From NCBI GenBank assembly GCA_048267905.1, contig JBLWWM010000001.1, positions 123,086-187,085 of the forward strand: DNA of 64,000 nt, written 5' to 3'. Shown here one piece after another: positions 1 through 64,000 of this stretch. Positions within the stretch are counted from its first letter, which is position 1. Each line of letters starts with the position of its first letter. The notes below the pieces were generated by a model. That model was not told where the DNA came from. It saw only the letters and a list, made by a program, of their open reading frames with translations, and searched no databases. This DNA is from Balneola sp. (GTDB lineage: Bacteria; Bacteroidota; Rhodothermia; Balneolales; Balneolaceae). A program made the position numbers and the translations under genes.

Positions 1-1
1 A

Positions 2-304
2 ATCTTCTCCAAAAAATTCAGCAAAACGGCCTTCTGCAGCAATTTGAGAGAGCGTCATTTGCCAAAGTCGATCTTGAGCGTGTACATATCCCAGTGCAAA
101 GTAGAGATCAGCTTGGTTTTTAGAATATATATGTGGAACACCAAATTCATCCCAATGTATAGTAACGGGCTGCTGTAATTGATTTAAAGCAATATTAGAT
201 TCATAATTTGGTAAGGGTTTGTAGAATGTCCAATAGAAAGCGAGGCCTACAAAACCGATAAAAAGAATTAGAAAAAAGAGAAGTAGCTTGGAAAATGTTT
301 TCAT
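2..304 (-). CDS. Penicillin acylase family (Ntn-hydrolase) protein, N-terminal part; runs off the window start
   Basis: Manual translation from ATG at 304: MKTFSKLLLFFLILFIGFVGLAFYW...VTIHWDEFGVPHIYSKNQADLYFALGYVHAQDRLWQM. The D-x-x-G-V-P-H-I and GYVHAQDRLWQM motifs are typical of this family. Confidence 0.9.
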   Translation of the reverse strand, partial: MKTFSKLLLFFLILFIGFVGLAFYWTFYKPLPNYESNIALNQLQQPVTIHWDEFGVPHIYSKNQADLYFALGYVHAQDRLWQMTLSQIAAEGRFAEFFGED

Positions 305-537
305 GTATTGTGAACCTTAATGGTGGCTAAAGCTAAAGGAATAAAGTAGAAACTGAAAGACAAATTGATGGCTTATCGAATGATAAAAGTTTTTTAAGTT
401 TGGGAAATGAATTACAAGTATTTTTAATTTAAAATAACAATCTTAAAATTCATCTGATAGTGTTATTTAACCTTGAAAAGCGCTTCCAAAACTTATTACC
501 TTAACGTAGAAATTTTAACTTTTATAAATACAGTGTA

Positions 538-1392
538 ATGTCTATAAAAAAAGTAGCGGTTATTGGCGGAGGAACTATGGGGAACGGTATTGCCCATGTT
601 TTTGCCATGAATGATTTTAAAGTAAACCTTATTGAAACAAAGCAAGAGTTTGGCGACCGCGCACTGACAACTATAGCAAAGAATTTGGATCGGATGGTGG
701 CCAAGGAGAAAATTGATGAGGCGAGGAAAACGGCTACATTATCAAATATTACCCTGCATTTAGATATTGCTACTGGAGTTAAAGACGTAGACCTAGTAGT
801 TGAGGCTGTTCCAGAGAACATTGATATAAAGAAAGCCGTTTGGACCGCTGTGGATGAAAACGCTCCTGCAAATGCTATTTTAGGCTCGAACACATCTTCA
901 ATTTCTATAACTAAGTTGGCCTCGCTCACTAAACGTCCGGAGAGTTTTATTGGAATGCACTTTTTCAATCCAGTGCCATTGATGAAATTGGTTGAAATTG
1001 TACGTGGTTTAGAAACGAGTGATAGTACTTACCAAATTGTAGAAGAGACCTCCAAACAGCTAAACAAAGTTCCAGTTCCTGTGAACGACTTCCCTGGATT
1101 TGTGAGCAATAGGGTTCTTATGCCAATGATTAACGAAGCTATTTTCTGTGTATCGGAAGGCGTTGCAACTCCTGAAAATGTAGATGAAGTGATGATGCTA
1201 GGAATGGCGCATCCAATGGGGCCACTTCGCTTAGCTGATTTTATTGGATTAGATGTTTGCTTGGATATTCTAAGTGTGCTTTACGAAGGGTTTAAAGATC
1301 CTAAATATCGCCCATCTCCATTACTTGTAAAAATGGTTGATGCCGGTAAGCTTGGCAACAAAACGGGTGAAGGATTTTACTCTTATAAGTAA
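538..1392 (+). CDS. hbd: 3-hydroxybutyryl-CoA dehydrogenase
   Basis: GGGTMG Rossmann motif, VEAVPE, SNTSS, GMHFFNP, DFPGFVSNR, HPMGPL, GKLGNKTGEGFY. Confidence 0.93.
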   Translation: MSIKKVAVIGGGTMGNGIAHVFAMNDFKVNLIETKQEFGDRALTTIAKNLDRMVAKEKIDEARKTATLSNITLHLDIATGVKDVDLVVEAVPENIDIKKAVWTAVDENAPANAILGSNTSSISITKLASLTKRPESFIGMHFFNPVPLMKLVEIVRGLETSDSTYQIVEETSKQLNKVPVPVNDFPGFVSNRVLMPMINEAIFCVSEGVATPENVDEVMMLGMAHPMGPLRLADFIGLDVCLDILSVLYEGFKDPKYRPSPLLVKMVDAGKLGNKTGEGFYSYK

Positions 1393-1578
1393 TTCGTTAA
1401 CACCCCAATTATTTTGGGCTTTATCGATTTCTACTAAATAGCATCGTTTCCCAAATCTCCTACAAAAAGAGGTTAATAATTTCTATATACTTGAGTGCCG
1501 TTTCTTGCATGGTTTTAGGAAATAAAATCAAAAGAATGGCTTCTACTTTTTCGAGTTTCAACCTCATTTAATCACACT

Positions 1579-2913
1579 ATGGAATACATTTTTATCCTCA
1601 TTTCTTTAATTATTGGCGCCGTTGCAGGTTTCTTTATTGCGCACTTTAAATCCAAATCTGAACTTTCTAGATTGGAAGAACGGAACACAAATTTGGACGC
1701 TCAGGTCAATGAAACAGAAAATAAATTTCAACAGCTAGCTAAAGAAAGTGAAGCAAAGTTAGAAGTTGCACAAAGGGAGAAAGAGTTAGAATTAAAAGAA
1801 GAGCGAGAGAAGTCTGCCGATTTGGATAGAAATCTCGCAGGCTTAAAAGCTGAGTATTCCTCACTCCAACAGAAACTGGCTGAGCAAAAAGATGAGCTCG
1901 CCGGAATGCAGGAACAGCTAAAAATTCAATTTGAGAATTTGGCGAATAAGATTTTGGATGAGAAATCAGCAAAGTTCACCAAACAAAACAGAGAAAGTTT
2001 AGATCAGCTTTTGAATCCACTTGGGTTGAAGTTGGAAGAGTTTAAGAAGAAAGTAGAAGAGACTTACAACGAAGAAAATCGTCAACGTGCTACGTTAAAA
2101 GAGCAAATCCGCCAGATGGGTGAGCTGAACCAAAAGATGAGTGAAGATGCGAAGAACCTGACACGAGCTTTGAAAGGAGATAGCAAAGCCCAAGGGAATT
2201 GGGGCGAAGTTATTCTTGAACGGATTCTGGAGAAATCTGGGCTCACAAAAGGCAGAGAGTATGAGGTTCAAGTATCTGCAACCAATGAAGAGGGAAGACG
2301 CCTACAGCCTGATGTGGTAGTTCATCTCCCTGGTGAAAAGTTCCTGATTGTTGATTCTAAAGTGACATTAACGGCTTACGAACGTTATGCATCTTCCGAA
2401 GATGACTTAGAAAAAGCAACTGCGCTGAAACAGCACATTAGCTCGGTTAGAGCCCATGTAAAAGGTTTGAGTGAAAAGAAATACCATCAAATTCATGGTG
2501 ATAGAAGTCCTGACTTTGTGCTTCTCTTTATTCCGATAGAATCTGCTTTTGGTGTGGCTCTTCAAAATGATGCTAATTTGTATTACGAAGCCTTTGATCG
2601 CAACATCGTAATCGTAAGTCCTTCTACATTACTGGCAACTTTAGCGACTATCGATAGCGTCTGGAAGCAAGAGTACCAAAGCAAAAATGCGCTAGAAATT
2701 GCACAACGAGGCGGCGCTCTGTACGATAAGTTTGTTCTATTTGTTGAAAGCTTGGATAAAATTGGGGATCGAATTAAGCAAACTCAGCAAAGCTATGACG
2801 AAGCCCGAACTCGCCTTACCGAAGGTTCTGGAAATCTAGTTCGTCAAGCAGAGATGCTCAAAGAACTGGGTGCAAAAGCCACAAAAAAATTGCCAAGTAG
2901 CACCCAAGAGTAG
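1579..2913 (+). CDS. rmuC: DNA recombination protein RmuC
   Basis: N-terminal TM helix and coiled coil, then QGNWGE, RLQPDVVVHLP, IVDSKV, SPDFVLLFIP, IVSPSTL. Confidence 0.95.
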   Translation: MEYIFILISLIIGAVAGFFIAHFKSKSELSRLEERNTNLDAQVNETENKFQQLAKESEAKLEVAQREKELELKEEREKSADLDRNLAGLKAEYSSLQQKLAEQKDELAGMQEQLKIQFENLANKILDEKSAKFTKQNRESLDQLLNPLGLKLEEFKKKVEETYNEENRQRATLKEQIRQMGELNQKMSEDAKNLTRALKGDSKAQGNWGEVILERILEKSGLTKGREYEVQVSATNEEGRRLQPDVVVHLPGEKFLIVDSKVTLTAYERYASSEDDLEKATALKQHISSVRAHVKGLSEKKYHQIHGDRSPDFVLLFIPIESAFGVALQNDANLYYEAFDRNIVIVSPSTLLATLATIDSVWKQEYQSKNALEIAQRGGALYDKFVLFVESLDKIGDRIKQTQQSYDEARTRLTEGSGNLVRQAEMLKELGAKATKKLPSSTQE

Positions 2914-2937
2914 CTTGGTAGCAATAAAGCCAGATAT

Positions 2938-2969
2938 ACCCTATAATCTCTCGTAAGAAAGTATAGGGT
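2938..2969 (+). terminator. Hairpin downstream of rmuC (possible terminator)
   Basis: ACCCTATA...TATAGGGT inverted repeat; no clear U-tract. Confidence 0.4.
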
Positions 2970-3000
2970 CGTCATTGTAGAAATCATTATGGTTTCAATA

Positions 3001-3053
3001 AATTAAACAACGCTCACCGCCATCCTGAAGATACCTCTGAAGGATCTTCACAG
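3001..3053. repeat. REP-like palindromic repeat, module A copy 1
   Basis: CATCCTGAAGATACCTCTGAAGGATCTTCACAG (3021-3053) is identical to 4579-4611; both copies are preceded by AATTAAACA. Confidence 0.85.
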
Positions 3054-3340
3054 CTATTAAAAAGCAATGGTTTTGTTCGCAGGTGATAGCTGATCTTACC
3101 TTCACATTATTTACGTGTTTGCTAATGCATTCATCTCATTGATGGGTGTACTTTTGTGCCGCCCCCGAATGCTCGGGGCAGGCGAGTACCAAAAGCTCTC
3201 GACAAGAATAATTGGCGCGAACTTCATTGCATCGACTCAATCATTCCAATGGTCTTCGTCCTTCTATTGCCACAGTCAAACCCGAGCCGGTGTGGAATGA
3301 TTGCTCCTATCGGAGACGTCTATTCCATTGCGTTCTTTCT

Positions 3341-3392
3341 TCGCCAATAATTCTAAACGTCGATGTGGTTTGGTGGGCGTATTGACATTCTG
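3341..3392. repeat. Repeat module B copy 1
   Basis: 52 bp matching 4639-4690 with 2 mismatches. Confidence 0.9.
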
Positions 3393-3598
3393 AAGGAAAT
3401 CAAAAAGCTATTTCTGTCAACGAATTACTTAGCATCTACAATTATAATGATACTTCCGAAGAACCTTCAAAACTAACTTTCCATTTAATTGCTTATTTCC
3501 GTGATCGTTATTTCACTAATCTATCTGATATTGGCACGAACTTCATTATAGATCAGAACTTTTTAACTTGTATATAGTTCAAACGCCAAACTTAGGTA

Positions 3599-4540
3599 AT
3601 GAGAACTATGAGTAATTATCGCCAAAAATTACGAGGTCGTTTAGCTTCCATAAAAAGGATTAGGTGGAAAAAAGTATTTAAAATTTTCAGCCTATCAATA
3701 GTCCTTGCACTTAGTTTATTGTTAGGAACTGTTTTCTCTTTGCGATGGATAAATCCGCCCTTCACTGCTTTTACATTGCAAGAAGATTGGGACAAACTCG
3801 GAGTAAAGCGCTACAGTTTGAGGCAATACTGGGTCGATTACGAATCTTTTCCTGATAATATAAAATGGGCTGTTGTAGCATCAGAAGACCAACTATTTTG
3901 GGAACATTCTGGATTGGATACTGAAGCCATCGGAAAAGCATTAGATGAAAAAGAGAAAGGAGAGCGCGTGCGTGGCGCTAGTACTATTACTCAGCAAGTA
4001 GCTAAAAATTTATTTCTAAATAGTAGTAAATCGTATGTAAGAAAAGGAGTAGAAGCAGGCCTCGCATTGACAATTGAAGTAATGTGGACGAAAGAACGAA
4101 TTTTAGAAGTATATCTTAATATCGCCGAGTTTGGTCCAGGAGTTTACGGAGTTGGTAAAGCAACAAACCATTTCTTTAATAAAGATGCTCGGTATCTAAA
4201 AGCGGATGAAGCAGCTCGAATGGCCGCTGTACTTCCCAATCCAAAAAGAATGCGAGTGGAGCCAGCTTCACCCTATGTGAACAAAAGGAAATCGTGGATT
4301 CTACGAAATATGATGAATTTAAGTGGCGTAGCATATTATAAGAAACCAGTACCCGTGCAAACTCCAGACAGCTCAAATGTGGATACAAATTCAATTTCAA
4401 ACCAATTCTATATTCCAAAAGCAGATGTTTCAGTATTGGATCTAAACTTAGAAGTATCAACCTCAAATAGTTCTGATAGCTCTGAAGCGGATTCCATTGA
4501 GCAAAAAGCGGATACAGTCATCCATGTAGATAATAGATAA
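3599..4540 (+). CDS. mtgA: Monofunctional biosynthetic peptidoglycan transglycosylase
   Basis: VVASEDQLFWEHSGLD, RGASTITQQVAKNLFL, KERILEVYLNIAEFGPGVYG, AARMAAVLPNP; Ser-rich C-terminal tail. Confidence 0.93.
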   Translation: MRTMSNYRQKLRGRLASIKRIRWKKVFKIFSLSIVLALSLLLGTVFSLRWINPPFTAFTLQEDWDKLGVKRYSLRQYWVDYESFPDNIKWAVVASEDQLFWEHSGLDTEAIGKALDEKEKGERVRGASTITQQVAKNLFLNSSKSYVRKGVEAGLALTIEVMWTKERILEVYLNIAEFGPGVYGVGKATNHFFNKDARYLKADEAARMAAVLPNPKRMRVEPASPYVNKRKSWILRNMMNLSGVAYYKKPVPVQTPDSSNVDTNSISNQFYIPKADVSVLDLNLEVSTSNSSDSSEADSIEQKADTVIHVDNR

Positions 4541-4559
4541 TTCGTTGACGGTTATAGTA

Positions 4560-4611
4560 AATTAAACACCACCACTGTCATCCTGAAGATACCTCTGAAG
4601 GATCTTCACAG
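4560..4611. repeat. REP-like palindromic repeat, module A copy 2
   Basis: TGTCATCCTGAAGATACCTCTGAAGGATCT; 33 bp identical to 3021-3053. Confidence 0.85.
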
Positions 4612-4638
4612 TCATCTCGATCAAAGTACCAAAATCTC

Positions 4639-4690
4639 TCGCCAATAATTCTAAACGTCGATGTGGTTTGGTGGGTGTATTGACACTCTG
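4639..4690. repeat. Repeat module B copy 2
   Basis: TCGCCAATAATTCTAAACGTCGATGTGGTTTGGTGGG is identical to 3341-3377. Confidence 0.9.
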
Positions 4691-4746
4691 GATTTTAAAT
4701 AATCTAGGTGCTTTGTAAGGAATAGTGTTTTAGTCCATCCTCTTGA

Positions 4747-5655
4747 TTATGAACAAGTGCTATGTTTACGATCTTTCTTAACAGAAGCCTTAATAACATA
4801 AAAACCTTTCAAAACGGGCAACTCCAAACCCGAAGACTCCACTAAATCACTTTTCATCTCTTGATAGCTGAGCACTTTTTCAGTTTTATATTCAAAGTCA
4901 TCTAACAAACTCAAAAAACTTTTTTTGTTGAGTGATAGCTTTACCGATTCACCCACCAAGCGAACCCCACTTTTAAAACTAAAACGATGGAATACATTCA
5001 ATTCATCTAAAGAAAAAAATGTAGTTATTAATGTATTAGAAGGGCAGAGGGTAGCAATTTCACTACAGACGTTTCGGGCATCGGTTTCAGTTAAATAATC
5101 GAAAAAACCTTCTGCAACAAAAGCGGTTTGTTTGGAGGAATCAAACTTGGGATGTTCTGCTAAAACTTGGCTCATTCGCTTCTTGGTTACATCAAGAGGG
5201 CAGAAGTGTAAGTTGTTGGAAGACAGATTATTAACCTTCAAGAATTGATTCTTTGTTTGAGCCATAAAAAAAGTTTCAATCTCAAAAGCTTCGAGGCCTT
5301 TAGAAGCTGAATATACTCCCAAATGGTCAAGTCCGGCACCAATTATGACAATCTGTTCACAGCCGTTCTTAATGGCTTCGTCAACACATTGAGTTACATA
5401 ATACTTCCTACAAATAATGTGCATCAAATCGCCAGGAAGGAGTAATTCTTCTGAAGCGATAAAAAACTTCCGCCAAAAAGCAAAGCGTAATGTGTTATGG
5501 TACCAGCTTAAATGTTTGGGAAGAAACTGGACTACCTTCTCGTAAAAGTCGGTAATGCTCGAATCAAAGTTCTTCCCAATCTGTGGATTAAGTGTTAATC
5601 CATAAAACTTTACAGCTATAAAGGCAGCCGTTTGCGATAATTTATCGTGTGCCAT
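4747..5655 (-). CDS. Class I SAM-dependent methyltransferase (leucine carboxyl methyltransferase-like)
   Basis: SQTA N-terminal motif, RKYY, QIVIIGAGLD SAM motif, FVAEGFFDYL. Confidence 0.8.
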   Translation of the reverse strand: MAHDKLSQTAAFIAVKFYGLTLNPQIGKNFDSSITDFYEKVVQFLPKHLSWYHNTLRFAFWRKFFIASEELLLPGDLMHIICRKYYVTQCVDEAIKNGCEQIVIIGAGLDHLGVYSASKGLEAFEIETFFMAQTKNQFLKVNNLSSNNLHFCPLDVTKKRMSQVLAEHPKFDSSKQTAFVAEGFFDYLTETDARNVCSEIATLCPSNTLITTFFSLDELNVFHRFSFKSGVRLVGESVKLSLNKKSFLSLLDDFEYKTEKVLSYQEMKSDLVESSGLELPVLKGFYVIKASVKKDRKHSTCS

Positions 5656-5719
5656 AAGCTAGTGAGCGGTAAACTTAGCTAAATAATTAGAGTGTGAGGT
5701 TTTTGGTATAGGTCCTCTT

Positions 5720-6415
5720 TTAATAATCGAAAAAGCTCCAAGGCTGAAGTTTTGGAGGATTTGCTGTAAACTCCATTTTCTCTTTGGTAACAGGGTGAAT
5801 AAACGAAAGCTTAACCGAGCGGAGTCCGAGGCTTTTGCCTGGCTTATTTCCAACTTCACCATATTTATAATCACCCCAAAGTGGGAAACCAATTTTGGCC
5901 ATTTGTACTCGAATTTGATGAGCACGACCTGTAATCAAATCAACTTCAACAAGGCTATGATGCGCACTTTGTTTGATTGTTTTGAACTTCAATTTTGCAA
6001 CTTTAGTAAACGATTTCTTAGAATTATAAGCCTTAACAAAATTTGTTCTTTTGTCTTTAGATAAATGATGCTCAAGTGTTTGTTCCATTGGCGTCATGCC
6101 TTCCACAAGCGCCCAATAGGTTTTGTCTATAGAGTGTTCTCTGATTTGCTCCGAAAGTCGAGATGCAGCTTTTGAAGTCCGTGCTAAAACCATTAAACCA
6201 CTTACAGGTTGATCTAATCTATGAACTAAACCGAGATATACATTACCTGGTTTATTGTATTTTTTCTTCAGATATATCTTACAAAGGTTAAGAACATCAG
6301 GATTTTTTGAATTGTCTTCTTGAGAAAGTACACCAGCAGGTTTATCAATTACTAAGAGGTGATTATCCTCGTAGATAATGGGAATACTGGGTGTTGTTTT
6401 GGTGTGTTTTTGCAT
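5720..6415 (-). CDS. RluA-family pseudouridine synthase
   Basis: IYEDNHLLVIDKPAG, VHRLDQPVSG (catalytic Asp), LITGRAHQIRVQ, PLWGDYKYG. Confidence 0.93.
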   Translation of the reverse strand: MQKHTKTTPSIPIIYEDNHLLVIDKPAGVLSQEDNSKNPDVLNLCKIYLKKKYNKPGNVYLGLVHRLDQPVSGLMVLARTSKAASRLSEQIREHSIDKTYWALVEGMTPMEQTLEHHLSKDKRTNFVKAYNSKKSFTKVAKLKFKTIKQSAHHSLVEVDLITGRAHQIRVQMAKIGFPLWGDYKYGEVGNKPGKSLGLRSVKLSFIHPVTKEKMEFTANPPKLQPWSFFDY

Positions 6416-6682
6416 AGCTCAAAATTATGCAAAATATCGCTTAACTATTTCACTTTTAATTGAAGTTAAAAAAAGTTGTTTTTAATTAGCTTTTATCCAA
6501 TTTGGAATGATTCGAGGGGGTCAGTGAAAGTATTTCAATCTATTAAAGGCTAGAACTTCTGGACTGCATAACGAACAGGGAAGTTAGTAACAGTGGTGAT
6601 TCCGAATCAAACTACCAACCAATAACAAATCACCATTACTATCTGACAACTCAAAACTCAGGTCTCATTCCTCAAAGCTAGT

Positions 6683-8161
6683 TCAAAAAGGCGTATACCT
6701 CTTAACTCGATCCTCACTCTCTGGCTTTGTAGTTAAACTAACGCCGATTAGCAGAGTGATATTCACAATCAGTCCGTAAGCTCCTTCGTGAACTGGAATG
6801 GGCTTTAATTCTGGATAGTAGAGAAACAAAAGTGTAATGAGAATCCCGCCAATTAAACCAGAAATGGCACCTTTTCCTGTAGCTCTGGGCCAGTAGAACA
6901 TGGCAAACACAAGCGGGAACATTTGTGCAATTCCTCCATAAGCGCCAAGCAATAGCGAAACAATATCCGTTTTTGAGAAAACGGCGAAATAGTAGGCAAT
7001 CAAACTAATAACTACTACAAAAATTCGAATGAGTTTACGTTCATTATTTCCAGTATGAAGCCATCCTTTTACGGCTGAAATTTTTGAAACGCCATCTCTA
7101 ACACCAACCGATGCTGCAGCGTGCACAATGGCATCTCCAGAAGACATAGACGCGGCTAGCGTACCCGCACAAACTAATCCTATAAGTACAACGGATAAAT
7201 CCATTTGGAGCAATGTATAAGGAAGGATTGAGTCGGCAGGGGTGACGCCAGGAAAAGCTAACACTGCCGCAAAACCAATTAGAAGTATCGGCACTAGAAA
7301 TAGTTGGAACGTTGGATACAGAACAACGGTAAGTTTGATAGTTCTGTCACTTTTCGCAGCAAAAGCTTTCATGAAGAAGTGAGGCCACATCGAAAAACCA
7401 ATTGCCGATACCAAAACGGCAGAGCTAAATCCCCACCAATCCCACGGTGTTCCGCTAGAAGTTAAACCAGGAGCGTTTAAAGCCTCACGGAAATCAGAAA
7501 CCATCAACTGCTCGAACATTGGACCAATGCCACCATACATTTTGTACGGTAAATAAATCCCCAAGAACCAAGCAATAACTAGCATAAAAATACCTTGGAA
7601 AGTGTTGGTCCAGCCAACACCCATCACACCACTATAAAACACATAAATCAATACGACGAGATACGCAATTCCAGCTCCTAACCAATTTGGTATTACTCCT
7701 TCACTGATGGTGTTCAAAACAAGTCCTGCACCTTTCATTTGCAATGTCAGGTACGGAATAAGAGCAACAATGGTGAGAATGGCTAACATCCCCGATAGGA
7801 ATTTGCTGTTGAAGCGGTCTTCCAATAATTCGGCTTGTGTTACAAAACCATGTTTTTTACCTAGTCTACGAGCTTTAGGACCAAAGAAGTAAAAAGGAAC
7901 CATTCCTATCGCACCGTAAGCGATGATGTAAAAGGCAGCTGCGCCTTTGGAATAAGCCCATCCTGGTCCTCCAAGAAAGGCAAAAGATGAGAAAATAGAT
8001 GCGCCCAACACAAAATAAAGAATAAAAACATTCATCGACCGATCGCCAGCAACGTACCCTTCGGTGCTTCCACTTACTTTAAGACCAGGGATAATTCCCA
8101 TTGCGAGCGTGATGAGTAAATAGATTCCACAAATTCCTAAAATGATTACCCAATCTTCCAA
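6683..8161 (-). CDS. Sodium:solute symporter (SSS) family protein
   Basis: About 13 hydrophobic segments; GYVAGDRS, FSSFAFLGGPG, TLQMKGAG, GTLAASMSSGD. Confidence 0.92.
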   Translation of the reverse strand: MEDWVIILGICGIYLLITLAMGIIPGLKVSGSTEGYVAGDRSMNVFILYFVLGASIFSSFAFLGGPGWAYSKGAAAFYIIAYGAIGMVPFYFFGPKARRLGKKHGFVTQAELLEDRFNSKFLSGMLAILTIVALIPYLTLQMKGAGLVLNTISEGVIPNWLGAGIAYLVVLIYVFYSGVMGVGWTNTFQGIFMLVIAWFLGIYLPYKMYGGIGPMFEQLMVSDFREALNAPGLTSSGTPWDWWGFSSAVLVSAIGFSMWPHFFMKAFAAKSDRTIKLTVVLYPTFQLFLVPILLIGFAAVLAFPGVTPADSILPYTLLQMDLSVVLIGLVCAGTLAASMSSGDAIVHAAASVGVRDGVSKISAVKGWLHTGNNERKLIRIFVVVISLIAYYFAVFSKTDIVSLLLGAYGGIAQMFPLVFAMFYWPRATGKGAISGLIGGILITLLFLYYPELKPIPVHEGAYGLIVNITLLIGVSLTTKPESEDRVKRYTPF

Positions 8162-8166
8162 TGTAA

Positions 8167-8421
8167 TTAACCCTCGTTATCGGTTTCAGTTCTGTAGAAT
8201 ATGAGCAATGTGGTGAAAGAAAGTACCAAAATAAGAACAACCCAAACTAACGACATCGGGAACCCTAGAATAAGCGGTACTGCATTCGCGAAAATGGGGT
8301 AAATCGGCCAAATCAGACACAACTGAAAGAAGGCCAATACACCAACTAAAATAAGCCCTCTTCTTCGTCGATTGGAATCTTTAGCCGAAAAAATAAGGGT
8401 TTTGGGGATTTTATTGGACAT
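8167..8421 (-). CDS. Small membrane partner of the SSS symporter (DUF3311/DUF485-like)
   Basis: 84 aa with two TM helices and PLILGFPMSLVW; directly upstream of the SSS gene. Confidence 0.75.
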   Translation of the reverse strand: MSNKIPKTLIFSAKDSNRRRRGLILVGVLAFFQLCLIWPIYPIFANAVPLILGFPMSLVWVVLILVLSFTTLLIFYRTETDNEG

Positions 8422-8437
8422 GTTTGGTTTATACTGT

Positions 8438-10642
8438 TTATTCTATTACACATTCAAAGATACCTAAGACATCAAATGATGATAGGTCATCGTCTTTTAG
8501 AACTATATTTTCGTATCTAACATCTGTTGATTTAGGTTTTAGAATAATAGATTGATGCCTCCACACGCCATCTTGTTCATATTTTTTGCTTTCATATTCT
8601 TTGATTGTGTAGGAAGAGCCAAAGTCCGAATCATTTATATGTGTACTTTTTACTAATACAATTTTACCATTTCTAGAACCGCCATTATCTTTTTTGAATA
8701 AACACCAAGAGCCATTTTTAATTTTTTTATTCATTGATTCACCAATAACTTGGCAAACGAAGTAACCTTCTCTTGCTGATATAGCCATGGGTAATTCGAC
8801 CCACTCATAATTCTCGTATTCAGCTTGATTTTGTAAATCGCTAAACTTTCCAGCGGCAGTGTATATGTCGAGTAAGGGAACTGCATTGACATATGGTTTA
8901 ACATCTGTAAATGGCAAAGGCCTAAGTGTACTCTTAGCTTTGTAAGGATTAATATGCTCTTTAAAGTATTCACTCAAGTTTTTGTCGCAAGCATAGATAT
9001 ATGTACCTCTTATTCCTCTGTACATAATAGTTTTGTAAATATTAATTATATAGGCTTTTAAATCTTCATCCGTTGCTTGTTGTTTTCCATATTTATCAAA
9101 ATAGTTGTCACTTATTATTTCAATTTCCTTGGTTTGTTTATTATATACAATTTCTTCACCGAAAATAATTCCAGTATAGTTTAAATCATAACCTTGCGTA
9201 GTATGAATACTTCCAACTTCGTTAAAAGCATTTGGTGAATTAATCCAATCATCAGGTGTTCTATTCCATTGAAACTTAAGTCCTTCAATTTCAATATCCA
9301 TTGCATCAGGTGTCTCACCCCGTACATCTGAAATCCAGGGCCATGAATAGCCTGCAATTAGTCTACATAAGCCATGCTTTTCTTCTTTGATAGTTAATTG
9401 TTCATACATGTCTACTAAAGAGTCAAAGATCACCAAATCATAATTTTCATCCAGGTACTTTTCTTTTTCGTTACGTTTGATATTTAAAAGAAGGTCTACA
9501 AATGTTATGTAATCATTACCGCCTTTAGAACGCATTTGCGATTGTAACTCTATTTCAATTGTGTTTTTTTCATTTAGAAGTTTCTCAAAATGAGAAGATG
9601 GAATATCAGATGGTTTAACTGATTGTGCAGAATCGTAGAAGAATATTTGATTCTTACTATTTGCAATTATCCAGTCTAATTCTGTACCAGTATCATCCAA
9701 ACCTAGGCTTCGATTATTTTTTTTGAAAGCACCCATCCAGCTGATGTTTTTATATTGCCTTAAGCGATGAGCCTCATCAATAATTAGCAAATCATATTTC
9801 TTTTTGAAAGTGTTTGAAGGACCAATTATCATTGATGATTTTAAATCTGGTATTTTACGAAATACATTTTGCAACGTTTTTCGTAATGAACTCATAGCAA
9901 TAACAATTCCAATTTTTGCTTCTGGATAATTCTTTTTAAACGCTCGTATTAAATTAATTTCTTGGATTTCATTATCACTGAAATCATCCATATTCGTATC
10001 TGAAACATCAGAGCTAAGTAGTTTTATTAAATAGGTGGCAAGAATTGTTTTTCCCGTACCAGCACTTCCTTTAACGAAGATTTTACTTGAGTCATTCTGC
10101 GTTAAAGTTCCAATAATTTCTAAAACAGAATTGTACTGACTTTCATTAAGAGATTTGTAAGGAGAATATTTAAATAGTTCTGAATTTTCAATTTCTTCGA
10201 GTGACTTACTAACTATATTATTCTCAATTAACTTACCCCAAATTTCTTTGAAAAGGTTTTTATATAAGTCTTGTTGATAATAGTTGTGGTTAATTAAACC
10301 ATGATTCCCGTTCTGTAATTCATAAGTACCTTCTGATGATATGTATTGAATTAATTTTGATTCTATATCAAGCGTAGCAGATTTATTAAACTTGTCAGAA
10401 CCAATTATGGATAGTTGATTAAAAGCATTAGCTTTTTTTGGATTAGCTAAATGATCTTTAATCCGACTTGAGAAATTAGTGGATTCTCCCACATAAGCAA
10501 CTTTCTTAGATTCGTTTTGAATAAAATATACCAAAGGCCACTGGTTCTTTACCCAAGGATTTTCATAGATGCTATCTAAAGATTTTTTATCAAAACCATA
10601 ACGCTCTGAAATTTCTATTGATAAATGAAAGGATAAACTCAT
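8438..10642 (-). CDS. GIY-YIG nuclease / DUF2075 (Schlafen group-3-like) helicase / S24 (LexA-like) peptidase-domain fusion
   Basis: N-terminal LVY..AYVGES..R..H..E..N (GIY-YIG); Walker A GSAGTGKT (aa 192-199); DEAH (aa 289); VGSIHTTQGYDL; C-terminal TAAG, VIGESM and YTIKEY (S24). Confidence 0.85.
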   Translation of the reverse strand: MSLSFHLSIEISERYGFDKKSLDSIYENPWVKNQWPLVYFIQNESKKVAYVGESTNFSSRIKDHLANPKKANAFNQLSIIGSDKFNKSATLDIESKLIQYISSEGTYELQNGNHGLINHNYYQQDLYKNLFKEIWGKLIENNIVSKSLEEIENSELFKYSPYKSLNESQYNSVLEIIGTLTQNDSSKIFVKGSAGTGKTILATYLIKLLSSDVSDTNMDDFSDNEIQEINLIRAFKKNYPEAKIGIVIAMSSLRKTLQNVFRKIPDLKSSMIIGPSNTFKKKYDLLIIDEAHRLRQYKNISWMGAFKKNNRSLGLDDTGTELDWIIANSKNQIFFYDSAQSVKPSDIPSSHFEKLLNEKNTIEIELQSQMRSKGGNDYITFVDLLLNIKRNEKEKYLDENYDLVIFDSLVDMYEQLTIKEEKHGLCRLIAGYSWPWISDVRGETPDAMDIEIEGLKFQWNRTPDDWINSPNAFNEVGSIHTTQGYDLNYTGIIFGEEIVYNKQTKEIEIISDNYFDKYGKQQATDEDLKAYIINIYKTIMYRGIRGTYIYACDKNLSEYFKEHINPYKAKSTLRPLPFTDVKPYVNAVPLLDIYTAAGKFSDLQNQAEYENYEWVELPMAISAREGYFVCQVIGESMNKKIKNGSWCLFKKDNGGSRNGKIVLVKSTHINDSDFGSSYTIKEYESKKYEQDGVWRHQSIILKPKSTDVRYENIVLKDDDLSSFDVLGIFECVIE

Positions 10643-10968
10643 AAATCAGTATACTTTGTAGCAGTTCCTTTTGCCTTATCTACAGGGTATTTCTTTCCGT
10701 TCAGTTGGATTTTTTCCAACAAGATTTCTTTAATATTGAATCCATACTTTTCTGCTAATAGAAAAGCATAAGCAAGAACATCGGCCAACTCTTCTTTAAC
10801 TTTTTCTTTAACAGCTTCTTCATGAGATTTCCATAAGAAGTTTTCTAAAAGTTCCCCTGCTTCGATATTTAGAGCTAAAGCGAGATCTTTTGGATTGTGA
10901 AATTGCTCCCAGTCTCTATCATTCCTGAACTTTATCAGGGCGTTAGTTATTTCTTTAATATCACTCAT
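10639..10968 (-). CDS. MazG-like nucleotide pyrophosphohydrolase (dCTPase/RS21-C6-like)
   Basis: FRNDRDWEQFHNPKDLA, EAGELLE, EELADV, KYP; 4-nt ATGA overlap with the helicase gene. Confidence 0.92.
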   Translation of the reverse strand: MSDIKEITNALIKFRNDRDWEQFHNPKDLALALNIEAGELLENFLWKSHEEAVKEKVKEELADVLAYAFLLAEKYGFNIKEILLEKIQLNGKKYPVDKAKGTATKYTDL

Positions 10969-11107
10969 ATCTTATTCTCTTAATGAAACATAATTTTTAT
11001 ATAAAATACATTACATAAAAAGTTTGGGAGCCAAGGGCATGCTAAGAAACCATTAGCTTAAACTATTTATAGTAACAGCAGTCAATAAAAGCAAAACAAA
11101 CGCAAGT

Positions 11108-11150
11108 CACTTTTAATCGTTTTACACATAGACTAAAATGATTAAAAGTG
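11108..11150. other. 17-bp near-perfect inverted repeat
   Basis: CACTTTTAATCGTTTTA-cacatagac-TAAAATGATTAAAAGTG, with one G:T pair. Confidence 0.75.
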
Positions 11151-11343
11151 AATTACTTTCAAAATACAAAAGTAAGCGTATCCTCAAAATTTATAGTAGA
11201 AGAGAGTACAAGTTTTTAGATAGAAATTTAGCTTCATCAAAGTCTCTAAATCTCTGATTATCGAATTCCACAATTCATCAAAATTTAAACCAAATCCAAA
11301 ATCGGGGAACACTTGGAATTAAAATTGCATTATCTTCGGTAAC

Positions 11344-13188
11344 ATGAGCGATGAAATACAAAAACCGAATCTCCAAGAAAAAGTAGCAAACTTGCCACTA
11401 TCACCAGGGGTTTATATCTACAAAGACGCTTCTGGAAGTATATTGTATGTAGGTAAAGCCAAGAAATTGCGAAATAGAGTTCGGTCGTACTTTCAGGAAT
11501 CACGCCCAGTGGATGGTCGTATCAAGACCATGGTTTCCAAAATTGCCGACCTCGAAGTAATGGTTACCGATTCGGAGGCCGAAGCTCTTATTCTTGAGAA
11601 CAACTTCATTAAACAGTACGAGCCTCGGTATAACATCATGTACCGAGATGATAAATCGTATCCATACATTTGTGTAACCGCCGACTCCAAGCCAAGAGTG
11701 TTTCCTACTCGAACGGTTCTTAAAGATGGTAGCAAGTACTACGGTCCATACGATAGCGTATTGAATATGAAACGTATGCTTGAAACCATCCGTAAAGCGT
11801 TTGATCTATGTACTTGTGCTGTTTCCATTAAGAATATTGATCGAACAAGAGGAATTCCCAAATGGCACTCTTGTTTTGACGATTACTTACAAAACTGTTC
11901 CGGCGATTTAGACACCGAAAAGTATCAGGATATTATCAAAAAAGTGGAGCGCTTGCTTCATGGCAAAACCGATGTACTTCTCAGGGAACTTAAAGAGGAA
12001 ATGCAGCTAGCCTCAGACGCATTAGCTTTTGAAGAAGCTGCTAAATTAAGAGATAGCTACGTGGCTGTAGAACGATACAGCCATAAAATGAAAATTGTAG
12101 CAGACAAAAAAGTAGATAGAGATATTTTCGCTATAGGTGTGGATGAAGAATTAGGCGAAGCTTGTGGGGTGTTATTCAAAGTTAGAGAAGGGAAGTTGAT
12201 GAGTAAATTCCATCGCTTCCTTAAAAACATCGAAGATCTTTCCGAGGGCGAAATGCTACAGTCTTTTGTGGAAGATTATTACACTGGCCAGTATACCGCT
12301 GCCATTCCCGATGAGGTTTATCTAAGTAGCGAGCTTGAAGATGACGAGCCTTTGACGGAATATTTAGCTCAAGAAAAAGGGAAAAAAGTTCCTATCAATA
12401 TCCCTCAGATTGGTGAAAAAGCGCAATTAATTAAGATGGCGCTTACCAATACCAAACTATACCTGAACGAGCGAAGCTTAGAGAAAGATAAATATGAGAA
12501 GAACAGAATTCCGCATGCTGTTAAGGAATTGAAGGAACATTTAAAACTAAGAACGCTTCCTCGTCGTATTGAGTGCTTTGATAACTCCAATTTACAAGGA
12601 ACCGATCCTGTAGCGTCGATGGTGTGTTTTGTCGATGCGAAACCCCGTAAGAGTGAATACAAAAAATTCCATATTAAGACCGTAATTGGGCCCGACGATT
12701 TTGCTTCGATGAAAGAAATACTCGAACGGCGATACTCAAAGGTGATGAAAGACAAACTCCAAATTCCAGATTTGATAGTTGTTGATGGTGGGAAAGGTCA
12801 ATTAAGCGCTGCCGTAGCTACGCTGAAAGAAATCGGATTCTATGGTCAATGCGATGTGATTGGATTAGCAAAACGTCTAGAAGAAGTCTTTTTGCCAGGA
12901 AGCTCAGAGCCTATCATGATTCCTAAAAAATCGAGCGCATTAAAACTATTACAGCAAGCAAGAGATGAAGCTCACCGGTTTGCGATTACCTTCCATCGCC
13001 AAAAAAGAGCTAAAAGAACCTTTGTAACAGAGTTAACCGAGATAGAAGGTGTGGGCGCCAAGAAAGCACAATTACTATTAAAGGAACTTGGTTCAGTAGC
13101 TGAGATAAAAAAGGCTTCATTAGAAAGCTTACAGAAATTGGTAGGTAAAAAATTAGGTAAAAAAGTACACAATTTCTTTAATTCATAA
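11344..13188 (+). CDS. uvrC: Excinuclease ABC subunit C
   Basis: PGVYIY..ILYVGKAKKLRNRVRSYF, UVR domain FEEAAKLRD, IECFDNS, DLIVVDGGKGQL, RDEAHRFA, HhH. Confidence 0.98.
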   Translation: MSDEIQKPNLQEKVANLPLSPGVYIYKDASGSILYVGKAKKLRNRVRSYFQESRPVDGRIKTMVSKIADLEVMVTDSEAEALILENNFIKQYEPRYNIMYRDDKSYPYICVTADSKPRVFPTRTVLKDGSKYYGPYDSVLNMKRMLETIRKAFDLCTCAVSIKNIDRTRGIPKWHSCFDDYLQNCSGDLDTEKYQDIIKKVERLLHGKTDVLLRELKEEMQLASDALAFEEAAKLRDSYVAVERYSHKMKIVADKKVDRDIFAIGVDEELGEACGVLFKVREGKLMSKFHRFLKNIEDLSEGEMLQSFVEDYYTGQYTAAIPDEVYLSSELEDDEPLTEYLAQEKGKKVPINIPQIGEKAQLIKMALTNTKLYLNERSLEKDKYEKNRIPHAVKELKEHLKLRTLPRRIECFDNSNLQGTDPVASMVCFVDAKPRKSEYKKFHIKTVIGPDDFASMKEILERRYSKVMKDKLQIPDLIVVDGGKGQLSAAVATLKEIGFYGQCDVIGLAKRLEEVFLPGSSEPIMIPKKSSALKLLQQARDEAHRFAITFHRQKRAKRTFVTELTEIEGVGAKKAQLLLKELGSVAEIKKASLESLQKLVGKKLGKKVHNFFNS

Positions 13189-13409
13189 GCGTTAGTGCCG
13201 AGGCTTTTAATTTGGGTAGCATTAACATGTTATGTTTAGCCTAGAAGATGTGAGTTAAAATAGAGCAAGCTAATTACACAGGTACATTGTACCCATTGTT
13301 GTGATTATGGAAATCGTTCTTTGTAAAAGGATGTCATAATCTGAATCAATCGGAGGATATTCAGGTTTAATTCAGACATCTTATAAAGAGCCAAACCCAA
13401 AACTTTAGG

Positions 13410-14057
13410 GTGAACAAAATGGATTTAATCAAAAGAAGTACTAAAAAGTCATACAAAGATCTTAGAGATCAAGACTTAGTAAAATTATTTAGACGCAAAG
13501 CTGACAATGCAGCTTTTAATGAGCTTTTAAACCGTCACCAAACAAAAGTGTACTCCTACATCTATAGTATGGTTAACAATCCTGAGACGGCTAACGATAT
13601 TTTTCAAGAAACGTTTACCAAAGTTGTTACTAAAATGGACGACACATACAACGAACAGGGTAAATGGATTGCTTGGGTGATGAGAATTGCACATAATGCA
13701 ACAATTGATTATTTAAGAAAACAAAAGCGTTACATAGACGTTAACTCGTGGTACGACGACGAAAGTTCAACGGATTACTTTCAAAGACTATCTGACGAAA
13801 GTTGGGTAAACGCAGACGATAAGATGATTAATACAGAGACAAACTCCAGCTTAATGTCGCACATTGCAAAGTTACCAGAAGAACAAAGAAGCGTTGTGCT
13901 TTTAAGGCATTATTACGAAATGCCCTTTAAAGAAATAGCTGAATTAACAAATGTTTCAATAAATACGGCTTTGGGCCGCATGAGATATGCTCTAATTAAT
14001 TTGCGGAAACACTTTGAAGAAGAAAGACAACATGAGACAAAGCATGCAAATAAATAA
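13410..14057 (+). CDS. ECF sigma-70 family RNA polymerase sigma factor (start may be ATG at 13419)
   Basis: ANDIFQETF, WVMRIAHNATIDYLRK (region 2), LPEEQR..FKEIAE..INTALGRMRYA (region 4). Confidence 0.93.
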   Translation: MNKMDLIKRSTKKSYKDLRDQDLVKLFRRKADNAAFNELLNRHQTKVYSYIYSMVNNPETANDIFQETFTKVVTKMDDTYNEQGKWIAWVMRIAHNATIDYLRKQKRYIDVNSWYDDESSTDYFQRLSDESWVNADDKMINTETNSSLMSHIAKLPEEQRSVVLLRHYYEMPFKEIAELTNVSINTALGRMRYALINLRKHFEEERQHETKHANK

Positions 14058-14613
14058 TGATGATAATAGCATTCGATATCTGATGAGGGAAATGGATCCC
14101 TCTGAAGAAATCGAATTCGAACGAGAAATGATGAGTGATGAGAATCTTCTCATCGAAGTAGAAAGCCTACGAAGTACCTATCAAAAAATGGGCAAATTGC
14201 CCACCATGTCGGCACCAAGCCACTTGTTAGATAAGGTTGTTTCAGACGCAGTCGAAGCTCAAAAGAAAAATATACGGCGCTCTTACCAAATGGTGGGTTG
14301 GCTGGGCAAAAGTGTAGCCGCCGCCGCTGTAATAGTACTTACCGTTTCAACAGGATACTACTTTATTCCTTCCGATTCTACCAATTTAACTAAAACAACG
14401 AAGGTTCAAACGGCAAAGGGTATTAGCAACATTCAGCCTTGGGTAGACAGAAATGAGGTTATTTCCGTCACCGACCGTACAAATGCCATCCGTTCACAAC
14501 AATTAGACAAAGCCTATAACGAAAGCTACAATAAACTGATCTTAGTAAAAGACTCGCAAGGAACCTCTAATTCTAGTAGAGAAATTCTTTACACAAACTC
14601 ACCAATAAAGTAG
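14014..14613 (+). CDS. Putative membrane-anchored anti-sigma factor (true start probably ATG at 14032 or 14044)
   Basis: Overlaps the sigma gene end; N-terminal YL..EM...E..EFE..M anti-sigma-like helices and one TM segment. Confidence 0.65.
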   Translation: MKKKDNMRQSMQINNDDNSIRYLMREMDPSEEIEFEREMMSDENLLIEVESLRSTYQKMGKLPTMSAPSHLLDKVVSDAVEAQKKNIRRSYQMVGWLGKSVAAAAVIVLTVSTGYYFIPSDSTNLTKTTKVQTAKGISNIQPWVDRNEVISVTDRTNAIRSQQLDKAYNESYNKLILVKDSQGTSNSSREILYTNSPIK

Positions 14614-14626
14614 AATCTGCAAAAGT

Positions 14627-14657
14627 TGTGGATAACTTTGTGCTTTGTTGTGAATAA
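14627..14657 (-). promoter_or_regulatory. Two DnaA boxes upstream of parA
   Basis: TGTGGATAA (14627-14635, rc TTATCCACA) and TGTGAATAA (14649-14657, rc TTATTCACA); same orientation, 22 bp apart. Confidence 0.6.
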
Positions 14658-14732
14658 GTATTTTTGTATTGGAAGATACCTCGCTTTATATTGAAATTTA
14701 TGCCAACAATCAAAGTATAAAGTAGGAATTTC

Positions 14733-15530
14733 ATGGGTAAAGTGATCTCCATAGCCAATCAAAAGGGTGGAGTTGGTAAAACGACGACAGCAATTAACTT
14801 GGCGGCAAGTTTAGCAGCAATAGAACATCCTACGCTGGTGATCGATATTGATCCCCAAAGTAACACTACAAGTGGATTAGGGATTGATGTCAAAACCGTT
14901 ACTAACTCAATTTATGAGGTAATGATTGGTAGTTCGGATATTAACGACACCATTCGAAAGACAGAGCTAGAGTTTCTAGATTTAGTTCCATCTCATATAA
15001 ATTTGGTTGGTGCGGAAATAGAAATGATTGATCGTGATGAACGTGAGCGTATTCTTACTAAAGCTGTTTCCGAGTTACGAGAAAAATATGATTTCGTTAT
15101 TATTGATTGTCCCCCTTCTTTAGGTTTGCTGACAATCAATGCTCTTACCGCTTCTGACTCTATCGTTATTCCTGTTCAATGTGAATATTTTGCATTAGAA
15201 GGATTAGGTCAGCTACTTAACACCATTAAGATTGTGAGGCAACATTTAAACCCAATGCTTGACATTGAAGGTGTGTTATTAACTATGTATGATGTGCGTA
15301 CTCGCCTCTCAAATCAGGTTGCAGACGAAGTAAAACGATATTTTGATGATAGAGTGTTTAAATCGGTAATTTCTAGAAATATTAGGCTAGCAGAAGCTCC
15401 AAGTTTTGGTAAACCAGCTCTGTTGTACGACTCTACAAGTACGGGTTCAAAAAATTACTTATCACTAGCTCGTGAGATTATTAAGAAGAACAGGAAACTA
15501 TTTAAAGATAGCCCAGTTCTATCGAAGTAG
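14733..15530 (+). CDS. parA: Chromosome partitioning ATPase ParA/Soj
   Basis: [47 protein letters not shown]. Confidence 0.97.
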
Positions 15531-15538
15531 GAGAAATA

Positions 15539-16471
15539 ATGGCTAGTAAGAAAGTATTAGGTAGGGGTTTGGGAGTTTATTTTCCAGAATACGACACTGA
15601 TTCGAGCGAAGAAAAGAAGGTAAAAGCTGAAGGAGATATTGGTTCTGAGAAAGAATCTAAGCCTGTTATAACTCCTGCTGATAGAGTTAATATTGTACTT
15701 CATGTACCAGTAGATCATATTCGAGCAAATCCTCATCAACCTAGACGAGAATTTGATGAAGAGCGGCTAGAAGAACTTGCTGACTCGATAAAAACTCATG
15801 GGCTTATCCAACCACTTACAGTTCGATATATTGGAGAGAAGAGATTCGAACTGATTAGTGGTGAGCGTAGACTGAGAGCGTCTAAGTTGGCTGGAATGGA
15901 AGAAGTTCCGGCTTATATTAGAGAAGCGGACGACGAGCAAAGCATGGCTTTTGCGTTGATAGAGAATATCCAACGTGAAGACCTCAGTGTTTTAGAAGTT
16001 GCAATGGCTTATAAGCGTCTTCTTGAAGAATTTGATTATACTCAGGCACAAGTAGCAGATAGAGTAGGAAAGAATAGAACAACAGTTACTAATATGTTGC
16101 GTCTATTAACTCTGCCTGACTTTATTCAAAGTGCTCTAAAATCAAATTTAATCTCGATGGGGCATGCTCGAACGCTCATTAATATCGAGAATGTCGCCGA
16201 TCAGCAGAGTTTGCTTAAAAAAGCTATTCAAAACCAGTGGTCAGTACGGCAAATGGAAGATGCTGTACGTAATGTTGGTACACCTGCTATTAAAAAGAAA
16301 GTAGCGAAAGAACCTTCAAATCCTTTTTATGATGATATTTCATCTAGATTAAGAAGAACTTTCAGCACTAAGGTTGAAGTTAAACCCAAAAAAGATGGTG
16401 GCGAAATTAAGATCGAATATTATTCCGAAGATGACTTGGAGCGGATACTTGGTATCATCGACTCGCTATAG
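15539..16471 (+). CDS. parB: Chromosome partitioning protein ParB/Spo0J
   Basis: LGRGLG, NPHQPR, HGLIQP, LISGERRLRA, LIENIQREDL, HTH, GHAR; SD-like AGGAG upstream. Confidence 0.97.
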   Translation: MASKKVLGRGLGVYFPEYDTDSSEEKKVKAEGDIGSEKESKPVITPADRVNIVLHVPVDHIRANPHQPRREFDEERLEELADSIKTHGLIQPLTVRYIGEKRFELISGERRLRASKLAGMEEVPAYIREADDEQSMAFALIENIQREDLSVLEVAMAYKRLLEEFDYTQAQVADRVGKNRTTVTNMLRLLTLPDFIQSALKSNLISMGHARTLINIENVADQQSLLKKAIQNQWSVRQMEDAVRNVGTPAIKKKVAKEPSNPFYDDISSRLRRTFSTKVEVKPKKDGGEIKIEYYSEDDLERILGIIDSL

Positions 16472-17081
16472 TATTGCAATATGTGCCATCTTTTTAATGA
16501 TGGCACAGCCAGGATTCTCACAAACCTTATTCTCGGAACGGTTTGTACCTTCAAATTACCATTTCTCAACTTTGAAACTGGAGCCTTCAACTCCTCCTAT
16601 AGTTAACTATCCAGAGCCTAAAACAGTACTAAGGCAATCTTTAATAATTCCCGGTTGGGGCCAAATCACGAATCGTCAAGTGTGGAAGGTTCCTATAATT
16701 TATGGACTATTGGGTGGATTGGGCTACTACAGTGTGTATCTTACTAAAGAATACCACAATTATAGAGCAGCTTATTACAACTCGTTTGATACTAATACTG
16801 ATTTTAAGTTTGGTGAGACACCAGAATATCTAGAGGGTTCTTTAGCTTCATCTTTAAAATCTAATAGAGATTTTCTAAGAAACCGCCGAGATTTTATTTA
16901 TATAACGATTGCACTGTCTCATTTACTAAATGTTGTTGATGCTTATGTGTTTGCTCACCTTAGAACGTTTGATGTTTCAGATGATTTGTCTTTAAATGGT
17001 AGTTTAACGCCCACAACAATAAGTACAGGGTTATATGGACAAGTTCCTGCGGTAACATTATCCATAAATTTAAATAGATAA
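16449..17081 (+). CDS. DUF5683-like membrane/exported protein
   Basis: IIPGWGQITNRQVWKVPIIYG and LNVVDAYVFAHL motifs. Start placed at the in-frame TTG 16449 (GGAG upstream, signal-peptide-like N-terminus) instead of the ORF-track start at 16374. Confidence 0.7.
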   Translation: MVSSTRYSIAICAIFLMMAQPGFSQTLFSERFVPSNYHFSTLKLEPSTPPIVNYPEPKTVLRQSLIIPGWGQITNRQVWKVPIIYGLLGGLGYYSVYLTKEYHNYRAAYYNSFDTNTDFKFGETPEYLEGSLASSLKSNRDFLRNRRDFIYITIALSHLLNVVDAYVFAHLRTFDVSDDLSLNGSLTPTTISTGLYGQVPAVTLSINLNR

Positions 17082-17084
17082 TTA

Positions 17085-17795
17085 ATGAAAAAAATTAAAG
17101 ACGTGAAAGGGCAGCAAGTTCCTGGCAGTTATAAAGAAGATAACCACAGAGATGTTTGGAGTGTGTTTAAGATTATGGGAGAATTTGTTGAAGGTTTCGA
17201 CAAACTTCATAAAATAGGACCGTGTATTTCAATTTTTGGATCTGCACGAACTAAACCGAATAATGAGTATTACCAGTTAGCAGTCGAAACTGCCGATTTA
17301 ATAACTCAAAAAGGCTTTGGCGTAATAACTGGAGGTGGACCTGGTATAATGGAAGCCGCTAATAAAGGGGCAACTGAAGGCGAAGGTAAATCGGTAGGTT
17401 TAGGTATTGAACTACCATTTGAGCAAGGTACTAATCAGTATGTTTCTCGAGAGTACGAAATCAATTTCAATTATTTCTTTGTAAGAAAAGTGATGTTTGT
17501 AAAGTATGCTCAAGGCTTTATCGTTTTCCCAGGAGGCTTTGGAACTCTAGATGAACTGTTCGAGAGTTTAACGCTAATTCAAACGCATAAAATTTCAAAA
17601 ATACCAATTGTACTCTTTGGCTCTCAGTATTGGGGTGGTTTGGTAGAATGGATTAAAGGAACTATGACCGAGTGGGGGACTATTTCCGAAGCTGATCATG
17701 ATTTATTTTTTGTAACTGATAGTCCTCAGGAAGCCGTAGATATAATCTGTGATTTTTATAAAAATGAAGAACCAAGCCCTAACTTTTCGCTCTAA
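17085..17795 (+). CDS. LOG family (TIGR00730) Rossmann-fold nucleosidase
   Basis: SIFGSAR, ITGGGPGIMEAAN, FFVRKVMFVKYA, PGGFGTLDELFE. Confidence 0.93.
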   Translation: MKKIKDVKGQQVPGSYKEDNHRDVWSVFKIMGEFVEGFDKLHKIGPCISIFGSARTKPNNEYYQLAVETADLITQKGFGVITGGGPGIMEAANKGATEGEGKSVGLGIELPFEQGTNQYVSREYEINFNYFFVRKVMFVKYAQGFIVFPGGFGTLDELFESLTLIQTHKISKIPIVLFGSQYWGGLVEWIKGTMTEWGTISEADHDLFFVTDSPQEAVDIICDFYKNEEPSPNFSL

Positions 17796-17930
17796 ATGGG
17801 AACTTAGATTACAGTAATGAATAAAAAAACAATAAAATTTAGAAGAAACTAGTTTATAACTTTAGATTGTGAAGCATTTTTAGTTAAATTCAACGCTTTC
17901 TCAGTATGAACAAAAAATAATTATAGTAAT

Positions 17931-18935
17931 ATGAAGGTTTTCTACAAAAGTTTTTTAGTGCTCGCATTGGGCTTAATAAGTCTAAATGTATCGGCACAGG
18001 AATATGCTGATGCTGTAAAGTTATATAATGAGGGCTTGGTTCAAGCTCAGAGCAAGAATTATGAGGCTGCGATAAACTCATTCACCCAGGCAATTAGTAT
18101 TGGCGATCAGTTGGGGTCTGACCAAGGGGCAAGTATCAAGGATCAAGCCGAGAGACAAATTCCAAAAATGTACTATCAAAAAGCAGTGGTGTCTTTTAAT
18201 GCATTCAAGAAATCTAAAAAAGTTGATGACTTAGATGGTGCGATTGAAAGTTTTGCTGAAACTGCGCAAGTGGCTAAAGAATTTGGCGACACTGACATCT
18301 CAAAAAGATCTGTAAATGTAATACCACAGCTTTACTATCAAAAAGCTACTATGTTGTATAACAGAGAAGACTTTGATGGAGCAAATGCAGCGCTTGATAA
18401 AGCGATTAATGCAAATGCTAACTATGCAGTGGCTTTTTATCAAAAAGGCTTAGTACTAAAAAAAGCTTCTCCTGATGATTTAGATGGTATCCTAAATTGG
18501 TTTAACCAAGCAATAACTGTTGCTGAAAGAGTAAACGACTCTCGTGTAGCTCGCTCTGCAAAAAGCTCTGCACATGATGAATTATTATTTAGAGGTGCTA
18601 AGTCTATTGAAGCAAAAAAATATAGCCAGGCTGTAGAACTGCTTGAGCTTGCTACCACCTACAATGAATCTGCTGATGTTTATTACAGATTAACAGAAGT
18701 TTTGAATAAGCAAGGTAAATCTGATGCAGCGCTTAGTAACGCCGAAAAAGCATTGGCATTAGAGCAAGGTGGAAAAACTGATAAAGCTAAGATTTACTTT
18801 GAAATTGGTTTAGCTCACCAAAGAAAAGGTGCAACTGGCCAAGCTTGCCAAGCATTTGGTAATGCATTATTTGGTTCTTTCAAAGCTCCATCGCAACACA
18901 TAATGGAATTTGAGTTGAAGTGCAAATCAAGCTAA
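17931..18935 (+). CDS. Exported tetratricopeptide repeat protein
   Basis: Signal peptide (NVSA-Q) followed by multiple TPR-like helical repeats (e.g. NANYAVAFYQKG). Confidence 0.8.
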   Translation: MKVFYKSFLVLALGLISLNVSAQEYADAVKLYNEGLVQAQSKNYEAAINSFTQAISIGDQLGSDQGASIKDQAERQIPKMYYQKAVVSFNAFKKSKKVDDLDGAIESFAETAQVAKEFGDTDISKRSVNVIPQLYYQKATMLYNREDFDGANAALDKAINANANYAVAFYQKGLVLKKASPDDLDGILNWFNQAITVAERVNDSRVARSAKSSAHDELLFRGAKSIEAKKYSQAVELLELATTYNESADVYYRLTEVLNKQGKSDAALSNAEKALALEQGGKTDKAKIYFEIGLAHQRKGATGQACQAFGNALFGSFKAPSQHIMEFELKCKSS

Positions 18936-18953
18936 GAACACTTTAAACACTTT

Positions 18954-18983
18954 AAGCCCTGATATTGTCAGGGCTTTTTTTTT
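18954..18983 (+). terminator. Rho-independent terminator
   Basis: AAGCCCTGA-tattg-TCAGGGCTT followed by a T-tract. Confidence 0.85.
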
Positions 18984-19077
18984 GCCATAACTTTTTCGTG
19001 ATTCTCGTTTAATCTGAAAGTCACTTTCCCTATATTTTAAGCTATCCAAATCGAGATTTAAACTAACTCATTTCTAT

Positions 19078-21069
19078 ATGTCTCTCACCCCGCTCGACCA
19101 ACTTTGCGCCAATACAATTCGAACTCTATCAATTGATGCAGTACAAAAAGCTAATTCAGGCCATCCTGGTATGCCTATGGGTATGGCTGATGTTGCTTAC
19201 GTTCTTTGGACTAAGTATTTGAAACATAATCCAAAAAACCCAGATTGGGCAAACCGAGATAGATTCATTCTCTCAGCGGGGCACGGTTCAATGCTAATTT
19301 ATAGCTTGCTTCACCTTACAGGCTACGATGTGAGTTTAGACGACATCAAAAATTTCCGCCAGATGGGTAGTAAAACTCCTGGCCACCCAGAGTTTGGAAT
19401 GACTCCTGGTGTTGAAACAACAACTGGTCCTCTTGGGCAAGGTTTTGCGACTGGTATTGGTATGGCGATGGCTGAGAAATTTCTAGCTAGTCATTTTAAC
19501 TATGAAGCTCATAAGGTAGTAAATCATTACACTTACGCCATTGTTAGTGATGGTGATTTGATGGAAGGGATTTCCCACGAATCAGCATCTTTAGCGGGAC
19601 ATTTAGGTTTAGGAAAGCTTATTTATTTATATGACTCTAACCGAATTTCCATTGAAGGCTCTACTGATTTAGCGTTCACTGAAGACGCAACGAAACGATT
19701 TGAAGCTTATGGTTGGCATGTTGTAGAAGTTGATGGGCATAATCATGAGCAAATTAGTGCTGCAATTGAAGAATCTCAGAAGGTAAGTGATAAACCATCA
19801 CTCGTAATTTGTAAAACTCATATTGGGTATGGCTCTCCAAATAAGCAGGATAGTGCTTCATCTCATGGCTCCCCTTTGGGTAATGATGAGATTAAATTAA
19901 CGAAAGAGTTTTACGGCTGGCCATCGGAAGAACCATTTTTTATCCCAGAGGAAGCTTTAGAAGTTTTTAGAAAAGAAATTGAAAAAGGTGCTGAGGCCGA
20001 AGCGGAATGGAAAGCTGGTTTTGAATATTATGAAACAACCGATCCTGAATTAGCTGAAGAGTATACAAACTGGATGAAAAGAGCACTTCCAGACTTAACT
20101 AAACTTCTTCCAAAATTTCCAGAATCAGAGAAAGGTGAAGCTAGTAGAAATGCATCTGGAAAAGTAATTCAAGCAATAAAAGGTGCTATACCTAATCTGT
20201 TCGCTGGTTCAGCCGATCTTTCTGGTAGTAATAAAACGGATATCGATAATGGGAAATCTTTTATCGTAGAAAGTCCAACTGGTAGAATAGTTCACTATGG
20301 TGTAAGAGAACATGCAATGGGTGCTGCTATCAACGGTATTAACCTCCACGGTGGTTTAATACCTTATGGTGGTACCTTCTTCGTATTTACGGATTATATG
20401 CGCCCTGCTATTCGTTTAGCAGCTCTGATGAAGACACCTTCTATTTTTATTATGACACATGATAGTATCGGTTTAGGTGAAGATGGCCCAACACATCAGC
20501 CGATCGAACATTTAGCTAGTTTAAGAGCGATGCCAAATGTACTTGTATTACGTCCTGGTGATGCAAATGAAGTTTCTTACTCATGGAAAGCGGCTTTAGA
20601 AAATACTACAGGACCTACTTTGCTTGTGTTAACGCGTCAAAATATGCCTACTTATGCTAGAGATTCTAAAAATCCTGCTTCCCTAGTTGAAAAAGGAGCT
20701 TATGTTTTCTCTGATTCAGAAAAAGAAACTCCGGACGCCATTTTAATTGGAACTGGCTCGGAACTTCACCTTGCAGTAAATGCCAAAGAAGTTTTAAAAG
20801 CTATTGGCATTGACGCGCGAGTAGTTAGTATGCCAAGTTGGGAGCTTTTCGCAGCTCAAAGTGAAGAGTATAAGGAAAGTGTTTTCCCTAAAGTTGTAAC
20901 CAACCGTGTTTCTATAGAAGCCGGTTCTACTTTCGGATGGGAACGCTGGGTTGGCGACAAGGGAACAGCAATTGGTATTGATTCATTTGGAGAGTCTGCA
21001 CCATTCGAAGAGCTATACGAACACTTTGGAGTTACCACAAAACATGTTGTAGAAGCTGCATCAAAATAA
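19078..21069 (+). CDS. tkt: Transketolase
   Basis: [57 protein letters not shown]. Confidence 0.98.
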
Positions 21070-21084
21070 ATGCAATTATTGAGT

Positions 21085-22224
21085 TTACTCCGGTCGATGC
21101 ACACAAGTAAATGTGATGTCATCGAGCGGAGACTCTTGACCAATAAAAGCCTCTAGAGAGCTTTGAACTTTATTAACAATAGTTTTGGCATGTAAAGATC
21201 CATAAATCTCCATCAGAGACTCAATGCGTTCCTCACCGTACTCATCACCACGCACGTTTCTTGCTTCACTTAAGCCGTCGGTATAAAAGAGCACCGAGTC
21301 ACCAGGTTTAAAGTGAAATCTCTTTACTTCAAGATGTTTTTCAAGCATTTTACTATTGGTCATACCCAAAGCAAAACCATCTGCTTTTAGATTGAAGGTA
21401 GTATCTTGCTCTTTGCTGTAATAAACAGGGATGTTATGCCCAGCACGGACATATTCAAACTCTTCTTTGTCGATCGGAAAGAATGCTACGCAACCGGTAA
21501 CGAAAGTCTTATCACGGCTATTACTTTTAACGTAATCGTTAAGTTGAATGAACAAATCTTTTGGAGTAGGATGCTCTTTAGCTACAAGCATTTTTACAAG
21601 AGCCTGCATTCTTACCATATAAAGTGCAGCAGAAAGACCTTTTCCTGAAACATCAGCAATAATTACATAGGTTCCTTTCTTTGTCTCAATAATATCTAAA
21701 TAATCACCGCCAACTTCTTTTGCAGTATGTGCGAAAGAATAAATTTCAAGATTTTCTTTGTTAAGAGATGTTCCTGGTAACAAACTGAGCTGAATATCCC
21801 GAGCTAAATCAATTTCCTTCTGAACGTCAGATTTTTCTAACAACTCTACAAGAAGAAGCAAAAACATAGATGCAAAGCCGAGAGGTAATAGTAACCCTGA
21901 AAAGAATAAAAAATCTGTGATTCCCAAAAAATTCAAAACATAGTAACCGACGAAGCTAGCACCTCCTACTCCAAACGCTAATCTACGAGTTGGATTTAAT
22001 CGTTGAGTTAAATCAGAAAACAACCGCAAAAATTTTACATGTCCAGGAAGATGTTGCCCTTGTTGACGCTCTATATCTTCAACGGCTTCTTTATATAGCA
22101 ATTTCAAACGATCGGTATCAGCCGTTAGCTCTTTTGAAATTCTATCCCTGTTCATACCAGAGACATATTCTTTATAAAATTTCTTAGTTCCGTAACCAGA
22201 TTGTGCTTCGTTTTTTAAACTCAA
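21085..22224 (-). CDS. PP2C/SpoIIE (RsbU-like) phosphatase with N-terminal membrane segments
   Basis: ARDIQLSLLP, VGGDYLD, IADVSGKG, YVRAGH, YTDGLSEA, DDIT. Confidence 0.9.
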   Translation of the reverse strand: MSLKNEAQSGYGTKKFYKEYVSGMNRDRISKELTADTDRLKLLYKEAVEDIERQQGQHLPGHVKFLRLFSDLTQRLNPTRRLAFGVGGASFVGYYVLNFLGITDFLFFSGLLLPLGFASMFLLLLVELLEKSDVQKEIDLARDIQLSLLPGTSLNKENLEIYSFAHTAKEVGGDYLDIIETKKGTYVIIADVSGKGLSAALYMVRMQALVKMLVAKEHPTPKDLFIQLNDYVKSNSRDKTFVTGCVAFFPIDKEEFEYVRAGHNIPVYYSKEQDTTFNLKADGFALGMTNSKMLEKHLEVKRFHFKPGDSVLFYTDGLSEARNVRGDEYGEERIESLMEIYGSLHAKTIVNKVQSSLEAFIGQESPLDDITFTCVHRPE

Positions 22225-22319
22225 AGGAAATTGATTTATTTAGTTCGCTGTGATGTCTTCGTAATTAGTCACAAAAAGTTTAGTTTCCAATTCATATTGT
22301 TCGGAAAATAACGGAATTC

Positions 22320-25085
22320 ATGTCAAAGAAACTTCTTTTTTTACTCGATGGAATGGCGCTAGCCTATCGAGCACATTTTGCATTTGTAAACTCTCGTCTT
22401 AAAAACTCGGAAGGGATTGCCACAGGGCCTGTTTTGGGCTTTGCAAATACCTTATCGCGAATGTTAGATGTAGAAAAACCAACGCACATTGCGGTAGCTT
22501 GGGATACTCATGTTCCAACTTTTAGACATGTTTTGGACGAAACTTATAAGGCTCAACGTCCACCTCAGCCCGATGAGTTGCGCACAGGAATTCCTCTTAT
22601 CAAGGAAATGGTAGATAAATGGGGTATAAAAAATATCGAGAAAGATGGTTTCGAAGCTGATGATTTAATCGGAACTATTGCTAACGGAGCCAATGCTGAT
22701 GATGTAGATGTGTTCTTAGTAACACCAGATAAAGATTTCATGCAGCTCGTTCACGATCATGTGAAAATGTTGAAACCTGATAATAAAAATGGTGGTTTTG
22801 ATATTATAGACCGAGAAGGGGTGATGGATTATTTCGGCGTATATCCTGAGCAGGTGATTGATGTGCTCGCTATAATAGGTGATGCATCAGATAATATACC
22901 TGGAGTACCTGGAATTGGGAAAAAAGGAGCTCCTAAATTAATCAATGAATTTGGATCTCTTGAGAATTTATTAGAAAAAGCAGGCACCATAAAAGCAAAG
23001 CGCCAACGAGAAACTCTTCTTGAAAACGCTGAGATGGCTATGCATGCCAAAACTATGGTTACCATTAAAGTTGATATTCCTGAGGTATTAGAATGGGAAG
23101 AACTAGAGTGGAATGGTCCTGATAGAAAAGACCTAGGCGTGTTTTTCAAAAGAATGGAGTTCAAAACATTAGCTAGAAAATTTCTTGGTGAAGAACAACA
23201 GCCTGCTCACGTTCCTGAAAACAAACCTGGTGGACAAGGTGATTTATTTGGCACTTTTGTAGAAGAAGTTCCAAAAGAAAAATTAAATAAAGAGACATCT
23301 GCATATAAATTAATTAAAACGCTAGAGGGTGTTACTGATTTAGTAAAAGAACTAAGTGCTGCTCATGTACTTTGTTTTGATACCGAGACCGATTCACCAG
23401 ATCCAGTTTCAGCTAAATTAGTTGGGATTTCATTTTCTACTAAACCAGAAACAGGTTGTTATATACCGGTTAATGTTGAAAGTGGGTTAGATGAGAAAGA
23501 AGTAATAAAACACATCAAGCCTTTATTTGAAAATCCAGAAACTACTATTGTTGCACACAATTTTAAGTTCGATTACATGATGCTTAATCGGGCAGGCATT
23601 AAAGTTACTGGAAAGCCCTTCGATACTATGATAGCAGCTTATCTTGTGGATTCTTCCCAGAAGCTGAAGATGGATGAACTTTCTAAAAACTATCTGAATT
23701 ATGCACCAGTGCCAATTGAAGAGTTAATTGGGAAAGGTAGAAAGCAGATTTCGATGGCGGATTTAACTCCAGAAGATGTGTATTTATATGCCGCTGAAGA
23801 TTCGGACATCACTTTACGATTGTATGAAATCCTAAAAGAACTTCTCAAAAAAGATGAGCTTGAAGAAGTAGCCAATACTGTTGAATTTCCACTTATGGAA
23901 GTTCTTGCTGATATGGAATACAAAGGCATCAAGTTAGATACGGAAATGCTTGCTGGATTTTCAAAAGATTTGACTGAAGATTTATTAAAGCTCCAAACAG
24001 AGATTTACGAGAAAGCGGGAGAAGAATTTAATATCAATTCTCCACAGCAATTGGGCACTATTCTATTTGAAAAATTGGGACTTCCTTCGGGCAAGAAAAC
24101 AAAAACTGGGCAGTATTCTACAAACGAGTCAGTTTTAACAAAGCTTGCTGTTAAGTATGAAATCCCAAGTTTGATTCTCGAATATCGTCAATTGGCTAAA
24201 CTTAAATCTACTTATGTAGATGCAATGCCGCTGCTTATTGATGAACAATCAGGACGAGTTCATACCGATTTCAACCAAAGTGTTGCCGCAACAGGAAGGT
24301 TATCTTCCTCCAATCCGAACCTTCAGAATATTCCTATTCGAACCACAAGAGGGCGCGAAATTAGAAAAGCATTTATTGCAGATGAAGGTTTCCAGATTTA
24401 TTCTGCAGATTATTCTCAAGTTGAGCTTCGTGTAATTGCACATATTGCTAAAGACGAAGCAATGATAGAAGCGTTCAGGAATGGAGAGGACATCCATGCA
24501 AGAACAGCAAAAGAGATATTTGGCTTAGAATCATTAGATGATGTGACCCAAGATCACCGTAGAAAAGCCAAAGAAGTTAATTTTGGGATTCCCTACGGCT
24601 TAAGTGCTTTTGGCTTGGCCCAAAACCTAGGCATCGATAATAACGAAGGGAAGGTGATGATTGATGAATACTTCAATCGTTTCCCAAATATTTTAAACTA
24701 TATCAACGAAACGAAAGAGTTTGCCAAAGAACATAGTTACGTACAAACGCTGCTAGGACGTCGCCGCTACCTTCCTGATATAAACTCTGGCAACTGGAAC
24801 GTACGAGGTTTTGCGGAGCGTGTAGCGATTAACATGCCTATTCAAGGTACTGCAGCAGATGTGATTAAGCTTGCAATGATTAACATCCATAATTGGCTGA
24901 ATGAGAACAAGAAGCAAAGCAGAATGTTACTTCAAGTACATGATGAATTAGTGTTTGAAATTCATGACAGCGAGCAGGAAGAGGTTCCTGCTAAAATTAT
25001 TGAGTTGATGGAGGGAGCTTTTACTATGAATGTACCACTAAAAGTGGAAGCTGGAATTGGCAAGAATTGGCTTGAAGCTCATTAA
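22320..25085 (+). CDS. polA: DNA polymerase I
   Basis: LDGMALAYRA, FEADDLIGT, GDASDNIPG, FDTET, GRLSSSNPNLQN, DYSQVELR, KEVNFGIPYG, QVHDELVFE. Confidence 0.99.
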   Translation: MSKKLLFLLDGMALAYRAHFAFVNSRLKNSEGIATGPVLGFANTLSRMLDVEKPTHIAVAWDTHVPTFRHVLDETYKAQRPPQPDELRTGIPLIKEMVDKWGIKNIEKDGFEADDLIGTIANGANADDVDVFLVTPDKDFMQLVHDHVKMLKPDNKNGGFDIIDREGVMDYFGVYPEQVIDVLAIIGDASDNIPGVPGIGKKGAPKLINEFGSLENLLEKAGTIKAKRQRETLLENAEMAMHAKTMVTIKVDIPEVLEWEELEWNGPDRKDLGVFFKRMEFKTLARKFLGEEQQPAHVPENKPGGQGDLFGTFVEEVPKEKLNKETSAYKLIKTLEGVTDLVKELSAAHVLCFDTETDSPDPVSAKLVGISFSTKPETGCYIPVNVESGLDEKEVIKHIKPLFENPETTIVAHNFKFDYMMLNRAGIKVTGKPFDTMIAAYLVDSSQKLKMDELSKNYLNYAPVPIEELIGKGRKQISMADLTPEDVYLYAAEDSDITLRLYEILKELLKKDELEEVANTVEFPLMEVLADMEYKGIKLDTEMLAGFSKDLTEDLLKLQTEIYEKAGEEFNINSPQQLGTILFEKLGLPSGKKTKTGQYSTNESVLTKLAVKYEIPSLILEYRQLAKLKSTYVDAMPLLIDEQSGRVHTDFNQSVAATGRLSSSNPNLQNIPIRTTRGREIRKAFIADEGFQIYSADYSQVELRVIAHIAKDEAMIEAFRNGEDIHARTAKEIFGLESLDDVTQDHRRKAKEVNFGIPYGLSAFGLAQNLGIDNNEGKVMIDEYFNRFPNILNYINETKEFAKEHSYVQTLLGRRRYLPDINSGNWNVRGFAERVAINMPIQGTAADVIKLAMINIHNWLNENKKQSRMLLQVHDELVFEIHDSEQEEVPAKIIELMEGAFTMNVPLKVEAGIGKNWLEAH

Positions 25086-25103
25086 TACTATCGTAGATAT
25101 AAA

Positions 25104-25150
25104 ACCGCTGTTCTTCATTTCTTAGTACTTAAGGAATAAAGAACAGCGGT
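25104..25150. terminator. Long hairpin between the convergent polA and DinB genes
   Basis: ACCGCTGTTCTT...AAGAACAGCGGT (12-bp stem with inner CTTA/TAAG). Confidence 0.7.
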
Positions 25151-25181
25151 AACTAGTTTCAGATTCAATTAGCTAATAGAA

Positions 25182-25676
25182 TTAAAACGTTTCGTCAGCA
25201 CTTGGGCCATAGCTTCCTGGAATTGGAATATCCAATAAGCGAAGATTTACACCCAGCTGTGCTCTATGATGTGCAGTTTGACCAAAAGAATGTCGGATTA
25301 CTTCGTATTTCGTAAACACTTGAAGAACAACACCATCGTTTTTCATTGTCCAGCTAGGTAACAAATCTTCTTCTTTTGCTTCTTCGAGTGCTTTTTTACC
25401 AGCTTCATACGATTTTTCGAATAACTCGAGTAAATCTTCTTGTGAACTAATTGGTGTTGGCTCATAAGGTGTAGTAGCAAAATCAATTCCATCGGAATTA
25501 AAAGTCATTGCTACCCAGCTAGGCAATTCTGCAATGTGTACAGCTAATCTTTTCATGGTCATGCTTTTTGGATGAGGCTGCCAATCAAAATGTTCTTCAG
25601 TAACGAGTTTAAAAAACTTTCGTGTTGTCTGTGCTTCTTGATCTAATTCTTTGAGTAATAAAGGGAGGATTTCCAT
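25182..25676 (-). CDS. DinB/YfiT family protein
   Basis: WQPHPKSMTMKRLAVHIAE and HTAHHRAQL-like end (QTAHHRAQLGVNLRLLDIPIPGSYGPSADE). Confidence 0.9.
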   Translation of the reverse strand: MEILPLLLKELDQEAQTTRKFFKLVTEEHFDWQPHPKSMTMKRLAVHIAELPSWVAMTFNSDGIDFATTPYEPTPISSQEDLLELFEKSYEAGKKALEEAKEEDLLPSWTMKNDGVVLQVFTKYEVIRHSFGQTAHHRAQLGVNLRLLDIPIPGSYGPSADETF

Positions 25677-25735
25677 AATTGAATGCCTGATTTAATGAGT
25701 TAGAAATTTGATGATAATTGAAGATAGTTGAGGGG

Positions 25736-25755
25736 ACTGACAACCCTATGTCAAT
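25736..25755. promoter_or_regulatory. Palindromic operator TGACA-N6-TGTCA upstream of the DinB gene
   Basis: ACTGACA-ACCCTA-TGTCAAT, about 60 bp upstream of the start. Confidence 0.7.
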
Positions 25756-25781
25756 GTAAAATGAGATATTTTCAAGAATGC

Positions 25782-26084
25782 TTAAATGGGCATTTCGGTA
25801 CAGTCGAATCCTTCACTTTGGATAAGTTCAATTACATCCGTTGTCTTCAATCCAGTGCAATTCACGCATAGCACATGTTCCCAATCCTCTAAGTCTACAC
25901 TCCACGAATTGATGGAAGAAGTGGCATTCAGTTTGGGAGTTATTTTCAGGACATCATCCGAAGAAGTCAAAGAAGTGCTAAATACAAAGCAGTTAGGTTC
26001 TGTTTGATGATGCGGGCATCTCGAGAATAATTGAAGAGCTTTAAATAAAGATTTTATCTTAGGCTTTGCGTTGATTTGAGTCAT
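25782..26084 (-). CDS. Small protein with an HMA/ferredoxin-like C-terminal fold
   Basis: FSTSL...LN....I..WSVDLEDWEHVL.V...LI..EGFDC.EM resembles small Bacteroidota HMA-like proteins; has its own operator upstream. Confidence 0.6.
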   Translation of the reverse strand: MTQINAKPKIKSLFKALQLFSRCPHHQTEPNCFVFSTSLTSSDDVLKITPKLNATSSINSWSVDLEDWEHVLCVNCTGLKTTDVIELIQSEGFDCTEMPI

Positions 26085-26127
26085 GAGTAAGTGGTGTTTC
26101 TATCAATTTTAGGGAGGATACATAATG

Positions 26128-26151
26128 TTACTGACAGCCTTATGTCAGTAA
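26128..26151. promoter_or_regulatory. Perfect palindromic operator TTACTGACA-N6-TGTCAGTAA
   Basis: 9-bp perfect arms with a 6-nt spacer, between the WYL gene stop and the next start. Confidence 0.75.
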
Positions 26152-26168
26152 TGAGTAGATTTTTTTTA

Positions 26169-27128
26169 CTAAACACAATGATGATTATATAACTCCTGAA
26201 CTAATTCTTTCAATCGATTTTTTAAAGATGTTGGTTCAATAATCTGTACGCTATTACCCCAGCCTAATAACCAGCGAGCCATATATTCTAAGGAGTAGGA
26301 GAGAAAGGTCAATTCTTTTCCTCCGTCAACTTTCATTTCAGAAACCCAGCCATGATAATATTTTTGATCTCCTAAGTAGCGATACATATCATCCGAAAAC
26401 CGCACCACAACCTTATGGATATCTCTTTCTTCTTCTTTCAAGTTTAATTCATAGAATTCTTCAAGCGAATGAGCTTTAGATACCTGAATAGTACTTTTGG
26501 AATAAGAATAACTTTCCATTCTATCAATCCTAAACAACCTGTAATCGGCCCGAACTAAACACCAAGCTGCCAAATACCAATAATTACCTCGGAGCAACAA
26601 GCCAAGGGGCTCCACATTCCTTTCAGTTACTTCATCCTTATAAGGAGAACGATATTTTATTTCGACCATCTTTTTTTGGAAGATGGAGTTTTGAAGAAAA
26701 TCGAAAACTTTAGAATCGGTATTAGATGGTGGTCTATCGGGATAAGGAAATGCTTTTATGTGCTGATCTAAAGTATCTAAATAGTTCTTTTCTTTAGAAG
26801 GTAAAACAGCACGGATTTTATCCAGAGCAGATACGTAAGAGTCGCTTAACGAACTCCCATTCCAGCGTTGCATCATACGTTCGCCAGCAAGCATTGAAGC
26901 TGCTTCTTCCTTACTAAACATAACAGGAGGGAGTCGGTATCCACTTACAATGTAGTAGCCTTTACCGTTCTCAAAACCGATGGGAACACCAGCTTCCTGT
27001 AAAGATTTTAAATCTCTATAAATAGTTCGTTCGCTGATGTCATAACGATTGACCATTTCGGAGATAGGAATGTACTGCCTTCCCTGAAGGAAGATAATCA
27101 TTGCAGTAAGTCGGTCAATTCTGTTCAT
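26169..27128 (-). CDS. YafY-like HTH-WYL(-WCX) transcriptional regulator
   Basis: MNRIDRL, SERTIYRDLKSL (wHTH), LPPVMFS, RNVEPLGL, WYLAAWC, YRLFRIDRM. Confidence 0.95.
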   Translation of the reverse strand: MNRIDRLTAMIIFLQGRQYIPISEMVNRYDISERTIYRDLKSLQEAGVPIGFENGKGYYIVSGYRLPPVMFSKEEAASMLAGERMMQRWNGSSLSDSYVSALDKIRAVLPSKEKNYLDTLDQHIKAFPYPDRPPSNTDSKVFDFLQNSIFQKKMVEIKYRSPYKDEVTERNVEPLGLLLRGNYWYLAAWCLVRADYRLFRIDRMESYSYSKSTIQVSKAHSLEEFYELNLKEEERDIHKVVVRFSDDMYRYLGDQKYYHGWVSEMKVDGGKELTFLSYSLEYMARWLLGWGNSVQIIEPTSLKNRLKELVQELYNHHCV

Positions 27129-27225
27129 AGAAATGTATTTCGTAACAAACTAGGGGTTAAACAGGAACCTAGCAACCGTACAATATTAAATTATGGCTAC
27201 TATTTGTCGCTTTTGGTACATCCTT

Positions 27226-28374
27226 CTAAAACCCGTGCAAGTTAATTTCCTCGGCATTAACTCTAGTTATTGGTTTACCAACTTTTTTCTCGATAACTGC
27301 AAAATGTTGTTCTTCATTAGGTGTAATTAAAGAAATGGCAACTCCTGTAGACTCACTTCTTCCCGTTCTACCAATTCTGTGAATATAATCTTTTGGGGAA
27401 CGAGGAAGTTCATAATTGATAACATGAGGAAGGTATTGGACATCGATACCACGAGAGAGTAGATCCGTAGTTACAAGAACGCGAAGATGTCCAATTTTGA
27501 ATGAATTTAATGCACCTGTTCGGTACTGCATGCTTTTCTTACCATGTATAGCTTTTGCTTCAATTCCATTTTTTGAAAGCTTATTAGCTACTGAATCAGC
27601 TTTTTTACCGGAAGAAGTAAATACGAGCACTTGCTTCATTTTTTGCTCGGTAATAAGATAACGCAATAAGGGACCTTTTTTTTCTTCTGAAATGAAATAA
27701 GCCAGCTGTTCAATCAAGTCTATCTCATCGGCGCCTTCTTTTGGGGCTACATTAATAACTTCTGGCTGGTGCAATAGAAACTGATGGATTGCTTTAACAT
27801 CATCGTTTAAAGTAGCAGAGAACAATAGATTTTGGCGCTTATTAGGCAACAAAGCGAACACTTTATTCATCTCTTCAGTGAAACCCAAATTCAGCATTTT
27901 ATCAGCTTCATCTAGCACTAAAGTACGTACATCTGAAAGATGAACCGCTTTTGATTCAATCAAATCAAGTAAACGTCCTGGTGTGGCAACAAGAACATCT
28001 ACGCCTTGTAAAGCCATCATTTGAGGATTGATGGAAACTCCACCAAAAACAGCCAGTGTTTTAACGCGTTGAGGTAAACCTGTAAGAAAAGCACGAAAAG
28101 TTTCATTTACCTGAACGGCAAGTTCGCGCGTAGGAACCAACACCAACACACTAATATGTCGGTTTTTTTCAGAGCGTTTAAACTGCAATTGCGTTAGAAT
28201 GGGCAATACAAAACTAGCTGTTTTACCAGAGCCAGTTTTTGCGATTCCTAACACATCTTTATTAGCCAACACTGCAGGAATAGCCTGTTCTTGAATAGGA
28301 GTTGGTTCTTTATAGTTTTGTGAAGCTAAAGAACGTAATAACGGTTCAGATAAACCTAAGGAAGAAAAGGACAT
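27226..28374 (-). CDS. DEAD-box RNA helicase (RhlE-like)
   Basis: Q motif PTPIQ, AKTGSGKT, PTRELA, TPGRL, DEAD, SAT, RGID, HRIGRTGR; ATG at 28374. Confidence 0.95.
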   Translation of the reverse strand: MSFSSLGLSEPLLRSLASQNYKEPTPIQEQAIPAVLANKDVLGIAKTGSGKTASFVLPILTQLQFKRSEKNRHISVLVLVPTRELAVQVNETFRAFLTGLPQRVKTLAVFGGVSINPQMMALQGVDVLVATPGRLLDLIESKAVHLSDVRTLVLDEADKMLNLGFTEEMNKVFALLPNKRQNLLFSATLNDDVKAIHQFLLHQPEVINVAPKEGADEIDLIEQLAYFISEEKKGPLLRYLITEQKMKQVLVFTSSGKKADSVANKLSKNGIEAKAIHGKKSMQYRTGALNSFKIGHLRVLVTTDLLSRGIDVQYLPHVINYELPRSPKDYIHRIGRTGRSESTGVAISLITPNEEQHFAVIEKKVGKPITRVNAEEINLHGF

Positions 28375-28462
28375 AAATGTGTGCAAAGAAAGTTAGAGTA
28401 ATTACTTAGATGAATATACTTAGTTTTGATGGTTACTTTGGTATGTAAATTTTTTGGGGAGG

Positions 28463-28560
28463 GAATTATGAATTGAAGGGGAGAATTGAGAATTAATAAT
28501 TCAAAATTAAGAATTGGGGGGAAGGGAATTATGGATTATGAATTTTAGATTATGAATTGT
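28463..28560. repeat. Degenerate heptamer tandem repeat tract (consensus about GAATTAT)
   Basis: GAATTAT GAATTGA ... GAATTGA GAATTAA TAATTCA AAATTAA GAATTGG ... GAATTAT GGATTAT GAATTTT AGATTAT GAATTGT, interrupted by G/A-rich spacers. Confidence 0.8.
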
Positions 28561-28679
28561 AGGGGCAGGATGTAAATGTTTATAACTAAAATTTCACCCT
28601 GAATACTAATTACTCAATTCGAATCTCTTATATTGGATGGGCTTCTTTATTTAAACCATCATCTAACTTATTACCGCTT

Positions 28680-29216
28680 ATGAAATTCTTTGTACTGATT
28701 TCCGCCATATTATGTTCTTTATCTGCTTCACTTCTTGCACAAGAAGCTCAGTTCCCCATTATAAAGGGCTTTGGTGGAATTTATGAAATTCAGAATGCGG
28801 TGTTACCAAGTCCTGATATGGAATATAAAATCGTGATAGATCTTAAAACGCTTCAGAGAGATAAGGAAAGCTTAAATCCTGGCTTAAATAATGTAGCGCG
28901 CATGATAAACTTACACGGACTGGGTGGAGTTAAGGCCGAGAATCTAAAAGTAGCGGTAGTTATTCATGGCGGCGCAACTGATGTAATTCTTAACAACGAA
29001 GCGTATAAGAAACGGTATGAACTGGATAATCCAAATATCGAGCTAATAGCTACTTTGAAGAAAGCAGGTGTTGAAGTATTTGTATGTGGACAATCTCTAC
29101 TGGGGCGAAAATATGCTCATAGTGAAGTGAATAGCGATGTAAAAATCGGACTTTCTATGCTTACCGTTTTTACAACTTATATGCACAAAGGATATCAACC
29201 CTTAGTTTTTAATTAA
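28680..29216 (+). CDS. Exported DsrE/DsrF-family protein
   Basis: Signal peptide; VARMINLHG, VAVVIHG, NPNIELI..L..AGVEVFVCGQS. Confidence 0.85.
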   Translation: MKFFVLISAILCSLSASLLAQEAQFPIIKGFGGIYEIQNAVLPSPDMEYKIVIDLKTLQRDKESLNPGLNNVARMINLHGLGGVKAENLKVAVVIHGGATDVILNNEAYKKRYELDNPNIELIATLKKAGVEVFVCGQSLLGRKYAHSEVNSDVKIGLSMLTVFTTYMHKGYQPLVFN

Positions 29217-30283
29217 TCTTTTAGAGAAATAGTAAAGGTTGTGCCTTTATTGAGTTCGCTATCAACACTTATTTTACCACCCAAGCTTGTTACATGGCTG
29301 TGAACTAAGTAAAGCCCAATGCCTTTGCTATCGCTATGATTCCCAAATTTCTGATGGAGCCCAAAGAGTTTATCAGCAACTTTCTCCATATCAAAACCAA
29401 TTCCGTTGTCGGTATAGATTAATTGCTTTTTGTCACCTTCTACACGAGTGGCAATAGTAATCAGTGGCGAATGGTTGGGGTTCGCATATTTAATTGAGTT
29501 GGTGATCAAATTCAAAAAGATGCTATCGAGATATGCTTTATTGAAATGAATGGTTTCAAAAACCGAAAAGTCGGTATTAATTGTGGTGTTGGAATGATGT
29601 ATTAGTGCTCGAATTGAATATTTAATACGAGTTACTGTTTCTTCTAAGCTTAAATATTCAATAGGGATGGTAAGTTCATCGGTACTACTCAAAACATCCA
29701 CATAGTTATTAAGGGATAATTTAAGCCCCTCTGCCGCCGACCTAAGAATTTCTAACAGTTCGAGCGTTTCTTTGTTTTCTATAGTGCTCGTATCAATTAA
29801 GCTAAAAGCAGAAATCAAACTACTAACTGGCGACCTTAAATCATGAGAGGTAGTATAAGTAAGCTGCTTTAAATGCTGGTTCATCCTAGAAAGATTAGAG
29901 AGAAGTATATTTCGTTCTTCCTCAAGTTTCTTTTTGTAGGTGATATTTTTTGCAATCGCATAAATAAGTTGCTCATTTTCAAGCGGCATCGATGTCCATG
30001 CCAACCAAACTATATCTCCACTTTTAGTAACATACCTATTTTCATAATTGAGTAAAGGAGTTCCTTTAATAAGGTTTTCTCGATGCTTCCCTGTCAATTC
30101 TATATCGTCCTTATACATAAAATAGTCTATAGGTCGAGATAATAACTCTTTCATAGAGTAACCTAAAAGATTAGAAACCGCTGGATTAACCCTTTTGAAA
30201 TACCCATCATAACCAGCAATACATAATAAATCTGGTGATAATTTGAAAAAATACTCTGAATCTAAAACTTGTTCATTACCCAT
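29213..30283 (-). CDS. PAS-domain sensor histidine kinase (cytoplasmic, orphan)
   Basis: PAS (FKRVNPA..LLGYS), H-box SHDLRSP, N-box NLITNSIKY, DNGIGFD, GIGLYLV. Confidence 0.93.
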   Translation of the reverse strand: MGNEQVLDSEYFFKLSPDLLCIAGYDGYFKRVNPAVSNLLGYSMKELLSRPIDYFMYKDDIELTGKHRENLIKGTPLLNYENRYVTKSGDIVWLAWTSMPLENEQLIYAIAKNITYKKKLEEERNILLSNLSRMNQHLKQLTYTTSHDLRSPVSSLISAFSLIDTSTIENKETLELLEILRSAAEGLKLSLNNYVDVLSSTDELTIPIEYLSLEETVTRIKYSIRALIHHSNTTINTDFSVFETIHFNKAYLDSIFLNLITNSIKYANPNHSPLITIATRVEGDKKQLIYTDNGIGFDMEKVADKLFGLHQKFGNHSDSKGIGLYLVHSHVTSLGGKISVDSELNKGTTFTISLKD

Positions 30284-30388
30284 TCTATTCTTGCCCTTCT
30301 CCCGGATCCATTTTTTTATACTCCCAATATAATGTAAAAGATAGGTGTATTTGTTGTTCTCAGCAAAAAAAAATAGTGTTAATGCACT

Positions 30389-31057
30389 TTAGACTTTTAC
30401 AAGTCTTACAATTGTATAAGGACGCTGAATATCTGCTCCTTCGTGGCTGGTTACAATCTCTGTGTTATTAATTGGTTCTAAGATGTCAAAATCAGTATCA
30501 GTTGAAATATTCTTAATTCGATCTATATCAAAAAATTCAAAATTGAATGAAGTAAAAGGTAAATCAGCCATAAACTCTTTATGAATAAATGTGATGCAAC
30601 ACAAACCGTTTGGTTTAAGAATACGGTAAAATTCTTGAAGCATAAGTTTAGGGTTTTCCCAGAAATAGATGGTGTTCACTGTAAATATTTTATTGAAATA
30701 TTCATCAGCAAAAGGGATAGGAAGCTTATCATATAGTTTAAATGATGCCTTGCCTGAATTTATTAAATTTGAGTTAATTCTGAGGGCTTCTGCGTTCATT
30801 AGTGGTGAAATATCCAACCCCGTATAGATGAGTTCATCCTCTATCTGAAAGAGGGTTGACAAATGCATCGCATTACCATGACCAAGTTCAAGAATGGAAT
30901 CCTTTTTTTGGATATTTAGTGAATGGATAGTTTTTGAAGTCATACCAGAATTGGTTTCGTTCATAGCATGAGCAATTTCAATTCCTTTTCCACCTGACGG
31001 ACATCGTAACTGTTTCGCAATTTCTTTGAAATTTTCTGAAAGGGTATGTTTAGACAT
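30389..31057 (-). CDS. Class I SAM-dependent methyltransferase
   Basis: QLRCPSG, ILELGHG, YTGLDIS, FNKIFTVNTIYFW, RILKPNG. Confidence 0.88.
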   Translation of the reverse strand: MSKHTLSENFKEIAKQLRCPSGGKGIEIAHAMNETNSGMTSKTIHSLNIQKKDSILELGHGNAMHLSTLFQIEDELIYTGLDISPLMNAEALRINSNLINSGKASFKLYDKLPIPFADEYFNKIFTVNTIYFWENPKLMLQEFYRILKPNGLCCITFIHKEFMADLPFTSFNFEFFDIDRIKNISTDTDFDILEPINNTEIVTSHEGADIQRPYTIVRLVKV

Positions 31058-31080
31058 TGTTATACAAATAGATTTATAGC

Positions 31081-31932
31081 TTATTGTACATTTTCAAGAA
31101 CATACTTTCTATCCATATCCTTCAATAAACGCCCAGCTTTAGTATGGATAGAGTGGTAGAATAGTAACACAGCATTTTCTTCATACGCTTGCCTAAGAAG
31201 TAATGTTTTTGCCTTTTTAGCTTCTAAAGGATGTGTATGGTTTTGCTTGGCATCATAATGATTTAGATGAAGTTCTGATGGGACTAAATCACCTAAAAAG
31301 TACGCGGTTTCTCCTGCATCTTGGATTTTCACTATTTGATGCCCTGGCGTGTGACCTCCTGTTCTAATTAGAAATACTCCGGGAATAATTTCGAAAATGG
31401 CGTCAGTAATAAATACTATTTTTTCATTGGCAGCGAGTCTATAAAGTTCATCGAGATTATAAAAATCGCCCATTAACTGGTTTTCATCCTCAACTCTACT
31501 TAAGGCAAATACCCACTCTAGCTTTTGCACAAAGTAATTGGCATAACTCATTGTTGGCTCGGTCTTTATAGATTGATTTACAAAAGTAGACCCAGCAGAG
31601 TGATCAAAATGTAAGTGTGTAAGTACTACATGAGTAATATCATGAGGAACGAGCCCAAAAATATCAAGATTCGTTTTTAAGTTGGAAGTATTAGAATAGG
31701 AGCTGTTAGTATCTAGGCCCCAACCCAATCCTGTATCAATCAAGATATTATGTTTTCCATCTCTTATGAGAATGGGGTCTATGCCAATAGCAGTTGTAAG
31801 ATGTGCTAATTCTGGAGCAAGAGTTTCCGGTTTTGTAATTGAATTACTTTCTACTTTGTGAAAAGTATTATCATCAAAAACCTTGAAAATTCCTTCACTT
31901 AAATGTTCTATCTCAAAGCGACCAATCTTCAT
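31081..31932 (-). CDS. MBL-fold metallo-hydrolase (YtnP-like)
   Basis: ILIDTGLG, THLHFDHSAG (HxHxDH), GGHTPGHQ, FLGDLVP; probable start ATG at 31932. Confidence 0.88.
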   Translation of the reverse strand: MKIGRFEIEHLSEGIFKVFDDNTFHKVESNSITKPETLAPELAHLTTAIGIDPILIRDGKHNILIDTGLGWGLDTNSSYSNTSNLKTNLDIFGLVPHDITHVVLTHLHFDHSAGSTFVNQSIKTEPTMSYANYFVQKLEWVFALSRVEDENQLMGDFYNLDELYRLAANEKIVFITDAIFEIIPGVFLIRTGGHTPGHQIVKIQDAGETAYFLGDLVPSELHLNHYDAKQNHTHPLEAKKAKTLLLRQAYEENAVLLFYHSIHTKAGRLLKDMDRKYVLENVQ

Positions 31933-32137
31933 AGAGTTAGATTTATTGTTAATCGTCAAAGACGATAGGCTTAAGATTATGTAATTCCGTATAAATTAGT
32001 AATTATATCCTAAGACGCAATTATTAAGTATTCTAGAAATTTATATTTCGAATAGGTTACAAAACCAAGCTTTAGATGAGTTGGTTACGTATTTTTAAAG
32101 CTTATAATGTGTAAGTAAGACTAAGGATATTACTAAA

Positions 32138-33193
32138 ATGCGATCTGAGATTATCGTTCATAAGTCATCTATTGATGCAAATTTTGAAGCCATTAAACGT
32201 AGACTAAAGCCTGGTGTTAAGGTTATGGCTGTTGTAAAAGACAACGCCTATGGACATGGATTGGTAGAGTTTGCTACTCACATTCAAAGGGAAACGGATT
32301 GGTTTTGTGTTGTTAGGGTAGAGGAGGGTATAATACTTAGAGAAGCGGGAATAACGAACCCCATATTGGTTTTTGAAGTGCCTAACGCAGAAAGAGCACC
32401 TCTATATCCAAAATATGATTTAACAGCCACAGTGGCTGATATTACTGGTTTTGAGCTTCTTGAAGAAGGAACTTCTTACCACATAAATTTTGATACAGGA
32501 ATGAAGCGCCTTGGTATGTATTCCAGTCAAATTCCTGCGGTGTTAGAGCAAGTTAAATTGAATCCCAAAATACATTGTACAGGCATTTACACTCATTATG
32601 CAAACTCTGATGTAGAAGAGGGTAACACGGTAGCCGAGCAATTAAATTTATTTACAAATATTCGGAGTAATTTCCCCTCAGAATTAATGACTCATACCGC
32701 TAATTCTGGAGCTATTTTCTATCATACCGAGAAAAATGTACACTTTGATGCAGTAAGGCCAGGTATTAGTCTTTATGGATATGCTCCTGGTGACGAGGCT
32801 ATACCTGATCTTAACTCTGTAATAGATTGGAAGTCGTATTTTATGCAGGCCAAAAAAATAAAGAAAGGAGAGGCCGTAAGTTATGGTTGTATTTGGAAAG
32901 CGCCGAAAGATGGATGGATTGGGACGGTACCTGTTGGATATAGTGATGGTATTCCAAGAATATTAGGAAGTCAGATTCAGCTTATGAAAGGAAACGAGCT
33001 TTTGCAGCAAGTCGGAAGAGTGACCATGGATTATATCATGGCGTTTTCTGAGAAAGAAATTCAACTTGGTGAGGAAGTATTTCTTTTCAATCGAAAAGAA
33101 TTGACCCCGAACGAATGGGCGACAAAATCTGGCACAATTTCTTATGAAATTACTACCAGATTAAATCAGAGGACAAAGCGATTTTACGTTTAA
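32138..33193 (+). CDS. alr: Alanine racemase
   Basis: VVKDNAYGHG (PLP Lys), DTGMKRLG, VRPGISLYG, VGYSDG, GRVTMD, SYEI. Confidence 0.96.
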   Translation: MRSEIIVHKSSIDANFEAIKRRLKPGVKVMAVVKDNAYGHGLVEFATHIQRETDWFCVVRVEEGIILREAGITNPILVFEVPNAERAPLYPKYDLTATVADITGFELLEEGTSYHINFDTGMKRLGMYSSQIPAVLEQVKLNPKIHCTGIYTHYANSDVEEGNTVAEQLNLFTNIRSNFPSELMTHTANSGAIFYHTEKNVHFDAVRPGISLYGYAPGDEAIPDLNSVIDWKSYFMQAKKIKKGEAVSYGCIWKAPKDGWIGTVPVGYSDGIPRILGSQIQLMKGNELLQQVGRVTMDYIMAFSEKEIQLGEEVFLFNRKELTPNEWATKSGTISYEITTRLNQRTKRFYV

Positions 33194-33197
33194 AAAA

Positions 33198-33683
33198 TTA
33201 CTTTACAATTAATTCGAGTTGAATGTCGAAAATTAAAGTATCGTTTTGTAATGTACTTCCTGAGCTATTGCCATAACCAAGGCTCGGAGGGATAATAAGT
33301 ATCTTTTTTTCGCCTTCTTTCATGCCCAAAAGACCTTCTTTGAATCCCTCAATAACACTAGTAACCGTTAATTGAGAAGAAGAAGTACTGCTATTTTTGA
33401 ACGAACTATCAAAAACATCGCCATTGGTTTTTCGCCCTGTATAGAACACCAAAACATCATCAACAATATTTACAGTAAAGGGACCGCTTCCGTTTTCTAG
33501 CGTGTATGTAATTAAGCCTGAGTCGCTAGTATCTGGGGTGATTCCCACAGTTGAATAAGGGTCTGGAACTGTTGAAAAATCATCTTCATAATAATAGGAA
33601 CTTGTCCCATCACCACAACTAATTGTAACAAAGAAAAACGTAGTAATAAGGGTAAAGGCTTTAATTCTATTTAATCTCATCAA
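33198..33683 (-). CDS. FKBP-type peptidyl-prolyl isomerase lipoprotein
   Basis: Lipobox-like ISC, YTGRKTNGDVFDSS, VIEGFKEGLLGM, IPPSLGYG. Confidence 0.9.
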   Translation of the reverse strand: MMRLNRIKAFTLITTFFFVTISCGDGTSSYYYEDDFSTVPDPYSTVGITPDTSDSGLITYTLENGSGPFTVNIVDDVLVFYTGRKTNGDVFDSSFKNSSTSSSQLTVTSVIEGFKEGLLGMKEGEKKILIIPPSLGYGNSSGSTLQNDTLIFDIQLELIVK

Positions 33684-33822
33684 TTCTTGAAAAAGTTCGT
33701 ATTTATTTAAAATCGGTATAATTCAGATTAGGTAACTTCTCTAGAGGTTTTTTATTTCATAACCTGAGTTTTAAATATAACGCTTGCTATGGTTAAAAAC
33801 CTCTATCTAGTAGAGCTTCCAT

Positions 33823-34674
33823 TTAATCTTCTTTTTCTTCCTCACCAAAGGCTATTCTAAGTTTTTTTTCACGTCGTTTAACTGAAATTTTACTCACCCA
33901 GATAGAAAATTCGTACAGAAAAGTAAGAGGCAAAGCTATTAAAACTTGAGAAATTGGATCCGGAGGGGTTAATAGTGCTGCTAAAACCAAACAGAATACA
34001 ATAGAGTGGCGTCTATATTTTCTCAAAAAAGCAGGTGTTACTAACCCAATACTTGAAAGTGAGTAACTTATAACTGGAATTTGAAAAATAAGCCCACAAG
34101 AAAGAACCCAAGTTGCTAGAGAACTGAAGTATGCGTTGATATCAAAATCATTTCTAATTACATCTGAAATCTGAAATTGAGAGAAAAATTGCAACGCAAA
34201 TGGAACTAAAACTAGGTAGCCAAACGAGACGCCAACTAAGAAGAAAAAAGTAATGAAAAATGCAGAAAAGAAAGTTTTCCTCTTGGTGGTTGTCTCAAAG
34301 GCAGGCTCAACGAAAGACCAAATTTGATATATAAATATCGGTGACGCGATTATAAAACCAATAATAAAGAGCATTCCCCACATAGTAAAAAACTGTCCCG
34401 GAAGCTTTCTACTTTGCAGAGTAATGTCGATAGCGTCTAATCGAAGAAAATCATAAACAAAAAATGATGCGTGAGTTGGTCCTAGCAATACTTTGTCTAA
34501 AAAGAAATCCTTATAGAAATAAGCCACAACAACCCCAACCCCAATGGCAATAAGACCTTTAACAAGGCGCCATCGTAACTCTTCAAGATGGTCCAAAAAT
34601 GACATGTCTGTGACAGGATCTTTGGGCTTGCTTGCCTTTGGCGGAATTTTGGGCATTACTTGGCGTTCTTGCAA
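33823..34674 (-). CDS. tatC: Twin-arginine translocase subunit TatC
   Basis: MSFLDHLEELRWRL, YQIWSFVEPA, FQIP, LTPPDPISQ. Confidence 0.96.
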   Translation of the reverse strand: MQERQVMPKIPPKASKPKDPVTDMSFLDHLEELRWRLVKGLIAIGVGVVVAYFYKDFFLDKVLLGPTHASFFVYDFLRLDAIDITLQSRKLPGQFFTMWGMLFIIGFIIASPIFIYQIWSFVEPAFETTTKRKTFFSAFFITFFFLVGVSFGYLVLVPFALQFFSQFQISDVIRNDFDINAYFSSLATWVLSCGLIFQIPVISYSLSSIGLVTPAFLRKYRRHSIVFCLVLAALLTPPDPISQVLIALPLTFLYEFSIWVSKISVKRREKKLRIAFGEEEKED

Positions 34675-34685
34675 AATAGCTTATC

Positions 34686-35984
34686 CTAAGCGGTTACAAA
34701 GTCATAAAGGGGAAACTTTTCGCAAAGTTCTTTAACCTGCGAAGTTACCTTTTGATGAATACTCTCATCGGTAGGATTTTGTAAAACCGTATCTACAAGC
34801 ACAGCAATTTGTTCAAAATCAGCTTCTTTTAATCCTCGAGTAGTCATTGCTGGCGAACCAATTCTTATACCAGAAGTTACAAATGGGCTTTCGGTGTCGA
34901 ATGGAACCATGTTTTTGTTAACAGTAATTGCAGCTTTACCTAGAGCTTCTTCTGCAATTTTTCCGTTTAAACCTTTGTTTCGCAGATCAATCAAGATTAA
35001 GTGATTATCAGTACCACCACTCACAATATTATATCCGAGTTCTGTGAATTTGTTTGCTAGCGCTTTTGCATTAGCAAGTACTTGAGTTTGGTAGGTTGTG
35101 AAATCACTTTGAAGAGCTTCGCCATAAGCAACGGCTTTAGCGGCAATAATGTGCATGAGCGGTCCACCTTGCGTGCCTGGGAAAACTGCAGAGTCTAAAA
35201 GTTCACTCCAGTTTTTTGTACGTCCAGATTTTGGAGCAATTACACCAAGTGTGTTTTCGCCATCTTTCCCGAGAAGAATCATACCGCCTCTAGGGCCACG
35301 TAAGGTTTTGTGAGTGGTAGTTGTTACTACATGTGCATGAGGGAGTGGATTTTTTAAGTGCTTGGTAGCAATTAATCCTGCTGTGTGCGCCATATCCATC
35401 CATAGGAAAGCACCAACTTCGTCGGCAATACTTCTAAAAGCTTCATAATCGTAATCTCTAGAATAAGCAGAAGCACCAATTGAAATCATTTTTGGTTTTA
35501 CAGCTTTAGCCTTTTCTCGGATTTTGTTCATATCCAATCGCCCCGTCTCTTTTTCAACGCCATAAAATTCTGGTTTAAAGTAAATCCCAGAAAAATTAAC
35601 AGGGGAACCGTGAGTAAGGTGCCCACCATGAGAAAGGTCAAAACCCAATAGAGTCTCACCGGGTTTCATAAAAGCGAGGTAAACTGCGGCATTAGCAGAA
35701 GCACCTGAGTGTGGTTGAACGTTTACCCAATCAGCATTAAACAACTTTTTTGCTCGATCTCTTGCAATGTCCTCTACTATATCTACAACTTCACAGCCAC
35801 CATAATATCGTTTACCAGGATAACCTTCGGCGTATTTGTTGGTAAGAACACTTCCAGAGGCTTCCATCACAGCACGTGAAGTGAAATTCTCTGAAGCAAT
35901 GAGTTCTAGATTTAGGTTTTGGCGGTCAGTTTCCTTTTCGAGAAGTTCAAAAATGGCTGGGTCTAATTCTTTGATGGGCTTCAT
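34686..35984 (-). CDS. glyA: Serine hydroxymethyltransferase
   Basis: [48 protein letters not shown]. Confidence 0.99.
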
Positions 35985-35993
35985 TAATGAGAG

Positions 35994-36437
35994 TTACTTT
36001 TGTGTTAATGATTCGATTTTATTTACTCGGCGTTCGTGGCGACCGCCCTCAAACTGCGTGCTAAACCACGATTCTAGAATTTCTTGTAGTTGGTTTTCAT
36101 TCAACTCTCGTCCTGGCAAGCACATAATATTAGCATTATTATGTAAGCGAGTCATCTGGGCAACTTCAGGATTATATACTAGAGCTGCGCGTACTTTTGA
36201 GTACTTATTAGCTGTCATGCACACGCCTTGGCCACTTCCACAAACCAAAATGCCTTGTTCAAATTCTGAATTATTAATACGTTCTGCTACTTGAATTGCA
36301 AAATCAGGATAATCAACAGAATCTTCGGAGTGAGTTCCAAAATCAACGGGTGTGTGTCCCATTTTTTCCAGTAATTTAACTGTTATTTCTTTTGCTGGAA
36401 AACCTGCGTGATCGCTTGCGATAGGAATAATCATCAA
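35994..36437 (-). CDS. rpiB: Ribose-5-phosphate isomerase B
   Basis: ASDHAG, VDYPD, CGSGQG, HNNAN, FEGGRHERR. Confidence 0.96.
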   Translation of the reverse strand: MMIIPIASDHAGFPAKEITVKLLEKMGHTPVDFGTHSEDSVDYPDFAIQVAERINNSEFEQGILVCGSGQGVCMTANKYSKVRAALVYNPEVAQMTRLHNNANIMCLPGRELNENQLQEILESWFSTQFEGGRHERRVNKIESLTQK

Positions 36438-36534
36438 GAATGATTTTGGTGAGTAGTTGAGTCCTAAATATCTCTAAATTTTACCTTAGATTAAAGCACA
36501 GAAACCAATTCCAATCTAAAATCTGCCAAATACC

Positions 36535-37347
36535 TTGAGTTACCTTAAAGAACTAGATGTTGCCAAGTCTGCTGCCAATAAAGCAGCCACTATAATTCGT
36601 GAATTTGCAAACAACGAAGAGTTTAAGATTAACCTGAAAGGGAAGAATGATTTAGTGACAGATGCTGATTTGGCTTCAGAGAAAACAATTATTGAAGTTA
36701 TTAAGACGGCTTTTCCTGACGACCTCATCCTTGCGGAAGAATCATCCCATTATAAGTCCCTTCCTTCAGAGCGAATTTGGATTATCGATCCTATTGATGG
36801 TACCACGAATTTTGCGCATGGTTTCCCTGTTTATTGCGTTTCTATTGCTCTTTGGGAAAATGGAGAACCAAAAGTTGGCTTAGTTCATGAGGTTGCCCAT
36901 GACGAATTATTTTGGGCTGTTGAAGGGCAAGGAGCTTGGTTTAATGGCAAACAGATTAAAATATCGGGTATTACAGATCCATCCGAATCGCTAATTGGAA
37001 CGGGATTTCCTTATAACAATTTAGATTTGGTTGAGAATTATCTAGAGCTTTTTAAAGTGATGATGGATAAAACGCATGGAGTAAGACGCCCTGGTTCCGC
37101 CGCTTGGGATTTATGTAATGTAGCCTGTGGTCGCATTGAAGGATTCTACGAATATGGGTTAAGTCCTTGGGATGTTGCAGCTGGTACTCTCATCATAAAA
37201 GAAGCGGGTGGCGTAATTTTTGATTGGAAAGGTGAGCAAAACTGGCTTTTTGGTCAACGTATTGTTGCTGGCAATAAACCAATATGTGACTTTCTACTCA
37301 CTGAAATTGGAGAATGCTTTACTGAAGAGATGTTGAGTTTGGATTGA
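36535..37347 (+). CDS. suhB: Inositol monophosphatase family protein
   Basis: DLVTDAD, AEE, WIIDPIDGTTNFAHG, RRPGSAA, PWDVAAG. Confidence 0.9.
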   Translation: MSYLKELDVAKSAANKAATIIREFANNEEFKINLKGKNDLVTDADLASEKTIIEVIKTAFPDDLILAEESSHYKSLPSERIWIIDPIDGTTNFAHGFPVYCVSIALWENGEPKVGLVHEVAHDELFWAVEGQGAWFNGKQIKISGITDPSESLIGTGFPYNNLDLVENYLELFKVMMDKTHGVRRPGSAAWDLCNVACGRIEGFYEYGLSPWDVAAGTLIIKEAGGVIFDWKGEQNWLFGQRIVAGNKPICDFLLTEIGECFTEEMLSLD

Positions 37348-37454
37348 TTGGTGTATGATTTACAAATATTACTTCGGAATTCTAGTTCACTTGGTAAATG
37401 TAGCAGGGTAATGCCTGTAGATGTCAGTTAATTTGTTGACAGATTTAATAAACA

Positions 37455-37532
37455 AAACAACGCTCGCAGTCATCCTGAATTTATTTCAGGGTCTTTGTGG
37501 GGACTCGATGCTAAATGCCAAATCATTCCAAT
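37455..37532. repeat. REP-like repeat, third family member
   Basis: AAACAACGCTC (as at 3005-3015), then GTCATCCTGAA-TTTAT-TTCAGGGTCT, then AATCATTCCAAT (as at 3239-3250). Confidence 0.7.
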
Positions 37533-37650
37533 CATCAGAGCCCCCAACTTGAATTCTCTGTGATAATAGACAGTAACTTTATAAATCACTATTATTCAAA
37601 GGCTAGGGTTATTTGTATGTTGAACAGTCTTACCCTATATAGGAGCTACT

Positions 37651-38904
37651 ATGAAACCATCTATTCCTTTTATATTTCTGTCGTTCGGATTTATAATTCT
37701 GTTCATGAATTGTAAAGATCAGGGAACTACTCCACCCGAAGTAACGACTCCAGTAATTAGTGGCATTGAACTCAGTTCGGGTCAAATTATCGTAAGTGAT
37801 TCGTTGTTGATTACAGCAACCCTAAGCGAAGAATTGGGAAAAGAATATCTACTTAAATGGAAATTAAGTGGTTACCAAACCGACATTGATTCCTTAACAT
37901 CCGATGTTGTTTTTTCATGGAAAGCCCCCAAAGTGCATGGAAACTACGAACATTCCATACAAATAGTATCTGTTACTGGAGAGCCAATTTCAGAAGCTCA
38001 TCCATTTTCTACGGAAATATCTTCCGTTCCTGTTAATCCTGTAGAAGGGAATAAATTGGTGTTTTCGATGCCAGAAGGAGAAGATGGATTCAATCAAATA
38101 TTCAGTATGAATATTGATGGTACAGAATTAACCCAACTTACTTTTCTTGAAAGAAATGATGCTTATTCCCCTTCTTGGAGCCCAAATGGAAAACACATTG
38201 TATTTACAAGTTCTTATTTAGGCACTTCAGCTGGGCCTGCGGTTTATCTAATGAATGCGGATGGAACAAACTTTCGACCAATGAAACCGTCGCTCGATTC
38301 CACAGCAGCTTATTTTGGTAAATACCCAAAGTGGAGCCCGGATGGTACAATGATAACTTTTTCGTCCGGAGGACTTTCTAATGACATCATGGTGTATAAT
38401 TTTGAATCGGATTCAGTAATACAATTGACTAGCCACCCCACATATAATAGTCAACCGTATTGGAGTCCTGACAGCAAACAGATTGTATTTCAATCCAGAA
38501 GAGATGTTAATCCCGAGGATTCAACTAGATTAGGTAGTGATATCTATTTGATGAATATAGATGGAGGGAGTGTTCAACGGTTGACTGAAACTGGTTCCTC
38601 TTATACCCCAGTTTGGCATCCAGAAGAAAATACCATTGTATATAAAGGATATAGTGCAGAATCCACTTTGATGACTGTTGATGTGGAAACCAAGGAAGCA
38701 ATGAGGCTACAAGAGCCTTTTGAAGAAGGAGTATTACTTTGGCCAATGGCTTGGTCATCAGATGGAAGCCAGCTCTTAGTGCAAGTGTCAGATGGTTCCA
38801 CATATTCGTTTCACATTTTAGATATACGGTCAGGTGTTACAACAACAATACCTCTAGAACTAGAAAGCTACACCAGTATTGACTGGTATAACTATAAAGA
38901 ATAA
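37651..38904 (+). CDS. Lipoprotein with Ig-like domain and TolB-like PD40 (WD40-like) beta-propeller
   Basis: Lipobox-like FMNC; repeated PSWSPNG, PKWSPDG, PYWSPDS, PVWHPE and AWSSDG motifs. Confidence 0.85.
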   Translation: MKPSIPFIFLSFGFIILFMNCKDQGTTPPEVTTPVISGIELSSGQIIVSDSLLITATLSEELGKEYLLKWKLSGYQTDIDSLTSDVVFSWKAPKVHGNYEHSIQIVSVTGEPISEAHPFSTEISSVPVNPVEGNKLVFSMPEGEDGFNQIFSMNIDGTELTQLTFLERNDAYSPSWSPNGKHIVFTSSYLGTSAGPAVYLMNADGTNFRPMKPSLDSTAAYFGKYPKWSPDGTMITFSSGGLSNDIMVYNFESDSVIQLTSHPTYNSQPYWSPDSKQIVFQSRRDVNPEDSTRLGSDIYLMNIDGGSVQRLTETGSSYTPVWHPEENTIVYKGYSAESTLMTVDVETKEAMRLQEPFEEGVLLWPMAWSSDGSQLLVQVSDGSTYSFHILDIRSGVTTTIPLELESYTSIDWYNYKE

Positions 38905-38938
38905 ACGAATGTCTTTAAGGCTAACCATAACCTAAGAG

Positions 38939-39905
38939 GTGGGGGAAATGAAAAAATTAATGTTTTTAATATTCGTACTAGGTACGATAGACGTAGTGTA
39001 CGCTCAGAAATCAATTCAGACACAACAACAGTCTTGGTCAGAGTTCAAGGACAATGAGGGGGATAATTGGAAGGCTCGTTGGAGCGAAGGAACAGGCGTA
39101 CCAAAGATCATTTATAATGGAGTATCTAAATCGTATATGGGAACTCCAGTAACAATAGCACGTCAATTTCTTTTAGACAATAGAAATTTATTTTCGATGA
39201 AAGAAAGTCTGAGTGATTTAAAGCATAAATACACTAAAACAAATCGTGGTATCCAACACGTAACCTTTTATCAAGATTATCAGAACGTGATAATTAATGA
39301 GGCTGAGTATAAAGTACACATATCGCCAAATGGACAAGTAATTATGGCGAACGGTAATTATTACCCCAATATAGAAATATCAGTAATACCAACGTTATCA
39401 AAACAAGAAATAGTCACACATGCATTGAATAGAGTTGAAAATACTCAAGAACTAAGTTCAAGTTTCACCGAACCTGCTTTAATTATTTATCCAACTAATA
39501 AAGCAGAATTTAAACTTGCTTATAAAACGAGTAATACGAAGAGCAATGAACGTTATATAATTGATGCGCATTCAGGCAAGGTTGAAAGAAAACGGCGACG
39601 TTGACGATCGTCCAGAAAACCAAGCTGAACAAAGTGCAATGACTCAAGAATTTAGTCTGCAAAACTACTCAAACCCCTTCAACCCAACAACGAATATCAA
39701 TTTCACTTTGCCACAAAAAAGTGTGGTTTCGCTGATAGTGTATGATGTTTTGGGTAGAGAAGTAGCAACGCTTGTGAATGGAAATCTTCCAGCGGGTAAA
39801 CAAACCATTCGTTTCGATGCCTCAACCCTAGCCAACGGCATGTACTTGTACAAACTTCGAGTTGGTAATCAAGAAATTGTACGGAAGATGACGTTGATAA
39901 AATAA
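38939..39905 (+). pseudogene. Secreted M4/M36-type metallopeptidase remnant: signal + FTP/PepSY propeptide (38939-39604) joined out of frame to a Por/T9SS-like C-terminal sorting domain (39561-39905)
   Basis: Propeptide motifs (HVTFYQDYQNVIINEA..KVH; YIIDAHSGKV) end in a stop. The +1 frame gives QNYSNPFNPTTNINF..YDVLGREVATLVNG..G.Y.YKL..KMTLIK. No HExxH catalytic domain lies between them. Confidence 0.7.
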
Positions 39906-39927
39906 AACCTAATAGAACGGCATTTTG

Positions 39928-39972
39928 AACCTCCAATGTTACCAATTACCATAATGTTGGAGGTTTTTTATT
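39928..39972 (+). terminator. Rho-independent terminator
   Basis: AACCTCCAA...TTGGAGGTT followed by TTTTATTT. Confidence 0.7.
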
Positions 39973-40005
39973 TAGGAGTGGAAAAGTATTTTGTTAATAC
40001 TTCTT

Positions 40006-40749
40006 TTACCGAACTGGCGAACTATCCAACAAAAAATCAAAACTCTTGAGAGGAGTGGGGCCATTGTAATATTTAAAAGGCTCTCCAAACTCGAAGCCAG
40101 CTAAATGCCCAAAGTACCGAGCACGAGCTTCTAATTGCTTAAAGTAATTTTTAGAGGAAATGTAAGTTTCAGGTTCATCACCCGGATTTGAAACATTAAA
40201 TTGGGTAGAAAATGCTAAAATGGCTTCTTTCTTTGTTTCCCAATGTTCGGAAATGTCATAAACAAAATCTGGTTCAAACGGTCGGTCTTGCATGTAATGT
40301 AGAATATGCTTCGGACGCCATGGCTCTTGAGGCTCACCGGTTTCGTCTAAAGTCACAATCTTCTTCAAACCAGAATAAAAAAGAGCATCCAGAATTAACT
40401 GAGTAGATTTTCCATGATCTGGATGGCGATCGTGTGGGGCACCCGTTATGCAAATTTCAGGTTTACACTTTCTAACCTGCTCAATAATTTTTAATTGATT
40501 CTCTCTGTGATTGGCAACAATAGAATCTTTCATTCCTAAATTCGCACGGTACGAAACACCCAATATGTTAGAGGCATTTTCAGCTTCTTGTTTTCTAATT
40601 TCAACAGAGCCTCGAGTTCCCATTTCACCTTGGGTTAAATCAATAATCCCAGCTTTTTTCCCGCTAGCAATTACAGCGGCTACGGTTCCACCGCAATTCA
40701 ACTCGATATCGTCGGGGTGGGCTCCAAGAAAAAGAAAATCTACAGTCAT
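40006..40749 (-). CDS. bshB1: Bacillithiol biosynthesis deacetylase BshB1 (PIG-L family)
   Basis: GAHPDDIELNCGGT, DLTQGEMGTRG, DRHPDHG, ALFYSGL, YMQ, FGEPF. Confidence 0.88.
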   Translation of the reverse strand: MTVDFLFLGAHPDDIELNCGGTVAAVIASGKKAGIIDLTQGEMGTRGSVEIRKQEAENASNILGVSYRANLGMKDSIVANHRENQLKIIEQVRKCKPEICITGAPHDRHPDHGKSTQLILDALFYSGLKKIVTLDETGEPQEPWRPKHILHYMQDRPFEPDFVYDISEHWETKKEAILAFSTQFNVSNPGDEPETYISSKNYFKQLEARARYFGHLAGFEFGEPFKYYNGPTPLKSFDFLLDSSPVR

Positions 40750-40902
40750 TTTGTAATTATTTGATAGTTATAAATAATAACTTTGATAGGGCTGAGTAAA
40801 CTATAAGGATAAATTTTTTGTAAGCCCTTTTAATTAGAATTAAATGAAACTAAGAAATAAATCTGCCGTACGGAAACAGGTTCCACTAAAAAATAATAAC
40901 GC

Positions 40903-42129
40903 ATGAGACTATTTAACAGTTTGTACGAGGGTATGAAAGTCGCTCTTAAAGCCCTTAGTATAAATAAATTGAGATCTTTTCTAACAGCGCTTTGTATAAT
41001 TATTGGTATCACCATGGTGACGGTTGTAGATGCTGTTACTACGGGCATGGACGAGACTTTCGATCAAAGTATGGCAATGCTCGGCAAAAATGTTGTTTAC
41101 GTTGAAAAATGGCCTTGGGATGGTGGCGATAAAGAATGGTGGGAAATTGCCAACCGTAAAGAGATGAAAATGGAATATGTTTCTTTTCTAAGTGATCGGA
41201 TGACGCTTGCAAGTGATGTTACAGCCTCAGCAGGTAGAAGGGCAACTATTCGTTATGTTGATCAGATCGCAGAAGGAGTGCAAGTAAATGGTGCAACAGC
41301 AAATTTTTTGTCTATTCAAGGTCTCAATATCGAAAGTGGAAGAATGTTCACTGAGGAAGAAGCAAGGAGCGCTAGTAATGTAGTTATTATTGGAAAATCG
41401 CTTGAGGAAGCACTTTTTGAAAATCAATCAGCTCTTGGGAAACAGCTGCGGATAGCAGGTAAGAAATTTACAGTGATAGGTATAATTGAGAAGCAGGGAA
41501 GTTTTATGGGAATTGGCGACTCTGACAATAGAGCCATCATCCCGCTGAAGTCGTATGGAATAATATATGGTTTACGCTACGGCATTCAGATTGGCATTAA
41601 ATTTCCTAGTGAAGCAGCCGCTTTAGATGGTGAATACGAACTAGAAGGTCTAATGCGGCGCGTTAGGCAATTAGATGCAACAGAAGAGAATGACTTTGCT
41701 CTAAACAAACCTCAAGCCTTTGAAGAGCAACTTTCTAATTTTAAAAATGGACTCTACATGGGTGGATTTGTTCTAGTTGGACTTTCATTATTGATTGGAG
41801 GTATTGGAATTATGAATATTATGTTTGTATCGGTTAGAGAGCGCACAAAAGAAATTGGAATTCGAAAAGCAGTTGGAGCTCAATCGTGGGAAATATTAAG
41901 CCAATTTTTAATTGAAGCCATCGTAATTTGCTTGATTGGTGGAATTGTTGGAGTGGCGCTAGCGGGTGGCATAACACTGATGATTGACCAAGTGTTTACC
42001 GCAACTATGAATTTAAGTGTTGTCCTATTTGCTTTTTCTCTATGTACTTTTATCGGAGCATTATTTGGCTTTATTCCAGCCTATAGAGCCGCTAAATCTG
42101 ATCCTATAGAATCATTGAGGTTTGACTAA
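40903..42129 (+). CDS. ABC transporter permease (MacB/FtsX family)
   Basis: NKLRSFLT, periplasmic MacB domain, GGIGIMNIMFVSVRERTKEIGIRKAVGA, DPIESLR. Confidence 0.93.
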   Translation: MRLFNSLYEGMKVALKALSINKLRSFLTALCIIIGITMVTVVDAVTTGMDETFDQSMAMLGKNVVYVEKWPWDGGDKEWWEIANRKEMKMEYVSFLSDRMTLASDVTASAGRRATIRYVDQIAEGVQVNGATANFLSIQGLNIESGRMFTEEEARSASNVVIIGKSLEEALFENQSALGKQLRIAGKKFTVIGIIEKQGSFMGIGDSDNRAIIPLKSYGIIYGLRYGIQIGIKFPSEAAALDGEYELEGLMRRVRQLDATEENDFALNKPQAFEEQLSNFKNGLYMGGFVLVGLSLLIGGIGIMNIMFVSVRERTKEIGIRKAVGAQSWEILSQFLIEAIVICLIGGIVGVALAGGITLMIDQVFTATMNLSVVLFAFSLCTFIGALFGFIPAYRAAKSDPIESLRFD

Positions 42130-43352
42130 TGCATATTTCTGAAACTTTTCGCCAAGCTTCTGAGTCGCTAAAAGCGAATAAAGTAAGATCCGCGTTAACA
42201 CTTCTTGCTTTGGTAATTGGTGTGTTCTCTGTTATTGTATCTACCACTGCAGTAGCTGTTTTGGATAATTATTTTACTGAAACTATGAGCATCCTTGGAA
42301 GTGATGTTATCACTGTTCAAAAGAACCCAGCTGTTAATCTTGGTCCTAGAGATGCAAGTGTAAGAAATAGAAAACATCTTACCTTTGATGATGCGGAAGA
42401 CTTAGATGATAGAATGGAAATTGGGGAAGGTATGAGCCCCGTTACTTCATTTAGCTTTACTAGAATTAAGTACAATGAAAAAGAAACAGATCCTGATGTT
42501 ATGGTTAGGGGTGGGAATGGTGAGTATTTCGCTAATAATGCTTATGTAATTGAGGATGGTAGAAATTTCAATAATGAGGATTTGCAATATAGACGACCTG
42601 TAGTAATTATAGGCAAGGATGTACAAACGGAATTGTTTGATAGTGAATATCCTTTAGATAAGACGGTAAGAATAGATGGGCGCCCATATTTAGTAATAGG
42701 AATTCTAGAGAAAAAAGGGCAAATATTTGGGCAATCTTTTGACAATATAGTTGTGATACCTTACACAACGGGTATTAATGTATATGGTGGAAATCGAGGA
42801 ATTGGCATTCAATTAAGAGCCCCAGAAATTTCAAAAATTGAAGAGACACTAGACGAAGTTATTGGGATAATGCGTGTTATTCGAGGAGTTTCTCCTGTAG
42901 AAGACAATAATTTCGAAGTAATCACTAACGATTCGTTATCTGGTACATTTGATGCATTTACTGGAATCTTATACATCGCAGGGTTTATGGTAGGTGGAAT
43001 TACATTGCTTGGTGCTGGCATCGGTGTAATGAATATAATGCTTGTTTCGGTTACTGAACGAACTCGTGAGATTGGTATTAGAAAAGCAGTTGGAGCCACA
43101 AGAAAAGCAATTGTAAATCAGTTTTTGATGGAAACTATATTTATCTGCCAAATCGGAGGCTTGATGGGGCTCGTTTTTGGTATAGGAGTGGGTAATATTG
43201 CCGCATATTTTCTAGAATCGAATGTAGTAATTCCTATTTGGTCTGTAATTTTGAGCTTTTTTGGGATGACCTTTATCGGTCTAATATTTGGTGTTTATCC
43301 AGCTTACAAAGCTTCAAAATTAGATCCTATCGAAAGCCTACGTTATGAATAA
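42129..43352 (+). CDS. ABC transporter permease (MacB/FtsX family), paralog 2
   Basis: NKVRSALT, GIGVMNIMLVSVTERTREIGIRKAVGA, DPIESLRYE. Confidence 0.93.
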   Translation: MHISETFRQASESLKANKVRSALTLLALVIGVFSVIVSTTAVAVLDNYFTETMSILGSDVITVQKNPAVNLGPRDASVRNRKHLTFDDAEDLDDRMEIGEGMSPVTSFSFTRIKYNEKETDPDVMVRGGNGEYFANNAYVIEDGRNFNNEDLQYRRPVVIIGKDVQTELFDSEYPLDKTVRIDGRPYLVIGILEKKGQIFGQSFDNIVVIPYTTGINVYGGNRGIGIQLRAPEISKIEETLDEVIGIMRVIRGVSPVEDNNFEVITNDSLSGTFDAFTGILYIAGFMVGGITLLGAGIGVMNIMLVSVTERTREIGIRKAVGATRKAIVNQFLMETIFICQIGGLMGLVFGIGVGNIAAYFLESNVVIPIWSVILSFFGMTFIGLIFGVYPAYKASKLDPIESLRYE

Positions 43353-43400
43353 CTAATTGCTTATTTTAGATAGGTAATTAGTTAAAAAAAGGGCAGTATT

Positions 43401-43613
43401 ATGAACGATGAAATAATTAAGAACCTCAATGAGAAGATTGATAGCGCTATCGGAAAAGGAAAACAGTTGATTGCCGACGAAAACCTCAAAGCTAGAGCAG
43501 AAGATTTAAAGGAAAAGGCAGAGACGGTTGTTAAAAGCCATCCAGTAAAAAGTATTGTTGCAGGTTTAGTGATTGGTTTTTTAATCGGAAAAATTCTCAG
43601 TTCAGAAGATTAA
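43401..43613 (+). CDS. ElaB/YqjD (DUF883)-like tail-anchored protein
   Basis: Helical N-terminus, then HPVKSIVAGLVIGFLIGKIL C-terminal anchor. Confidence 0.75.
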   Translation: MNDEIIKNLNEKIDSAIGKGKQLIADENLKARAEDLKEKAETVVKSHPVKSIVAGLVIGFLIGKILSSED

Positions 43614-43614
43614 G

Positions 43615-44028
43615 ATGGATTTATTAGGGCAACGTATAAAAAATGTTAGCAAAGATCTCAAAAGCTATATAGAAGCTCGTATTGAGTTATTAGTATTAAA
43701 TGGTAGTGAGAAGGCAACTCAAATTATTGGGCAGGCTGTACAGCAACTTTTTGTAGTTTTAATTGTATTAATTGGACTTCTATTGTCACTTATAGGCTTA
43801 GGTTTTTATTTAGGTGAAGTACTAAAAAGCAATGCCTACGGATTCTTCCTTATTGGGGCACTATTTTTAATTATTGGTCTACTTCTTTTACTCATTAAAC
43901 CAAAAGGAATTGCCAAAAAGGTTCAAGCTCAATTTATGGAAGAAGTACTAGCAGGTTTAGAAGACCAAAATACCGAGGGAGAATCTCCAAAATTCTTACC
44001 AACTAAAAAACAAGAAGAGGTGAGTTAA
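43615..44028 (+). CDS. YqjE-like membrane protein (phage holin family 3_6-like)
   Basis: YIEARIELL, two TM helices; lies between the DUF883-like and YqjK-like genes. Confidence 0.7.
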   Translation: MDLLGQRIKNVSKDLKSYIEARIELLVLNGSEKATQIIGQAVQQLFVVLIVLIGLLLSLIGLGFYLGEVLKSNAYGFFLIGALFLIIGLLLLLIKPKGIAKKVQAQFMEEVLAGLEDQNTEGESPKFLPTKKQEEVS

Positions 44029-44029
44029 A

Positions 44030-44380
44030 TTGGCAAATCAAAATATTTCAAAATTAGAGAAAAAAAAACAAGAGTTAGAGAATGAATTAGTTCGACTTCA
44101 GCATGGATTAGATGATTCCATAGAGTCTGTTAAAGAAGGCGTTGTTGAAAATTTAGATCCAAAATCAACTATTAGGAAGTATCCACTTCCAGCCTTAGGA
44201 ATATCTTTAGTAATAGGTTACATGCTAGGTCATTCTCGTAAAAGAAGATTTGATAGCCAAGATAGTGTAGGTACGCTTTTAGGTACAGAGTTAAAAAGAA
44301 TGATTACTAAAAAAGGAATATCACTCTTTACAGATTATGTGGAGAGCAAGATTACTAATGAGAGAAAACCTCAAGACTAG
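44030..44380 (+). CDS. YqjK-like hypothetical protein
   Basis: Coiled coil LEKKKQELE, then KYPLPALGISLVIGYMLG. Confidence 0.55.
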   Translation: MANQNISKLEKKKQELENELVRLQHGLDDSIESVKEGVVENLDPKSTIRKYPLPALGISLVIGYMLGHSRKRRFDSQDSVGTLLGTELKRMITKKGISLFTDYVESKITNERKPQD

Positions 44381-44497
44381 TTAATCACGTAAAATTTCTG
44401 TAAAAGGTTTATAAAGTCAGGTATACTACAACAAATTTGCAACTAAATTTGTCGTCTAACGTGGAAGCGAACCATCAACATAAAAAGAATCCAAAAG

Positions 44498-45874
44498 ATG
44501 AAAAAATCATTATTAATGACGGTACTTGTAGCCGTACTAAGCACTGGCATTATTTATGCCCAGGAAGCAAAGAAAACCATCACTCTACAAGACGCCATTG
44601 AACTTGCTTTAAAGAATAACTACCAGTTGAAGACTGCTAAGAATAATTTAGACTTAGCCGAATATAGAATTACTAGTGAGAAAGCTGACTTTTTACCTAG
44701 TATTAGTTCTAGTATTGGTTTTTCAACACAAACAGGCCAGCAATTTGTACAAGAGCAACTCGCTTTTACAGATGTTACATCTTCAAGTGGAAGTGGGCGA
44801 TTAAGTGCCAGTATTCCAATTTTTAATGGGTTTAGTAACATTTTAACCCTTAGATCTAGTAAAGCTAGCAAACTTTCAAGTGAAGAAAGCTTAAATAGAA
44901 TTCAAGAGAATGTAATTTTTGAAGCTGCATCACGATACCTACAGGTTTTACTAAACACCCAATTGCTAGAAGACGCAATTGATAATTTAGAGACCTCTCA
45001 AAAAGTATTGGAGCAAACTAAAGCCCAAGTTGAAGTTGGGTCTCGACCAAGTGTAGACTTATACAACCAAGAAGCTACAGTTGCAAATAATGAGTATACC
45101 GTTACGCAAAGAGAGAATACGTTGAAGCTCAGTAAGCTATTATTAGTGAGATCTTTGCAAATTGATCCATTACAAGATTATGAATTTGTAGTTCCAAATT
45201 TTGATCCCACTTCTGCTCAAGCTTCTGCTATGGCTGGTTATAACATAAAAGATTTAATAGATGAAGCTTTATTATCTCGATCTGACTTGAAAAGTACAGA
45301 ATTTAATATTCAATCATTAAAGTATTCTCTCGATATAGCTAAAGGTAGCTTATTACCAACTATCAGTGGAAGTGCTAGCTTGTCCTCTAGTTATAGTGAT
45401 CAAGCAAAAGATCCTTTAACAGGTGGAGACGCTTCTTTTAATGACCAATTTTTCGATCAACGTGTTAACAAATCGATTGGACTTTCTTTAAGTCTTCCAA
45501 TTTTTAGTAATTGGAACAGAATGACTCAAATTCAATCAGCAAAGGTTAGTTTAAAAAACGCTGAATTAGGGCTTGAAAACACAACCCTTCAAGTTATCCA
45601 AGAAGTAACCCAAGCTTTTAATGATTATTCATCTTATTCATCTCAGTTAACTGCAGCTCAAAAGTCTTTAGTAGCCGCTGAGAAAGCATTTGAGACTCAA
45701 CAAGAAAGATATAATGTAGGTGCAAGTACTCTAATTGAGTTAAGCCAATCACAAACACAATTTTTCAATGCGCAGTCTTCAAAAACGAGCGCCATGTACA
45801 ATCTAATATTTCAAGAAAAATTATTAGACTATTACTTGGGTAAGCTCAATAAAACAGACGTTAGTTTTAACTAA
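44498..45874 (+). CDS. TolC-family outer membrane efflux protein
   Basis: TLQDAIELALKNN, two OEP repeats, ERYNVGASTLIEL. Confidence 0.93.
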   Translation: MKKSLLMTVLVAVLSTGIIYAQEAKKTITLQDAIELALKNNYQLKTAKNNLDLAEYRITSEKADFLPSISSSIGFSTQTGQQFVQEQLAFTDVTSSSGSGRLSASIPIFNGFSNILTLRSSKASKLSSEESLNRIQENVIFEAASRYLQVLLNTQLLEDAIDNLETSQKVLEQTKAQVEVGSRPSVDLYNQEATVANNEYTVTQRENTLKLSKLLLVRSLQIDPLQDYEFVVPNFDPTSAQASAMAGYNIKDLIDEALLSRSDLKSTEFNIQSLKYSLDIAKGSLLPTISGSASLSSSYSDQAKDPLTGGDASFNDQFFDQRVNKSIGLSLSLPIFSNWNRMTQIQSAKVSLKNAELGLENTTLQVIQEVTQAFNDYSSYSSQLTAAQKSLVAAEKAFETQQERYNVGASTLIELSQSQTQFFNAQSSKTSAMYNLIFQEKLLDYYLGKLNKTDVSFN

Positions 45875-45899
45875 ACCCTTCTAGAAACAAAAGAACATT

Positions 45900-47273
45900 A
45901 TGGCGAATAAAAAAACATCAACTGGAAAAATTATACTTTGGTTTGTAGGTGTAATTGCGGCAATTGCTTTAGTAGGTCTAGGGCTTAGATATAGTGGAGT
46001 GATTGGAAATAACGCTTCAGAAGTTAAAGTAGATGCCGAAATTGCAAAACTTAAAACCATTACCCAGATTGTTTCGTCTTCAGGGAAAATACAACCTGAA
46101 ATCGAAGTTATTATTCGCCCAGATGTTTCTGGTGAAATTATTGAGTTAGCTGTTAAAGAAGGTGACTTTATTCGTAAAGGCGACTTGCTTGTTCGTATTA
46201 AGCCTGATATATATCAAGCTCGTATTGATGAACTAAATGCGGCTTTATTAACACAAAAAGCTCGTATGGAGCAAACACGTGCTACTCTAATTCAGGCTGA
46301 AGCTGTTCATAATAAGAATATTGAACTATATGAAAGAAATGTAATTTCAGAGTTAGACTTTATTCAAACTAAAGCTAATTTTGAATCGCAAAAAGCAAGT
46401 TTACAAGCTTCTAAATATCAAATTCAAAGTGCAGAAGCTCAATTAAGAAAAGCAAAAGAAGAACTTCAGCAAACAGTTATCAGAGCTCCTCAAGACGGAA
46501 CAATAACAGGTCTTACTATAGAATTAGGTGAGCGTGTTTTAGGTAACTCACAAATGGCTGGAACCGATATGATGCGAGTTTCTTTACTAGATAAAATGGA
46601 AGTGCTTGTAGAAGTAAACGAGAATGATATTGTCAATATCACGTCTTTGGATACTGCTCGTATTGAAGTGGATGCGTATCCTGAAAGAAGATTTAATGGA
46701 ATAGTTACTGAAATTGCCAACTCAGCAAGAATAACTGGATCAGGTTCAAGTGAGCAGGTAACAAACTATCAGGTTAAAGTTAGAATTGTTACCCCACATA
46801 ATTTAAGCATGCATGGAGATAAGCTAGTAAAAAGTGAAGCGTCTGAAAATCCAGATAAAAACTTTGTACCAAATTTTAAGCCAGGTATGTCAGCAACTGT
46901 AGATATTGAAACTGAGTCTGTAGTTAATGTGGTTTCTATTCCAATCCAAGCTGTAACTGTACGTGATTTTTCTAAAGACAAGAATAAAAGAGGTTCAACT
47001 TCTGCGGATAGCACAGACCAAGTAACTGACAACCTAGTAGTAAAGAAAGAAGATTTACGTAAAGTTGTGTTTTTAGTTAAAGATGGAAAAGCTGTTAGAA
47101 CGGAAGTTGAAACTGGAATTAGTGATAACACTCATATACAAATATTGTCAGGCATAGAAGCTGGCGATGAAATTGTAATTGGTAGCTATAGAATTCTTTC
47201 TAGAACATTAGCAGATGGTGATGATGTAGATACCCAGAATACCAAAACGGAAATAGCGTCAATTAAAAATTAA
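45900..47273 (+). CDS. Efflux periplasmic adaptor (MacA/HlyD family)
   Basis: [49 protein letters not shown]. Confidence 0.93.
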
Positions 47274-47280
47274 GGGCATT

Positions 47281-48006
47281 ATGTCAGCGAGACCAATAAT
47301 AGAGATATCGAATCTTACTCGTTTTTATCAGATGGGAGAGACCATTGTAAAAGCGTTAAATGGTGTAAGTTTTAATATTCTTGAAAACGAATATATTGCA
47401 ATTATGGGGCCTTCTGGTTCTGGTAAGTCTACTTTAATGAATATGATAGGTTGTTTAGATACTCCCTCAGCGGGCGAGTATATCTTAAACAATAACCGAG
47501 TGAGCGAAATGGATGATGCAGAGCTTGCTGAAGTTAGAAACAGGGAAATAGGTTTTGTTTTTCAAACGTTTAACCTCTTGCCTAGAACTTCGTGCTTGGC
47601 TAATGTTGAATTACCTCTAATTTATGCGGGTATAAAATCCCAAGAAAGAAAAGAAAGAGCTACCGATGTACTTACAAAAGTTGGGCTTGGAACTAGGCTA
47701 GATCACAAGCCAAATGAACTTTCTGGTGGTCAACGTCAACGTGTAGCGATTGCTCGTGCACTTGTTAATAGACCTTCTATTCTGTTGGCTGATGAGCCTA
47801 CTGGAAACTTAGATTCTAAAACAGGGGAGGAAATAATGATGCTTTTTGAAGAGCTATATCGCCAAGGAAATACCATAATCTTAGTAACTCATGAGAATGA
47901 GATTGCAGAGCATTCTAGGCGCATTGTACGCCTTAGAGATGGGGTTATAGAAACGGATGATAAGGTTGAACATCCAACTCTTGCTAATCTCGAATTAACA
48001 GTATAA
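47281..48006 (+). CDS. ABC transporter ATP-binding protein (MacB/LolD-like)
   Basis: [31 protein letters not shown]. Confidence 0.96.
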
Positions 48007-48035
48007 AAAAAGGCGCTCATTTGAGCGCCTTTTTT
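48005..48035. terminator. Bidirectional Rho-independent terminator
   Basis: AAAAAAAGGCGCTCA-T-TTGAGCGCCTTTTTT between convergent genes. Confidence 0.9.
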
Positions 48036-48062
48036 ATATAAAATAAATGGTAATCAGACTAT

Positions 48063-49151
48063 TTATCTGAAGCTAATCCCAATACCTGCGTTTGCGGTAA
48101 AGTAATTAGCCATTGTTGCTTCTCCATAAATTGCAAGAAGCCCTAATCTAATTCTAAAGCCTGCAAGGGCATGGATACTACTTTCACTATCAATGGTTAA
48201 TGAGAAAGGATCTGTTAATACCGCGTAATCATTACCTGGGGTAATTGGGTTATAAGAACTTACAGGGAAGTCACCCTTCATTTTTAATTCGAATGATGCT
48301 TTTTGAAAACCTAAACCAGCATATCCAGAAATAAAAGGAAGGCTTTTACCAACTAAGATATTAGCTACAAAAGTGTTAGTCGTTGTAGTAGTACTTTGGT
48401 CGTCAAAGTTTGGTGTTGGGTTTTGAGTCAATGAAGGATCATTAGGGTCTCTAGTTCCTTCTGGTTGTAAATCAAGATTAGCATTCAAGTCTATTTTATT
48501 AAAACCGAGCATAATGGAAATATCAACGGGTAAAAGTTTTCCACCGGGTACATACTGTGTTAAACTGTGCTTAACAGCGCCACCAATGATAGAAATATCA
48601 CCATAATCACCTAGACCAACTTCAGGAAGGTATCTTAGCGTAAGGTCAGTTTTCTTGATTAAACCAACACCAACCTGAACGATAGGAGCTGGAACATAAG
48701 CGAATCCAGTACCACTTGGCATAGTAAATTCGCCAATTTTGGTGTTTCCTTCCATGATTTCAAGAAGTGGACCGTTATCTTTGCTACCAGCAATGGTTGG
48801 GCTAATTGGATTTTCGCCAGCTGCCACTCTAATTTTACTTAAACCTAATGAAGATATATCAAAAGTTTTATCACTAGATGGAACCACTGCAAGAGAAGGT
48901 CGAATCTGTAAACTAAACCCTAGTAGTTTTTTGGGTGCTGCAGTTTCAGTAAAACCAGCATTTAGACCTGTACCAAATCCTGTTGGGTACGGCTTAAGAT
49001 ATTCTCTAGTAAGTATAGCAGCGTCATCAGCACCTGCTTTTAGAAAAGCACCGATGTCTCCGAATTGAGCTTGTGCAGGTGTTATCAGCACAATCCCTAA
49101 AATCAAACTAGCAAGAAAAGGCTTTATAGCCGTTTTGTAGCATTTTATCAT
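48063..49151 (-). CDS. Exported DUF6588-like (probable outer-membrane barrel) protein
   Basis: Signal peptide (AQA-Q); YLKP...FG.GLNAG, P.VQVGVGL...TDLTLRYLP, G..KHS; terminal GISFR. Confidence 0.6.
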   Translation of the reverse strand: MIKCYKTAIKPFLASLILGIVLITPAQAQFGDIGAFLKAGADDAAILTREYLKPYPTGFGTGLNAGFTETAAPKKLLGFSLQIRPSLAVVPSSDKTFDISSLGLSKIRVAAGENPISPTIAGSKDNGPLLEIMEGNTKIGEFTMPSGTGFAYVPAPIVQVGVGLIKKTDLTLRYLPEVGLGDYGDISIIGGAVKHSLTQYVPGGKLLPVDISIMLGFNKIDLNANLDLQPEGTRDPNDPSLTQNPTPNFDDQSTTTTTNTFVANILVGKSLPFISGYAGLGFQKASFELKMKGDFPVSSYNPITPGNDYAVLTDPFSLTIDSESSIHALAGFRIRLGLLAIYGEATMANYFTANAGIGISFR

Positions 49152-49223
49152 TATGTCTCCTTTTTTTATTTGTTGACTAATATTAGTATTAATTTGAATA
49201 TTTTGTATACCCTTTTTGAGGTA

Positions 49224-50144
49224 TTAAAATTTTTTTGATTCGATAGAATCGAGCATGTTTATGTATGAATTATAACGGTTTACGTCAATTACACCTTCTT
49301 CATACGCCTTAATAACCCCGCAGCCTGGTTCATGGATGTGGGTACAAGTGTTGAATCGGCATCGTTGCCTCGGTTCAAGCATCTCTGGAAAAAAAAGTGA
49401 TAGTTCCCAAGGTTCTATATTTACAAGGCCAAATTCTCTAATGCCAGGGGTATCTACTAAATATCCGCCACTGTTAAGTGGGATGAGTTGGGCAAATGTA
49501 GTGGTATGCTTTCCTTTGTTGGAAGACTCTGATACTACACCCACTTTTAGATTATACTCTGGGTCAATGGTATTTAATAGACTTGTTTTACCTACTCCAG
49601 AAGGGCCAATAAAAGCGGAGGTATTACCAGACAGAGTTTCTTTGAGTTCTTCTAGAGAATCCAAATCTTCGATGCTAGTTAAAAAAACAGGGTACTCTAG
49701 TTTTTCGTACACAGCCAATAAATTGCTCAGAAAGTCGATATCTGATTCTGAGGCCAAATCCATTTTGTTGATAATTATAGCTGGTTTTACATCATAAGCT
49801 TCACAAGTAACGAGGAACCGGTCAATAAATCCTTCCTTTAACTTGGGCTTTTGAATTGATTGAACAACAAATGCATAATCTAAATTTGATACAAGTATGT
49901 GTTCGCCTCTTTTTCCATGTGTTGCTTGGCGAGTAATGTAATTCACTCGGGCGTGAATTTTTTCGATACCGCCAGTACCGTCGTTATTTCTCTTGATATC
50001 AACCAAATCACCTACAGCAACTGGATTTGTAAGCTTTTTATCATTTAGTCTAAATCGACCAGGTAGTCGACAATGAACGAGTTCGCTACCCGTATCTACG
50101 ATGTACCAACTCCCAGTAGACTGAATTACTCTTGCTTGTATCAT
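49224..50144 (-). CDS. rsgA: Ribosome small subunit-dependent GTPase A
   Basis: INKMD, GPSGVGKTS, KGKHTTT, DTPGIR, Zn finger CRFNTCTHIHEPGC. Confidence 0.97.
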   Translation of the reverse strand: MIQARVIQSTGSWYIVDTGSELVHCRLPGRFRLNDKKLTNPVAVGDLVDIKRNNDGTGGIEKIHARVNYITRQATHGKRGEHILVSNLDYAFVVQSIQKPKLKEGFIDRFLVTCEAYDVKPAIIINKMDLASESDIDFLSNLLAVYEKLEYPVFLTSIEDLDSLEELKETLSGNTSAFIGPSGVGKTSLLNTIDPEYNLKVGVVSESSNKGKHTTTFAQLIPLNSGGYLVDTPGIREFGLVNIEPWELSLFFPEMLEPRQRCRFNTCTHIHEPGCGVIKAYEEGVIDVNRYNSYINMLDSIESKKF

Positions 50145-50179
50145 GCTTCTAAAATAAGAAACCTAGTGATTAAAACGAT

Positions 50180-50217
50180 AAAAAAAGCCTGTTCATGATT
50201 TACACAAACAGGCTTTA
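50180..50217 (-). terminator. Rho-independent terminator after lon
   Basis: AAAGCCTGTT...AACAGGCTTT with an A-tract on the + strand. Confidence 0.75.
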
Positions 50218-50239
50218 AAAAATCTAGAATTATAAAGTA

Positions 50240-52765
50240 TTAGTGGCTTGTAACAGTCTCTTGAGCTGGGGTACTTTTTCCCGCAATGGTTGATTTATGC
50301 TGGTCGCTTACTTTAAAAAACTCAACAGGGTCAGTAATTGCGTCTTTTTCTAGAATAATTTCTAATAAGGAATCCATACGTTCAAGGTAGTCTACTTTAA
50401 GACTTCCAATAACGTCTTTTTCAATTTCAGAAACATCTTTCTCATTCTTTTTAGGAAGTAGAACATGTTTTATTCCAGCTCTTTTAGCTGCTAGAACTTT
50501 TTCCTTAATTCCGCCTACTGGTAGAACTAAACCTCTTAATGTAATTTCGCCTGTAAGCGCGATAGAACCTTTAACTTTGCGCTGGGTAAAGATAGAAGCT
50601 ATAGCTGTCATAAGAGAAACACCAGCAGAGGGACCATCCTTTGGAACAGCTCCGGCAGGAACGTGAATGTGTAGGTCCCAGTATTTGAAAGCGTCTTCTG
50701 GAATCCCAGCTTCTTCGGCGTGAGCTTTTAAATAAGATATTGCTAGCATAGCAGACTCTTTCATCACATCACCCAATTGGCCTGTAATATTTAATTTGCC
50801 AGAACCTTTTGAAACACTTGCTTCAATAAAAAGGATGTCGCCCCCAAAAGGAGTCCAAGCTAGGCCTGTAGCCACACCAGGAACGATTGTGCGTTCTGCA
50901 ACATCGCTATAGTACTTTTGTTTGCCTAAGAAATCTTCAACATCATTTTTCTCTACAGAGAATGAGTTAAGCTCACCACCAGCAACTTTAGCAGCTACAC
51001 CACGGCAAACGCTACCAATTTCTCTGTCTAAATTTCTAACGCCGGATTCGCGAGTAAATTCGTCTATAATTTTTTCTATAGACTTGTCAGAAAAAGTAAT
51101 TTGGTCATCATTAAGGCCATTTTCTTTGATTTGTTTAGGAATCAAATACTTCTTGGCGATTTCAGTTTTTTCTTCAAGAGTGTACCCACTGATATTGATA
51201 ATTTCCATACGGTCACGAAGAGGTGCTGGTATAGTATCTAACGAGTTTGCAGTAGCAATAAAAAGAACTTTAGACAAGTCGTACTCAAGTTCTAGATAAT
51301 TATCACTGAACGTATCGTTCTGCTCTGGGTCTAGCACTTCAAGAAGTGCAGAAGTAGGATCACCTCTGAAATCTGAACCTACTTTATCAATCTCATCGAG
51401 CATAATAACAGGGTTTCCTTTACCTGCTTTTTTCATAGAGCGGAGGATTCTTCCAGGAAGAGCTCCAATGTAAGTTCTTCTGTGGCCTCTGATCTCGGCT
51501 TCATCTCTAATTCCACCTAAACTGAACCGTTCAAACTCCCTTCCTAGAGCGCGAGAAATAGATTTTCCAAGAGATGTTTTACCAACCCCTGGAGGGCCAT
51601 AAAAACATAGGATAGGAGCTTTCATATCTTGCTTAAGCTTAAGAACAGCTAAGTATTCAATAATACGCTTCTTCACTTTTTCAAGTCCGTAATGATCTTC
51701 TTCCAAAACTTGTTTGGCATAAGCCAAATCTAAACGATCTTCAGAATATTCATCCCAAGGCAGATCTAAAATCCATTCCAAATAGCTATGAATGATTCCA
51801 TAATTTGGGGATGCATTAGGAGTCATTTCTAAACGCCTTAGTTCCTTATCTGCTTCCTTTTGAGCATATTCGGGAAGCTTTTTGTTAGCTAAGCGCTCTT
51901 TAATTTTTTCTACTTCTTGATGTTCCGCATCTTCGCCCAATTCTTCCTGAATGGCTTTCATTTGTTGGCGAAGGTAGAACTCTCTTTGTTGATCATCGAT
52001 ATCAGACTTTACTTTAGTGCGAATTTTTTCGCTCATGTCTAATACTTGAACTTCTTTTTCAAGGTGTTCCATTACTGAATCAAGATTTTTAGAGAAGGTC
52101 TTAATTTCAAGCAATCCTTGTTTTTCATTTGAACCAACATTCAAGTTTGAAGAAATGAAATTCAGTAAAAAAGAGGGGCTGTTAATATTATTTACAGCAA
52201 TAGTTGCTTCAGTAGGAATATTTGGAGACATATTAATAATACGGGTAGCAGTCTCTTTAATATTTCTGATGGAAGCATCAAGTTCTAAGCCTTGAATATC
52301 CATCTCTTTGGGGTAAGCCTTTACATCAGCTTTGAAATAAGGGTTTTCTTGTTTGAACTCTGAAACTTCAAAAGAGGTTTTTCCTTGAATAACAATAGTT
52401 TTAGAGCCGTCCGGCATTTTAATCAACTTAATGATTTTTGCCATTGTGCCTATGGTGTATAGATCGGATGCATTAGGTTCCTCAATATCTTCATCTTTCT
52501 GCGTTACTACACCAATTATCTTGTCGGTAGCGTACGCTTCTTTAACCAAAGCTAGAGATCGATCTCTGCCAACGGTAATAGGAACTACCACTCCAGGAAA
52601 AAGAACAGTATTTTTTAAGGGTAAAATTGGGAGTGAGTTTGGAACTACTGAGTCATATAACTCTTGTTCTTCTTCTTCAGACATTAATGGAATTGCCTGC
52701 TCAAAATCTTCAAATTCATCTTCTGAATCACTTAGCTCATTGAATATGTTAAAGCGGTCTTTCAT
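50240..52765 (-). CDS. lon: Lon ATP-dependent protease
   Basis: LPILPLKNTVLFP, DHYGLEKVK, GPPGVGKTS, LDEIDK, PKDGPSAG (Ser), GGIKEK (Lys). Confidence 0.98.
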   Translation of the reverse strand: MKDRFNIFNELSDSEDEFEDFEQAIPLMSEEEEQELYDSVVPNSLPILPLKNTVLFPGVVVPITVGRDRSLALVKEAYATDKIIGVVTQKDEDIEEPNASDLYTIGTMAKIIKLIKMPDGSKTIVIQGKTSFEVSEFKQENPYFKADVKAYPKEMDIQGLELDASIRNIKETATRIINMSPNIPTEATIAVNNINSPSFLLNFISSNLNVGSNEKQGLLEIKTFSKNLDSVMEHLEKEVQVLDMSEKIRTKVKSDIDDQQREFYLRQQMKAIQEELGEDAEHQEVEKIKERLANKKLPEYAQKEADKELRRLEMTPNASPNYGIIHSYLEWILDLPWDEYSEDRLDLAYAKQVLEEDHYGLEKVKKRIIEYLAVLKLKQDMKAPILCFYGPPGVGKTSLGKSISRALGREFERFSLGGIRDEAEIRGHRRTYIGALPGRILRSMKKAGKGNPVIMLDEIDKVGSDFRGDPTSALLEVLDPEQNDTFSDNYLELEYDLSKVLFIATANSLDTIPAPLRDRMEIINISGYTLEEKTEIAKKYLIPKQIKENGLNDDQITFSDKSIEKIIDEFTRESGVRNLDREIGSVCRGVAAKVAGGELNSFSVEKNDVEDFLGKQKYYSDVAERTIVPGVATGLAWTPFGGDILFIEASVSKGSGKLNITGQLGDVMKESAMLAISYLKAHAEEAGIPEDAFKYWDLHIHVPAGAVPKDGPSAGVSLMTAIASIFTQRKVKGSIALTGEITLRGLVLPVGGIKEKVLAAKRAGIKHVLLPKKNEKDVSEIEKDVIGSLKVDYLERMDSLLEIILEKDAITDPVEFFKVSDQHKSTIAGKSTPAQETVTSH

Positions 52766-52890
52766 AAATATTATTAAAATCGAATTTTATACTTTTGCTT
52801 AGTTACGCAAATACGAAGCCAAACTTGAAGCTGAAACAAAGCGTCATATATTTTAGTTCTATGACAGCAAAGTAAGGCAAACTGACAGTG

Positions 52891-54441
52891 TTACAAATGA
52901 AATTGCAATGCAGCTACGGTTACACCTGCAAAGACAGTGTTTGAGCCTAATGAGCTTGTAGATAGCTGTGTAGCAAGCGATAGATCCCAAAACCGTGTTT
53001 CAATTGCAGTTCCAAAACTGATGAAACCAGGGAGTTCTGAGGCTAGTTGCATTCCTGTTCTAAGTGGCAGAAATTTTAGAATCCTTAATTCAGCACCCAT
53101 AGAAGCAATTATTTTTTTTGAATTAAATGCGTTATTGGTGAGCCCCATGCTGACGTCGCCAGATAATTTTATACGATTTAATTCAAGCATAACACCGCCA
53201 TGAATGGCAGTAGGAAGAAGCACTGAAAATGTATTAGAGGTAGCATTAAAACTCTGAAAAGGATTACCTTCTCCATACTGATCTACATATTGGAGGAATT
53301 GCCCGGGAGCGCCAACAAAAGCATCATTTGCACTGCTTGGGAAGGAACTAGCAATTGTTGTGTCTTTACCAGATGTGTACTCAATTCCTTTGTCTTTATA
53401 TGACACAAACCCGATATCGGTTATTGAGAAAGCAATACGTAGTGACTTTCGGGTTTGTTGAACTCTTGGTTGTAAAGTCGAAAGATCACTACCAATAGTA
53501 AGCAAGTAAGTAAAACCAATATCTAGTCCAGCTCCAACTCCATAAATATCGAAAGCTTGATTACTGATGGGATTGATATTATTTCGAATAGCTTGGTCGG
53601 CTGAGGTACCTGAAAGAAACTCAGAGGTGGCGTCACTGAAATTACCAGCCGCAGAATACTCAAAATTCTGGAGCCGGTTAATTTCATTTGAATTAGAATC
53701 TTGTTTGTAGACATTTTGCCAGCTTGCGTTTTGATAAGAACCACCCAATACTAGCTTGGGTGCAATACCAACAATAAAATTATCAATTCTAGAACTCATT
53801 CCATTAAAGAAACTCATTGATTCGGCATAGCCAAAGGAAACCTCATGAAGCGTTTGATACCGATGCTTTAAAGTCTGGTTGCTAATAACGGTTCCCTCTG
53901 TAGTTACAGGAATATCGGTGTACCAATTTCTTCCAACTTCAAAACTAGATGAAGTACGAGTTCTAAATGCTAATGAGAAAGCCTTTTGATCTTTTTTCCA
54001 GTGAATACCAAAAAGCGTGGATTCTAGTCTGGATTGATGAGGGGAGGTGAGCTTATCTTTATCATAATTATTCTCAATAATCTCTGCTTTATCAAGCCCA
54101 GTAATAGTATAATTTCCAGGTTTATATCGAGTTAGATAATCTTCGAAATTTTTACGTTGATTATCAAGATTGCTGAAGCTTTGTACGGGGATGAAATAAG
54201 AACCCGTAATAAGGAACCCGAAATCAACTTCACCTTTTCTGTCTTTAATTAGAAGGTTTGCGGGATTGTAGAAATTGGCGTTATAGTCTGTAATGTACGT
54301 ACTTCCACCTCCACCAAGCGCTATATTTCTTGGTGTTAAAACTGGTTGTGCATAACCAGTACATAGTGTTACCAGCCCAATAAAAATGGTAAATAAAACT
54401 GACCGCATAATAAATGTGGAATTTCCCGTCCTTCTAATCAA
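52891..54441 (-). CDS. DUF5723-like outer membrane protein
   Basis: Signal peptide; NFYNPANL, G.G.DIGFTY, SITDIGF..Y, LPTAIH, amphipathic C-terminal strands ending QFHL. Confidence 0.6.
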   Translation of the reverse strand: MIRRTGNSTFIMRSVLFTIFIGLVTLCTGYAQPVLTPRNIALGGGGSTYITDYNANFYNPANLLIKDRKGEVDFGFLITGSYFIPVQSFSNLDNQRKNFEDYLTRYKPGNYTITGLDKAEIIENNYDKDKLTSPHQSRLESTLFGIHWKKDQKAFSLAFRTRTSSSFEVGRNWYTDIPVTTEGTVISNQTLKHRYQTLHEVSFGYAESMSFFNGMSSRIDNFIVGIAPKLVLGGSYQNASWQNVYKQDSNSNEINRLQNFEYSAAGNFSDATSEFLSGTSADQAIRNNINPISNQAFDIYGVGAGLDIGFTYLLTIGSDLSTLQPRVQQTRKSLRIAFSITDIGFVSYKDKGIEYTSGKDTTIASSFPSSANDAFVGAPGQFLQYVDQYGEGNPFQSFNATSNTFSVLLPTAIHGGVMLELNRIKLSGDVSMGLTNNAFNSKKIIASMGAELRILKFLPLRTGMQLASELPGFISFGTAIETRFWDLSLATQLSTSSLGSNTVFAGVTVAALQFHL

Positions 54442-56728
54442 TAACCTGTATGGGTGCTGCTTTAAGCATTAACTTTTTTTGTCCTCGTTCCTTGAAAAAT
54501 ACGACAACTTTACTATCCAATCCTAATCCGCTCCGGCTAATGATTTTCCCAACTCCGAATTTTGCGTGAACTACGCGAACTCCAACTTGGAAAGGATCAC
54601 CACCATCAGAGTAATCATAATGTATGGTTGTGGACGAGGGAGATTTACTACTAACGGGTTTATCCCAATCATATTCTATATTAGTTGTAGAGGAAGTAGA
54701 TTTTGACTTGGGCTCATCTAAAGAATATCTATCGGACCGTTGAGAAATGGTTGCTCCTGTCTCTGTCCGAACTACACCTGGGTTAACTTCATCCAGAAAA
54801 CGAGATCTAAGTTGGCGTTGTTCTTCACCAAATTTGTAGCGTGATCTGCAGTGACTGAAGTACAGTCTTTCTTCGGCACGAGTTATAGCAACGTAAAATA
54901 AGCGGCGTTCTTCCTCAATATCTGCAGAAAAACCCTCACGCCCTCCAACAGGAAAAAGATTCTCTTCTAAACCAACCACAAACACCACTGGAAACTCAAG
55001 TCCTTTTGAAGCATGAACGGTCATTAGTGTAATAGCTGGTTTATTTTCGTCAAACTTATCGCTATCAGTAATGAGACTAATTTCTTGCAAAAATGCACTT
55101 AAAGAAGGTTTTTTACTTCCTTTCTCGTAATAGGATATTGCATTCTGAAGTTCCAAAATGTTATCACGGCGCATCATTGATTCTTGCGAATTTTCTTCAA
55201 CTAACGCTTTCATATATCCAGATTGTTCTAGAACATTTCGGGTAATTTCTTTTAAAGTACGATGGCCATGTTCAAGATCATTTCGTAAACGAGTAATCAT
55301 ATCTACAAATTCACGAATACGAACTTTGGCAGGTTTGTACACATCTGAGCTTTCTACATGCTCCAGAATAGACCAAACGGAACGACCTTCACTTCGAGCT
55401 TTTTTCCGAAGATCTTGAATCGATTTATTGCCAATTCCACGAGAGGGCTCGTTTATAATTCTAACAAGGTTAGTTTCATCATGAGGATTAACTAAAAGCG
55501 TAAGGTAGGCAAGGACATCTTTTATCTCTTTACGTTGATAGAATGACAAACCACCTACAAGTTGATAGGTAAGATCTCTACGACGAAGAGCTTCTTCAAA
55601 AACGCGCGACTGATAATTGGTACGGTATAAAATTGCGAACTTGTTGTTTTTGTAACCATGTCTAAGCTTCAAGTCATAAATATAGCTAGCAACACGATTG
55701 GCTTCATCGCGTTCGTCAAAATTATCGAGAACTACTACAGGGTCACCAGCACTTTTATCTGTCCAAAGTGTTTTATCTAGCTGATTTGTGTTCCTTTTGA
55801 TGATAGAATCGGCACACATCAAAATAGATTTAGTAGAGCGATAGTTTTGCTCTAGAGGAACTTGGGTAGCTTTATCGTAATCTTGCTGAAAGTTGAGAAT
55901 ATTAGCAATATCAGCTCCACGAAACGAGTAAATACTTTGGGCATCATCACCAACCACACAGATGTTTTTGTATTTCTCGCCCAACATTTTCGTCACTTTA
56001 TATTGGGCGTGGTTTGTATCCTGATACTCATCAATAAGAATATATTTGAAGCGATCTTGATAAGCTTCAAGCACCTCTGGAAATTTCTCGAAAAGTTCGA
56101 TTGGTTTGATGAGCAAATCATCAAAATCCATTGCATTACTTTGTTTTAAACGCTTTAGATAAATAGTATAAACACGTGCAGTGATATCATCTAGGGTACT
56201 TCCAATAAATTTCTCTTGGTAATACTCAGGTGTGATAAGTTGATTCTTAGCATCACTAATCTTATTCCGAATAGTTTTGGGTTTAATTTCTTTCGGATCG
56301 AAATTGAGTTCTTGTAGAATCTGTTTAACAACCGTTTCAGAGTCGCTTGTATCATAGATAGTGAAATCTTTTCCGTAACCAAGTTTATCCGCTTCAAAAC
56401 GTAAGATTTTGGAAAAAATGGAGTGAAATGTACCCATCCAAAGCTTTTGAGCTTTATCGCCAATAAGGTTGCGAATGCGATCTTTCATTTCACGCGCTGC
56501 TTTATTGGTAAAAGTAAGCGAAAGAATTTCGTTAGGAGCAGCTTTAAACTGTTGCAGTAAATAAGCAATACGATAGGTAAGCACACGGGTTTTACCTGAT
56601 CCTGCGCCTGCAATGATCAAAAGAGGACCGTCAGTGTGGGAAACAGCTTTGCGTTGCTGTTCGTTTAAGCCTTTTAAGAGGTCTTGATTGTTTTGAGGCT
56701 CTTCAGCTTGTAATGAAAATGTCTTCAT
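54434..56728 (-). CDS. uvrD: UvrD/PcrA ATP-dependent DNA helicase
   Basis: LNEQQ, AGAGSGKT, TFTNKAA, IDEYQDTN, GDDAQSIY, EQNYRS, TVHASKGLEF, EEERRLFYVAITRA; C-terminal Tudor-like domain. Confidence 0.95.
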   Translation of the reverse strand: MKTFSLQAEEPQNNQDLLKGLNEQQRKAVSHTDGPLLIIAGAGSGKTRVLTYRIAYLLQQFKAAPNEILSLTFTNKAAREMKDRIRNLIGDKAQKLWMGTFHSIFSKILRFEADKLGYGKDFTIYDTSDSETVVKQILQELNFDPKEIKPKTIRNKISDAKNQLITPEYYQEKFIGSTLDDITARVYTIYLKRLKQSNAMDFDDLLIKPIELFEKFPEVLEAYQDRFKYILIDEYQDTNHAQYKVTKMLGEKYKNICVVGDDAQSIYSFRGADIANILNFQQDYDKATQVPLEQNYRSTKSILMCADSIIKRNTNQLDKTLWTDKSAGDPVVVLDNFDERDEANRVASYIYDLKLRHGYKNNKFAILYRTNYQSRVFEEALRRRDLTYQLVGGLSFYQRKEIKDVLAYLTLLVNPHDETNLVRIINEPSRGIGNKSIQDLRKKARSEGRSVWSILEHVESSDVYKPAKVRIREFVDMITRLRNDLEHGHRTLKEITRNVLEQSGYMKALVEENSQESMMRRDNILELQNAISYYEKGSKKPSLSAFLQEISLITDSDKFDENKPAITLMTVHASKGLEFPVVFVVGLEENLFPVGGREGFSADIEEERRLFYVAITRAEERLYFSHCRSRYKFGEEQRQLRSRFLDEVNPGVVRTETGATISQRSDRYSLDEPKSKSTSSTTNIEYDWDKPVSSKSPSSTTIHYDYSDGGDPFQVGVRVVHAKFGVGKIISRSGLGLDSKVVVFFKERGQKKLMLKAAPIQVID

Positions 56729-56837
56729 AGGAAAAATTTCTCGAGAGTACCTAAAAATATGGCACTCTTTTAGTCTGGAATAATTAGATAAGATACATCC
56801 AATTATTCCAGTTCAAAAAGTATAGATAACGAAAGTG

Positions 56838-59528
56838 TTATTCGAAATCTCGAAGTTGTTGTATGAGCTTTTCTAAATTGGCTTCGCCATCACGTTTTTT
56901 GTTGCGCTCATTTTGAACAACTTGCTCGGGAGCACTTCCAACAAAACGTTCGTTATTTAGCTTGCCATTCACTTGCTTCAAAAAACCTTCAATTCTGGTA
57001 ATTTCCTTTTGAAGGCGTTCTTTTTCTTTGTCTACATCAATAAGGCCAACAAGGGGAACAAACACTTCCAAGTTACCAACAATAGCTGATGAACTAGCTT
57101 TTGGTTTTTCTAGATTGGCTTCAATGGTTAAACTTTCAAGCGATTGAAGTTTGCTTAGAATCCAGCTGTTTTGAGTGATTGAATTTTGCAACTCCTCGTT
57201 AGACGGCTTAATAAGAACTTCTAACTCGGTTTTTGGAGAAACGCCCATTTCGGCACGGATATTTCTTAATGCTGAAACCGTTAGTTGAAGAGTTTCGAAT
57301 AGCTTTACGTCGTCGGCATTATCGAAACTTGTATCATATGTAGGCCAGTTGGCAACGCATAAAGCATCTTCTGGTTTACGTTCTGAAATGTACTGCCAAA
57401 TCTCTTCGCTTATAAATGGCATAAAAGGGTGGAGGAGTTTCATCAACTGCTCAAAAATACCCAAAGCAACATTCATTTTGTTGGTATCAAACTTATCGCC
57501 GTAAGTGTCGGGTTTTGCAAGTTCGATGTACCAGTCACAGAAATCATCCCAAATTAAAGAATACACTTTTTTGAGAGCATCGTTTAAACGATAGTTCTGA
57601 AAGTCTTCTTCAACATCTTTTATGGTTTGATGAACACGAGCCATCATCCAACGATCTACAAGATTCTCAGAATCGATATTTGTAGTTGGAGTATATTCGG
57701 TGCCTTCTTCCATGTTCATGGTTAGAAAACGGAAAGCATTCCAGATTTTGTTCGAAAACTTACTTCCTTGCTCGCAAAGTTTATCCTCGAAGGGAAGATC
57801 GTTCCCAGCTGGTGTGGCAAAAAGCATTCCCATACGAACGCCATCGGCACCGTATTGAGTAATTAAATCCAATGGGTCAGGAGAGTTACCTAAACTCTTG
57901 CTCATTTTTCGACCAAGTTGATCACGAACAATTCCAGTGTAATACACGTTTTTGAACGGCAACTCGCCTCTATATTCGTAACCTGCAATAATCATACGTG
58001 CTACCCAAAAGAACATGATTTCTGGAGCGGTAACTAAGTCATTGGTTGGATAGTAATAATCAACTTCTTTTTTACTATAAAAACCGTCGAACACAGAAAT
58101 TGGCCACAACCAAGAGGAAAACCATGTATCGAGTACGTCTTCTTCTTGCTTCAAGTCAGCAGAAGTTAAGCTTGTATTGCCAGATTTATCCTTGGCAAAC
58201 TGAAGAGCTTGTTCAATTGTTTTAGCTACTACAAAATCATTTTCGCCTTCACCATAATAAAAAGCAGGAATTCGATGTCCCCACCAAAGCTGACGGCTAA
58301 TGCACCAATCGCGTACATTTTCCATCCAATGACGGTAGGTGTTTTTAAATTTAGGAGGATGGAAGTGGATGTTATCATTCATCACGTTTTCCAAAGCAGG
58401 CTCACTCAATTCTTTCATAGAAACCCACCACTGAAGTGATAAGCGAGGTTCTATGACAACATCGGTACGTTCTGAATATCCAACTTTGTTAGTGTAGTCT
58501 TCAGTTTTTACAAGATGACCAGCAGTTTCAAGGTCTTTTGAGATTTGCTTACGAACTTCAAAGCGATCTAAACCAACGTAGAGAATTCCTTCTGGGCTAA
58601 TAGTTCCATCAGCATTCATAATGTTGATGGTTTCAAGCTGGTGCTTTTGACCTAAGTTGTAATCGTTTTCATCGTGAGCTGGAGTTACTTTTAAACAGCC
58701 CGTACCAAATTCCATTTCTACATATTCATCTAGAATAATAGGAACTTCACGATTTATAAGTGGAACAATCGCTTTTTTACCATGCAGATGAGTATATCGT
58801 TCGTCATCTGGATGAATACAAATTGCGGTATCACCTAAAATTGTTTCAGGTCGGGTAGTGGCGATGGTAACAAACTCGTTGTCACTTCCAGCGATATTGT
58901 AGCGAACGTGATAAAGCTTGGAATTTACTTCCTTGTGGATTACTTCCTCGTCGCTCAAAGCTGTTAAGGCAGATGGATCCCAATTTACCATTCGTGCACC
59001 GCGATAAATCTTTCCTTTATTATACAAATCAATAAAGGTATCGATAACGCTTTCAGAGTATTTTTCATCCATGGTGAAAGTAGTACGGTCCCAATCGCAA
59101 CTTGCACCTAATTTCTTAAGCTGTTCTAGGATGATTCCACCATGTTTGTGGGTCCAATCCCAAGCGTGTTCTAGAAACTCGTCTCTAGTTAAATCTCTTT
59201 TTTTGATGCCTTCTTCACGAAGTTTACGAACAACTTTTGCTTCGGTAGCAATAGAAGCATGATCTGTTCCTGGAACCCAACAAGCATTAAAACCTTGCAT
59301 ACGTGCCTTACGAACCAATACATCTTGAATGGTGTTATTAAGCATGTGTCCCATGTGGAGCACGCCAGTTACGTTGGGTGGGGGAATGACAACAGTATAA
59401 GGCTCACGCTCGTCTGGCGTTGAATGGAAATACTTATGTTCCATCCAGTAGCTGTACCATTTATCCTCAACTTGTGTAGGATCGTATTGTGCAGGAATTT
59501 CTTTTTTCAAATCTTGTTTATTTGCCAC
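56838..59528 (-). CDS. valS: Valine--tRNA ligase
   Basis: PPPNVTGVLHMGH, WCISRQLWWGHRIP, DVLDTWFSS, KMSKS, C-terminal coiled coil; GTG start. Confidence 0.99.
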   Translation of the reverse strand: MANKQDLKKEIPAQYDPTQVEDKWYSYWMEHKYFHSTPDEREPYTVVIPPPNVTGVLHMGHMLNNTIQDVLVRKARMQGFNACWVPGTDHASIATEAKVVRKLREEGIKKRDLTRDEFLEHAWDWTHKHGGIILEQLKKLGASCDWDRTTFTMDEKYSESVIDTFIDLYNKGKIYRGARMVNWDPSALTALSDEEVIHKEVNSKLYHVRYNIAGSDNEFVTIATTRPETILGDTAICIHPDDERYTHLHGKKAIVPLINREVPIILDEYVEMEFGTGCLKVTPAHDENDYNLGQKHQLETINIMNADGTISPEGILYVGLDRFEVRKQISKDLETAGHLVKTEDYTNKVGYSERTDVVIEPRLSLQWWVSMKELSEPALENVMNDNIHFHPPKFKNTYRHWMENVRDWCISRQLWWGHRIPAFYYGEGENDFVVAKTIEQALQFAKDKSGNTSLTSADLKQEEDVLDTWFSSWLWPISVFDGFYSKKEVDYYYPTNDLVTAPEIMFFWVARMIIAGYEYRGELPFKNVYYTGIVRDQLGRKMSKSLGNSPDPLDLITQYGADGVRMGMLFATPAGNDLPFEDKLCEQGSKFSNKIWNAFRFLTMNMEEGTEYTPTTNIDSENLVDRWMMARVHQTIKDVEEDFQNYRLNDALKKVYSLIWDDFCDWYIELAKPDTYGDKFDTNKMNVALGIFEQLMKLLHPFMPFISEEIWQYISERKPEDALCVANWPTYDTSFDNADDVKLFETLQLTVSALRNIRAEMGVSPKTELEVLIKPSNEELQNSITQNSWILSKLQSLESLTIEANLEKPKASSSAIVGNLEVFVPLVGLIDVDKEKERLQKEITRIEGFLKQVNGKLNNERFVGSAPEQVVQNERNKKRDGEANLEKLIQQLRDFE

Positions 59529-59705
59529 AGAAATACAAAATGTCTAAAATTTTGGTCTCTGAATAGTTAAATATATGAAGCCTCAAATATATGGAATGAT
59601 TTGTGTAAGTATCGAGAAGTATTTAAGGCAAAAATTTTAATTTGCGGGAATACTTTTTTTCTTTATATGTGTAAATGACTTTAAAGATTAAAAGTTTGAA
59701 TAAAT

Positions 59706-60704
59706 ATGAAAATGTCTAAATACATACTCACAATAATATTTATTTTGATTTTGTTCTCGCCGATTAATTTGATAGCCCAAGAGAGTCAAGAGGATTATAG
59801 GAATTTAGTTTTAGGTTCTAACTTCGAAACCATCCAATTAGAAAAAGATTTGTCTTACTATTACTTTACTGCTTCTAATAATTATTTAGCTTGGTATGAG
59901 GGGTATACAAATCAAGTTTATTATCAGAACTTAGAAAACGGGAAGGTAACTAAACTTGTTTTTTCTGATGGGAGAGGTCCTTATGAAATCAAATCATTAA
60001 GAGGAATCTCTGTAATTAAAAGTGATGTATTCATTCTAGATTCTCAAAATCAAAAAATCCTAAAGTATAATCTTGATAAGAAACAGTTTGTAAATGAATT
60101 TTTATTAGGGAAAAATAGAATTCAGTTTATAACCAGTTCTTCAGAAAAACTCTATGGAAAAGCGATAAATAGAAATGGTGTTTATTTTGAAATTGATTCT
60201 ACAAATGGAGATATAGAGCCAATTGAAAATTCTTTTAGAGAAGATTTTGTCAGAGAAATGAGTAAAAATATTTTTCGCTTTGAAGGTCCATTTTTAGCTA
60301 ATTCTGAATATATAATTTCAGTCAGGACTTACGAGCCGTCAATGTTTGTCTTTAATTTGGACGCTGAACTCATAGACTTTGAATATGATCAGACAAAATC
60401 TAAGCCAGAATATGAATTTAATGATTTTGGAATAGCTGCAAGACCGCCTTCAAAAAGTTATATGGTTTTAAAAGATGCAGCGCTAAAACCGAACTCTAGC
60501 ATCGTTTATTTGACAAGAGATGGATTTACAAAAAAATATCCCAAAAATAATAGGAGTGTTCTTTATCAATACGATTATGTTAAAAGAGAATACGTAGGCA
60601 CTTTCGAAACAGATATTCAAAGTATTGATAAAATTACAACCAATGATAAGTATTTATTTGTCTACGATGATAAGAACTTTACGATAACAAAAATTGAACA
60701 ATGA
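59706..60704 (+). CDS. AT-rich exported hypothetical protein, probable six-bladed beta-propeller
   Basis: Signal peptide; GRGPYEI motif, FILDSQNQKI, beta-rich repeats. Confidence 0.6.
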   Translation: MKMSKYILTIIFILILFSPINLIAQESQEDYRNLVLGSNFETIQLEKDLSYYYFTASNNYLAWYEGYTNQVYYQNLENGKVTKLVFSDGRGPYEIKSLRGISVIKSDVFILDSQNQKILKYNLDKKQFVNEFLLGKNRIQFITSSSEKLYGKAINRNGVYFEIDSTNGDIEPIENSFREDFVREMSKNIFRFEGPFLANSEYIISVRTYEPSMFVFNLDAELIDFEYDQTKSKPEYEFNDFGIAARPPSKSYMVLKDAALKPNSSIVYLTRDGFTKKYPKNNRSVLYQYDYVKREYVGTFETDIQSIDKITTNDKYLFVYDDKNFTITKIEQ

Positions 60705-60719
60705 TTGTCAGAAATAAAA

Positions 60720-60751
60720 AAGTGGCAAAGCGTTTTATCACTTTGCCACTT
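60720..60751. terminator. Bidirectional terminator
   Basis: AAGTGGCAAAG-cgttttatca-CTTTGCCACTT between convergent genes. Confidence 0.8.
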
Positions 60752-60767
60752 AAAATATAGAATTGGG

Positions 60768-62090
60768 TTACTTAATTCTTTTTAGAAGAACGCCAAAGTG
60801 ACCATCACAACCATGGATGTGAGGGAATGTTTGGTAAGCTTTACCATCTTCGGTGAGCACTTCTTCAGGTACGAAATCTTCAAGAGGTTCTAGCACGAAG
60901 TTATCATCCATCTTAGCAAGTAGTTTATGAATTTGCTCCATATTTTCTTCAGGCTCTAAAGAACAAGTACTATAAACTAAACGTCCACCTAGTTTCACCA
61001 TGTTGGCAGCTTCTTCAAGAAGTTGCTCTTGTAGTTCAACTGCTTTTTTGAGGCCTTCTTCGTCACGTCTCCAGCGTAAATCAGCTCGTTTGCTCAATAC
61101 GCCAGTACCAGTACAAGGAGCGTCTAAAAGAACAGCATCAGCTAGTGGAAGTGAAAGTTCGAGAACATCACCACGTCTAATACGGATATTTTCAGCACCA
61201 TGACTTAAAGCACTTTCAGCAAGTTTTTCTAGACGTTCTGCAGAAATATCAACAGAAAGAATAGAGCTTTCACCGCCAGTTAAATCAGCAAGCATAATTG
61301 ATTTTGTACCAGGAGCAGCACATAAATCATAAATAGTTTCGCCTGGCTGAGGGTCTAATACAAAAGGAGCAAAACCAGCTGCAATATCCTGAACTTGGCA
61401 CAAACCTTTTGCAAGTAATCCTTTTTCTATGAAAGGTTGAACTGAATCAACTTTGTAGAAATTTGGTAACCAATCGCTCGCCTCATATTCGATACCCATT
61501 TTATCCATTCGCATTACAAAATTTTCAGGTTTTGTACGTAGCGTGTTTACACGGATAAAAAATGAAGGACGAGTGTTGTTAGCTTGCATTAATTGGAAAG
61601 CTTCACGTTCGCCAAAGCGCTTTCTCCAACGTTCTACTAACCACTCAGGGTGAGAGAAAGTAGTAGCAACTAATTTGTTACGGTCTTCATAAGCGGGTTT
61701 AGGAAGGTTTTCACCTTCGCGCTGTAAATTTCTAAGAATAGCGTTTACTAAATCGCCTGTTTTAGAACCAAGCATAAATTTAGCAATTTCTACTGCTTCG
61801 TTGATAGCCGCATAATCTGGAGTGCTATCCATAAATAGTAAGTCGTAGATTGCTAGACGAAGAATATTCTTAAGCTGAGGCTTCATCTCATCGATACCAA
61901 CCGATGAAAAATGATCGATAATAAAATCGAGATAGCTTCTTCTACGTAAGATATTTTGCACATACTCCCGAACCTGAGCACGTTCGCGTGGCTCTAGGTC
62001 GTTAGCCAATGAATAGTCTAATACTTGTTCTTTGTCAAAACCGATTAAGATTTCGACGCTTACCGATCGTTCTGATAATTCAGGTTCCAA
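60768..62090 (-). CDS. rsmB: 16S rRNA m5C967 methyltransferase RsmB/Sun (NusB-like + MTase domains)
   Basis: NusB-like AINEAVEIAK..VNAILR, SHPEWL, QDIAA, DLCAAPGTK, DAPCTGTG, VYSTCSLEPEEN. Confidence 0.92.
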   Translation of the reverse strand: MEPELSERSVSVEILIGFDKEQVLDYSLANDLEPRERAQVREYVQNILRRRSYLDFIIDHFSSVGIDEMKPQLKNILRLAIYDLLFMDSTPDYAAINEAVEIAKFMLGSKTGDLVNAILRNLQREGENLPKPAYEDRNKLVATTFSHPEWLVERWRKRFGEREAFQLMQANNTRPSFFIRVNTLRTKPENFVMRMDKMGIEYEASDWLPNFYKVDSVQPFIEKGLLAKGLCQVQDIAAGFAPFVLDPQPGETIYDLCAAPGTKSIMLADLTGGESSILSVDISAERLEKLAESALSHGAENIRIRRGDVLELSLPLADAVLLDAPCTGTGVLSKRADLRWRRDEEGLKKAVELQEQLLEEAANMVKLGGRLVYSTCSLEPEENMEQIHKLLAKMDDNFVLEPLEDFVPEEVLTEDGKAYQTFPHIHGCDGHFGVLLKRIK

Positions 62091-62126
62091 GGAATTCAGG
62101 ATTTAAAAATTTGGGTTTGTGCTAAT

Positions 62127-62151
62127 AAAAAAGGTGAACGAGCCACCTTTT
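62127..62151 (-). terminator. Rho-independent terminator after creD
   Basis: AAAAGGTG-aacgagc-CACCTTTT. Confidence 0.65.
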
Positions 62152-62247
62152 GAATTTATAGTCTGCTTCAACAAAACCAGCCGATACCACTACCGGCTAG
62201 GATAACAAACAAAGATAAAAGTTTAAGAGGGGAGTTGCTAATGGAAC

Positions 62248-63609
62248 TCACAACTTCGCATCATTATTTATTTGGTACCAATCAATTTTTCTGGAAAAGT
62301 ACATAACAAGCCCTAAAATGATGAATAGACCAATACTTCCCATCAATAATGCATAATCTTGAAGCTGAATAATTATGAAAATAAAGAGATATAGGATAAT
62401 TAAAATTCCACCCATTAAGCCCGTAAGAGCATTACTCTTAAGCACTGTTTTGGTATAAGTTGAGATTAGCCCAATGGTAAGAAAGGTTGAAATACCATAG
62501 GCAATATTGAACGAAGTATGTTCTGAAATGGATAATAAAAGTGTATAGAACAGACACAATGCAAGCCCTACAAGAATATACTGGATAGGATGCACTCGTT
62601 TTTTGTTTATAATCTCGATAAAGAAGAAAACAAGAAAAGTAAGGCCAATAAAAAGGATAGCATATTTGATGCTACGCTCAGACTTTTGATAACTGTCTAC
62701 GGGAATGAGAAGATTCACTCCAAATGCTGAACCCTTGACGTTATGTTGAGAGCCAATCCAAGCTTGAGGGTAGTTTCTATTTAGATGTAACACATTCCAT
62801 TGGGCGGTAAACCCGTCTTCATCAATCTCTCGAGAATCGGGGAGAAAGGGGCCATCAAAACTAGGGTTATTCCAATCAGAGATAAGCTCTACATCAGTCA
62901 CTTTCCCCACCGGGACAAAGTTGATGTACTCGCTTCCTTTTAGCTTTACATTGAAATTGAAAGGTCTCGTTATCAACTCATTATTGGAGTTGAGCGATAG
63001 TGAGAGTGGTACATTGATACCAGAAGAAAGCAAATCAGAAGTTACTGTTCCTGGATTGAAGATTTTATTCTCATTTCCCCATTCTAAAGATATTTGGTCT
63101 TCAATTCCTTTGAGGTCGCTTATCCCAAAACTCAAATAAGCTTTATCGAGTTGAAGGTCTTTGGGGTTGATGTTGAAAGTTTCAGGGGCTAGTAGGGCAA
63201 AGTCGCCACTAAGTGTGATATCGCTATTATAGACGATGACCTCGTAAATTCCGCGGTATCGTTTTTCGGGAGCTATACTTCCTGAGATAGCTAGACTTTC
63301 AGGCAACATATTTAAATACTCTGTTCTATCCACCCAAACATTGGTAGAATCTCGAGGGGAGTATCGTTTTTCAGTGATGGTGTAAGGAACCGTCACAAAC
63401 GGGCCTGTAAGTGTTTGTCCCAGGCCCCATTTTTTACCAACCTCATTAATAGCTTGGTTTTTAGTAGATTCACGGTCGTGTACTAAACCGTTAATCATTG
63501 CGGTTGGGATTAAAAGCAGCAAAGTTATTACTGCGATTAATCCCGCTTTTAAAAGCACAGCATTTCTTTCAGAAAAGCGCTGGTTTGGTGTATTAGGTAC
63601 TTCGTTCAT
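62248..63609 (-). CDS. creD: Inner membrane protein CreD
   Basis: WG..Q.L.GP, RYRGIYE, GISDLKGI, LKGSE, SDWNNPSFDGPFLP, YQKSERSIKYAILFI, HPIQYILVGLAL, LLLSISEH. Confidence 0.93.
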   Translation of the reverse strand: MNEVPNTPNQRFSERNAVLLKAGLIAVITLLLLIPTAMINGLVHDRESTKNQAINEVGKKWGLGQTLTGPFVTVPYTITEKRYSPRDSTNVWVDRTEYLNMLPESLAISGSIAPEKRYRGIYEVIVYNSDITLSGDFALLAPETFNINPKDLQLDKAYLSFGISDLKGIEDQISLEWGNENKIFNPGTVTSDLLSSGINVPLSLSLNSNNELITRPFNFNVKLKGSEYINFVPVGKVTDVELISDWNNPSFDGPFLPDSREIDEDGFTAQWNVLHLNRNYPQAWIGSQHNVKGSAFGVNLLIPVDSYQKSERSIKYAILFIGLTFLVFFFIEIINKKRVHPIQYILVGLALCLFYTLLLSISEHTSFNIAYGISTFLTIGLISTYTKTVLKSNALTGLMGGILIILYLFIFIIIQLQDYALLMGSIGLFIILGLVMYFSRKIDWYQINNDAKL

Positions 63610-63622
63610 AAAGTGTAGACCA

Positions 63623-64000
63623 TTAGTAAATTATTTTTTTTGATTTCGGGTATTCTACCTCAAAGTCAATACGAAGCTTTTTTGTTTCATTAGATTTTAG
63701 TTCTAAATCCCACGTGATGATTCCTGTTTCCTTATCTAGCTTTCCTCCACTTATGTCTTTTGGTGTCACTTTGATGCTTTCGTCCGTTGAGACAGGGATT
63801 TGATCTTCTACACTAATGGTTATTGTTTCTGGCTTAGTGTTACGAATGGTGATTTCATAAGAGAGACTTTCGCGTGTTTTACTTCCAAAGAAGCGGCGCT
63901 CTTCAAAGTCTTTTAGTTTTTTTCGTTCTATGTTAATACGCTCATCTTTACCTAAAAGAATTCCGAGAGTATCTTGAAGGGCAACAGGGTTTAGATAGTT
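63623..64000 (-). CDS. DUF4139-domain protein, C-terminal part; begins beyond the window end
   Basis: Manual translation: ...LGILLGKDERINIER...YEITIRNTKPETITISVEDQIPVSTDESIKV...GIITWDLEL...EVEYPKSKKIIY*. Confidence 0.85.
   Translation of the reverse strand, partial: NYLNPVALQDTLGILLGKDERINIERKKLKDFEERRFFGSKTRESLSYEITIRNTKPETITISVEDQIPVSTDESIKVTPKDISGGKLDKETGIITWDLELKSNETKKLRIDFEVEYPKSKKIIY

Follow-up and report, generated by a model that had tools for sequence, protein, structure and literature searches.

A MazG-like pyrophosphatase paired with a GIY-YIG/DUF2075/S24 protein in Balneola sp.: a putative anti-phage nuclease-helicase cassette

A stretch of 64,000 nucleotides from a Balneola sp. 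genome (GenBank assembly GCA_048267905.1, contig JBLWWM010000001.1, positions 123,086 to 187,085; hereafter the window) carries two overlapping, AT-rich genes that encode a small MazG-like protein and a large protein combining nuclease, helicase and S24 peptidase domains. A sequence-only reading had proposed that together they form an anti-phage module. Here we ask whether the two genes constitute a unit, how that unit came to its present position, and to which known kind of system, if any, it belongs. The features of the locus are summarized in Table 1.

Table 1. Features of the cassette and its insertion site. Positions are those of the window; aa, residues of the 734-aa protein.
Feature	Position	Strand	Basis or remark
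Low-GC insert, 2,703 bp	8430..11132	.	Between SSS-transporter operon and uvrC upstream region; empty site, GC
734-aa large gene (GIY-YIG + SF1B (DUF2075/SLFN-g3) helicase + LexA-type S24)	8438-10642	-	ORF call, Pfam, 79-homologue alignment
LexA/CI/UmuD-type S24 autopeptidase domain (aa 595-734)	8441..8860	-	Pfam PF00717, Foldseek, invariant dyad
Lys681 codon of S24 domain	8600-8602	-	Invariant (79 homologues)
Ser636 codon of S24 domain	8735-8737	-	Invariant (79 homologues), GESM context
Predicted self-cleavage site Ala597-Gly598 (AAG)	8849..8854	-	A597 invariant, G598 in at least 90% of 79 sequences
DUF2075/Schlafen-group-3-type SF1B helicase (aa 188-553)	8984..10081	-	Pfam PF09848, E=1e-64
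GIY-YIG nuclease domain (aa 37-115)	10298..10534	-	Pfam PF01541, invariant residues
ATGA stop/start overlap of pyrophosphatase and large gene	10639-10642	-	Read from sequence
109-aa MazG-like all-alpha NTP pyrophosphatase gene, DCTPP1-like	10639-10968	-	Pfam, PDB relatives, invariant residues
AT-rich region upstream of pyrophosphatase gene, presumed own promoter	10969..11132	-	Within insert, missing from empty site
Imperfect 26-nt inverted repeat across right insertion junction	11099..11159	.	I2, 85% complementary, 9-nt loop

The location given earlier, between an SSS transporter operon and uvrC, is correct, and the cassette is an insertion there. The GC content, sampled by hand at about 30% against about 40%, was computed as 31.2% for the insert, 40-43% for the flanking genes and 37.4% for the genome, which places the insert (z=-3.1) in the lowest 0.4% among 7,448 equal-size genome windows and agrees with horizontal acquisition. 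In a congener belonging to a sister species (G001; UvrC 97% identical) the site is empty, with both flanks 46 bp apart, while G009 and G020 have different cargo there; a methyltransferase/restriction-type gene is found at this position in another sister species, and the insertion site is a variable hotspot. A search for a target-site duplication or an integrase at the site returned only the imperfect inverted repeat at the right junction, the right arm of which is part of the conserved flank, and no tRNA or Rfam element was found nearby. Scans of the cassette for sigma-70 promoters and terminators gave no call above chance.

The family to which the cassette belongs comprises at least 533 genome loci and 457 clusters (E<=1e-30) and ranges over Bacteroidota and Bacillota megaplasmids, with hypervariable flanks that differ among homologous loci. 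Because the cassette is 65-79% identical to its counterparts in distant genomes in which UvrC is only 37-42% identical, it has clearly moved horizontally. Its distribution, which the sequence-only reading had suggested checking, is very patchy: only three of 150 genomes sampled evenly from a family rich in carriers have it, and in the sister species the site is empty. A phage-borne cassette was considered and rejected, with four weak phage records and matches on five of 2.9 million viral contigs. This rarity on phage and viral contigs is neutral as to a role in defence.

Pairing of the two genes is the most constant property of the locus. The MazG-like gene lies directly upstream of the large gene in 82 of 82 homologous loci (47-79% identity), the pair is the only unit conserved across them, and the large gene was never seen without its partner. 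The minus strand at the junction reads ...TTA TGA / ATG AGT..., so that the four-nucleotide overlap, from which translational coupling had been suggested, is genuine, and it recurs in 66 of the 82 loci. Relatives devoid of the S24 domain also have a MazG-like partner (47%, 34% and 33% identity), and a MazG-like gene 49% identical to that of the cassette lies on a B. thuringiensis plasmid. At L129/L130 the gene order is reversed and the linkage kept; in congeners the MazG-like gene is linked to a PD-(D/E)xK-DUF2075 protein instead, i.e. the nuclease type has been swapped; and within the genus of the window a DUF2075 partner is encoded in five of 23 genomes, with MazG-like genes occurring in exactly those five. 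The two-component unit proposed earlier thus outlasts changes of both gene order and nuclease type, and comparison of these loci supports the view that the two genes move horizontally together as a single, obligate unit. Pairwise identities of the two genes correlate weakly (r=0.19 in a mirror-tree test over a narrow identity range), and co-evolution or physical interaction of the two proteins is therefore not supported.

In the large protein, the Pfam match to GIY-YIG spans aa 37-99 and the catalytic set (Y39, Y50, G52, R60, H64, E94, and N111) is invariant in 79 homologues of 54-78% identity, as are T196-G197-K198-T199 of Walker A (192-199) and D289/E290/H292 of the DEAH motif (289-292) in the helicase. 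Every residue that had been named from the sequence in the GIY-YIG, Walker A, DEAH and S24 motifs is present and invariant in this set. An AF2 model of the 734-aa protein (pLDDT 83) gave Foldseek matches to Upf1, RecD2, Dda, and Dna2, with SLFN14 at rank 46, and weak NCBIfam matches to Cho and RecG were obtained. A Pfam search of the protein for modified-base reader domains (DUF3427, SRA/PUA, MrcB_N and similar) found none.

The S24 domain, to which the sequence-only reading assigned no role, is the most distinctive part of the cassette protein. Its Pfam match (Peptidase_S24, aa 595-683) scores 27.5 bits against a cut-off of 23.3, and the top 22 Foldseek matches of the domain model (pLDDT 77) are all LexA, lambda cI or UmuD, represented by the LexA CTD, lambda cI, and UmuD', including RecA-filament complexes. 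A PDB search with the single S24-region sequence gave no match and a profile search only a weak one to LexA (E=0.014); the structural comparison is clear. The predicted cleavage site A596-A597-G598, which reads AAS in one homologue, aligns with the LexA cleavage-site region. With LexA, lambda cI, and UmuD (MEROPS S24) the domain shares the fold, the Ser-Lys dyad and an Ala-Gly site upstream of the catalytic core; in those proteins it is attached to an HTH repressor or a polymerase subunit, whereas here it is attached to a nuclease-helicase. A near-identical S24 module (66% identical) is found on SauUSI-like type IV restriction enzymes in Bacteroidota. The three-domain-plus-MazG architecture described earlier is present in the window but characterizes only a sub-clade, and because most relatives lack S24 the core system is a MazG-like protein plus a nuclease-DUF2075 protein.

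The 109-aa protein matches PF12643 (MazG-like, E=6e-22), and its closest solved relatives in the PDB are mammalian DCTPP1/RS21-C6 (E=2e-19), with which it aligns end to end, including a C-terminal KYTDL, and has its metal ligands in common. Relative to DCTPP1 it is a minimal bacterial form, placed in an operon with a nuclease-helicase. The EXXE ... EXXD metal motifs, earlier read as intact, are indeed so, with E36/E39/E42 and E60/D63 invariant in 36 sequences. DCTPP1 prefers 5-modified dCTP, and a dCTP-type substrate may be conjectured for the MazG-like protein from this resemblance. All components of the cassette (UvrC-type nuclease fold, SF1 helicase, LexA/UmuD-type domain, and nucleotide-pool sanitiser) would also suit a role in DNA damage.

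In line with the sequence-only reading, which could put no named system to this architecture, PADLOC names none: scans of both proteins with PADLOC v2, NCBIfam, and PHROGs gave only domain-level or partial matches. The nearest known kind, absent from that reading, is that of the nuclease-DUF2075 defence proteins Nhi (S. epidermidis SERP2475; Bari et al., bioRxiv 10.1101/776245), Nhi-like (B. cereus SG141; Millman et al. 2022), and lactococcal AbiO, which are validated defence proteins composed of a nuclease and a DUF2075/SF1B helicase. Shared features are an N-terminal nuclease followed by a DUF2075/Schlafen-group-3-type SF1B helicase and an accessory, island-borne occurrence; the fold neighbours Dda, Upf1, and Dna2 also match those reported for Nhi. 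The nuclease, however, is PD-(D/E)xK in those proteins and GIY-YIG here, they are single genes whereas a MazG-like pyrophosphatase partner is always present here, and none of them has an S24 domain. Sequence matches are partial: the 734-aa protein matches the AbiO profile of PADLOC in part (1.7e-10), does not match the Nhi profile (PDLC02372) at E<=0.1, and reaches only E 0.42 in BLASTP against validated SG141 (its first 399 aa, Table S2), while S24-less relatives match the Nhi profile in the helicase core only (1e-8 to 1e-11). We take the cassette for a probable, though unproven, variant of the Nhi/AbiO anti-phage nuclease-helicases.

The operon logic has a precedent among defence candidates. 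Millman et al. (2022) chose 'pyrophosphatase+DUF2075', in which a MazG-like pyrophosphatase gene adjoins a DUF2075 gene, and list SG192 (B. firmus) and SG193 (B. thuringiensis) in their Table S2; SG192, a PD-(D/E)xK variant, was scored 'x' (no protection against the phages tried), and cloning of SG193 failed. The MazG-like protein of the cassette shares 56% identity with the SG193 pyrophosphatase, and the variant that occurs in three congeners shares 54% with the SG192 helicase. The DUF2075 proteins of this candidate differ from the cassette protein in having a PD-(D/E)xK N-terminus and no S24, and align with it in the helicase N-core only (24% identity, E=2e-6). SauUSI-type enzymes likewise join a nuclease-helicase fusion to a small dNTP pyrophosphatase, SauUSI itself having a linked Nudix gene (Xu et al. 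2011, PMC3141236); in Bacteroidota, those that share the LexA-type S24 tail have a Nudix (MutT/NudG-like) dNTP-pyrophosphatase partner, and the two modules are adjacent in four loci. Their PLD nuclease, SF2 helicase, and Nudix pyrophosphatase are all unrelated to the parts of the cassette, and the 734-aa protein has no equivalent of the DUF3427 domain with which SauUSI reads 5mC/5hmC. Eukaryotic group-3 Schlafens such as SLFN11 and SLFN14 have a helicase domain of the same family (PF09848) and have in common the theme of a response to ssDNA or replication stress; they are distant fold matches with the Schlafen RNase core as nuclease, no S24, and no pyrophosphatase partner.

Genes immediately beside homologous loci encode, among others, restriction enzymes of types IV and I, LmuB, GajB, DRT, Fic, RhuM, and HipA; relatives adjoin MrcB_N-HNH genes and are found next to DUF3427 nucleases (Lutz 2019, PMC6765204). 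The co-occurrence with defence genes that had been suggested as a check is seen in part, in that type IV or type I restriction, Lamassu, and Gabija genes are sometimes adjacent, but the enrichment is modest and qualitative.

We favour, with roughly an even chance of being right, the explanation that the locus is a horizontally acquired, self-contained two-gene anti-phage or anti-mobile-element cassette of the nuclease-DUF2075-helicase kind (Nhi, Nhi-like, AbiO). Patchiness, the hotspot, and defence-type neighbours speak for the anti-phage module first proposed; the lack of protection by the relative SG192 speaks against it. The large protein would be the effector, its SF1B helicase loading on single-stranded or branched DNA (e.g. 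phage replication intermediates) and its GIY-YIG domain cutting that DNA, and the S24 tail would act as a post-translational switch. RecA-ssDNA filaments, arising from phage replication or DNA damage, would stimulate self-cleavage at Ala597-Gly598 and so free a nuclease-helicase of about 597 aa. Since this product would equal natural S24-less enzymes, activation or release by cleavage is favoured, although the direction of the switch is purely a surmise on our part. The DCTPP1-like pyrophosphatase may hydrolyse dCTP-type nucleotides, most likely 5-modified ones, and could thereby either starve phages with modified DNA or keep breakdown products out of host DNA. The division of labour proposed earlier, in which the helicase senses, GIY-YIG cuts, and MazG drains dNTPs, may apply.

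Several of these observations can be read differently. The resemblance to SauUSI-like enzymes, with their Nudix partner, 66% identical S24 module, and adjacency in four loci, together with relatives paired with MrcB_N-HNH or DUF3427 nucleases (PMC6765204) and the preference of DCTPP1 for 5-modified dCTP, would fit a type IV-like, modification-dependent restriction system that carries its own pool sanitiser. DNA with modified cytosines would then be attacked by the nuclease-helicase, either unaided or together with distinct reader proteins, the DCTPP1-like enzyme would destroy 5-modified dCTP from degraded foreign DNA and so prevent host incorporation and self-restriction, and S24 cleavage during the SOS response would turn the enzyme off (restriction alleviation). 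We consider this unlikely: the 734-aa protein has no recognisable modification reader, readers being encoded only by separate genes that adjoin some relatives; PF00145 C5-cytosine methyltransferases are encoded in 11 of 23 carrier genomes, including that of the window, so that carriers do not avoid 5mC; and the natural S24-less forms suggest that the cleaved product is active, not dead. A simple 5mC-dependent restriction enzyme is weakened as a candidate, given that about half of carrier genomes have C5-methyltransferases.

Less probable again is an accessory module for repair or for the response to DNA damage, in which a RecA*-activated nuclease-helicase would process damaged forks or lesions and the pool sanitiser would clear damaged dNTPs, the whole being a mobile supplement to the SOS response, much like umuDC or imuA-imuB-dnaE2 cassettes. 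GIY-YIG is the nuclease fold of UvrC and Cho (Cho and RecG being the weak NCBIfam matches), the S24 domain is of LexA/UmuD type, MazG/DCTPP1 proteins are house-cleaning enzymes, and the heterologous phage test of SG192 was negative, all of which accord with such a role. Against it stand the restriction of carriers to about 2% of species, the hypervariable flanks, the hotspot location, where a sister species has a restriction/methylase-type gene, the occurrence of the same S24 module on proven type IV restriction-type enzymes, and the anti-phage function of all of the nearest characterised DUF2075 nuclease-helicases; that uvrC lies next to the cassette in the genome of the window is a matter of chance, since every other locus has different flanks. 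We regard as improbable a selfish, toxin-antitoxin-like addiction cassette, whose nuclease-helicase toxin would be restrained by the co-translated small pyrophosphatase and which would persist and spread because losing it does damage, while bringing no net gain against phages. In its favour are the translational coupling of the small upstream gene to that of a large enzyme which may be toxic, the uncloneable homologous operon SG193, and the frequency of TA-type neighbours (HipA, Fic, zeta). The small protein nevertheless retains all NTP-pyrophosphatase metal ligands, needless for a mere binding antitoxin, the gene order can be inverted, and an unrelated Nudix enzyme fills the analogous role in SauUSI-like systems, which indicates a catalytic rather than a binding requirement.

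If the cassette functions in defence as favoured here, the Nhi/AbiO class would gain an obligate nucleotide-pyrophosphatase partner, whose role would account for the long-noted, unexplained Nudix gene beside SauUSI-type enzymes, and an effector with a LexA-type self-cleaving domain would provide a direct protein-level link between RecA/SOS and DNA-degrading defence. A more general proposal, which we advance tentatively and hold to be doubtful, is that S24 is a portable RecA*-ssDNA sensor grafted onto unrelated immune nuclease-helicases, each needing a dedicated modified-dCTP pyrophosphatase; the grafted enzymes would be GIY-YIG-DUF2075 and PLD-SF2-DUF3427, and the dedicated pyrophosphatases MazG-like or Nudix. 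Phage replication or DNA damage would in that event switch a DNA-degrading enzyme by self-cleavage, without transcription, and the pyrophosphatase would be a general, so far unexplained second component of such defence. The helicase family of the cassette is common to the human Schlafens that respond to replication stress.

The cassette consists of two overlapping minus-strand genes (see table), and what the sequence-only reading had described there was borne out: both reading frames and their ATGA overlap by the ORF coordinates and the minus-strand sequence (TTA-TGA / ATG-AGT; small-gene stop and large-gene start), and the GIY-YIG, DUF2075 helicase, S24 and MazG-like domains by Pfam, in which the 109-aa protein matches PF12643 (MazG-like; E=6e-22). 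The catalytic residues it had named are all present and, in an alignment of 79 homologues of the large protein (54-78% identity), invariant. Conserved positions in this alignment include Y39, Y50, G52, R60, H64, E94 and N111 of GIY-YIG, T196-G197-K198-T199 and D289/E290/H292 of the helicase, and S636, K681 and A597 of S24, with G598 kept in at least 90%. The ExxE/ExxD metal motifs of the MazG-like protein likewise hold, with ligands E36/E39/E42 and E60/D63 invariant in 36 sequences. The cassette region involves no further ORF and neither a tRNA nor an Rfam element.

Features of the cassette and of associated genes (window positions unless a locus or protein is named)
Feature	Position	Strand	Size or support	Other occurrences
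Large ORF	8438-10642	-	734 aa	
Small ORF, MazG-like	10639-10968	-	109 aa	
GIY-YIG	aa 37-99 of 734-aa protein		Pfam	
SLFN-g3_helicase/DUF2075	aa 188-553 of 734-aa protein		Pfam, E=1e-64	
Peptidase_S24	aa 595-683 of 734-aa protein		Pfam, exceeds curated cut-off	
MazG-like + PD-(D/E)xK+DUF2075	L010 (genome G008) 1483-3686		623 aa (DUF2075 protein)	G003, G005
TPR/HExxH gene	L019:7699-9672		~657 aa	L020, L033, L043, L087, among 13 other loci

The best solved relatives of the small protein are mouse and human dCTP pyrophosphatase 1 (RS21-C6/DCTPP1; E=2e-19), with which it aligns end to end, C-terminal KYTDL included. Modelled with AlphaFold (pLDDT 83), the large protein matches the SF1B helicases Upf1, RecD2, Dda, Dna2 and nsp13, with SLFN14 far lower (rank 46). 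When the S24 region was modelled separately (pLDDT 77), its top 22 structural neighbours were the LexA C-terminal domain, lambda cI and UmuD', RecA-filament-bound structures among them. The linker preceding the Ala-Gly site is variable and carries a 56-aa Pro/Thr/Gly-rich insert in one homologue (L003, genome G038, 1468-3870), which is consistent with a flexible tether. HipA-like and Fic-like genes flank that homologue.

The AT-richness estimated earlier by eye was confirmed by calculation, the insert having 31.2% GC vs 37.4% for the whole genome (z=-3.1), within the lowest 0.4% of 7,448 equal-sized genome windows. Between the SSS-operon flank and the uvrC flank there are 46 bp in congener G001, the closest one (UvrC 97% identical to the window's), vs 2,703 bp in the window (8430-11132); the cassette is an insertion in a variable hotspot between them. 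At the same site, congener G009 carries a 1,063-aa NPPY-motif methyltransferase/restriction-type protein (L114 2908-6099) that weakly matches the MADS methyltransferase MAD2, and congener G020 a CHASE histidine kinase with a response regulator (L115 2315-4520). This intergenic site is an integration hotspot without a visible integrase: neither a target-site duplication nor an integrase was found at the window insertion, and the right junction is spanned by an imperfect 26-nt inverted repeat. At window 8421-8438, the insertion ends upstream of the first SSS-operon gene, which encodes an 84-aa membrane protein, with 8 bp left to its start codon; the large-gene stop codon lies 16 nt upstream of that same start codon. 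The insertion has thereby displaced the operon's original upstream region, and read-through into the operon from the cassette may now occur.

At least 533 relatives are present in the genome collection, and the best 80 loci are spread over Flavobacteriales, Chitinophagales, Sphingobacteriales, Cytophagales and Saprospiraceae. Immediately upstream, 82 of 82 loci have a MazG-like gene, 66 of them with the same overlap. Crude gene calling followed by clustering shows no genes common to the loci other than these two, the next commonest neighbour occurring in 14 and all others in at most 6. Mirror-tree correlation between the two genes is weak (r=0.19) and speaks neither for nor against physical interaction. 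Distribution across related genomes proved patchy, as would be expected of a defence module, with a full-length homologue in 1 of 22 congeners (48% identity) and a homologue in 3 of 150 genomes sampled evenly from the Ulvibacter-containing family. The window protein is 65-79% identical to proteins from genomes whose UvrC is just 37-42% identical to the window's, and congener G013 shows the reverse (cassette 48%, UvrC 79%); judged from these identities, horizontal transfer of the cassette is explicit. Viral sequence rarely holds it (4 weak phage records; 5 of 2.9 million viral contigs), and S24-less relatives abound on megaplasmids of the Bacillus cereus group (69 records).

The partnership extends beyond the S24-bearing form. 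In a library of 1.84 billion representatives, 3,133 clusters match at E<=1e-3, and at E<=1e-30 the number is 457. Full-length proteins with S24 make up only about a dozen of the top 150; GIY-YIG+DUF2075 proteins of 550-600 aa form the majority. MazG-like genes also lie upstream of S24-less relatives (47% and 33% identity, and a B. thuringiensis plasmid copy at 34% whose MazG-like partner shares 49% identity with the window's); two other relatives have none, and in two viral-contig loci the order is swapped, with the MazG-like gene downstream of the helicase. Within the window's genus, exactly five genomes carry MazG-like genes, two with the GIY-YIG/S24 partner and three (G008, G003, G005) with a 623-aa PD-(D/E)xK+DUF2075 protein. 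Persistence of the pairing despite changed gene order, nuclease type and S24 presence provides strong comparative evidence that the linkage reflects a functional requirement.

In four loci the cassette adjoins another pair of genes. The first encodes a Nudix protein (131 aa, MutT/NudG-like); the next encodes a protein of 970-1,150 aa that combines PLD, ResIII, Helicase_C, DUF3427 and S24 domains and that PADLOC classes as a methyl-directed restriction enzyme of type IV (E=1.5e-239). An S24-only search also recovered a PLD/ResIII/DUF3427-type protein with an S24 module 66% identical to the window's, as close as copies inside the window's own family. A MutT/Nudix gene is conserved beside at least 60 genes resembling that of the type IV restriction enzyme SauUSI, its role being left open there (PMC3141236). 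Two unrelated nuclease-helicases therefore have the same predicted self-cleaving tail in common, and each is paired with a small dNTP pyrophosphatase, the folds of the two pyrophosphatases being unrelated.

The sequence-only reading pointed to no named system of this architecture, and PADLOC v2 gave the window protein only partial matches, to AbiO (helicase), PDC-S14 (GIY-YIG) and PDC-S41, with none to Nhi, though its library includes an Nhi model. Nhi comprises PD-(D/E)xK and DUF2075 (10.1101/776245), as does Nhi-like (Millman 2022), whose printed sequence has no significant similarity to the window protein; AbiO combines PD-(D/E)xK with a Schlafen-group-3 SF1B helicase (PMC13064643). The cassette differs from this type in its GIY-YIG nuclease, obligate DCTPP1-like partner and predicted LexA-type self-cleaving tail. 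Lutz et al. 2019 described DUF2075 fused to GIY-YIG, beside DUF3427 nucleases, and predicted a phage-attenuation role (PMC6765204). The most relevant record is the candidate family 'Pyrophosphatase' in Millman 2022 Table S2, a MazG-like pyrophosphatase with a DUF2075 protein, where the entry for SG192 (B. firmus) is 'x' and that for SG193 (B. thuringiensis) 'cloning failed'; in that study, 21 of 45 tested systems gave protection against one or more of 26 phages. The window's pyrophosphatase shares 56% identity with that of SG193. The DUF2075 protein of SG192 shares 54% with the congeners' 623-aa variant vs just 24%, helicase core only, with the window protein. We found no paper on the GIY-YIG/S24 form or on any S24-gated nuclease.

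Taken together, the defence readings are probable, and an accessory anti-phage/anti-MGE system of the nuclease-DUF2075 kind in particular stands at about even chances. The cassette is a candidate variant of Nhi/AbiO-type nuclease-helicase defence, of which a sister variant was once negative in a phage test. The two-component defence system proposed earlier is supported in part: the pair is obligate and mobile, and the SG192 score weighs against protection. Defence matches among 150 immediate neighbours (type IV restriction 3, LmuB 3, type I restriction 3, GajB 2, PDC-S41 2, DRT 2) indicate enrichment in a qualitative sense only. A DNA-repair function would suit the themes of the domains as well as the negative phage test but is improbable given the extreme patchiness, the hotspot location and an S24 module common to restriction enzymes. 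Strict 5mC-dependent type IV restriction is weakened, as Pfam finds no reader domain in the 734-aa protein and C5-methyltransferases occur in 11 of 23 carrier genomes, the window's own included.

Under the nuclease-DUF2075 defence model, the SF1B helicase would load on branched DNA or ssDNA, with the GIY-YIG domain doing the cutting; Nhi has been shown to act in this way through another type of nuclease. Self-cleavage of S24 stimulated by RecA* (the RecA-ssDNA filament) could serve as a release or activation step, or conversely inactivate the enzyme at SOS time ('restriction alleviation'); we favour release or activation because product 1-597 would be virtually the natural S24-less enzyme, which presumably works alone. 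The pyrophosphatase requirement appears to be catalytic, since every catalytic ligand is retained and the parallel system has an unrelated Nudix enzyme in the corresponding place. Its substrates would most likely be dCTP-type nucleotides, probably 5-modified ones, whose hydrolysis might starve phages building modified DNA or keep degradation products out of host DNA.

Several loci show further variation. In 14 of the 82 loci, which belong to several orders, a protein with N-terminal TPR repeats and HExxH (MHELVH) is encoded immediately before the MazG-like gene, upstream on that gene's strand with a gap of 0-5 nt; PADLOC and NCBIfam match nothing in it except TPR, and it may be an optional third component. 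In L027 (7549-8503) the two cassette genes are 619 nt apart and do not overlap, possibly through an insertion between them. The MazG-like protein of the PD-(D/E)xK type in the three congeners is 72% identical to the window's and its gene is coupled to the 623-aa gene, downstream of which lie 284-aa and 90-aa uncharacterised ORFs. Two C5-cytosine methyltransferase domains stand in tandem in a 744-aa open frame of the window's own genome (contig C5:158441-160543). On Paenibacillus plasmid pY5S7-1 (L125 3522-6581), a GIY-YIG+DUF2075 gene has an MrcB_N+HNH gene upstream, replacing the MazG-like gene; such proteins are type IV restriction-like modified-DNA readers/nucleases. In L121 (1-3723), a MazG-less relative lies beside two SLFN_AlbA_2+HATPase_c_4 (Schlafen-nuclease-type) genes, with Fic and HipA, so that both halves of the eukaryotic Schlafen architecture are present as separate genes in one island.
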